32,000 nucleotides of DNA from Candidatus Saccharimonadota bacterium (GTDB lineage Bacteria > Patescibacteriota > Saccharimonadia > Saccharimonadales > Saccharimonadaceae). The notes below the pieces were generated by a model. The model was given only the letters and a program-made list of their open reading frames with translations, did not search any database and was not told the DNA's origin. This document shows, in pieces, positions 1 through 32,000 of this stretch (within the stretch, counting starts at the first letter, position 1; every line of letters starts with the position of its first letter). The stretch lies in the NCBI GenBank assembly GCA_001897305.1, contig MKSO01000001.1, forward strand, positions 330,001 through 362,000, written 5' to 3'. A program made the position numbers and the translations under genes.

Positions 1-438
1 ACCCCCTTCGGCAATAGCTTCGAACACAACGCCGCTGTTTTTAATACCAGATTGCGGACGAGCATCAGGACTGTTCTCGATCATAATACCGGTGACGGCT
101 TGCTTGGTGGCTGCCTCGTTGTCGACCTGGCTACCGGTTAGCGGTGAATAATATTTAGGAGGTTCGGGGGCAGGTTCTTTTTTTGTTACCACCACCTTCG
201 CGGTTTCGGCTTTTGGTTTTAAGAAGTAAAATGCCGCTGCGGTGCCAGCTCCAATAAGCAGCACAAGTGTAATCGCCAGTATAATGCTGAGTTTTTTATG
301 GCGCTTAAACCAGTTGCCTTTAATACGCATGCCTGCTGGTGTATTGACGTTACTGTGTTGAAAGGGTGTGAACGATGATATATCCTCATTTGGAACGCTA
401 TCATCAATAATGACGCCTTGCTTTTTGCGTTTAAACAT
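1..438 (-). CDS. DUF3048-like (YerB-family) membrane-anchored protein, N-terminal 146 codons; ORF runs off the window start
   Basis: My own minus-strand translation from the ATG at 436-438 reads MFKRKKQGVIIDD..., then a TM segment LSIILAITLVLLIGAGTAAAFYF, then ...YYSPLTGSQVD..GIMIENSPDARPQSGIKNSGVVFEAIAEGG. It stays open to base 1. The PLTG / ENSxxARPQSG / EGG run matches my recollection of DUF3048. It is missing from the ORF track because no stop lies inside the window. Confidence 0.65.
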   Translation of the reverse strand, partial: MFKRKKQGVIIDDSVPNEDISSFTPFQHSNVNTPAGMRIKGNWFKRHKKLSIILAITLVLLIGAGTAAAFYFLKPKAETAKVVVTKKEPAPEPPKYYSPLTGSQVDNEAATKQAVTGIMIENSPDARPQSGIKNSGVVFEAIAEGG

Positions 439-470
439 AAGCATAGTATAGCAGAATGCTTGAGAGGTGC

Positions 471-1019
471 CTACGAGAGGTCTGGAGTATGTGCGCTTAT
501 TTTAGGCTGGTACTTAAGTGTAAGGTAGCGATCAATAATAAAACTTTTATTAAAAAACGACGCTCGTGTCTTTAAGCGCTCTTTTTCTCTGTACAGTTCA
601 TACGTATCTTCGATGACTCTTTTGGGGTTAAGGCTAATAAATGATGAAAAAAGCGAGTTTTGACGGCCACTGGCCGCCTGTCGAGAAGTAAGTAAACCTA
701 CCTGTCCAATAATATTCCAAACGAAGAAGTTTACATAGCCATACCAACGAGGCCGATAGTAAGCGGCGATAATTTCAATAATAAGCTCGGTGGCGGTAAT
801 AATGCCTATAGCGTAGAGTATCCATACAAAGGCGTAAGGTATGGAGTTTGATGTAATAGTGGGCGCGAGCGCTAGATACACACTTATTCCAAACATGATA
901 GTGGTCGTAAAAATAGTACTCACAATACGAGACGCAAAGATACGTCGGACAGCTTTTTCTAATTGCACGAGATCTTGGGAAAGTTCTGGTAGGTCTGTAG
1001 TCGGACTGTCTTGATACAT
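471..1019 (-). CDS. hypothetical integral membrane protein
   Basis: 182-aa ORF with several hydrophobic segments (IVSTIFTTTIMFGISVYLALA, YAFVWILYAIGIITATELIIEIIAAYY, FFVWNIIGQVGLL). I recognise no family motif. Confidence 0.5.
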   Translation of the reverse strand: MYQDSPTTDLPELSQDLVQLEKAVRRIFASRIVSTIFTTTIMFGISVYLALAPTITSNSIPYAFVWILYAIGIITATELIIEIIAAYYRPRWYGYVNFFVWNIIGQVGLLTSRQAASGRQNSLFSSFISLNPKRVIEDTYELYREKERLKTRASFFNKSFIIDRYLTLKYQPKISAHTPDLS

Positions 1020-1056
1020 GACCCTACTTTAAATCATGGTCGGTATCATTGACAAG

Positions 1057-2484
1057 CTAGCGTGATGCAATCGCTGCGCTAAGGCGCCGTACGACGGTGT
1101 CTTTACCTAACACGGCAAGTGTATCGTTGAGCGCTGGGCTGAACGGTGCCCATGAAACAGCTAAACGAATGAGACTGAATAAGATGCCAGGCTTTTGCCC
1201 GGTAGTTTCGAGCAAGCCGTTAAGTGTTTCTTGTAGGCTTTCTGGGTCGAATGCCGAAGCCTCAAGGGCTGCCTTGGCGGCTTCAAGAAGTTGGGCGACC
1301 TCTTGATTTTCAAGTTTTGCTAGTTGCTTGTTACTGGTGATCATTTGCCAATCTGGAGCCGGCTCTTCAAAAAAATAACTGGTAAGCACAGGCAGGTCGG
1401 CAAGCGTTTTCAAGCGATCTTGCACAAGCGCAAGGACTTGCTTCTTTGCTGCTTCGTCGGCATTGCGTGCGGACTCCGGCCAAAATGGCGTTACCCGCTG
1501 GTAAAGATCATCCAAGCTAAGCAGACGAATGTGCTGGCCATTAAGCCAAAGCAGACGCTGTTCATCAAAGCGCGCACCACTTCGTTGGACGCGGTCCAAG
1601 CTAAACTTTTCTACTAGTTCTTGAAGCGTGAATACTTCTTGCTCGGTGCCGTCATTCCAGCCCATGCTGGCTAAGAAGTTCAGCATTGCCTCTGGAAGAA
1701 TCCCTTCGTCACGGTATTCAGTGACACTTTTCGCACCATCACGCTTGCCCAGTTTTTTCTTGCCATCGGCCGCTAAAATATGAGGCAAATGCGCAAAAAT
1801 CGGCCATGGCAACTCGAGCGCATCGTAAAGAGATAAATATTTTGGCATTGAAGGTATGTATTCAAGGCCACGAATAACATGGGTAACCTGCATATCGGCG
1901 TCGTCCACAATGTGGGCAAAGTTATAGGTCGGAAGGCCGTCGCTTTTAATAAGAATAAAATCGTCTAATGCTTCGGGCCCGGCCGAAAGATCACCCATGA
2001 CTTCGTCGTGCCATTCATAGCGCTTTATTTCTGGTACCTTAAAACGCAGCGGCATTGAGCCATCCCAGACCGGTGGGTTTTCTGGACGGTGGTCGCGGTA
2101 CAAGAAGGCGCGTTTTTCCTGCTTTGCTTGTTCGCGAAACGCCTCAACTTCTTCTGGTGTGTAAGGGTCGGCATACGCCAGGCCTTTGTCGATAAGTTTC
2201 TGCGCCCAAGCCTGGTAGCTACTCTTGCGTTCGGTTTGGAAGTACGGGCCGTAAGAGCCGCCAACTCGAGGACCTTCGTCCCACGTCAAGCCTAGCCAGG
2301 TTAAGGTGTCAAGAATTAAATCAGTCGCATCTTCAACAAACCGCGCTTGGTCGGTATCTTCAATACGCAGTATGAATTGGCCTTTTTGCTGTTTAGCTAA
2401 TAGATACGGAAATAATGCCGAGCGAGCATTCCCAACATGTATATATCCCGTAGGGCTAGGTGCAAATCGAGTTCGAGTCGTCAT
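1057..2484 (-). CDS. gltX: glutamyl-tRNA synthetase
   Basis: The N-terminus RFAPSPTGYIHVGNARSALFPYLLAK...ILRIEDTDQAR carries the class I HIGH-type signature, and KLGKRDG is a KMSKS-like loop. The length of 475 aa is typical. Confidence 0.95.
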   Translation of the reverse strand: MTTRTRFAPSPTGYIHVGNARSALFPYLLAKQQKGQFILRIEDTDQARFVEDATDLILDTLTWLGLTWDEGPRVGGSYGPYFQTERKSSYQAWAQKLIDKGLAYADPYTPEEVEAFREQAKQEKRAFLYRDHRPENPPVWDGSMPLRFKVPEIKRYEWHDEVMGDLSAGPEALDDFILIKSDGLPTYNFAHIVDDADMQVTHVIRGLEYIPSMPKYLSLYDALELPWPIFAHLPHILAADGKKKLGKRDGAKSVTEYRDEGILPEAMLNFLASMGWNDGTEQEVFTLQELVEKFSLDRVQRSGARFDEQRLLWLNGQHIRLLSLDDLYQRVTPFWPESARNADEAAKKQVLALVQDRLKTLADLPVLTSYFFEEPAPDWQMITSNKQLAKLENQEVAQLLEAAKAALEASAFDPESLQETLNGLLETTGQKPGILFSLIRLAVSWAPFSPALNDTLAVLGKDTVVRRLSAAIASR

Positions 2485-2495
2485 AAGTGCTTCTT

Positions 2496-2504
2496 ATTAT
2501 AGCA
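2496..2504 (-). promoter_or_regulatory. extended -10 promoter (TGcTATAAT) for gltX; ATG follows 11 nt later with no SD
   Basis: The minus strand reads ...gaaaaataTGcTATAATaagaagcacttATG. Confidence 0.55.
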
Positions 2505-2521
2505 TATTTTTCAGGGGTAGG

Positions 2522-2646
2522 GAGCAAACCACCTCATAGCGTTTCAACGGAACTTGCTTCACGCCACGACCTTTAAGGGTCTCTACGCCTTAAAGGCCTT
2601 GGGTTACGCGAAAGTGTCCTTTTGAAAGCTATGAGGTGGTTTGCTC
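2522..2646 (-). repeat. copy A of a conserved ~105-nt core enclosed in a perfect 19-bp outer stem
   Basis: 2522-2540 (gagcaaaccacctcatagc) is the exact reverse complement of 2628-2646. The interior, reverse-complemented, equals the interior of 11643-11788 except for one 1-nt indel (catagcttt vs cataagcttt). Confidence 0.85.
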
Positions 2647-2665
2647 GCGACCCGCGAAGATGTGC

Positions 2666-3751
2666 TTATAAACTTGTAGCAATATGACGAATCTGGTCGC
2701 CAGAAAGTGGCGCCTTACTATCGATTCGATACAGAATACCGCCGCTCACCCATACTGCCGTAGAATCGTAGGTGTAAATAGTCAGTCCGCGTTCTTTGGT
2801 GGTGACATAATTTGCGCCGGCTTCACGTGTCACGATATTGTCGAGAACGGCTGAAGAATCCCATGAGTTTCGTGACTGTGAGACGGTGTAATAGTTGTCG
2901 TTGCTATTAGAAGTGAACTTGAGATTTACTTGGCCGGTACTGAAGGTAACGGGCTGACTTAGTGAATAGCCATCGGGCGTGTATTCAGGGTACGATGCTT
3001 CGATTCCTGCTTGAGCCGAAGCGATGCCGACGGATACGGCAGGTACAAATTTAAACGTTGCATATGATGCAAGGGCCAATACGACTACTACAAGACAAAT
3101 AATAATGTAACGCTTTTTAATTTTGAGTCGTGGACCAGCAATCTTCTTAACCGCGTTAGTCTTTGGTTGTGCAAGTGCCTTCTCGATGGCCGCATTTTTT
3201 ACCTGCTTAGCCGATACGGGCTGGACGGGTTTGGCTTTTTTCTGACTCACCTTTTGCAGAGCGCGCTGAGCCGTAGGATGAACTTGTGCCGGGGTATCTG
3301 GCTTTACTGAGGCTTTCGACGCCGGTGACGGTGTCTTTAATGTAGCTGGCTGAGCTGCGTCAATAACTGCGGGGTGTGAAGCGAAGCGGCTTACTGCCGT
3401 GCTGCGTGCGATATCCATATGACGACCCGGCGCCGCTCGGCGGAGTACTGGTTTGACGGGTGCTTCGGGCTTTTTAGTAATACGGCGTTGAAGTGTTTTA
3501 GAACGTTGCAGCGTAGTGTGAATGGCATCGGCGCCGGTTTTAGTAATTGAAGGCGAGACTTTCTTAACCTGTTTTGCGCCATCGGGTGACTTTTTAGTAG
3601 CAGCCGGTGTTTTTTGTGCCAAAGGCATACCGGTCACGGCATCATATTCGCGACCATTAATAAGGACTGTTTTGTGTGGTGACATGGGTTGTATGTTCCT
3701 CGCAGGTTTTCTCGCAATTACTACAGCAATGAACACTGCTACTGTGCCCAC
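2666..3751 (-). CDS. hypothetical single-pass membrane protein with a Lys/Ala/Pro-rich N-terminal region and a ~130-aa extracytoplasmic C-terminal domain
   Basis: 361-aa ORF with a GTG start at 3751. An alternative ATG at 3685 (MSPHKTVLINGREYD) has GAGGA upstream. There is a central TM segment YIIICLVVVVLALASYATFKF. I cannot securely name the C-terminal domain. Confidence 0.6.
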   Translation of the reverse strand: MGTVAVFIAVVIARKPARNIQPMSPHKTVLINGREYDAVTGMPLAQKTPAATKKSPDGAKQVKKVSPSITKTGADAIHTTLQRSKTLQRRITKKPEAPVKPVLRRAAPGRHMDIARSTAVSRFASHPAVIDAAQPATLKTPSPASKASVKPDTPAQVHPTAQRALQKVSQKKAKPVQPVSAKQVKNAAIEKALAQPKTNAVKKIAGPRLKIKKRYIIICLVVVVLALASYATFKFVPAVSVGIASAQAGIEASYPEYTPDGYSLSQPVTFSTGQVNLKFTSNSNDNYYTVSQSRNSWDSSAVLDNIVTREAGANYVTTKERGLTIYTYDSTAVWVSGGILYRIDSKAPLSGDQIRHIATSL

Positions 3752-3848
3752 GCCGCGTTACTCTTTATACTAGTGCTTTAAAGACGCTTATGCAAGCCTC
3801 ATTTCAGCTATATATGTATAAACTTTGCTATACTTTACACTAGCAGTT

Positions 3849-5327
3849 ATGTTTAAAAAACCTACGAAGAAGCAACTTCTCATTCGTCGCATCATTGTTT
3901 CAGTGATCGCTACCCTTTCCGTACTTATTATTTTGACGGTTACTATTCTTTTTATGTTGGGGTATAGACTCGATAGTGGCAATGGTCGGCTGGAACAAGG
4001 GGCGCTGATGCAATTTGATTCTAAACCAGGGGGAGCTTCTGTATCGGTTGATAATAAGAACGTTGGTACGACCGCTACTAAGCAAACTGTTGTTGCTGGT
4101 GTGCATACGGTTACTATGAATAAAACGGGTTACCAACAATGGACGCGAACACTTGATTTGCAAGCCGGCACCTTAACGTGGCTCGACTACGTTCGTCTAG
4201 TACCTACTAATCGGCCAGTTGAGAACGTTGCTGCCTACCCTACTCTTTCTGGCGTGACTATCTCCCCAGACAGTAAATGGGTATTAGTGCAAGAAAATGC
4301 TTCGCTCCCTACTTTTCAATTGGTTGATTTGCGCGCTCAGGACGTAAAAAGTACGACTATCTCTTTGCCTGCTGATAGCTACAGCGATGCTACAACACCG
4401 GACGTCACCCATACATTCAGTAGTATGAGTTGGGATAGCGGCAGCCGTTATGTCATAATTAAACATCTATATAAAGACCAAACAGAATGGTTAGTGCTCG
4501 ATACACAAAATGGTGGTACAGCTACTAATATTACACAGGTTCTTGGCGTGGCTTTAACTGATGTGCGCTTCGCTAGTACAAATGGTAAGGTATTGTATGG
4601 TCTCACAACCGATGGTACTTTACGTAAAATTGATATATCAGCCGAAACAATATCGCGCGCTTTTGTATCGCACGTCAGTGAGTTCTCGGTCTACGACAAT
4701 ACAGTGGTGAGCTACATAGGTACTGATGCGGCAAATGCTAACAAAAAAGTTGCTGGGGTCTATCGGGATGGAGATGAGTCGGCACATGTACTGCGAACGG
4801 TTACTTCTACTGATACCAACCCAACCACTTTAAAAATTGTTACTGGGCGTTATTTCAATGACGATTACGTCGCGATTGCCGAAGGTAATATGGTGACCGT
4901 CTTAAAAGGTCACTACCCAAGCTCGAGCAGCCAAGATGCTACCAGTTTGTCGCCTCTTACTACTTTTGAGTTAGCTGGTGCCGTTTCGTCGCTTTCGTTC
5001 AGTGCTGGGGGTGATTATGTACTGGCACAGTCTGCAGGTATCTTTAAGAGTTACGAAATCGAACACGACCGAGTGGCAAGCGGTACGCTCGCCTCGACAC
5101 CAGGTACCTCAGCGCCTGTCCTGAAGTGGCTTGACCAGTCACATATATGGAATGATGGTGCTGATGAGCTTGTGATGCGTGATTTTAACGGTGATAACGT
5201 GTACTCGATTATGAAAGTCGCAGCCGGTTTTGATGCTAGCCTAAGCCAAAACGGCCGTTACTTTTATGGCATAGGAAAAGCCGATAACGGCTATCAACTA
5301 CAACGCGTTAAGATGCTCCTCGACTAA
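3849..5327 (+). CDS. PEGA-domain membrane protein with TolB/PD40-like beta-propeller repeats
   Basis: I prefer the start at ATG 3849 (MFKKPTKKQLLIRR) over the track start at 3825. The TM segment is IIVSVIATLSVLIILTVTILFML. The PEGA-like unit is SKPGGASVSVDNKNVGTTATKQTVVAGVHTVTMNKTGYQ. Later repeats of the SPDSKWVL / SGSRYVII / AGGDYVLAQ / SQNGRYFYG type resemble PD40 repeats. Confidence 0.7.
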   Translation: MFKKPTKKQLLIRRIIVSVIATLSVLIILTVTILFMLGYRLDSGNGRLEQGALMQFDSKPGGASVSVDNKNVGTTATKQTVVAGVHTVTMNKTGYQQWTRTLDLQAGTLTWLDYVRLVPTNRPVENVAAYPTLSGVTISPDSKWVLVQENASLPTFQLVDLRAQDVKSTTISLPADSYSDATTPDVTHTFSSMSWDSGSRYVIIKHLYKDQTEWLVLDTQNGGTATNITQVLGVALTDVRFASTNGKVLYGLTTDGTLRKIDISAETISRAFVSHVSEFSVYDNTVVSYIGTDAANANKKVAGVYRDGDESAHVLRTVTSTDTNPTTLKIVTGRYFNDDYVAIAEGNMVTVLKGHYPSSSSQDATSLSPLTTFELAGAVSSLSFSAGGDYVLAQSAGIFKSYEIEHDRVASGTLASTPGTSAPVLKWLDQSHIWNDGADELVMRDFNGDNVYSIMKVAAGFDASLSQNGRYFYGIGKADNGYQLQRVKMLLD

Positions 5328-5362
5328 GCGACTCGTAATAATAACAGATAAGGCGCGAAGTG

Positions 5363-6577
5363 TTATTGGCCGCCAAAGAGTCGTTCAAACAAGGTAGGGC
5401 TACTGGCGCCCGGAATGCTCGGCTCATCGCTTGATGCTTCGCCACTATCGGCGGGTGCCGCTGCGGCGGCGGCTGGGTCAGGGCTGACTTGTTCGGCGGT
5501 AACAAGCAGACGATTTGTTGAAGTGCCAAGTGGCGTACAGGTAATGAGTGTGAGTACGGGTTTGCTGGTTGGGTAGACTAACTTATTTACTTCGGTTGGT
5601 TTCACTACTTCTTTCATAGTGACAACATAGGTGTACCGCTTACCGTTGTAATTGGCATAGATCGTATCCCCTTCTACGAGTTTGTCGAGCTGGGCAAAAA
5701 TAAATTTGTATTCGCCTGGGTCGAATAGGTCGTTGCTACTGTGGCCGGATAATACGGTGTTACCTATTTCACCCGGATGACTGCTTGCGCCGGGGATAGA
5801 AAAATGCGCTACACCTTTTTGCATGGCATCCATTTGAGAATTGTAATCGGAGCCAACATCATAGATTGCGGGAACGTCGACATTGATTTTAGGAATTACC
5901 AACCGGGGGTCCGGACCGACAGTAGTATCTTTTGTGGGGTCGATAACTATATTTTGCGGGTCGATTGCACCAGGAGAAACGTAGGCGTTAACAGTTGCAA
6001 AGAGTACTTGGTTGTACTGAATGAATCCGAAAATAAGCACCACCACAAGAGCGGCTGCGACAGGTACAAAATGACGACTGCGGCGGATTTTAATAGCCCT
6101 AGTGCGTACCTTATCAAGTAGTTTTTGGCGCAATTCAAACAATGCCTGGTCTTTGGATAACTCTTCATTGGTATGCTCGAGGTCGGTTTGGGTGTTGAAG
6201 TACCCATCTTGGCTACTACTGGATTGGCTGGTTTGTGTCGGCGTAACGGTTGCTTGTTGAGTGGCTTGTAGCTGGGCTTTCTGGGCTGCCTGGTGTGTGT
6301 AGTAGGCTTCGTAGTACTGTTGGTAGTAGTTCTGCCAAGCAGTGTGGTAGGCCTTCCACTGTTCGGCCTGGGGTTGCGGATGTGATGTATGTGTCCGCTG
6401 ATAGGCGTTAGGTGTTTCTTGTTGCGTAGACGCCTGCTGATTAGAGGTGTCTGCTACAGGATTATTGCCATATAATGCACTAATCTGCGAACGGATAACA
6501 TTCGCAGCTGCCGACTGGTCTTGTGAGGCTGGAGCGTTCGGCTCGTCTCCACCCTGACTAGCATTATTAGGATTCAT
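5363..6577 (-). CDS. sortase-family transpeptidase with a Gln/Tyr-rich N-terminal region and an Ala-rich C-terminal tail
   Basis: It has the TLITC active-site Cys motif (VLTLITCTP), a catalytic His context (VLSGHSS) and a TM anchor (VPVAAALVVVLIFGFIQY). I trimmed the start to ATG 6577 (MNPNNASQ) because the track ORF extension to 6790 reads through the antisense of tRNA-Leu. Confidence 0.85.
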   Translation of the reverse strand: MNPNNASQGGDEPNAPASQDQSAAANVIRSQISALYGNNPVADTSNQQASTQQETPNAYQRTHTSHPQPQAEQWKAYHTAWQNYYQQYYEAYYTHQAAQKAQLQATQQATVTPTQTSQSSSSQDGYFNTQTDLEHTNEELSKDQALFELRQKLLDKVRTRAIKIRRSRHFVPVAAALVVVLIFGFIQYNQVLFATVNAYVSPGAIDPQNIVIDPTKDTTVGPDPRLVIPKINVDVPAIYDVGSDYNSQMDAMQKGVAHFSIPGASSHPGEIGNTVLSGHSSNDLFDPGEYKFIFAQLDKLVEGDTIYANYNGKRYTYVVTMKEVVKPTEVNKLVYPTSKPVLTLITCTPLGTSTNRLLVTAEQVSPDPAAAAAAPADSGEASSDEPSIPGASSPTLFERLFGGQ

Positions 6578-6648
6578 AAATTGATCTGTATTCTTACTAT
6601 GTTTTATTGTACAATACTTGAGATGTAAGGGCGATAGCTCTTCAGTTC

Positions 6649-6686
6649 GGGCGAGTGGCGGATTACGTACCATGCGTAGACGCGCT
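6649..6686 (+). pseudogene. interrupted 5' fragment of tRNA-Leu
   Basis: 6648-6662 (cgggcgagtggcgga) is identical to 6702-6716. 6676-6686 (gtagacgcgct) is identical to 6721-6731. They are separated by 13 nt (ttacgtaccatgc), where the real tRNA has atcg. There is no anticodon or T arm. Confidence 0.5.
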
Positions 6687-6702
6687 GGCGCATTAGCAAT
6701 AC

Positions 6703-6789
6703 GGGCGAGTGGCGGAATCGGTAGACGCGCTAGACTCAAAATCTGGTTCTCGCAAGGGAGTGAGGGTTCAAGTCCCTCCTCGCCCACCA
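6703..6789 (+). tRNA. tRNA-Leu (anticodon CAA)
   Basis: Hand fold: acceptor GGGCGAG/CTCGCCC, D arm GCGG..CGC, anticodon stem CTAGA/TCTGG with loop CTCAAAA, a long variable arm, T arm AGGGT-TCAAGTC-CCCTC, discriminator A and an encoded CCA. Total length is 87 nt. Confidence 0.95.
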
Positions 6790-6796
6790 TATAAAG

Positions 6797-7603
6797 TTAA
6801 CGACGATGTAAATTGTCGTTTATTTTTTTGTATAGTTCATGTTTTGCGGCGGTAACAAATTCGTCATCACGGTTGGAACCGGCACCACTTGCATCACTGA
6901 CAACCGCGTGTGGTAATTCATAGATTCCATCTGGTACCATTGTACTTATTTCTTGTAGTGATATCTTTGTAACACTTCTAATGTAGGATTTTGATTTAAA
7001 ACGATCACTTGTTTTGATTTGTAACCGCGCCTCGGATGCTTGCGTGGGGGTGTCAACGACAGTGAGGTCTATGCCATTGAGCCGTGCCGTTCCTTGAAGA
7101 TCAGACTTGTCCTCATCACCTAATGCGGGCAATGGTATGAAGGGGCTGAGGGAGCCACCTTTGCTTAAAAGCGCCAAGAAAGTGAGCTCCGTTGAAACAC
7201 CAGTAAGGGCTGTATATCGGTCGTAATCGAAGTTGCTTCTATCATCTTTAATAACTCTGCGCATTGCCAGCACAGTACTAAGAGTTTGGCCGATTTCGCT
7301 GTACAAGCCACCAAGTTCGGTAGCTGTGTCGTCACTAAGATGCCCGACATGTTCTAGCTCGGCAAGGCGTTGATACTGTACTACGCCATGCCTTCGCAGG
7401 CTATGTCGTGCAAGTTTAACGATGGAGCCCTGTCTAAAAAGGATTTTCGCCTCTTCTTCGTTGAGTGCGCGAGCTACAGAGAAATTACCATTTCGTATGG
7501 CGCGATCAATGTATAAATTCCGCTGACTGGCGGAAAGAGTCGAAAACACACCCTCACTTAAAGGAGTTAGTGGATGTTCACCTTCATAGGCCGCCGTAAT
7601 CAT
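6797..7603 (-). CDS. hypothetical protein
   Basis: 268-aa ORF with no TM segment and no family I recognise. The pattern E(LTFLALL)...GIDLTVVD...ARLQIK could be a PD-(D/E)XK-like E / D / QxK arrangement, but this is tentative. Confidence 0.5.
   Translation of the reverse strand: MITAAYEGEHPLTPLSEGVFSTLSASQRNLYIDRAIRNGNFSVARALNEEEAKILFRQGSIVKLARHSLRRHGVVQYQRLAELEHVGHLSDDTATELGGLYSEIGQTLSTVLAMRRVIKDDRSNFDYDRYTALTGVSTELTFLALLSKGGSLSPFIPLPALGDEDKSDLQGTARLNGIDLTVVDTPTQASEARLQIKTSDRFKSKSYIRSVTKISLQEISTMVPDGIYELPHAVVSDASGAGSNRDDEFVTAAKHELYKKINDNLHRR
6799..6829 (+). terminator. putative intrinsic terminator after tRNA-Leu
   Basis: Stem AACGAC / GTCGTT with a 10-nt loop, followed by tattttttt. It overlaps the last codons of the convergent CDS 6797-7603. 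Confidence 0.45.
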
Positions 7604-7626
7604 TAAAAGATTATAACATAATATCT

Positions 7627-8415
7627 TTATTTAAGCAAACTAGTGGCACTGGATTCGAGAGGCTTACCCGGACTCCATAGCCAATAGCTAGCTATCGAAG
7701 CGGCGGTACTCCCTCGCCAAATCAGCATCGGGCTTTCCCATGGTGTAGTAACAACTTTGCCCTCACTTGCAATAACAAATGTTTCACGGTGCAGGACGGC
7801 AATGGTGACTGGGTATGTAATGGTAAATTTATGCAGTGCTTCGACCAAATTAGTTAGCTGCATACTGAACGTTAATACTTTTGGGTAGTACACTGCTTGG
7901 AATAATTTTTGCAGTTGCGCGAAAGATATGACCAAGAGTGTATTGGGGCGGTTCACCAGCGCTTGCGAACTGTTTTTTACCAGATCGATAGCATCGCGCG
8001 TAATAGTAAGCGGACCTTCGTATTGGTTGATGAATTGTTCGTATAAAATAGCCGTTTCGCTACTACGGCCGGCATCGCCAATCAGTAATATGCCGCTCGC
8101 CCAATTAGCGAGGGTGTGTGCCTCGGCTTCGGCTTCTTTTGCTAAACTGCCCGAGGGGTTAGTGGCGCCAAAAATAACGTCACTCATTGAGGCTGGGATG
8201 GTTTTTTTCAGCACATCTGGCAGTAACACACGGACTTGCCCTACCCCATTGCCAAGTGCTACCGAATAAGCCTCGGCTACGCCAGCGAAGCCAAGTTTGT
8301 TGCCGCCGATAATACCTAATTTTCCTGCCAGGCTGCGCTGCTCGGGTTTATTCCACTCAATGTCCGGAAAAAGCGGCGTGTCGGATGATTGTTTTTGCCA
8401 GTAGTCGAAGTCCAT
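7627..8415 (-). CDS. YjeF C-terminal-like (NAD(P)HX dehydratase / carbohydrate-kinase fold) protein, possibly divergent
   Basis: GKLGIIGGNKLGFAGVAEAYSVALGNGVGQVRVLLP and LLIGDAGRS resemble the GKVLVIGGS..Y.GA..LA..AALR.GAG.V and vIGPGLG blocks of YjeF_C. I did not find the C-terminal GxGDxL motif. Confidence 0.45.
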   Translation of the reverse strand: MDFDYWQKQSSDTPLFPDIEWNKPEQRSLAGKLGIIGGNKLGFAGVAEAYSVALGNGVGQVRVLLPDVLKKTIPASMSDVIFGATNPSGSLAKEAEAEAHTLANWASGILLIGDAGRSSETAILYEQFINQYEGPLTITRDAIDLVKNSSQALVNRPNTLLVISFAQLQKLFQAVYYPKVLTFSMQLTNLVEALHKFTITYPVTIAVLHRETFVIASEGKVVTTPWESPMLIWRGSTAASIASYWLWSPGKPLESSATSLLK

Positions 8416-8417
8416 GC

Positions 8418-8891
8418 TTAGAAGCCTTCAACCCCAGAAATGGTGTGTGAAGTGATAACGTCATTTTCATCAAGTTTGAAGTCGGCGGATACCTTCTTGC
8501 CTTCAAGCACAGAGGGCAACCAGTACGAGTCGTCACTCCACATGGTTTCGTAAGGTAAATCTGTAGTGTTAAACCACTGTGGGTTCATTTCCTCACTTTC
8601 AGTCGGCTCCCCTTCCCACTTGTTAGCAACAAAAACATGCACATTCATAATGGTTGGCTCGCCTTTAAAATACTCGTCAAAACGAATGTCAGCAACTTTT
8701 TCGTAGCTTGTTGGTGTGACGCCAATTTCCTCTTGGGTTTCACGCACCATTGCCTGTTCAATCGTCTCACTATCTTCAACCTTACCACCAACGCCATTCC
8801 AGCGGCCTTCGCCAAAGCCACGTTTTTTCATAGCTAATAAAATCTGGTCACCCTGCCGTAAGAAAAGCAGCGACAAGGTTTTGGTGTTCAT
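8418..8891 (-). CDS. NUDIX hydrolase, MutT/MTH1-like
   Basis: The Nudix box is GGKVEDSETIEQAMVRETQEEIGV (GX5EX7REUXEEXGU). The RWNGVGGK context resembles 8-oxo-dGTPases. Confidence 0.9.
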   Translation of the reverse strand: MNTKTLSLLFLRQGDQILLAMKKRGFGEGRWNGVGGKVEDSETIEQAMVRETQEEIGVTPTSYEKVADIRFDEYFKGEPTIMNVHVFVANKWEGEPTESEEMNPQWFNTTDLPYETMWSDDSYWLPSVLEGKKVSADFKLDENDVITSHTISGVEGF

Positions 8892-8893
8892 GA

Positions 8894-9694
8894 CTAGGCT
8901 TCAACCTCGATACTAACCGGGCAGTGGTCGGAGCCCAGTACATTCGGGTGGATTTGCGGGTTCTTTACTTTGTCGGCAATGCCCTTACTAGCAAGCCAGT
9001 AGTCGATCCGCCAGCCAACGTTTCGAGCGCGGGCATTGGCCCAGTGAGTCCACCAAGTATATAGTTCGGCTTTGTCTGGAAAGGCAGCGCGTAGAGTATC
9101 GACATACCCGGCTTTTTCAAAGGCATCAAAGCCTGCGCGCTCCTCATTCGTAAAGCCGTGCTTGCCGATATTCGCCTTGGGGTTAGCAAGATCGATTTCG
9201 CTATGCGCGACGTTAAGGTCGCCGCAAAAAAGGACTGGTTTGGTTTTTTCCAGTTCCTGAATGTGCTCGAGGAACGCTGGGTCCCATTGCTTATGGCGTA
9301 GTTCGAGGCGGCTGAGATCGCCTTTTGAGTTAGGCGTATATACTGTTACAACCCAAAATTTCTCAAACTCAGCTGAAATGACGCGACCTTCTTTTGACGG
9401 GTCGCCGTAGCTATCCCCTGCTAGGCCATACTTTTCAGCGATAGCATCGGTAAAACCATTAATAACCTGCAATGGTTCGGTTTTGCTAAAAATAGCCGTG
9501 CCGCTGTAGCCGGCTTTTTCGGCGCTATTCCAATATTCTTTGTATTGAGGTAGGTCAATCTCGGCCTGGCCTTGCTTGGCTTTTGTTTCTTGCAAGCAGA
9601 AAATATCGGGGTCGTGTTCGGCAACAAAGCTTTGAAAAGCGCCCTTGTTAATAACCGCCCGGATTCCGTTGACATTCCATGAGTAAAGTTTCAT
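8894..9694 (-). CDS. xth: exodeoxyribonuclease III (AP endonuclease)
   Basis: MKLYSWNVNGIRA, CLQETK, GDLNVAH and the C-terminal GSDHCPV are canonical ExoIII/APE1 family motifs. Confidence 0.93.
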   Translation of the reverse strand: MKLYSWNVNGIRAVINKGAFQSFVAEHDPDIFCLQETKAKQGQAEIDLPQYKEYWNSAEKAGYSGTAIFSKTEPLQVINGFTDAIAEKYGLAGDSYGDPSKEGRVISAEFEKFWVVTVYTPNSKGDLSRLELRHKQWDPAFLEHIQELEKTKPVLFCGDLNVAHSEIDLANPKANIGKHGFTNEERAGFDAFEKAGYVDTLRAAFPDKAELYTWWTHWANARARNVGWRIDYWLASKGIADKVKNPQIHPNVLGSDHCPVSIEVEA

Positions 9695-9700
9695 ATAACT

Positions 9701-9706
9701 AGTATA
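9701..9706 (-). promoter_or_regulatory. -10 box TATACT 6 nt upstream of the xth ATG
   Basis: The minus strand reads agcgTATACTagttatATG. There is no SD. Confidence 0.45.
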
Positions 9707-9726
9707 CGCTATTACCTCAACGAGTA

Positions 9727-9972
9727 TTAATCGGTTACGTCACGACGCCATTCTTTGCGTGTTGTATACAGATAACGACGCAACGAATTGTGCTGGACGT
9801 GCCTATCTTGTTTTGGGTGATCTGGATGAGTAGCTATGTTGGTTGTATCGAGGCGCATAACGAGCGCTCGCTTAATGTATTCGCTTCGTGATTCATAGCG
9901 CAATGCTGCTTCGGCGTCGACAATTTGGACGAGCTCTTTCGGCAGTGATATATTGACGATTTTCGTATTCAT
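9727..9972 (-). CDS. ribbon-helix-helix (CopG/Arc/MetJ-type) DNA-binding protein
   Basis: MNTKIVNISLPKELVQIVDAEAALRYESRSEYIKRALV fits the beta-strand/helix/helix RHH pattern. I prefer ATG 9972 to the TTG at 9987. Confidence 0.7.
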   Translation of the reverse strand: MNTKIVNISLPKELVQIVDAEAALRYESRSEYIKRALVMRLDTTNIATHPDHPKQDRHVQHNSLRRYLYTTRKEWRRDVTD

Positions 9973-9980
9973 ACATTTAC

Positions 9981-10008
9981 TATACAAACGCTATATTAGG
10001 TTTGTATA
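9981..10008. promoter_or_regulatory. candidate RHH operator: inverted repeat TATACAAAC-N10-GTTTGTATA overlapping the RHH gene's -10 box
   Basis: 9981-9989 tatacaaac and 10000-10008 gtttgtata are exact reverse complements. A third half-site-like gttttgtata lies at 10021-10030. The -10 box TATAGT (9979-9984, minus strand) lies 6 nt upstream of the ATG. Confidence 0.4.
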
Positions 10009-10070
10009 AAATTTGCGTACGTTTTGTATAAATGAAAAAAACAAAGATTCGAGAAGAGGCCTTGCAATTG

Positions 10071-10544
10071 TTAATGACCCAGGTTTCCTCTCGTTATATC
10101 ACGTTCTTGATCACGCTTTTTAATAGCTTGGCGCTTGTCGTAATTCTTCTTACCCTTACCGAGGGCAATAACGAGTTTGACGTAGCGGCCTTGGTTGAGA
10201 AGGCGTAATGGCACAATGGACATGCCGGCCTGCTTGCGAGCATCAAGTTCATCAATTTGCTTGCGACTGGCGAGCAGTTTGCGAGCCGTTGTATCGACGC
10301 TAGTTTCGTGCTGGCCACGACTATTTAAGGCTAACGAAAAACTAGCGTTATTAAGCCATAGTTCATTGTTTCGAATAGTAACGAACGAACCCTTTAGTTG
10401 TACTCGGCTGTCGCGCGCAGCCCGCACTTCCCTACCGGTAAGCACGACACCAACGACCAACTCGTCACCAAGGGCGTAATCAAACGATGCCCTACGGTTG
10501 AGAATGGCGTTTGGTTTACGTGACTGCTTTTTTTTGCCAGGCAT
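10071..10544 (-). CDS. smpB: SsrA-binding protein
   Basis: 157 aa. NRRASFDY...E.GVVLTGREV, SFV.I...E.WL and the basic C-terminal tail KKNYDKRQAIKKRD are typical of SmpB. Confidence 0.95.
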   Translation of the reverse strand: MPGKKKQSRKPNAILNRRASFDYALGDELVVGVVLTGREVRAARDSRVQLKGSFVTIRNNELWLNNASFSLALNSRGQHETSVDTTARKLLASRKQIDELDARKQAGMSIVPLRLLNQGRYVKLVIALGKGKKNYDKRQAIKKRDQERDITRGNLGH

Positions 10545-10552
10545 AATTACCT

Positions 10553-10561
10553 ATTGTAACA
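10553..10561 (-). promoter_or_regulatory. extended -10 (TGtTACAAT) 8 nt upstream of the smpB ATG
   Basis: The minus strand reads atcTGtTACAATaggtaattATG. Confidence 0.5.
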
Positions 10562-10563
10562 GA

Positions 10564-11628
10564 TTAGAGCGCGTCTTTGATCGCCTTGAGTAGTGCTCTA
10601 GCTGAAGCATTCCAACTAAACTGTTTCATGTGTTTTAAGCCGTGGTCTATCTGCTGCTTTCTAAATTTCGGGTTATCGAGCTGGCAAACTTTCTGGGCAA
10701 AATCTTCGGGCTTAGCAGGATCAAAATACAAAGCCCCACTCGCCCCTACTTCATGGAACACGGGTATGTCACTTACAACCACCGGCACGCCCATGGCCAT
10801 TGCTTCGGCGACAGGAATGCCATAGCCTTCATCTAGGCTAGCCGTGGCAAGGATGGCATCATCTGCAAGCAGGCGTTCGTATTCGTCATCACTGACGCCA
10901 TTATGAAAAACAACCTGAGCACCTTCCGGCACCAGGGTTTGCAATTCGGTTTTTCGCTCAGGACTAATGCGGCTTAATAGATGAAGCGTACGTCCAGGCA
11001 GCCACTGCATGCCACGAATAAGCGTTTCGGCGTTTTTGTATGGCATAAACGAACCCATATACACAATGTTTTTAATTGTCTTTTCGTGTTTCACTGGGTA
11101 CTTGGTAAATTTTTGCGGCGCGTTGTATATAACGTGGATTGGCTTGTTGGTCATGCGCGCTTTTTTTAGGTCGTCGGCAGAGGTATGGCTGACGGTGGTA
11201 ATAATATCCCCGCCCTTCAAAAGCATGCGCTGTGGCCAGTAGACCTGGTGGTATAGCCACCATCCTGCGCGTACAAAAAAAGGTAAAAACCCTGGTGCCT
11301 TAGGATGACGATAGTAAATCATATCCTGGGGTGTTAACACCGAAGTATACTTGCGGCCAAAGGTTCCAATGGTTTGCATTGGGCTATAGACAACATCTGG
11401 TTTGTACTTATTTAAGATGAGCGCAGTAAACGGCTCTTTTACAGACGTGCCCGGGTGAACTTTTAAAAACGACGCATCTTTAGGAAACCATTTTTTCTGT
11501 TTTTCATCAGAAATCAAAAAAGTCACTGGTGTTAGCTTGTTGAGTGCATTGCCAAGTTCGGCTGAATACCGACTAATACCATCGTGGTAGTCGGTTCGGG
11601 TATACCGTGCATCAAAAAAGATTTTCAT
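10564..11628 (-). CDS. glycosyltransferase, family 4 (GT-B fold)
   Basis: MKIFFDARY...DGISRY at the N-terminus and the C-terminal ASLDEGYGIPVAEAMAMGVPVVVSDI (EX7E-type GT4 motif). Confidence 0.85.
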   Translation of the reverse strand: MKIFFDARYTRTDYHDGISRYSAELGNALNKLTPVTFLISDEKQKKWFPKDASFLKVHPGTSVKEPFTALILNKYKPDVVYSPMQTIGTFGRKYTSVLTPQDMIYYRHPKAPGFLPFFVRAGWWLYHQVYWPQRMLLKGGDIITTVSHTSADDLKKARMTNKPIHVIYNAPQKFTKYPVKHEKTIKNIVYMGSFMPYKNAETLIRGMQWLPGRTLHLLSRISPERKTELQTLVPEGAQVVFHNGVSDDEYERLLADDAILATASLDEGYGIPVAEAMAMGVPVVVSDIPVFHEVGASGALYFDPAKPEDFAQKVCQLDNPKFRKQQIDHGLKHMKQFSWNASARALLKAIKDAL

Positions 11629-11638
11629 ACTCTTTAAA

Positions 11639-11647
11639 ATTGTATCA
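11639..11647 (-). promoter_or_regulatory. extended -10 (TGaTACAAT) for the 10564-11628 glycosyltransferase, partly built from the left arm of repeat copy B
   Basis: The minus strand reads ctcgTGaTACAATtttaaagagtATG, with 10 nt between the hexamer and the ATG. Confidence 0.5.
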
Positions 11648-11788
11648 CGAGCGCCAGCGACCCCTCATAAGCTTTCAAAAGGACACTTTCGCGTAACCCA
11701 AGGCCTTTAAGGCGTAGAGACCCTTAAAGGTCGTGGCGTGAAGCAAGTTCCGTTGAAACGCTATGAGGGGTCGCTGGCGCTCGTGATA
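11643..11788 (+). repeat. copy B of the conserved ~105-nt core enclosed in a perfect 27-bp outer stem
   Basis: 11643-11669 (tatcacgagcgccagcgacccctcata) is the exact reverse complement of 11762-11788. The interior matches the reverse complement of copy A. Confidence 0.85.
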
Positions 11789-11792
11789 TAAT
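11784..11792 (+). promoter_or_regulatory. extended -10 (TGaTATAAT) for the 11805 glycosyltransferase, partly built from the right arm of repeat copy B
   Basis: The sequence reads ctcgTGaTATAATcaaacgaagcgtATG, with 12 nt to the ATG and no SD. Confidence 0.5.
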
Positions 11793-11804
11793 CAAACGAA
11801 GCGT

Positions 11805-12971
11805 ATGAAAATACTTATTGCATCGGATCTTCACTACCCGACCATTAACGGCGTTGCCACGTTTAGCCGTAATTTAGCCCGTGGTCTTGCGGCTCGTGGC
11901 CATGAAGTGCTGGTGATTGCTCCTAGTCAAACGGGCAAAAAGTGCAAAGAAGTTGATGGCAACCACGTTATTGTACGCACCGCTTCGGTGCCGTTTCCTT
12001 TTTATCAGAACTTTAGAATCTCGCTTAACCCGGCCCGTGAAGTAAAAAAGATTATTGATGATTTCGACCCAGATGTCATTCATATCCAAATGCTGATGTG
12101 GATTGGCCAGGCGGCTATGCGCTATGGCAACAAGTATGGCATTCCTATTGTCAGTACCAACCATGCTATGCCAGAGAACTTAATGGATAACCTTCGTATG
12201 TTGGCGCCGGTATCACGGCCGATCAATTACATTCTGAAAGCATACGGCGCTCGCTTCCACTCTAAGGCTGATGTTATTACTATGCCAACCCAATCAGCGA
12301 TTGATATGTTCGATGTTGCGAAGCTTGGTATGAAAATTGAAGCGGTGTCTAATGGTATCGACCTGGCCCGGTTTAGCCCTGGCTCAGTTGCAGATGATGT
12401 CTATGATCGTTTTAACTTACCAAAGGATAAGCCAATTGTTAGTTATGTGGGTCGTCTCGATGCCGAAAAGCACCTGCCAGTCTTGCTTCGAGCTTTTGTG
12501 CGCGTACAGTCGGTGCTCCCTAATACCCATTTACTTATTGTTGGTGACGGCACCGAGCGACCATTACTGCAAACCATGGCGCACGAATTAGGCATTAGCC
12601 ACGACGTGACCTTGACTGGGCGTGTAAGTGACGAAGACCTTGAGGCATTGCATAGAGTGGGCACGGTGTTTTGTATGCCGTCACCTGCTGAGTTACAAAG
12701 TATTGCAACGCTCGAAGCCATGGCGAGTGGCCAGCCAGTTGTAGCAGTTGATGCGGGGGCTTTGCGCGAATTGTGTCAAAACGAACGCAACGGCTACCTT
12801 ACCGAGCAAGATGATGATGAGGCTATTGCCCGTGGTCTTATTGCTATTATTGAAGACCCTGCCTTGCGTGAAGAAATGAGCAAGGAAAGTCTGGCTATTG
12901 CTAATACGCACGACCTACAAACTACCCTGTCTCGTTTTGAAGAAATTTATAGCGGATTAGTAAAAGCCTGA
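11805..12971 (+). CDS. glycosyltransferase, family 4 (GT-B fold)
   Basis: MKILIASDLHYPTINGVATFSRNLARGLAARGHEVLVIAP (N-terminal GT4 domain), YVGRLDAEK and PSPAELQSIATLEAMASGQPVVAVDAG (EX7E). Confidence 0.9.
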   Translation: MKILIASDLHYPTINGVATFSRNLARGLAARGHEVLVIAPSQTGKKCKEVDGNHVIVRTASVPFPFYQNFRISLNPAREVKKIIDDFDPDVIHIQMLMWIGQAAMRYGNKYGIPIVSTNHAMPENLMDNLRMLAPVSRPINYILKAYGARFHSKADVITMPTQSAIDMFDVAKLGMKIEAVSNGIDLARFSPGSVADDVYDRFNLPKDKPIVSYVGRLDAEKHLPVLLRAFVRVQSVLPNTHLLIVGDGTERPLLQTMAHELGISHDVTLTGRVSDEDLEALHRVGTVFCMPSPAELQSIATLEAMASGQPVVAVDAGALRELCQNERNGYLTEQDDDEAIARGLIAIIEDPALREEMSKESLAIANTHDLQTTLSRFEEIYSGLVKA

Positions 12972-13735
12972 GTTAACTCGGCAACACGTTCAGGTGTTTC
13001 GTAATGGGTTAAGTGACCTACGTGATCAATGACTTTTAGAGTGGCGCGCGGGAACTTTTTTACGAGGCCGTACTGGGCGCTCAGTGGCGTGATGTCATCA
13101 AGCGAACCGGCAATCAGTAACGTTGGTACTGGGATATCGGCCGCAAAATCACCGACATTATGGCTAACGGATGTGGTAAATGCTTCAAGTACCGACTGGG
13201 CGCTATGAAACCGGCTAAAGTAGCGGTCGTGCTGATGATGGACGTAGGTGCGTAGACCCTTATCGGGTGTTTTTACCATCGCAATACTCATGACCCGAAC
13301 GATAGCTCTTGCAGACAGCCAACGGTGCGCCGAGCGTTGCGGTAATTTAGCGCCAATTTTGTAGTACGCGATGGCGAGCTTTGTCATGGTCTTTTTAGGG
13401 CCTTCAAGCGCCGGTGCGCCAATCGGGTTTACTAACACTAATCTTTTAATGGTCTTTGGATATTTTTTGGCATAGGCAGCACAGACAATACTGCCAAACG
13501 AATGGCCAAACAAGAATGGTGGCGTAACGAGTTTTTGCTTCTTAATAAAATCGTGCAGCCATTCAACATAGGCATCAAGATCGTAGTTCTTAAGGTGTTG
13601 CCCGCGGCCAAAACCCGGAAGGTCTGGCACGATAATAGTAAAGCCACGCAGTTTTTTGGCAATCAACAATAAGCCGTGGTGGGTGCCGCGGAAGCCGTGG
13701 ATCATAATAAGCGTAGGACGAGGTTTGGTGGTCAT
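12947..13735 (-). CDS. alpha/beta-fold hydrolase
   Basis: The oxyanion region is LIMIHGF, the nucleophile elbow is GHSFGS, and there is a late D and H (SLDD..., GHLTHYE). The 3' end overlaps the convergent GT gene by 25 nt. Confidence 0.85.
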   Translation of the reverse strand: MTTKPRPTLIMIHGFRGTHHGLLLIAKKLRGFTIIVPDLPGFGRGQHLKNYDLDAYVEWLHDFIKKQKLVTPPFLFGHSFGSIVCAAYAKKYPKTIKRLVLVNPIGAPALEGPKKTMTKLAIAYYKIGAKLPQRSAHRWLSARAIVRVMSIAMVKTPDKGLRTYVHHQHDRYFSRFHSAQSVLEAFTTSVSHNVGDFAADIPVPTLLIAGSLDDITPLSAQYGLVKKFPRATLKVIDHVGHLTHYETPERVAELTQAFTNPL

Positions 13736-13742
13736 CTTTATT

Positions 13743-13748
13743 AGTATA
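13743..13748 (-). promoter_or_regulatory. -10 box TATACT exactly 7 nt upstream of the hydrolase ATG
   Basis: The minus strand reads agcgTATACTaataaagATG. Confidence 0.5.
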
Positions 13749-13759
13749 CGCTACAAACC

Positions 13760-14158
13760 CTATACCTCAGTGGCCAAAGCCATGATAACAAGAGCGTAAG
13801 CGTCGGTTTGGAAGGTTTGCAAGCCCAGTTGTCGGTTGATTTGCTCGCGTTTCACAAACATACGCCGGAGTGCTGTCAGTGCTTGCTTCTGATCGGGAAA
13901 GTTAGCGAAGAAATGGTGGTAATTTTCAAATGCTTGACGATAGGTCTCATTTTCTATTACTGCAGTATCGAGCTTTTCGTCAGTAGTTACCGCGAGGAGT
14001 TTAGCACGTTCGCGGGCTTGTTTTTCTTGATCTGGATCTATAGTTGAAGGCCCCGCCAGGTGCGGCCCGTAGGTACGGTCGGTCCACTGGCGCATATAAA
14101 GGTCATCTTCCTGTAGGGTTGCTTGCAAAACAATGTGTCGCGCCAAGCCACCGCGCAT
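13760..14158 (-). CDS. hypothetical protein; start uncertain
   Basis: 132-aa ORF from ATG 14158. The same frame stays open a further 165 nt upstream, to just after the stop of the preceding gene, where a strong AAGGAGG lies (14305-14311). That stretch has no ATG, GTG or TTG. Confidence 0.5.
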   Translation of the reverse strand: MRGGLARHIVLQATLQEDDLYMRQWTDRTYGPHLAGPSTIDPDQEKQARERAKLLAVTTDEKLDTAVIENETYRQAFENYHHFFANFPDQKQALTALRRMFVKREQINRQLGLQTFQTDAYALVIMALATEV

Positions 14159-14323
14159 GCGGGCCGGATGGGTTGATTGAGCGGCTTGATTCCATAGATC
14201 AATACGTGCGTCTAATAATGCCCGGGTATCAAAACACTCCCGAAGAGACTCGGGAGTGTCGATAGAATGTTCAGAAGATGGGCCTGGAGAAATGTCTGCA
14301 GAAACCTCCTTATAGGGCTGCTA

Positions 14324-14611
14324 TTAGGCAGCTGATGGTTCGAGCTTGTGTGCCTTAATGGCGTCTTGGAGCTTTGGACGGTCGAAACCAAGGATGATAT
14401 CGCCGGCTACGTCGGTAACAGGTACGCCGCGGAAGTCGCCGTTGATCTTTTCCATCAATTCGGCGTGAGCTGCTTCATCCTCTTCGATGTCTTTAGCGAC
14501 GTATGGCACGCCAAGGCGGTCCAGCCACTGCATTTCGGTGTGGCAAAAGGCACACCAGCTGGTGCGGTAAATAGTAACTTGCGGTGTGGTGTTTGTTGTA
14601 TCTGTGCTCAT
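14324..14611 (-). CDS. glutaredoxin-like protein (NrdH/YruB type)
   Basis: VTIYRTSWCAFCHTEMQWLDRLGVPY..DIEEDE...GVPVTDVAGDIILGFDRPKL is a thioredoxin fold with a CxxC motif (CAFC). I prefer the start at ATG 14611 (MSTDTTN). Confidence 0.8.
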   Translation of the reverse strand: MSTDTTNTTPQVTIYRTSWCAFCHTEMQWLDRLGVPYVAKDIEEDEAAHAELMEKINGDFRGVPVTDVAGDIILGFDRPKLQDAIKAHKLEPSAA

Positions 14612-14759
14612 AATAATCCCTTCTTGGTTTCCCCTAACCTTTTCACTATACATTATACAGTAAACGCAACTGTATGTATATCCTCTTTCTTATTTTACCA
14701 AGTATACAGTACATAATGAACCAGGTTACTTAAGCTTCCTTGCGTACCCTTTAAAGTTC

Positions 14760-14768
14760 TGTTACTAT
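14760..14768 (+). promoter_or_regulatory. extended -10 (TGtTACTAT) 8 nt upstream of the first ATP-synthase operon gene
   Basis: The sequence reads tcTGtTACTATaagcccatATG. Confidence 0.45.
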
Positions 14769-14776
14769 AAGCCCAT

Positions 14777-15049
14777 ATGACCACGTCGCCTCGACCGCAA
14801 TCGAACCCAGGCCGGACGACCAAGGAGCAGTCGGGGTTAAGCGGACCAATGCTTATATTCATCACTGCCCTTGATACTACCTGGAGGGCTTTTCTTCCGA
14901 CACTCGGCGGAGTATTTCTGGGTATAGGCCTCGACCATTGGTTCTCTATTGCCCCAACCGCTACAATTGCTTGTTTAGTTATTGGTGTAATTGTGAGTGC
15001 ACTGCTTATTGCTAAGCAACTGCGTGATGTTCGGAGGCCATTACGATGA
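14777..15049 (+). CDS. AtpZ/AtpI-like small membrane protein of the ATP synthase operon
   Basis: 90 aa with two hydrophobic helices, positioned immediately 5' of atpB with an ATGA overlap. Confidence 0.6.
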   Translation: MTTSPRPQSNPGRTTKEQSGLSGPMLIFITALDTTWRAFLPTLGGVFLGIGLDHWFSIAPTATIACLVIGVIVSALLIAKQLRDVRRPLR

Positions 15050-15873
15050 GCCTCACTTCCTTGGCGGCTATGGAGCTGCACATTTCTATTTCTTCCGAGC
15101 CGTTATTTCATATTGGTAATTTTCCTGTAACTAATGCACTGCTAACTGGTGTGGCTGGTGGTGTACTAGCCGCGGTTATTTTATGGTACGTCGCTGGTAA
15201 GGTGAGGCGCGGTACGTACAACCGCTTCGTTGGGCTCGTGCAATGGGTGTTTGAGGGGTTATTAAAACAAATTAACGATGTTGTACCAGATAAAAAGATT
15301 GCTAAAAAAATCACTCCTCTTGCGGTTACTATTTTCTTCGTCGTCCTTATTAATTATTGGTTAAGTGTGATCCCGGGCCTCGATTCTATTAAATGGAACG
15401 GAGTGCCGGTGCTCCGGAGCTTAACGGCTGATCTTAACTTTACGCTAGGGCTAGCGCTTATCACGGTTGTTACGGTGCAAATATACGCCATTCGTTACTT
15501 GGGCGTGTTTGGCAATGCCGGCCGTTATCTTCGCAATCCTTTTAAAGACCCTGTTGGTGCTTTTGAAGGTATTCTTGAGTTAATTGGTGAAGTATCGCGC
15601 GGTACTGCTTTGGCACTGCGTTTGTTTGGAAACGCCTTTGCCGGTGAGGTGTTACTGATTGTTATCGCGGTCCTTACTAGTTATGCCGCTACTGTTGTGC
15701 TGCCGTTCTTCATGGCCTTTGAGTTGTTTATTGGCTTTATTCAGGCTTACGTTTTCTTTGTTCTTACGCTGATCTTTACCTCCCTCGCCGTGGCCCACCA
15801 TGGCCCCGAACACCCCACCGATGCTCATTCCCCTACCGATACCCCTAAAAAGAAGGCTGTAGCAAAGGGATGA
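15046..15873 (+). CDS. atpB: F0F1 ATP synthase subunit a
   Basis: The LRLFGNAFAGEVLL motif contains the essential Arg. The protein is polytopic and sits in the expected operon position. Confidence 0.93.
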   Translation: MSLTSLAAMELHISISSEPLFHIGNFPVTNALLTGVAGGVLAAVILWYVAGKVRRGTYNRFVGLVQWVFEGLLKQINDVVPDKKIAKKITPLAVTIFFVVLINYWLSVIPGLDSIKWNGVPVLRSLTADLNFTLGLALITVVTVQIYAIRYLGVFGNAGRYLRNPFKDPVGAFEGILELIGEVSRGTALALRLFGNAFAGEVLLIVIAVLTSYAATVVLPFFMAFELFIGFIQAYVFFVLTLIFTSLAVAHHGPEHPTDAHSPTDTPKKKAVAKG

Positions 15874-15919
15874 GTCAGTCGTTTATAATAGAAAGTAATA
15901 CTTAAAAGGAGATATTAAT

Positions 15920-16132
15920 ATGGATGCATTAGCATTTGGACTTACCTACGGACTACCTGCACTTGGTGCGGCGCTTGGTATTGGGTTTATTGGTGCCGGG
16001 GCGCTTAACGCTTTTGGCCGCAACCCAGAAAAGCTTGGTGATATTCGTACCCTCATGATTACCGCTATCGTGTTTGCCGACTCATTGGCGATCATCGGTA
16101 TCATCGTGGCTATTATTGCGAAGTTCTTGTAG
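15920..16132 (+). CDS. atpE: F0F1 ATP synthase subunit c
   Basis: 70-aa hairpin proteolipid with a GxGxGxG-rich helix 1 (GIGFIGAG), an RNPE loop and a helix-2 carboxylate (FADSLAI). AAGGAG SD upstream. Confidence 0.93.
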   Translation: MDALAFGLTYGLPALGAALGIGFIGAGALNAFGRNPEKLGDIRTLMITAIVFADSLAIIGIIVAIIAKFL

Positions 16133-16135
16133 GAG

Positions 16136-16684
16136 TTGACGCCAGTGAATTTTCTAACAACCTTTGCCGAAACGACCGAGAAAAGTGGGGACATTTTTAG
16201 TGCCCTTGGTATTGACTGGCGTTTGCTGATTTTGCAGATTGTCGCCTTTTTAATTCTGGTATGGTTGCTTGGAAAATTTGTCTATCCATGGCTGATGAAG
16301 TCAGTGGACGAGCGCCAAAAGAATATCGAAGAGGCTGCTAAGGCTGCCAAACAAGCGCAAGAATCAGCCGCCGAAAGCCAGGCGGAGACCGCCGAGCTGT
16401 TAGCTCAGGCCCGTAAAGAAGCCGACGAGATTATCAGCACGGCTAAATTGCAGGCTTCCGAAACCTTGTCTGCTAGTGAGAAAAAAGCCAAGGACACGGC
16501 CGAAAAAATCGTGGCCGATGCCCACGACCAGATTCAAAAAGACATTGCAGCTGCCAAGCGCGACTTGTATAACGAAACCTTGCAGCTTGTGGCCTTAACT
16601 ACTGAAAAAGTGGTTGGTAAAACAGCCACCCAAAAGACCGATGAAGCCTTGATTGCGAAGCTTCTTAAGGAGGAAAAGGCGTAA
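16136..16684 (+). CDS. atpF: F0F1 ATP synthase subunit b
   Basis: N-terminal TM segment (LLILQIVAFLILVWLLGKF) followed by a long charged Ala/Glu/Lys helix. The true start may be GTG 16145, which lies 9 nt after AGGAG. Confidence 0.85.
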   Translation: MTPVNFLTTFAETTEKSGDIFSALGIDWRLLILQIVAFLILVWLLGKFVYPWLMKSVDERQKNIEEAAKAAKQAQESAAESQAETAELLAQARKEADEIISTAKLQASETLSASEKKAKDTAEKIVADAHDQIQKDIAAAKRDLYNETLQLVALTTEKVVGKTATQKTDEALIAKLLKEEKA

Positions 16685-17085
16685 TGGCTCGTAAGATATC
16701 ACGACGCGCCCTAGCGACCTACGTAGCAGATCAATTGCTTGAAGGCGTTGCGCTAGAACCTATTACCCAGCAGATTGCTGCTTACTTGGTTGAATCCCAT
16801 CGCATCAAAGAGCTTGATTTACTGGTACGTGATATCCAAACCATCTTAGCTGAGCGCGGTCATGTATTTGGCGAAGTCGTCTCGGCCTACGAACTGAGCG
16901 AAGCTACTAAGAAAAGCATTCAGGAGTTTACAAAACAGGCCACCGGCGCCTCGGACGTACGACTAGAAGCCGTAGTAGACCCGGCCGTGCTAGGCGGTGT
17001 AAAACTCCGCTTACCTGGCAAAGAATACGACGCTACTATTGCCCGCAGCCTGACAACCTTACGAACCCGATACAAGAAAGCCTAG
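16684..17085 (+). CDS. atpH: F0F1 ATP synthase subunit delta (short, 133 aa)
   Basis: It sits between b and alpha. The C-terminal LGGVKLRLPGKEYDATIARSL resembles the OSCP/delta GG..DxS motif. TAATG overlap with atpF. Confidence 0.7.
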   Translation: MARKISRRALATYVADQLLEGVALEPITQQIAAYLVESHRIKELDLLVRDIQTILAERGHVFGEVVSAYELSEATKKSIQEFTKQATGASDVRLEAVVDPAVLGGVKLRLPGKEYDATIARSLTTLRTRYKKA

Positions 17086-17100
17086 AGAAAAGGAACGAAT

Positions 17101-18627
17101 ATGAGCGAATTATCAATTACCGAACTATCAAAAGAACTCCGCAGTGCTATTCAAAGCCTTGAAACCACTGGCAACCTTGATGAAGTGGGTGTGGTGTTGC
17201 GTATTGGCGATGGCGTTGCTTGGATTTACGGCCTGCGCGACGCTGGCTACAGCGAAGTGCTCGAAATTGAAACCGACAATGGTATTGTCGAGGCCTTTGC
17301 CCTTAACCTCCTTGAAGATGAAATTGGCGCTGTGCTGCTGGGTGAAGACTCTGAAGTTAAAGCTGGCCAAGGCGTTCGTCGTAAAGGGAGTGTGCTGACT
17401 GTACCAGTCGGACCAGAATTACTAGGTCGCGTGGTCGACCCACTTGGTCGTCCGCTTGACGGTGGTCCAGCAATCAAAACCAGCCAGCAAGGCGTGGTTG
17501 AACGTAACGCGCCAGGTGTGATGGATCGTAAGTCGGTGCACGAGCCTCTGATGACCGGTATTGTGGCTATTGATGCTATGTTCCCTATCGGCCGTGGCCA
17601 GCGTGAGCTGATTATTGGTGACCGCCAAACGGGTAAAACGGCTTTAGCTATCGATACGATGATTAACCAAGCTAAGCAAAAAACCGGTGTTATTAATGTG
17701 TATGTTGCGATTGGTCAAAAGCTCTCGAAGATCGCTCGCTTGGTGGATCGCTTAAAGCAAGAAGGGGTCATGGACCAAACTATCATTGTGGCTACCAGCC
17801 CGTCTGACCCAGCTTCGCTTCTCTATCTTGCCCCATATGCCGCCACTGCTATGGGTGAATATTTCCGTGATAACAGCCAGCACGCTTTAATGATTTACGA
17901 TGACCTTACCAAGCATGCGGTCGCTTATCGTCAGATGTCATTGCTGCTTCGTCGCCCACCGGGACGTGAAGCCTACCCTGGTGATGTTTTCTACCTCCAC
18001 TCACGTCTACTTGAACGTTCGGCCAAGCTTTCAGAAGACCTCGGCGCGGGTTCATTAACGGCCTTGCCTATTATCGAAACCCAAGCCGGTGACATTTCGG
18101 CCTACATTCCAACCAACGTTATTTCAATTACTGACGGTCAGATCTTCCTTGAGACTGACTTGTTCTACCAAGGTATTCGCCCAGCTATCTCGGCGGGTCT
18201 GTCGGTATCACGTGTGGGTGGAGCGGCTCAGACGCCAGCCGTGAAGTCGGTCAGTAGCCACCTTAAGCTTGGTCTTAGCCAATTCCGCGAGCTTGCGAGC
18301 TTTGCCCAATTTGGGAGCGACCTTGATGAAGCCACCAAAAACCAAATTGAACGCGGCCAGCGCCTTACTGAGCTTTTGAAACAGCACCAGTACCAGCCAA
18401 TGAGCGTCTGGCAGCAAGTGGTGAGTATTTTGGCGGTTACTACTGGTGTATTTGATGTGGTGCCAGCGGCAAAAATTAAAGACGCCCAACAAGCATTGTT
18501 GACCCGTCTTTGGGCTGATCATAAGAAAGAAATGGACATCCTCGACCGTGGCGCTAAACCGACTGACGATCTTTTGAAGTTGATTGATACTACCGCGAAA
18601 ACTGTTGCGAAGGGCTTTGAGGGCTAA
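17101..18627 (+). CDS. atpA: F0F1 ATP synthase subunit alpha
   Basis: The Walker A motif is GDRQTGKT. ...[45 protein letters not shown] is near-invariant alpha sequence. Confidence 0.97.
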
Positions 18628-18633
18628 TAGAGC

Positions 18634-19501
18634 ATGCCAAGTACACAAGCGTTAAAAGGTCGTATCCGCTCGGTAAAAAGTACCAAGCAAATTACGAAGG
18701 CCATGCAACTAGTGGCGGCTAGTAAGATGCGGCGTGCCCAAGAGGCTACCAAGGCGTCAGCCCCTTACACTGCTGCTGCACGTGAATTGCTGGCGAACCT
18801 TTCGCGCCATACTTCGGTGAAGGGCCATCCTTTGTTTACGCAACGCGCGGTAAAGAACCGTTTACTAGTCGTGATTGCTTCAGATAAAGGGTTGGCCGGT
18901 GCTTTCAATAGCAACCTGACTCGTCTCTATGCCAACGAACTGATTGCTGACGACAAAAGTGGCGTTAAGAATACGACTATTACTGTCGGGCGTAAAGCGG
19001 CTCATTTTGTGGCTCGCATTAAAGATACGGACGTCCGCGGCTCGTATCAAGACCTACCCGACCATCCAGATGGCAGCGAGCTCTACGCTATTTTGGATAC
19101 CGCCCGTGATTTGTTTACCTCTGGCGAAGTTGATGCTGTCGATATTATCTACACCGAATATATTAGTAGTGTGGTGCAGCGCGCTACTGTTCAGCGCGTT
19201 CTGCCGGCTGGTGATGGCGTGCTGGAAAGTGACGCTTCACCCACCCCCCAAGATGCTACGTATGAACCAAGCGCCGAGGAAGTTCTTGATGGTGTTGCTT
19301 ATCGTCTTGTCAGCGCCCAATTGTATCAGGCCTTGCTTGATTCGCGTGCTAGCGAATACAGCATGCGCATGATGGCAATGAAGAATGCGACCGATAACGC
19401 CACCGACTTGATTGACGACCTGACTCTAGAAATGAATAAAGCCCGCCAAAGTGCCATTACCCAAGAATTGGCCGAGATTAGTGGCGGTGTGGAGGCGATG
19501 C

Positions 19502-19509
<8 letters not shown>
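18634..19509 (+). CDS. atpG: F0F1 ATP synthase subunit gamma
   Basis: N-terminus LKGRIRSVKSTKQITKAMQLVAASKMRRAQ and C-terminus NKARQSAITQELAEISGG are canonical gamma termini. Confidence 0.95.
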
Positions 19510-21275
<1,766 letters not shown>

Positions 21276-21276
<1 letters not shown>

Positions 21277-21698
21277 TGCATTTGCAACTCATCACTCTTA
21301 GTGGCGTCAGTGTCGACAAAGACATTTACGAACTTATGGCACCGACCGCCGCTGGTGATATTGCTGTCTTTCCTGGGCACGAACCGTTGGTAACACTGGC
21401 GGCTCCTGGGGCTTTGGCCGTACGTGCTAATAAGGGTGACAAAGATGAAGCGCTCGACTATTTCGCCATTAGTGGCGGAGTCATCGAAATTAAACCTGAT
21501 AGTATTCGCGTGTTAGTGGACGAAGCCGACCAGGGTGATGATATTGTCGAAGCCGAATCGAAGGCAGCACTGGAACGGGCCCTGAAACTGCGCGATGAAG
21601 CCAAGGATCAGGTGGAACTTGAAAAGGCTCACCAGCTGATTGACCGGCACACCGTTCGATTGCGCGTTGCAGAACTCACTCGCCGACGTCGTCGTTAA
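21276..21698 (+). CDS. atpC: F0F1 ATP synthase subunit epsilon
   Basis: 140 aa with an N-terminal beta-sandwich pattern (LQLITLSG...GDIAVFPGHEPL) and a C-terminal helical hairpin. TAATG overlap with atpD. Confidence 0.9.
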
Positions 21699-21743
21699 GC
21701 TTGTGCTTGCATCTCTGTTAAAAGCTCGTATTCTTATAAGGAT

Positions 21744-22505
21744 ATGTCAGAATTGAATTATTCTTTACCACCTTCTGGTGAGAATGACCCTTATCTTAAA
21801 GCCTTTCCATTTGTTGATATGGCCGTCAGGGCACTATACCGACAGGAAGTTGAAGGTATTGAGCACGTCCCTAAGATAGGCCCCGCACTTATATTGGGAA
21901 ACCACCTACGTAAAGCTGATTCATTTACAACACCAGCTCTGATTGTTCGAGAGCTTAACCGTCGGACTATTTTTGCAGCAAAACAATCGTATTTCGAGGG
22001 AGGTATAGACGTGCTTGGTCACCATTTGCGATCACCTACCGCCTGGTTTTTTCAAGAGTTCACTCATGCTATTCCTGTTGCACGTGATGGTAAGAAAGAG
22101 TCAATTAGTGATTTTCACCAAGCTGCAGTATCGGTACTTCAAGGCGGTGATCTGTTAGCTGGCTACCCCGAAGGAACGCGTTCTCCTGACGGTCGTCTAT
22201 ACAGGGCACGCAATGGTTTTGCTGCAATCGCACTCGAAGCGATGGTACCAATTATTCCGCAGGGTAATTTGTATGTACCGCGAGCCGGCTTCGACCCACG
22301 CCAAGGAGCGCAAATCAAATTCGGAAAGCCCATACAGCCAGAAGAATATGACGGCATGCGCCCATTTGAACTAAGTAAGCTTATTTCGGAGCGCATACAA
22401 GCCCTTACGGGCCAAGAATATGTACACAGATACCTCCCGACTAATCAAGAAGAGAAAGAAGCGCTTTTGAGAGAACTAAGAAGTGGGACTGACGAAAATA
22501 ATTAA
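21744..22505 (+). CDS. 1-acyl-sn-glycerol-3-phosphate acyltransferase-like (PlsC family)
   Basis: The HX4D motif is NHLRKAD, and the PEGTR motif is YPEGTRSPDG. Confidence 0.85.
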   Translation: MSELNYSLPPSGENDPYLKAFPFVDMAVRALYRQEVEGIEHVPKIGPALILGNHLRKADSFTTPALIVRELNRRTIFAAKQSYFEGGIDVLGHHLRSPTAWFFQEFTHAIPVARDGKKESISDFHQAAVSVLQGGDLLAGYPEGTRSPDGRLYRARNGFAAIALEAMVPIIPQGNLYVPRAGFDPRQGAQIKFGKPIQPEEYDGMRPFELSKLISERIQALTGQEYVHRYLPTNQEEKEALLRELRSGTDENN

Positions 22506-23492
22506 TTATTTTGAAGTAAGGTACATGCCCTTTATCTCATCATTATTAAGCGGCCTATCGTAGACACTTACCTCACTAACGGTGCCAACGAAAGGGCTAT
22601 CGGCGCCACTTCCTTTACGTGCTTGCCATCCAATGTATAAGTTTGGTTGACTCGTAATGCCGCTGCCATCGTATGTCGACACAACACCACTAGGCTCGCC
22701 GTCGATGTAATAGCGAGCGTTGTGGTTATCGCTAGGCGTGTAACTTACCGCAATATAGTGCCACGAGCCCAAGGGTACGGCATCATCACTCTGTAATCCA
22801 TTAGAAGTATCATCCATACGGAGCTGTAACCTGCCATTACTGCGTATACCAAATACCATTGAATCGGCATACCGTTGTCCTATAACAGGAATTACTTCAC
22901 TACCGAATGATGACATATTGACCCAAGCGCCAACCGTAAACCCATCTGACCCTGCAAATATATCACCCCACTGGCTATTTGAAATATCAATATATTTACC
23001 GTCTGCAAGCGAGTAGGCACTGTTACTTTGCCCTTTTTGATTAGTGGTTAAAGCTGGGCTCCCTATAAGGTTGCCGGTAACGCCCGAAAAGCCATTATCG
23101 GTAAGACTGGCTAAAGTCCAGTGTGCGTAAGGGCAGACGCCGGGGTACTGAGTACTGGCCGTAATTGAGCCACTATGAAGACTCATTTTTGTATTAGTGT
23201 CACTTATTGCGACGCAGTAAGACCTATTGATAAATTTATAATCGTAGGTGTAATTTTCTTTCTTTTTTAATCCGTCAAGGTTGGTGGGAAGTATGCCGCC
23301 ATTCATTGCTTTTTCAGTACCAACCCAGGTTGTTGCCTGTTTTAGTGTTGAGCTAAGTGCTGAAGCGTCAGCTCGGCTTTTTATACCGTTATAAGCGACA
23401 ATAGTGATTGCTGCTAGGATGGCAATAACAACAACCACAATTAGTAATTCGACAATAGTAAAGCCCTTGTTTTCAGATGCCCTTGAAATCAT
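22506..23492 (-). CDS. type IV pilin-like protein with a C-terminal LamG/concanavalin-A-like lectin domain
   Basis: The prepilin signal is MISRASENKG|FTIVELLIVVVVIAILAAI (G-1, F+1, E+5). The C-terminus FTVGAWVN...WHYIAVSY...YYIDGE...LYIGW...FVGTVSEVSVYDRPLNNDEI matches the Laminin_G_3 pattern. Confidence 0.8.
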   Translation of the reverse strand: MISRASENKGFTIVELLIVVVVIAILAAITIVAYNGIKSRADASALSSTLKQATTWVGTEKAMNGGILPTNLDGLKKKENYTYDYKFINRSYCVAISDTNTKMSLHSGSITASTQYPGVCPYAHWTLASLTDNGFSGVTGNLIGSPALTTNQKGQSNSAYSLADGKYIDISNSQWGDIFAGSDGFTVGAWVNMSSFGSEVIPVIGQRYADSMVFGIRSNGRLQLRMDDTSNGLQSDDAVPLGSWHYIAVSYTPSDNHNARYYIDGEPSGVVSTYDGSGITSQPNLYIGWQARKGSGADSPFVGTVSEVSVYDRPLNNDEIKGMYLTSK

Positions 23493-23521
23493 TATCTATT
23501 AGTTTAGCGTATGCACGCCGC

Positions 23522-24496
23522 TTATGCAAAATGCGTTTCGGCTTGGTGTGATGTGCTAAGAATTGCACGCACCTCATCGGTGCTCTTTGTGTGCATTAAT
23601 TTCTCACGTAGTTCTGAAGCGCCCGGGAAGCTATGTAAGTAGACTTTGAAAAAGCGCTTGAGTGGGTCGAATGGCCGAGGCTCTAGTTCTTGATTGTATG
23701 TATCAAATAGGTCTAAGTGGTAGTTTAAGAGCCCAAGCAGTTCTTCGCGGGTTGGTAAACTGTCGCGCTCGACAAATGCGTAGGGGTCTTTAAAGATGCC
23801 CCGGCCAATCATAATACCGTCCACGCCATAGGTTTGGGCTAGCTCAAGGCCATGAGCACGGTCGCGGATGTCACCGTTAATTGTTAATAATGTTTGTGGT
23901 GCAATTTCGTCGCGGAGTTTTTTAATTTCTGGAATTAACTCATAATGGGCATCTACTTTGCTCATCTCTTTACGGGTGCGCAGGTGGATTGTGAGGTTAA
24001 CCACGTCTTGCCGCAAGATGTGCGTCAGCCAGTCGCGCCATTCATCAATGCGAATATCGCCCAGGCGGGTTTTCACGCTTACGGGCAAACCAGCTTCTTT
24101 GGTGGCGGCAATAATTTCGGCAGCTAGTTGCGGCGTACGAATCAGGCCGCTCCCCGCGCCTTTTTTCACCACGTCCTTTGCCGGGCAGCCCATGTTAATA
24201 TCAATACCTTTAAAGCCGAGCTCTTTAAGCCCCTGTGCCATTTCACGAAAATGCTCGGGCTTGTCACCCCAAATTTGTGCCACCATCGGGTGTTCGTCGT
24301 CCGTAAAAGCCAGGCGACCGCGAGTACTGTGCTTGCCGGCTGGGCTACAAAAGCCATCGGTACTGACAAACTCAGTAAAGAAAATGTCTGGACGGCCAGC
24401 CTTTGCTACGGCGTGACGAAAGACTATGTCAGTCACCGCCTCCATAGGGGCGAGAATAAAGAAAGGTTTTGGTAAGTCGTTCCAAAAAGTATTCAT
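23522..24496 (-). CDS. dus: tRNA-dihydrouridine synthase (Dus family)
   Basis: [25 protein letters not shown] (catalytic Cys) and the TIHLRTR/ING pattern are typical of a Dus TIM barrel. Confidence 0.92.
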
Positions 24497-24535
24497 CTCA
24501 CTCTATATATAATAGCTTATATACACAGGGAGATG

Positions 24536-25121
24536 GACAGAGATAGTGCACGTCCAATACCGCTCGGGGTGAACCGAGTGGCTCCCGCATCCGAGGATGC
24601 TCAGTAGAAGACCTTCTTGTCGCACGTTCCCGAGTCGACCTTCTTGCCGCACTTGTAGTCGTCCTTGCCGAAGGTCGAGAACTGGTTGACGTAGGTCGTG
24701 TGACCGCTCGAGCACTCACCGCTCTTGTTCCAGTTGCCGCTGAGCACCTGGACTGACAGCGTCGCTGCCATGATTCCTCCAAGGGATCGTAGGGATGGAT
24801 TTGAGGGGGACCCTCTCACTTTTAACACAAGACGCAATTGTCTCGTTGGCGATTCTTAATGGGGGGAAGAATCGACAACCAAGGTGTTGGTGAGTGAGGG
24901 GGTCCCCGGGTATACCCGTGTGTGGGGCCGAACGTCATTGCTCGAACACGGGTAGCTTGGGAAAGCTGGAAGGCGGGCTGACCTGACGGCGTCTGGGGGA
25001 TGCACGTCGGGCCAGCCCTTGTACATGGAGATGATGGGCTCGTCGATGACAAGCCAGAACCATCTGCAAAGCCTTGGGGCGCTCTGCATTCTCCACGTAC
25101 CTCTGTTGCACTATCTCTGTC
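24536..25121. mobile_element. inverted-repeat-bounded high-GC cassette with no transposase (MITE / mobile-insertion-cassette-like), compositionally foreign
   Basis: 24536-24550 gacagagatagtgca is the exact reverse complement of 25107-25121 tgcactatctctgtc. Hand GC counts give 104/180 (58%) for 24601-24780 and 79/120 (66%) for 24901-25020. One 60-nt line of the adjacent dus gene gives 27/60 (45%), and 25201-25260 gives 16/60 (27%). Confidence 0.55.
24601..24771 (-). CDS. small (56 aa) Lys/Gly/Ser-rich protein with 3 Cys and 1 His, high-GC codon usage, unknown function
   Basis: ATG 24771 is preceded by GGAGGaatc. The product is MAATLSVQVLSGNWNKSGECSSGHTTYVNQFSTFGKDDYKCGKKVDSGTCDKKVFY. 51 of 56 codons end in G or C. 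A GCATCC-tc-GGATGC hairpin directly follows the TGA stop. Confidence 0.6.
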   Translation of the reverse strand: MAATLSVQVLSGNWNKSGECSSGHTTYVNQFSTFGKDDYKCGKKVDSGTCDKKVFY

Positions 25122-25227
25122 TGTAAATGTACAGATAGAGAGCTGCAGCAAGTGGCTACCTTTTCTCGTAAGAAAAGCTGCTCACGTGTCGCAGCTCAAT
25201 CTATCTATATTTATATTATAGCATGTT

Positions 25228-28200
25228 TTATACTATTCCGTCAATAAGATCTTGCTCGAAAGCTAATACTCCCTTAAGGTCCTGTGTATAATGGCTGGTA
25301 TCTGGTAGATCGAGAGTAATAATATGGCGCCAAACCGCCTCTATTAAGCGGCGCGTGCGCTCGAGCTCTTCACTAAGGTTTGAAAACTCAAGTTCAAGGA
25401 CGCTTGTCTCACCTGCTTTGGTCGGTTCGATAAACGCCAAGCAGCCTTTTGTAACGGTAAAATTATGGTATTCTGATGAATTTTCAGCCAATATTTTATA
25501 AAAAAGAAGCTGTTGTCGGTAAGTATGGAGCTTCATTTTTGTATGTTCGTCTCCCTTATCCCAGGCGGTTGCAGGGCGACCGGTTTTGTAATCAGTGACG
25601 ATAATCGTTTTCTCCTTCTTGTCGATGTCGATCATATCAAGCGAACCTGTTAAGCGTGCCTCTTCTACACGTACATCCTGGTAATTAAAGCCAACTTCGG
25701 CCTTTTGAGTGGGGGTCATTGGCAAGGCATTCGAACTCAAAAAGACTGGTAGATGTTCACTTCCCTGCTGTAAATAGCGCTGTAGATCTTGTGGTGCCAA
25801 TCGCTCCCGGCCCATGGCAACTTCAAAATCGTAAAGTGTATCCTCGAGCGGTTTTTGCTGGCCGGTGGAAGCAACGTGCAAATGAGCTTGTTGGAGTGTC
25901 CAGTGGATAGCTGTGCCATACGCTGCAGCCGCTGGCTTGCTTTTAGGAAAATGCAGAATATTGTTGAGCAAGAAATGCTGTGGGCCGCCACGGGTAACAT
26001 CTAAAAAGCTGTTTAACGATGTTGCGCTCAATTTAAACTTTTCAAGTTGAGGCGCTAGCAATGTTTTAAGATCTTGAGTAGGCTCAACAAATGGCTGATA
26101 CCAAGCAAGTTCGGCGATCGCTATTTCATCGACTTTTTCAGGTTCGGGAGCGGTGGTTGTTGTCAGGTTGGTTGCCAGTAAGAAATCGGCCGGTAGGGTT
26201 ACTTTGTTGGCGTCGCTACGTTCGCTGTAACTTATAATAAGCTGCCGTTTGGCACGCGTCATGGCGACGTAAAAAAGGCGCAACCGTTCGTCGGCAGTAT
26301 TACCGGCTGGCGCGAGCGGCAAGTTTGCCGGGTAGCTAATCGAACGGCTAAAGCTGCGGGCGCTGTGTCCCCATACGCTATCGACGGAATTATACACATA
26401 CACCGTCTCGAACTCGAGCCCTTTTGACTTGTGGGCGGTTAATAATTGCACAGCCGCAACATCACTAGCCAGTGAATAGTGGCTGGCGGTAATACCAACA
26501 CCAAGGCGCTCATGAAGATCGACGAATTCAACGAAGGCCGGTAATGTGAGCGAAGCACCGGGTCGGTACTCGCGCAGGCGGGCGCGAATAGCCCTAAGGG
26601 CATTAAGGCAGTCCAAGTAGGCATCTGGTTGCTCGGCAAGCTTGTCGGGTGCAAAATAATACTCAAACAGTGGGCTGACTTCGCTTTCATCTTGTGAGCG
26701 GCCAATGAGCGAGTCGATCATCGGCTCGAGTGCTGTAGTGCTGACTTCTTGGGCGCGTTCAATAAGCCAATTGTGAATAGCGGTGAACTCGGGCGTGGTG
26801 GCCATAACTTCCATCCAGGTTTGGCGGTTAGTGTAGGCATCGAGGCTAAGGCGCCAAATTGCCTTGGCGGAAAGTTGCCAAGCGGGGTGCGCGAGCATTT
26901 CGGGTAGCAGTTGTTCGACCTCATCATGATTGCCCTGTGATAAGTGCGTGACGACACGCGCAACCTGAATAAGTGCCTTAATAGGCGCCGCATCAAGAAC
27001 GCTTTCTTCCCGTTCATAGCGAATTGGCACACCGGCTTGGCGGAAGAATGGCAATAGCGATTGTATATCGCTGTGGCGTCGAGCCAATACAGCGATCGAT
27101 GAGGGGTCCGCGCCTTGTTGTATGTCTGTGGCAATACGCTGGGCGATTTCGTGGCGCTCCGCATCCCCTGACGGTGCATTCCAAAGGATGGCGCTGGCGG
27201 GTTCTGCTGTTTGAGCGGTTAGTTGCTTATCAATTTCGGGCAGGCGGGTTTCGAGCCGGTCGGTACCCTGGGTAATAACTGTTCGGGCAGCTTGCAAAAT
27301 GGCGGCCCCTGAACGGTAGTTCTCGGTTAACACGATCAGTTGTCGACTGGGGTACATGTCGGAAAAATTAAGAATATTACTAACGTCAGCACCTTGGAAA
27401 CCATACACCGCCTGGTCGTCATCCCCTACTACTAGAATGTTAGGGTTACCTTCGTTAACAGGATTATCCGTGAGGTTGTGAAGAATACGCAGTTGGGCCA
27501 AGTTGGTGTCTTGGAACTCGTCCACCATAATGTAGAGGTATTTTTCCTGCAGGTTTAGCTTAAGATCGATTTGGGTTTCAACAGCATGGACTACTTGCAT
27601 AATCATATCGTCATAGTCGAACAAACCTTCTTTTTCCATGCGGTTTAAGTATTCGTAGTAGACAAATGCCAAGGCCTTTAGCTTGGTGAGTCGTTTACGG
27701 TCTTTAAACACCAGTTCTTTGGTGCTGTCGCGTTCAAACCAGGTGCTTTTCCAGGCGGATAAAGGTTTTGTAGGATGGATAGCAATTGTATCTTCTAGGG
27801 CTGCTTCTAGTGACTCAACAATAATAGTAGCCAATGGGACCACTTGATGAAGATGTTCTAAAGCTTGGCTATGTTCTCGCATGGCAATAAGGGCATCGCG
27901 TAGTTTATCCCCAGTGGTTTTGCCGATCCGTTCGCTAAGAATAGGGCGAAGAATACGTTCGAAGCTATCAAGTGACGCCTCGCTTTGCTCAATGACCGCT
28001 AATAATTCATCGCTGGTAAGGGCACTACCCCGTTTTAGCTCGGAGATACTTTTTTGGGCATCGGCGATGTGGGTATATTCGCCGTTCATCATTGACGATA
28101 ACGGGTTTGAATACGGCAGCTCTTCAAAAATACTCCGTAAAATTTCGTATTGTTTTAAATCGTCGGCTGGCTGAAATAGGGCGTTACGGTAAAAATATTC

Positions 28201-28506
28201 GCGATTTTGGTTAATAATTTCGCTGCCGAAACTGTGAAAAGTGTGAATGGCTACTTTGTAAGCATCTTTGCCGATAATACTGACCAAGCGTTCACGCATG
28301 GCTGCCTGGCCACTTTCGGTAAAGGTTAGGCAGAGGATGTTTTCGGGTAAGGTATCGGTTTTTTGTAGAATATTGGCGGCGCGCACGCTGAGGAGTTCGG
28401 TTTTACCCGTACCTGGTCCGGCGATAACCATGACCGGCCCATCAATAGTATCGACAGCCTTCTTTTGGGCGTGGTTAAGGTTGGCGTAGCGCGATTGAAA
28501 ACTCAT
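25228..28506 (-). CDS. UvrD/PcrA-family superfamily-1 DNA helicase fused to a C-terminal RecB/AddB-type PD-(D/E)XK nuclease domain
   Basis: The Walker A motif is AGPGTGKT. Motif II is VDEFQDTN. Other helicase motifs are TENYRSG, TAHKSKGLEFETVYV and LFYVAMTRAKRQL. The C-terminal nuclease motifs are GSLDMIDID...IIVTDYKTG and QLLFYKIL (QxxxY). Confidence 0.9.
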   Translation of the reverse strand: MSFQSRYANLNHAQKKAVDTIDGPVMVIAGPGTGKTELLSVRAANILQKTDTLPENILCLTFTESGQAAMRERLVSIIGKDAYKVAIHTFHSFGSEIINQNREYFYRNALFQPADDLKQYEILRSIFEELPYSNPLSSMMNGEYTHIADAQKSISELKRGSALTSDELLAVIEQSEASLDSFERILRPILSERIGKTTGDKLRDALIAMREHSQALEHLHQVVPLATIIVESLEAALEDTIAIHPTKPLSAWKSTWFERDSTKELVFKDRKRLTKLKALAFVYYEYLNRMEKEGLFDYDDMIMQVVHAVETQIDLKLNLQEKYLYIMVDEFQDTNLAQLRILHNLTDNPVNEGNPNILVVGDDDQAVYGFQGADVSNILNFSDMYPSRQLIVLTENYRSGAAILQAARTVITQGTDRLETRLPEIDKQLTAQTAEPASAILWNAPSGDAERHEIAQRIATDIQQGADPSSIAVLARRHSDIQSLLPFFRQAGVPIRYEREESVLDAAPIKALIQVARVVTHLSQGNHDEVEQLLPEMLAHPAWQLSAKAIWRLSLDAYTNRQTWMEVMATTPEFTAIHNWLIERAQEVSTTALEPMIDSLIGRSQDESEVSPLFEYYFAPDKLAEQPDAYLDCLNALRAIRARLREYRPGASLTLPAFVEFVDLHERLGVGITASHYSLASDVAAVQLLTAHKSKGLEFETVYVYNSVDSVWGHSARSFSRSISYPANLPLAPAGNTADERLRLFYVAMTRAKRQLIISYSERSDANKVTLPADFLLATNLTTTTAPEPEKVDEIAIAELAWYQPFVEPTQDLKTLLAPQLEKFKLSATSLNSFLDVTRGGPQHFLLNNILHFPKSKPAAAAYGTAIHWTLQQAHLHVASTGQQKPLEDTLYDFEVAMGRERLAPQDLQRYLQQGSEHLPVFLSSNALPMTPTQKAEVGFNYQDVRVEEARLTGSLDMIDIDKKEKTIIVTDYKTGRPATAWDKGDEHTKMKLHTYRQQLLFYKILAENSSEYHNFTVTKGCLAFIEPTKAGETSVLELEFSNLSEELERTRRLIEAVWRHIITLDLPDTSHYTQDLKGVLAFEQDLIDGIV

Positions 28507-28553
28507 ATAGTATTAGTATAGCGTGCCTAAGGTGCTGCGAGAAGGCTGGTTAG

Positions 28554-28562
28554 TGGTACAAT
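28554..28562 (+). promoter_or_regulatory. extended -10 (TGgTACAAT); the second in-frame ATG (28570) lies exactly 7 nt downstream
   Basis: The sequence reads tagTGgTACAATaATGgacATGaac. Confidence 0.5.
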
Positions 28563-28563
28563 A

Positions 28564-29058
28564 ATGGACATGAACGAACAGCTATATGACGATGTGTCAA
28601 TTGAGCGCCTGGTAAAGGCCCAGTTTGGTGTTTCGTTAGAGATAGACTCGGTTATTGCGCGACGCATTCCTGTAGGGCGGAGTGTTGAGGGGACGTTATT
28701 TCTGACGAGTAAAAAGCAGCTTATGTTGTACGTTGACGGTGAGTCTAAGTTGTATCTGTCGGATATTCGTAAGATTGTTTCTCGGGTTGGACTGGTGGCT
28801 GAAGCGTATCTTCCGCCTAAAAATCAGCCTCATTATTTTGAAGACATCGGACGACGCAAGTTTCAGGAAGTATTTCCTGGCCGCAAAGTTGTCAACGAGC
28901 AGGACATTGCTTTCTATACCACCTTGGCGCCTTACTCACCTGCCCTGATCCATATTCGCGAAGTAAAAAACGGGGTTATTTATCAATACGACAGCGATGC
29001 GACGGGCGGATGGCGCCCGCACTCGAAATTTAGTTACCGTCGGATCCTGACGAGCTAA
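28564..29058 (+). CDS. hypothetical soluble protein
   Basis: 164-aa ORF with no recognised motif. The real start is possibly ATG 28570 (MNEQLYDD) as a leaderless mRNA. Confidence 0.55.
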   Translation: MDMNEQLYDDVSIERLVKAQFGVSLEIDSVIARRIPVGRSVEGTLFLTSKKQLMLYVDGESKLYLSDIRKIVSRVGLVAEAYLPPKNQPHYFEDIGRRKFQEVFPGRKVVNEQDIAFYTTLAPYSPALIHIREVKNGVIYQYDSDATGGWRPHSKFSYRRILTS

Positions 29059-29878
29059 ATACTTTTTGGGCTAACGGGCCGTAGGTTTTATCGGCGAGTA
29101 TTTCATCAAGCGCTGGCGAGCCGGCCGCCTTGCCACCGGTTGACGTTTCTCCCTGTTTTGGAAGCGTATCGGTTACAAAACTCCACGTCTCTCCGCTTCT
29201 TTTGTATAGTGGCGATGCAGTAATGACATTGTCGGCGGTCGTGAATAGTAATAGTGCCAAGCCATTTTTATTGTCGTCAGTTTTGGCGATAGAGGCGTTA
29301 ATATACGGGTGCGGTTTGTCATCCCCCCATTTTTTGACTAATTCTGAAGTAGTTATGACTTGTTGTTGGTAGCTCGTTTTGTCGTTGCAAAGCAACTGTG
29401 CTTGGGCGGCACCGGCGATACTTTTTAATGTACAACTGGCATCTGGTGAGGCGAAAATTGCTTGAATACCAGCCGGCGTTTTAATATCAAGTTGGGTTAC
29501 GTCGTGGTTCTTTGTGGCATCACCAACGGCTTTTGTGAGCGCACTAAGTCGATCATCGGTAAATGGCGTGGTGTCTTTAGTGGTAATAAGAAGTGCCAGC
29601 TGAGTGGGTACACTTACAAAACTGTTAAGCTCATCACTTTTTACATAAGCGGTATTCTTGGGTGTCGCCTGTGTCACGTATGTGTAGTTGGCAAGTACGC
29701 CCGTGTCGGCGTGCTCGGGGATGTGACCCACAATAAATGCAGCCGATACAATATGATCTTCCGAATGTGTAACGGGCTGTTTGTTACGATTAAGCACGCT
29801 GATAATAATACCGACCAGCACGGCCAATACAATAATAGCCAAGCCAATTGCAATACATAGTTGTGTTCGCTTTTTCAT
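29030..29878 (-). CDS. hypothetical N-terminally membrane-anchored extracytoplasmic protein, co-transcribed with the large pilin-like gene
   Basis: The signal anchor is MKKRTQLCIAIGLAIIVLAVLVGIIISVL. AAGGAG lies 4 nt upstream of the ATG, immediately after the TAA of the upstream gene (TAAAGGAGtttcATG). Confidence 0.6.
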   Translation of the reverse strand: MKKRTQLCIAIGLAIIVLAVLVGIIISVLNRNKQPVTHSEDHIVSAAFIVGHIPEHADTGVLANYTYVTQATPKNTAYVKSDELNSFVSVPTQLALLITTKDTTPFTDDRLSALTKAVGDATKNHDVTQLDIKTPAGIQAIFASPDASCTLKSIAGAAQAQLLCNDKTSYQQQVITTSELVKKWGDDKPHPYINASIAKTDDNKNGLALLLFTTADNVITASPLYKRSGETWSFVTDTLPKQGETSTGGKAAGSPALDEILADKTYGPLAQKVFSSSGSDGN

Positions 29879-29887
29879 GAAACTCCT

Positions 29888-31549
29888 TTACCAATATACC
29901 CAAATCCAGTCAGACGACAGCGGCGACCAGTCCGAGCTTGTATAAGAAGTGGCGCAGGTATACCGGGCTTCATAGAAGACGCTTGCTCCACCCGAAGGCC
30001 CTAGCCACCACCAATCGTTAAAGCCGAAATTATGATAATTGTCGGCAGGCGTTGCGCCAGACCATGGTCGGCTGTGGAACCAGGTGTCGTTTACCCATGT
30101 ACCACCTGGGCAGTACGTGCCGTACCACATATAGTGACCCCAAGTATTTTGCCGCCACGACTTCGATAGACCGCTTGGCCAGGTTGGAGTAGCTGGCGTA
30201 TTAATACCACAAACACTTGATGACGTACCACTTGTAAGCTCGGTACTATACGAACTGGCGTAGGTACAGGCTGCCTTTGCTTGGAAAGTGTGCTGGTAGC
30301 CTTCGTAAGCAGTAACTGCATATGACCGGTTAGAACTACTCCAACTTGTCCAACTCGTCCAGTTATCGCCATCGCCACTGTTCGACTTGTGGGTTTCACG
30401 TAAGCTATACACAGGCGTACCACCCTGGCTACATGTAACTGTGCCACTTATGCCCGTGGCGGTTGCGCCACTTACAGCGGAGCTGATGCTAGGAGCGGAG
30501 TCTGGTTGCGGTACATATGAAGTGTACGTAACGGTATTGGACCAAGCCCCATTATAGGTAGTGCTGCCATTTGAGATAGTGGCCCGGACGCGGTAATAGC
30601 GCGCATTGCCAATAGGCGTGTCGCTGTAGGTTTTACTATTGGCGGACACACTATCGGTTTGGGCACTTGTAAAGCTGGTATTGTCGGCCCGTTGAATAGT
30701 ATACGTTGTTACGCCGCTGGTGCTGCCCCAGCTCTCGGTAACAGTAACCGGGTTAACTTGGGCGTTGGCAAGTGTTGGTGTTGGGAGTGTATTTGTTGCC
30801 TTATTGGCAATATTCGACCACAACGAACTATTATTTACAGTCGCATTTGCTTGCACGCGGTAGTAATACGTAGTGTTGGGGGCTAAGTCGGTAAATTGGT
30901 ACGAAGACACCGCCGGCCCTACACTCACCTGCTTTAAGTTGCCCGTACTGAAGGTATTTGAGGTATCACGTTGAATTGTATAGCCGGTGGCATTCTGCAG
31001 CTGATTCCAGCTAATCGAACCCGAGGTATAAGTAACGCTGCCGGCTGTAACGGTAACTGTTCCAGAGGTGTTAATGTCTACCGTGCGCTTGCTGCTGATG
31101 GTTTTAACAGTACCATCGCTTTCATCGATATACTTGATGGTAAATTGCAAACACGAGACAGTATTACATGAGTCACTACCGTCGCCAACATAGGCGAAGT
31201 AATCGCCGCTAGTAGCCGAGGCCAAGTCGGCGCAGCTAATAGAGTTAGTCGTGCTACTCCCCGCTTTCGGAGCAATCAGGGCGTCGCTATCAATACCCGC
31301 TAAAGCACCACTTTGGCTGCGAACAGTTGAAGCTGGCGCGGTAAGCTGGGCACAGCTGGGATATTCGCTGTTGTGGTCGTAGTACTTCTCAAGACTATCC
31401 GCAATAGTCGTCGCGTCCACAGTACGCTGAGCATCACGGCCATCGGCTTGGAACTTATTAATACCGAAAGCCGCAATTGTTACCAATATAACAATCACCA
31501 CAATGACAACAATCACCTCAACCAGTGTGAACCCTTTTTCCCAACCCAT
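29888..31549 (-). CDS. large (553 aa) type IV pilin-like protein with two FN3-like repeats and a Trp-rich C-terminal domain
   Basis: The prepilin signal is MGWEKG|FTLVEVIVVIVVIVILVTIAAF, with the start at ATG 31549. There are two FN3-like units (SISWNQLQNATGYTIQRD...YQFTDLAPNTTYYYRVQA and VTESWGSTSGVTTYTIQRAD...YSDTPIGNARYYRVRA). The C-terminal ~100 aa contains 16 Trp (e.g. FNDWWWLGP, SDWIWVYW). Confidence 0.8.
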   Translation of the reverse strand: MGWEKGFTLVEVIVVIVVIVILVTIAAFGINKFQADGRDAQRTVDATTIADSLEKYYDHNSEYPSCAQLTAPASTVRSQSGALAGIDSDALIAPKAGSSTTNSISCADLASATSGDYFAYVGDGSDSCNTVSCLQFTIKYIDESDGTVKTISSKRTVDINTSGTVTVTAGSVTYTSGSISWNQLQNATGYTIQRDTSNTFSTGNLKQVSVGPAVSSYQFTDLAPNTTYYYRVQANATVNNSSLWSNIANKATNTLPTPTLANAQVNPVTVTESWGSTSGVTTYTIQRADNTSFTSAQTDSVSANSKTYSDTPIGNARYYRVRATISNGSTTYNGAWSNTVTYTSYVPQPDSAPSISSAVSGATATGISGTVTCSQGGTPVYSLRETHKSNSGDGDNWTSWTSWSSSNRSYAVTAYEGYQHTFQAKAACTYASSYSTELTSGTSSSVCGINTPATPTWPSGLSKSWRQNTWGHYMWYGTYCPGGTWVNDTWFHSRPWSGATPADNYHNFGFNDWWWLGPSGGASVFYEARYTCATSYTSSDWSPLSSDWIWVYW

Positions 31550-31639
31550 TGTGCTTATAATTGTAGTGCTGGCATAAGCGCAAAGCAATATACCATTTGT
31601 GATAATTATCACCTTATTACTGTATAAACAGCCCGGCAG

Positions 31640-31667
31640 TTGAATTTACACCCGTGAATGCTATAAT
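31640..31667 (+). promoter_or_regulatory. sigma70-type promoter for tRNA-Gln (TTGAAT -16 nt- TGcTATAAT)
   Basis: The -35 box TTGAAT is at 31640-31645, followed by a 16-nt spacer and the -10 box TATAAT at 31662-31667 with an upstream TG. The tRNA begins 24 nt later. Confidence 0.65.
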
Positions 31668-31691
31668 GGCATCTGTTACACACCACAGTAT

Positions 31692-31765
31692 TGGGGATTG
31701 GCCAAGTGGTAAGGCACCGGGTTCTGGTCCCGTGATCGGGGGTTCGAATCCCTCATCCCCAGCCA
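31692..31765 (+). tRNA. tRNA-Gln (anticodon CTG)
   Basis: Hand fold: acceptor TGGGGAT/ATCCCCA (the U1-A72 pair is typical of bacterial tRNA-Gln), D arm GCC-AAGTGGTAA-GGC, anticodon stem CCGGG/CCCGT with loop TTCTGGT, T arm GGGGG-TTCGAAT-CCCTC, discriminator G and an encoded CCA. Total length is 74 nt. Confidence 0.93.
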
Positions 31766-31767
31766 CG

Positions 31768-31797
31768 AAAAAAGCAGGATTTTATTCCTGCTTTTTT
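31768..31797 (+). terminator. intrinsic terminator after tRNA-Gln
   Basis: AAAAAAGCAGGA-ttttat-TCCTGCTTTTTT is a 12-bp stem including A/T runs, so it is potentially bidirectional. Confidence 0.7.
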
Positions 31798-31835
31798 CGT
31801 GGCTAAGCGTGCTGGGTTTGCACATACCGTCACGG

Positions 31836-31934
31836 GCCCGTGATTGGGCGAAAACTGCCAGTGGCAGTTTGAGAGCGAGTGCCGGCAAAGCTTGAGCTTT
31901 GACCGCGAACGACGCCGGGCGAATCCCTCATCCC
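31836..31934 (+). pseudogene. interrupted copy of the tRNA-Gln 3' half
   Basis: 31836-31848 gcccgtgattggg matches 11 of 13 positions of tRNA 31728-31740 tcccgtgatcggg. 31920-31934 cgaatccctcatccc is identical to tRNA 31745-31759. About 70 nt of hairpin-rich sequence lies between them. Confidence 0.4.
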
Positions 31935-31954
31935 AAACAGATGCGATAGTTTAA

Positions 31955-31985
31955 AATGAGGCCCGTATGGGTCTCATTATTTTTT
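31955..31985 (+). terminator. intrinsic terminator
   Basis: AATGAGGCCC-gtat-GGGTCTCATT is a 10-bp stem with one G-U pair, followed by attttttaa. Confidence 0.6.
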
Positions 31986-32000
31986 AATACTGAGCTTTCC

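What the first reader, a model, noticed from the sequence alone, without database searches (positions are those of the whole stretch)
2522..2646. Nearly identical ~105-nt core present twice in inverted orientation, each inside a different perfect long stem
Reverse-complemented, the interior of 2522-2646 equals the interior of 11643-11788 apart from one 1-nt indel. The shared part starts and ends with its own 9-nt inverted termini, CCTCATA(A)GC...GCTATGAGG.

- **Structure:** the core folds into an extended rod. An 11-bp apical stem GGCCTTTAAGG/CCTTAAAGGTC closes a 9-nt loop, flanked by TTTCAA/TTGAAA and CTT..CGCG/CGTGAAG pairings.
- **Outer helix:** it continues perfectly in both copies but with different sequence, 10 extra bp in copy A (GAGCAAACCA) and 20 extra bp in copy B (TATCACGAGCGCCAGCGACC).
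- **Why this is odd:** the outer helix is conserved as a structure but not as sequence. Ordinary transposon target duplications are direct repeats, so they would not produce this.
- **Possible explanations:** a small element that inserts into the centre of pre-existing palindromes, or a structured RNA or DNA hairpin under selection for a long closing helix.
- **Orientation:** relative to the gene immediately downstream (gltX for A, the 11805 glycosyltransferase for B), both copies face the same way.
Basis: seen in the sequence. Interest (0 to 1): 0.72.

Follow-up and report, generated by a model that had tools for sequence, protein, structure and literature searches.

The report
Flip-flopping conserved hairpin element in Saccharibacteria
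The two copies belong to an undescribed family of intergenic hairpin elements in Saccharibacteria (TM7): an ~87-nt core that is conserved more strongly than a neighbouring gene, closed by a long, perfectly paired stem whose sequence differs at every site and lineage, with a core that flips orientation between lineages.

Summary
2522-2646 and 11643-11788 share a 99-nt identical inverted segment, and each lies inside a perfect long helix.

**Host and family**
- The host is a ~0.9-Mb Saccharibacteria genome.
- Related assemblies show the conserved unit is an ~87-nt imperfect hairpin, TTTCAAAAGG...GTTGAAAC.
- Every complete copy has its own closing arms. Six of seven in the window clade are perfect or near-perfect over 19-30 bp.

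**Arms are part of the element**
- Genomes with empty orthologous sites lack the arms as well, so the arms were not target palindromes.
- The element occupies at least five intergenic sites.
- At site B it lies exactly between two back-to-back -10 promoter boxes.

**Evolution**
- Cores are 78-92% identical across lineages whose neighbouring gene is 73-81% identical at nucleotide level.
- 18 of 35 predicted pairs show changes on both sides.
- Arms are unalignable between lineages.
- The core is flipped between lineages at three sites.
- Cores A and B are identical in this genome but only 80% alike in another.

**Interpretation**
No match in Rfam, phage or plasmid collections. My best reading is a REP/ERIC-like palindromic element or functional hairpin. 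Template switching and gene conversion between inverted repeats would explain the perfect arms and the flips. Its function is unknown.

The parts
2522..2646 (-). Copy A (site A), whole perfect hairpin. It lies between the stop codon of ORF 2666-3751(-) and the gltX promoter.
   Evidence: fold -82.8 kcal/mol, z = -10.8. An imperfect extension of the palindrome runs to 2510-2658 (pair I4).
2541..2627 (-). Copy A conserved core, 87 nt. It reads TTTCAAAAGG...CCGTTGAAAC on the minus strand, which is sense to gltX.
   Evidence: Covariance-model hit of 113 bits. 100% identical to the copy B core.
2522..2540 (.). Copy A left arm: GAGCAAACCA (site-specific) plus CCTCATAGC (shared with copy B).
   Evidence: The related lineage L085 has GAGCAAACAA+CCTCATAGC here. 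L095 has a different 21-bp arm.
2628..2646 (.). Copy A right arm: GCTATGAGG plus TGGTTTGCTC.
   Evidence: perfectly complementary to 2522-2540.
2647..2665 (.). 19 nt between copy A and the stop codon of the upstream gene. This stretch is absent from the empty site in L093. It partly mirrors 2510-2521 (8 of 12 complementary).
2496..2504 (-). Extended -10 box of gltX (TGCTATAAT on the minus strand), 17 nt from the foot of hairpin A.
   Evidence: The same box is present at the empty site of L093.
11643..11788 (+). It lies between the divergent glycosyltransferase genes 10564-11628(-) and 11805-12971(+).
   Evidence: fold -100.6 kcal/mol, z = -15.0.
11648..11783 (+). The segment present at site B relative to the empty site: arms CGAGCGCCAGCGACC+CCTCATAAGC, the core, then GCTATGAGG+GGTCGCTGGCGCTCG.
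   Evidence: Comparison with the empty site at L093:9961-10000.
11673..11759 (+). Copy B conserved core, 87 nt, on the plus strand.
11639..11647 (-). Extended -10 box of the 354-aa glycosyltransferase gene (TGATACAAT on the minus strand). It abuts the hairpin and forms its outermost pairs.
11784..11792 (+). Extended -10 box of the 388-aa glycosyltransferase gene (TGATATAAT). It abuts the hairpin.

Best explanation
Copies A and B belong to a lineage-restricted, low-copy family of intergenic palindromic hairpin elements in Candidatus Saccharibacteria.

**Anatomy.** Each copy has two parts:
- an ~87-nt imperfect-hairpin core with conserved sequence: an apical 11-bp stem with a 9-nt loop, an invariant internal-loop region (..CUUUCGCGUAACC.. 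/ ..GGCGUGAAGCAAG..), and a basal stem TTTCAA/TTGAAA;
- closing arms of arbitrary, copy-specific sequence, perfect or near-perfect over 19-30 bp in six of the seven complete window-clade copies.

**Shown**
- The whole hairpin, arms included, is the unit that is present or absent at orthologous sites.
- The family sits at a few fixed intergenic positions that predate species-level splits.
- The core is more conserved than a neighbouring conserved protein gene at the nucleotide level, and its stems covary.
- The arms drift until they cannot be aligned, yet usually stay perfectly paired.
- The core is inverted between lineages at three sites.
- Copies within one genome can become identical.

**Inferred**
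- The perfect arms, the flip-flop and the partial mirroring of adjacent flank are by-products of DNA-level processes at inverted repeats. These are intra-strand template switching or hairpin-templated repair, which homogenises arms and inverts spacers, plus recombination between the arms.
- The identity of A and B in this genome comes from gene conversion of the A-site copy by the B-type copy. The converted tract covered the core plus about 9 bp of arm (CCTCATAGC).
- The core persists either because the element does something as a nucleic-acid hairpin or because it is a selfish REP/ERIC-like element.
- Orientation is not conserved, and site B lies between two promoters that fire outward. I therefore favour an orientation-independent role. 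That could be a DNA hairpin or cruciform just upstream of promoters, or a purely structural RNA stem when it is co-transcribed (insulation, termination or 3'-end protection).
- I consider a strand-specific RNA with a defined sequence function less likely.
For: **Family and host**
- The host is Saccharibacteria. The nearest species representatives have at most 79% GltX identity.
- Copies found: window A and B; L004/L111 (site E); L088 (B); L085 (A and B, both cut by contig ends); L095 (A); L102-L106 (A and B); L110 (E).
- Distant members, from the covariance-model search: two in L019 and one in L008.

**Arms differ at the same site and are usually perfect (site B)**
- Window: CGAGCGCCAGCGACCCCTCATAAGC.
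- L088: TGGTTGGCAGCGAGGGATGGCGATACC.
- L102: TGGCTCGCGCAGGCCAGGTCTGGCTGCC.
- Sources.

**Empty sites lack the arms**
- L093 site B is ATTGTAGCA|TGGTATACT, and L093 site A is a 38-nt spacer.
- L107 site E is a 17-nt spacer.

**Constraint on the core**
- The window core and the L102 site-B core are 89% identical, while the adjacent glycosyltransferase gene is 74% identical at nucleotide level.
- 18 of 35 pairs show changes on both sides. 94% of cells are paired, against 36-47% when partners are slid. No shuffle out of 500 reaches the observed values.

**Flips**
- Site A: sense to gltX in the window and L095, antisense in L085 and L102.
- Site B: one orientation in the window and L085, the other in L088 and L102.
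- Site E: L004 differs from L110.
- Sources.

**Old paralogues and conversion**
- Cores cluster partly by site: L095 A and L102 A are 91% alike.
- Within L102, the A and B cores are only 80% alike. In the window they are 100% alike.

**Palindrome extends past the arms**
- Symmetry continues in degraded form beyond the perfect arms. 44 of 84 positions are complementary, against about 27% expected.

**Literature**
- Template switching between inverted repeats homogenises the arms, inverts the spacer, and can create and maintain perfect hairpins (abstracts of PMC8604942 and PMC8794818).
Against: - No direct evidence for template switching here. I have both arms in only one genome per close strain group, so paired changes over short time scales could not be followed.
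- Selection for pairing with ordinary compensatory mutation could also keep the arms perfect.
- The excess complementarity beyond the arms is partly explained by mirrored -10 boxes at site B and by imperfect stem continuations, so it is weak support for flank copying.
- Copy number per genome is unknown. Only about 20-40 kb per genome could be read.
- G-T pairs outnumber A-C mismatches 16 to 5 on the TTTCAAAAGG strand. In tandem-gene contexts that strand is sense in 6 of 8 cases. Both fit an RNA read from one strand. The first figure is biased because the structure was derived on that strand, and the second is not significant.
- No expression data are available.
- The empty lineage L093 is nested among filled lineages in the glycosyltransferase comparison. 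Gain and loss therefore cannot be told apart.
Confidence: 0.5

Rival explanations
1. The element is a strand-specific structured non-coding or cis-regulatory RNA, a new RNA family. The conserved internal loop and apical loop would be functional. The long closing helix would be selected as a P1-like helix or an RNase III substrate, and it varies by covariation.
For: - Strong covariation in two helices, with an invariant internal-loop region (alignment).
- The core is more conserved than the neighbouring gene's nucleotides.
- More G-T pairs than A-C mismatches on one strand, 16 to 5.
- That strand folds better in 5 of 6 copies.
- It is sense in 6 of 8 tandem-gene contexts.
- L004 is followed by a T-run.
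Against: - The core is inverted relative to the flanking genes in L085 and L102 at site A and in L110 at site E, yet its sequence remains conserved.
- Site B lies between two promoters that fire outward, so no obvious transcript crosses it.
- No promoter consensus was found in or around the element.
- No Rfam family matches.
- Template switching can mimic covariation without selection on RNA (PMC8794818).
Confidence: 0.2
2. A small mobile element (MITE-like) inserts into the centre of pre-existing palindromes such as terminator hairpins, so each copy inherits a copy-specific stem from its target.
For: - Presence or absence at orthologous sites.
- At least five different sites across lineages.
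- Identical copies within one genome.
- Long perfect hairpin terminators do exist in this genome, for example 17 bp after tRNA-Gln.
- Site B is the centre of a pre-existing quasi-palindrome made of two -10 boxes.
Against: - The empty sites contain none of the 15-28-bp arm sequence.
- Arms at the same site differ completely between lineages.
- There are no conserved terminal repeats and no direct target duplication.
- Cores group partly by site, which indicates old orthologous loci rather than repeated fresh insertion.
- No copies were found in phage or plasmid collections.
Confidence: 0.1
3. The element is an invertible switch, similar to an inverton. The perfect arms would be the inverted repeats, and the core would be flipped frequently within populations to change expression of the adjacent gene, for example the two glycosyltransferases at site B.
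For: - The architecture is inverted repeats flanking an ~87-bp segment found in both orientations at three sites.
- At site B the element sits immediately upstream of promoters of cell-envelope genes.
- The window and L085 share an identical visible core but differ in orientation at site A, so the flip is recent relative to core divergence.
Against: - The arms are not conserved, so there is no recombinase recognition sequence.
- No recombinase gene is called in the neighbourhoods.
- No promoter-like site was found inside the core.
- All assemblies of the same species show one orientation (L001, L002 and the window; L102-L106).
Confidence: 0.08
4. The elements are ordinary intrinsic terminators or chance palindromes with no family identity.
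For: The L004 copy starts right after a stop codon and is followed by TTTTT.
Against: - An ~87-nt core sequence is shared across sites and lineages.
- The scan found no terminator-like site at A or B.
- Site B lies between divergent promoters.
Confidence: 0.02

Closest known systems
ERIC / IRU elements of Enterobacteria, and similar 100-150-bp palindromic intergenic repeats such as Neisseria Correia elements and Stenotrophomonas SMAG. This comparison rests on my own knowledge; none of these families was aligned here.
   Same: - About 100-150 bp, imperfect palindromes confined to intergenic regions.
- Found in either orientation and present or absent at orthologous sites.
- Sequence conserved across species.
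- No coding capacity.
- Able to fold as RNA hairpins when co-transcribed.
   Different: - No conserved terminal inverted repeats and no TA or other direct target duplication.
- Each copy has its own 19-30-bp closing helix, usually perfect.
- Apparently very low copy number.
- No sequence similarity to those families was tested or found.
REP/BIME elements mobilised by RAYT (TnpA-REP) transposases. This comparison rests on my own knowledge.
   Same: - Intergenic imperfect palindromes.
- Copies occur in alternating orientation.
- Proposed hairpin-level (single-strand) biology.
   Different: - REPs are 20-40 nt, present in hundreds of copies, and have a conserved GTAG-type head.
- Here the core is 87 nt, there are few copies, and no RAYT gene was seen in about 40 kb around the copies.
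Hairpins maintained by template switching, and spacer inversion between inverted repeats (PMC8794818, PMC8604942). This is a process rather than a family.
   Same: - Perfectly paired stems of non-conserved sequence.
- Apparent compensatory change.
- Inversion of the segment between the arms.
- Partial mirroring of the flank.
   Different: Those studies concern short stems in rRNA and coding genes. Here the process would act around a long core that is itself conserved. This has not been demonstrated directly.
Invertons (phase-variable invertible promoters).
   Same: A segment flanked by inverted repeats, seen in both orientations and located next to envelope genes.
   Different: - The arm sequences are not conserved.
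- No recombinase gene is nearby.
- No promoter was detected inside the segment.
- No mixed orientation within a population has been shown.

Membership tests
MITE (for example ERIC or Correia-like) | Conserved terminal inverted repeats shared by all copies | tested here: not met
   CCTCATAGC/GCTATGAGG is shared only by window-type copies. L004, L088, L095 and L102 have unrelated arm sequences right up to the core.
MITE (for example ERIC or Correia-like) | Direct target-site duplication flanking each copy | tested here: not met
   The flanks are inverted, not direct, and no direct repeat appears at any junction. At site B the junction is ATTGTATCA|...|TGATATAAT.
MITE (for example ERIC or Correia-like) | Presence/absence polymorphism at orthologous sites | tested here: met
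   Sites A and B are empty in L093, L092 and L099. Site E is empty in L107-L109.
MITE (for example ERIC or Correia-like) | Many dispersed copies per genome and a cognate autonomous IS or transposase | not testable with these tools
   Only about 20-40 kb per genome could be fetched: 2 copies in 41 kb of the window genome, and 0-2 per 20 kb elsewhere. No transposase gene was called in these neighbourhoods.
REP/BIME with RAYT | 20-40-nt palindrome with a conserved head, at high copy number | tested here: not met
   The core is 87 nt and the whole hairpin is 125-150 nt. Copy density is low.
Any Rfam 15 RNA family | Covariance-model match at or near the gathering score | tested here: not met
   No match even at E up to 10 on 2400-2800. 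Only tRNAs were found in the window and in L004, L019 and L008.
Integron attC site | R''/R' core sites (RYYYAAC ... GTTRRRY) at the ends, within a cassette array next to intI | tested here: not met
   By inspection, the ends TTTCAAAAGG / CCGTTGAAAC do not fit the consensus. The neighbours are housekeeping genes with no integrase.
Inverton (invertible promoter) | Segment bounded by inverted repeats and found in both orientations | tested here: met
   Both orientations occur at sites A, B and E, but in different lineages.
Inverton (invertible promoter) | Both orientations coexisting in one population, a promoter inside the segment, and a dedicated recombinase | tested here: inconclusive
   No promoter consensus was found and no recombinase gene is nearby.
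Intrinsic (rho-independent) terminator | G+C-rich hairpin followed directly by a U-tract, downstream of a gene | tested here: not met
   The scan found none at A or B. Only the site E copy in L004 has a T-run. Site B lies between divergent promoters.

The most novel reading that the evidence does not exclude
The core is a functional element of a new kind in these reduced genomes. One reading is a cruciform or hairpin-forming DNA signal placed just upstream of leaderless-type promoters, whose long helix is continually rebuilt by template switching. Its flip-flop would then act as a recombinase-independent switch. The other reading is a new structured RNA class whose orientation toggles. In either case selection acts on the core sequence in a 0.9-Mb genome that carries almost no other repeats.
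Probability: 0.15. Interest if true: 0.8.

Novelty: new variant of a known kind. Interest (0 to 1): 0.55.

Why it matters
**For Saccharibacteria biology.** These genomes are streamlined to about 0.9 Mb, and intergenic DNA is scarce. A ~130-150-nt non-coding hairpin kept at the same intergenic sites across species-level splits is therefore unlikely to be neutral filler. Its core is also conserved above the nucleotide level of a neighbouring conserved gene. That makes it a candidate regulatory or structural element in a phylum where almost no non-coding elements are described.

**For how long helices evolve.** Each orthologous locus offers a conserved core, arms that are usually perfect but cannot be aligned between lineages, and spacer flips. 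This makes it a clean natural case for asking whether long perfect helices are kept by selection or by template switching at inverted repeats.

**For annotation and assembly.** The element breaks short-k assemblies (L003, L085, L089, L100, L101, L110). It has also been called as a spurious 79-aa protein in public data (P0124).

Tried and rejected
**Collection scans**
- Exact 31-mer of the apical hairpin in genome contigs: 0 hits. The organism's species is not among the representatives, and the apical stem varies.
- A 27-mer in viral contigs: 0 hits.
- A 25-mer in metagenome contigs: only L004.
- blastn of the core against 80 related Saccharibacteria loci (1.3 Mb): nothing convincing. Covariance models R1 and R2 then recovered three distant members and nothing else.
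- Phage and plasmid collections: no match.

**Comparisons that did not resolve**
- L008 against L006 as a filled/empty pair: too diverged for a clean junction.
- Other arm of L085 site B, to test paired changes: I tried P0033, P0008 and P0009. These turned out to be other strains. Logan contigs stop inside the element, so only one arm is visible there.
- P0126 lookup: it returned the same element as L004 from the same metagenome, so it added nothing.

**Search for more copies through proteins**
- Translating the element and searching 1.84 billion proteins for spurious ORFs gave one true hit, P0124. That hit did lead to L102-L106.

**Ideas considered and dropped**
- attC site, parS half-sites, retron msd, 6S or SRP RNA, single-strand origin, and an inverton with an internal promoter. 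The defining motifs or partner genes were absent, or Rfam gave nothing.
- The GUA/GAA internal loop loosely resembles a sarcin-ricin or loop-E motif. It is GCA/GAA in the distant members, and I did not test it, so I make no claim.
- The 7-nt complementarity between the end of the upstream gene (CGTCATA) and the gltX start (TATGACG). I regard it as probably coincidental, since both are coding.

Full report
**1. The observation**

- 2532-2630 and 11670-11768 are 99 nt and 100% reverse-complementary. With one 1-nt indel the match reaches 106 nt.
- Copy A is a perfect hairpin at 2522-2646. Its arms are GAGCAAACCA+CCTCATAGC.
- Copy B is a hairpin at 11643-11788. Its arms are TATCACGAGCGCCAGCGACC+CCTCATA(A)GC.
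- The folds are far beyond shuffled sequence: copy B z = -15.0, copy A z = -10.8.
- The same sequences occur in independent assemblies of the same organism (L001, L002). One contig (L003) ends inside the element.

**2. Host and context**

- The flanking proteins are GltX, two GT4 glycosyltransferases, SmpB and a sortase-domain protein.
- The scaffolds carrying them are about 0.9 Mb.
- The best matches among GTDB species representatives are Candidatus Saccharibacteria MAGs with at most 79% GltX identity. The species itself is therefore not among the representatives.
- Copy A lies between the stop codon of ORF 2666-3751(-) and the gltX promoter.
- Copy B lies between two divergently transcribed glycosyltransferase genes.
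- First genes of operons in this genome carry an extended -10 box (TGnTAnAnT) only 6-12 nt before the start codon. TGNTATAAT occurs 5 times, against about 1 expected.

**3. What the unit is**

- Its arms are entirely different: AAACACAGCATCCGCGGCATC, 21 bp perfect. The motif CCTCATAGC is absent.
- Its apical stem carries three changes that preserve pairing.

Covariance models built from these copies found three distant members in 1.4 Mb from 80 related species: two in L019 and one in L008. Nothing else was found.

Further copies came from walking orthologous loci through protein look-ups:

| Locus | Site | State |
|---|---|---|
| L085 | A and B | both cut by contig ends |
| L088 | B | complete |
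| L095 | A | complete |
| L102-L106 | A and B | complete |
| L110 | E | cut by contig end |

No match was found in Rfam or in the phage and plasmid collections.

**4. The arms are part of the element, not of the target**

The lineage L093/L092/L099 has empty sites.
- **Site B.** It is 40 nt long and reads aatctataaaaATTGTAGCA|TGGTATACTgtagacagatt. This is the two -10 boxes back to back.
- In the window the same boxes, ATTGTATCA and TGATATAAT, are separated by 136 nt (11648-11783). That segment is arms plus core.
- **Site A.** In L093 it is a 38-nt spacer in which the stop codon is followed directly by the sequence homologous to window 2510-2521.
- **Site E.** This site lies after a PIF1-type helicase gene. 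It is a 17-nt spacer in L107-L109.

None of the arm sequence exists in any empty site. "Insertion into pre-existing palindromes" is therefore not supported, apart from the mirrored -10 boxes at site B.

Direction cannot be settled. In the glycosyltransferase comparison the empty lineage is nested among filled ones. The empty sites may therefore be losses of the whole hairpin rather than the ancestral state.

**5. Evolutionary pattern**

*Arms*
- At one and the same site the arms cannot be aligned between lineages, yet they are usually perfect. Site B has 25 bp (with one bulged A) in the window, 27 bp in L088 and 28 bp in L102.
- Site A has 19 bp in the window and 21 bp in L095. In L102 the site A arms are imperfect.
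- Only the outermost few base pairs are shared at a given site. At site A, AGCAAAC compares with AGCAAGC. At site B, GCGCTCG is shared by the window and L085. This points to orthology of the loci.
- Among close strains the arms differ at 1-3 of 27 positions (L088, L100, L101). That is roughly the divergence of the adjacent gene.

*Core*
- Cores are 78-92% identical across lineages whose glycosyltransferase gene is 73-81% identical at the nucleotide level.
- On seven distinct cores, 18 of 35 predicted pairs show changes on both sides. 94% of cells are paired, against 36-47% when partners are slid.
- All of the pairs that change on both sides lie in the basal and apical helices. The internal-loop region in the middle has none and varies little in sequence.

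*Old paralogues and conversion*
- Cores group partly by site. L095 A and L102 A are 91% alike.
- L102 carries A and B cores that are only 80% alike. A and B are therefore old paralogous loci.
- Their 100% identity in the window is a secondary homogenisation. It covers the core plus CCTCATAGC.
- L085's visible copy ends also match the window type.

*Flips*
- **Site A:** sense to gltX in the window and L095, antisense in L085 and L102.
- **Site B:** one orientation in the window and L085, the opposite in L088 and L102.
- **Site E:** L004 and L110 differ.
- The window and L085 have identical visible core sequence but opposite orientation at site A. The flip is therefore fast relative to core divergence.

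**6. Mechanism**

*Shown:* the facts in sections 3-5.

*Inferred*
- Perfect arms of drifting sequence, inversion of the spacer between them, and degraded mirror symmetry continuing into the flank form one pattern. For the mirror symmetry, 44 of 84 positions are complementary, against about 27% expected.
- That figure is partly confounded by mirrored -10 boxes and by imperfect stem continuations.
- This pattern is what has been described for polymerase template switching between inverted repeats. It homogenises arms, inverts spacers, and can create and maintain hairpins (PMC8604942, PMC8794818).
- Gene conversion between copies accounts for A being identical to B.

*Why the core is conserved remains open*
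- Orientation is free, and site B is not crossed by any obvious transcript.
- I therefore favour an orientation-independent role: a DNA hairpin or cruciform next to promoters, a purely structural RNA stem where co-transcribed, or persistence as a selfish REP/ERIC-like element.
- A strand-specific RNA remains a serious rival. Three observations support it:
  - G-T pairs outnumber A-C mismatches 16 to 5 on one strand (biased by how the model was built).
  - That strand folds better in 5 of 6 copies.
  - It is sense in 6 of 8 tandem-gene contexts.

**7. Comparison with known systems**

- The element works most like ERIC/REP-type intergenic palindromic repeats.
- It fails the defining MITE tests of conserved terminal repeats and direct target duplication.
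- It is too long, and apparently too rare, for REP.
- It has an inverton-like architecture, but no conserved arm sequence, no recombinase gene nearby and no detectable promoter inside the segment.
- I file it as a new variant of the palindromic intergenic element kind, with an unusual evolutionary signature.

**8. Limits**

- Only 20-40 kb per genome could be read, so copy number is unknown.
- Both arms are known in only one genome per close strain group.
- There are no expression data and no read-level data.
- All sequences come from metagenome assemblies. However, several pipelines agree: ENA, JGI, NCBI and Logan give identical L102-L106 copies.

Noticed in passing
window 24782-25228: About 450 nt of G+C-rich sequence that looks non-coding, with nested hairpins (for example 24806-24820 pairs with 24893-24907, and 24845-24857 with 24867-24879). 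It lies between ORFs 24498-24782(-) and 25228-28506(-). Only a weak TTG-start ORF (24822-25151, minus strand) covers it. Rfam gives no match even at E up to 1, and ARAGORN finds no tmRNA. It may be an unrecognised structured RNA, such as a divergent RNase P RNA or tmRNA.
   Followed up: partly
window 31766-31805: Immediately after tRNA-Gln there is a 17-bp perfect hairpin, CCACGAAAAAAGCAGGA / TCCTGCTTTTTTCGTGG, with a 6-nt loop and A/T runs on both sides. It looks like a bidirectional terminator. It shows that long perfect hairpins unrelated to the element exist in this genome.
   Followed up: no
window gene starts, e.g. 2484(-), 7603(-), 9694(-), 10544(-), 11628(-), 11805(+), 13735(-), 28506(-), 28564(+): Extended -10 boxes (TGnTAnAnT) sit only 1-12 nt upstream of the start codon, which implies leaderless or near-leaderless mRNAs. 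At 28564 the box TGGTACAAT is followed by A and then ATG. Divergent gene pairs place their two -10 boxes back to back.
   Followed up: partly
window 5363-6790(-) and tRNA-Leu 6703-6789(+): The 475-aa ORF carrying the sortase domain, also called as a gene in a public assembly, runs across the tRNA-Leu gene on the opposite strand. Orthologues in related strains are 389-420 aa. The annotated start is probably too far upstream.
   Followed up: no
L102:10001-10240 (protein P0124); also L091:1-96: Public gene calls include a spurious 79-aa 'protein' read straight through the hairpin at site B, overlapping the start of the glycosyltransferase gene. There is also a 31-aa fragment at a contig edge. The element therefore contaminates protein databases.
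   Followed up: yes
L085:7186-9194: Relative to the window, the related strain L085 carries three extra genes between the 268-aa ORF and the sortase gene. They are a 195-aa HTH protein with faint transposase-type HTH hits, a 136-aa ORF and a 315-aa SLFN/AlbA_2 protein. This is a small variable island between the two hairpin sites.
   Followed up: no
L095:9410-9470 and 9485-9883: In strain L095, site B has no hairpin. It holds an extra 132-aa ORF and a separate terminator-like hairpin (TGGAACG...CGTTCCA). The divergent promoter region is rearranged in that lineage.
   Followed up: no
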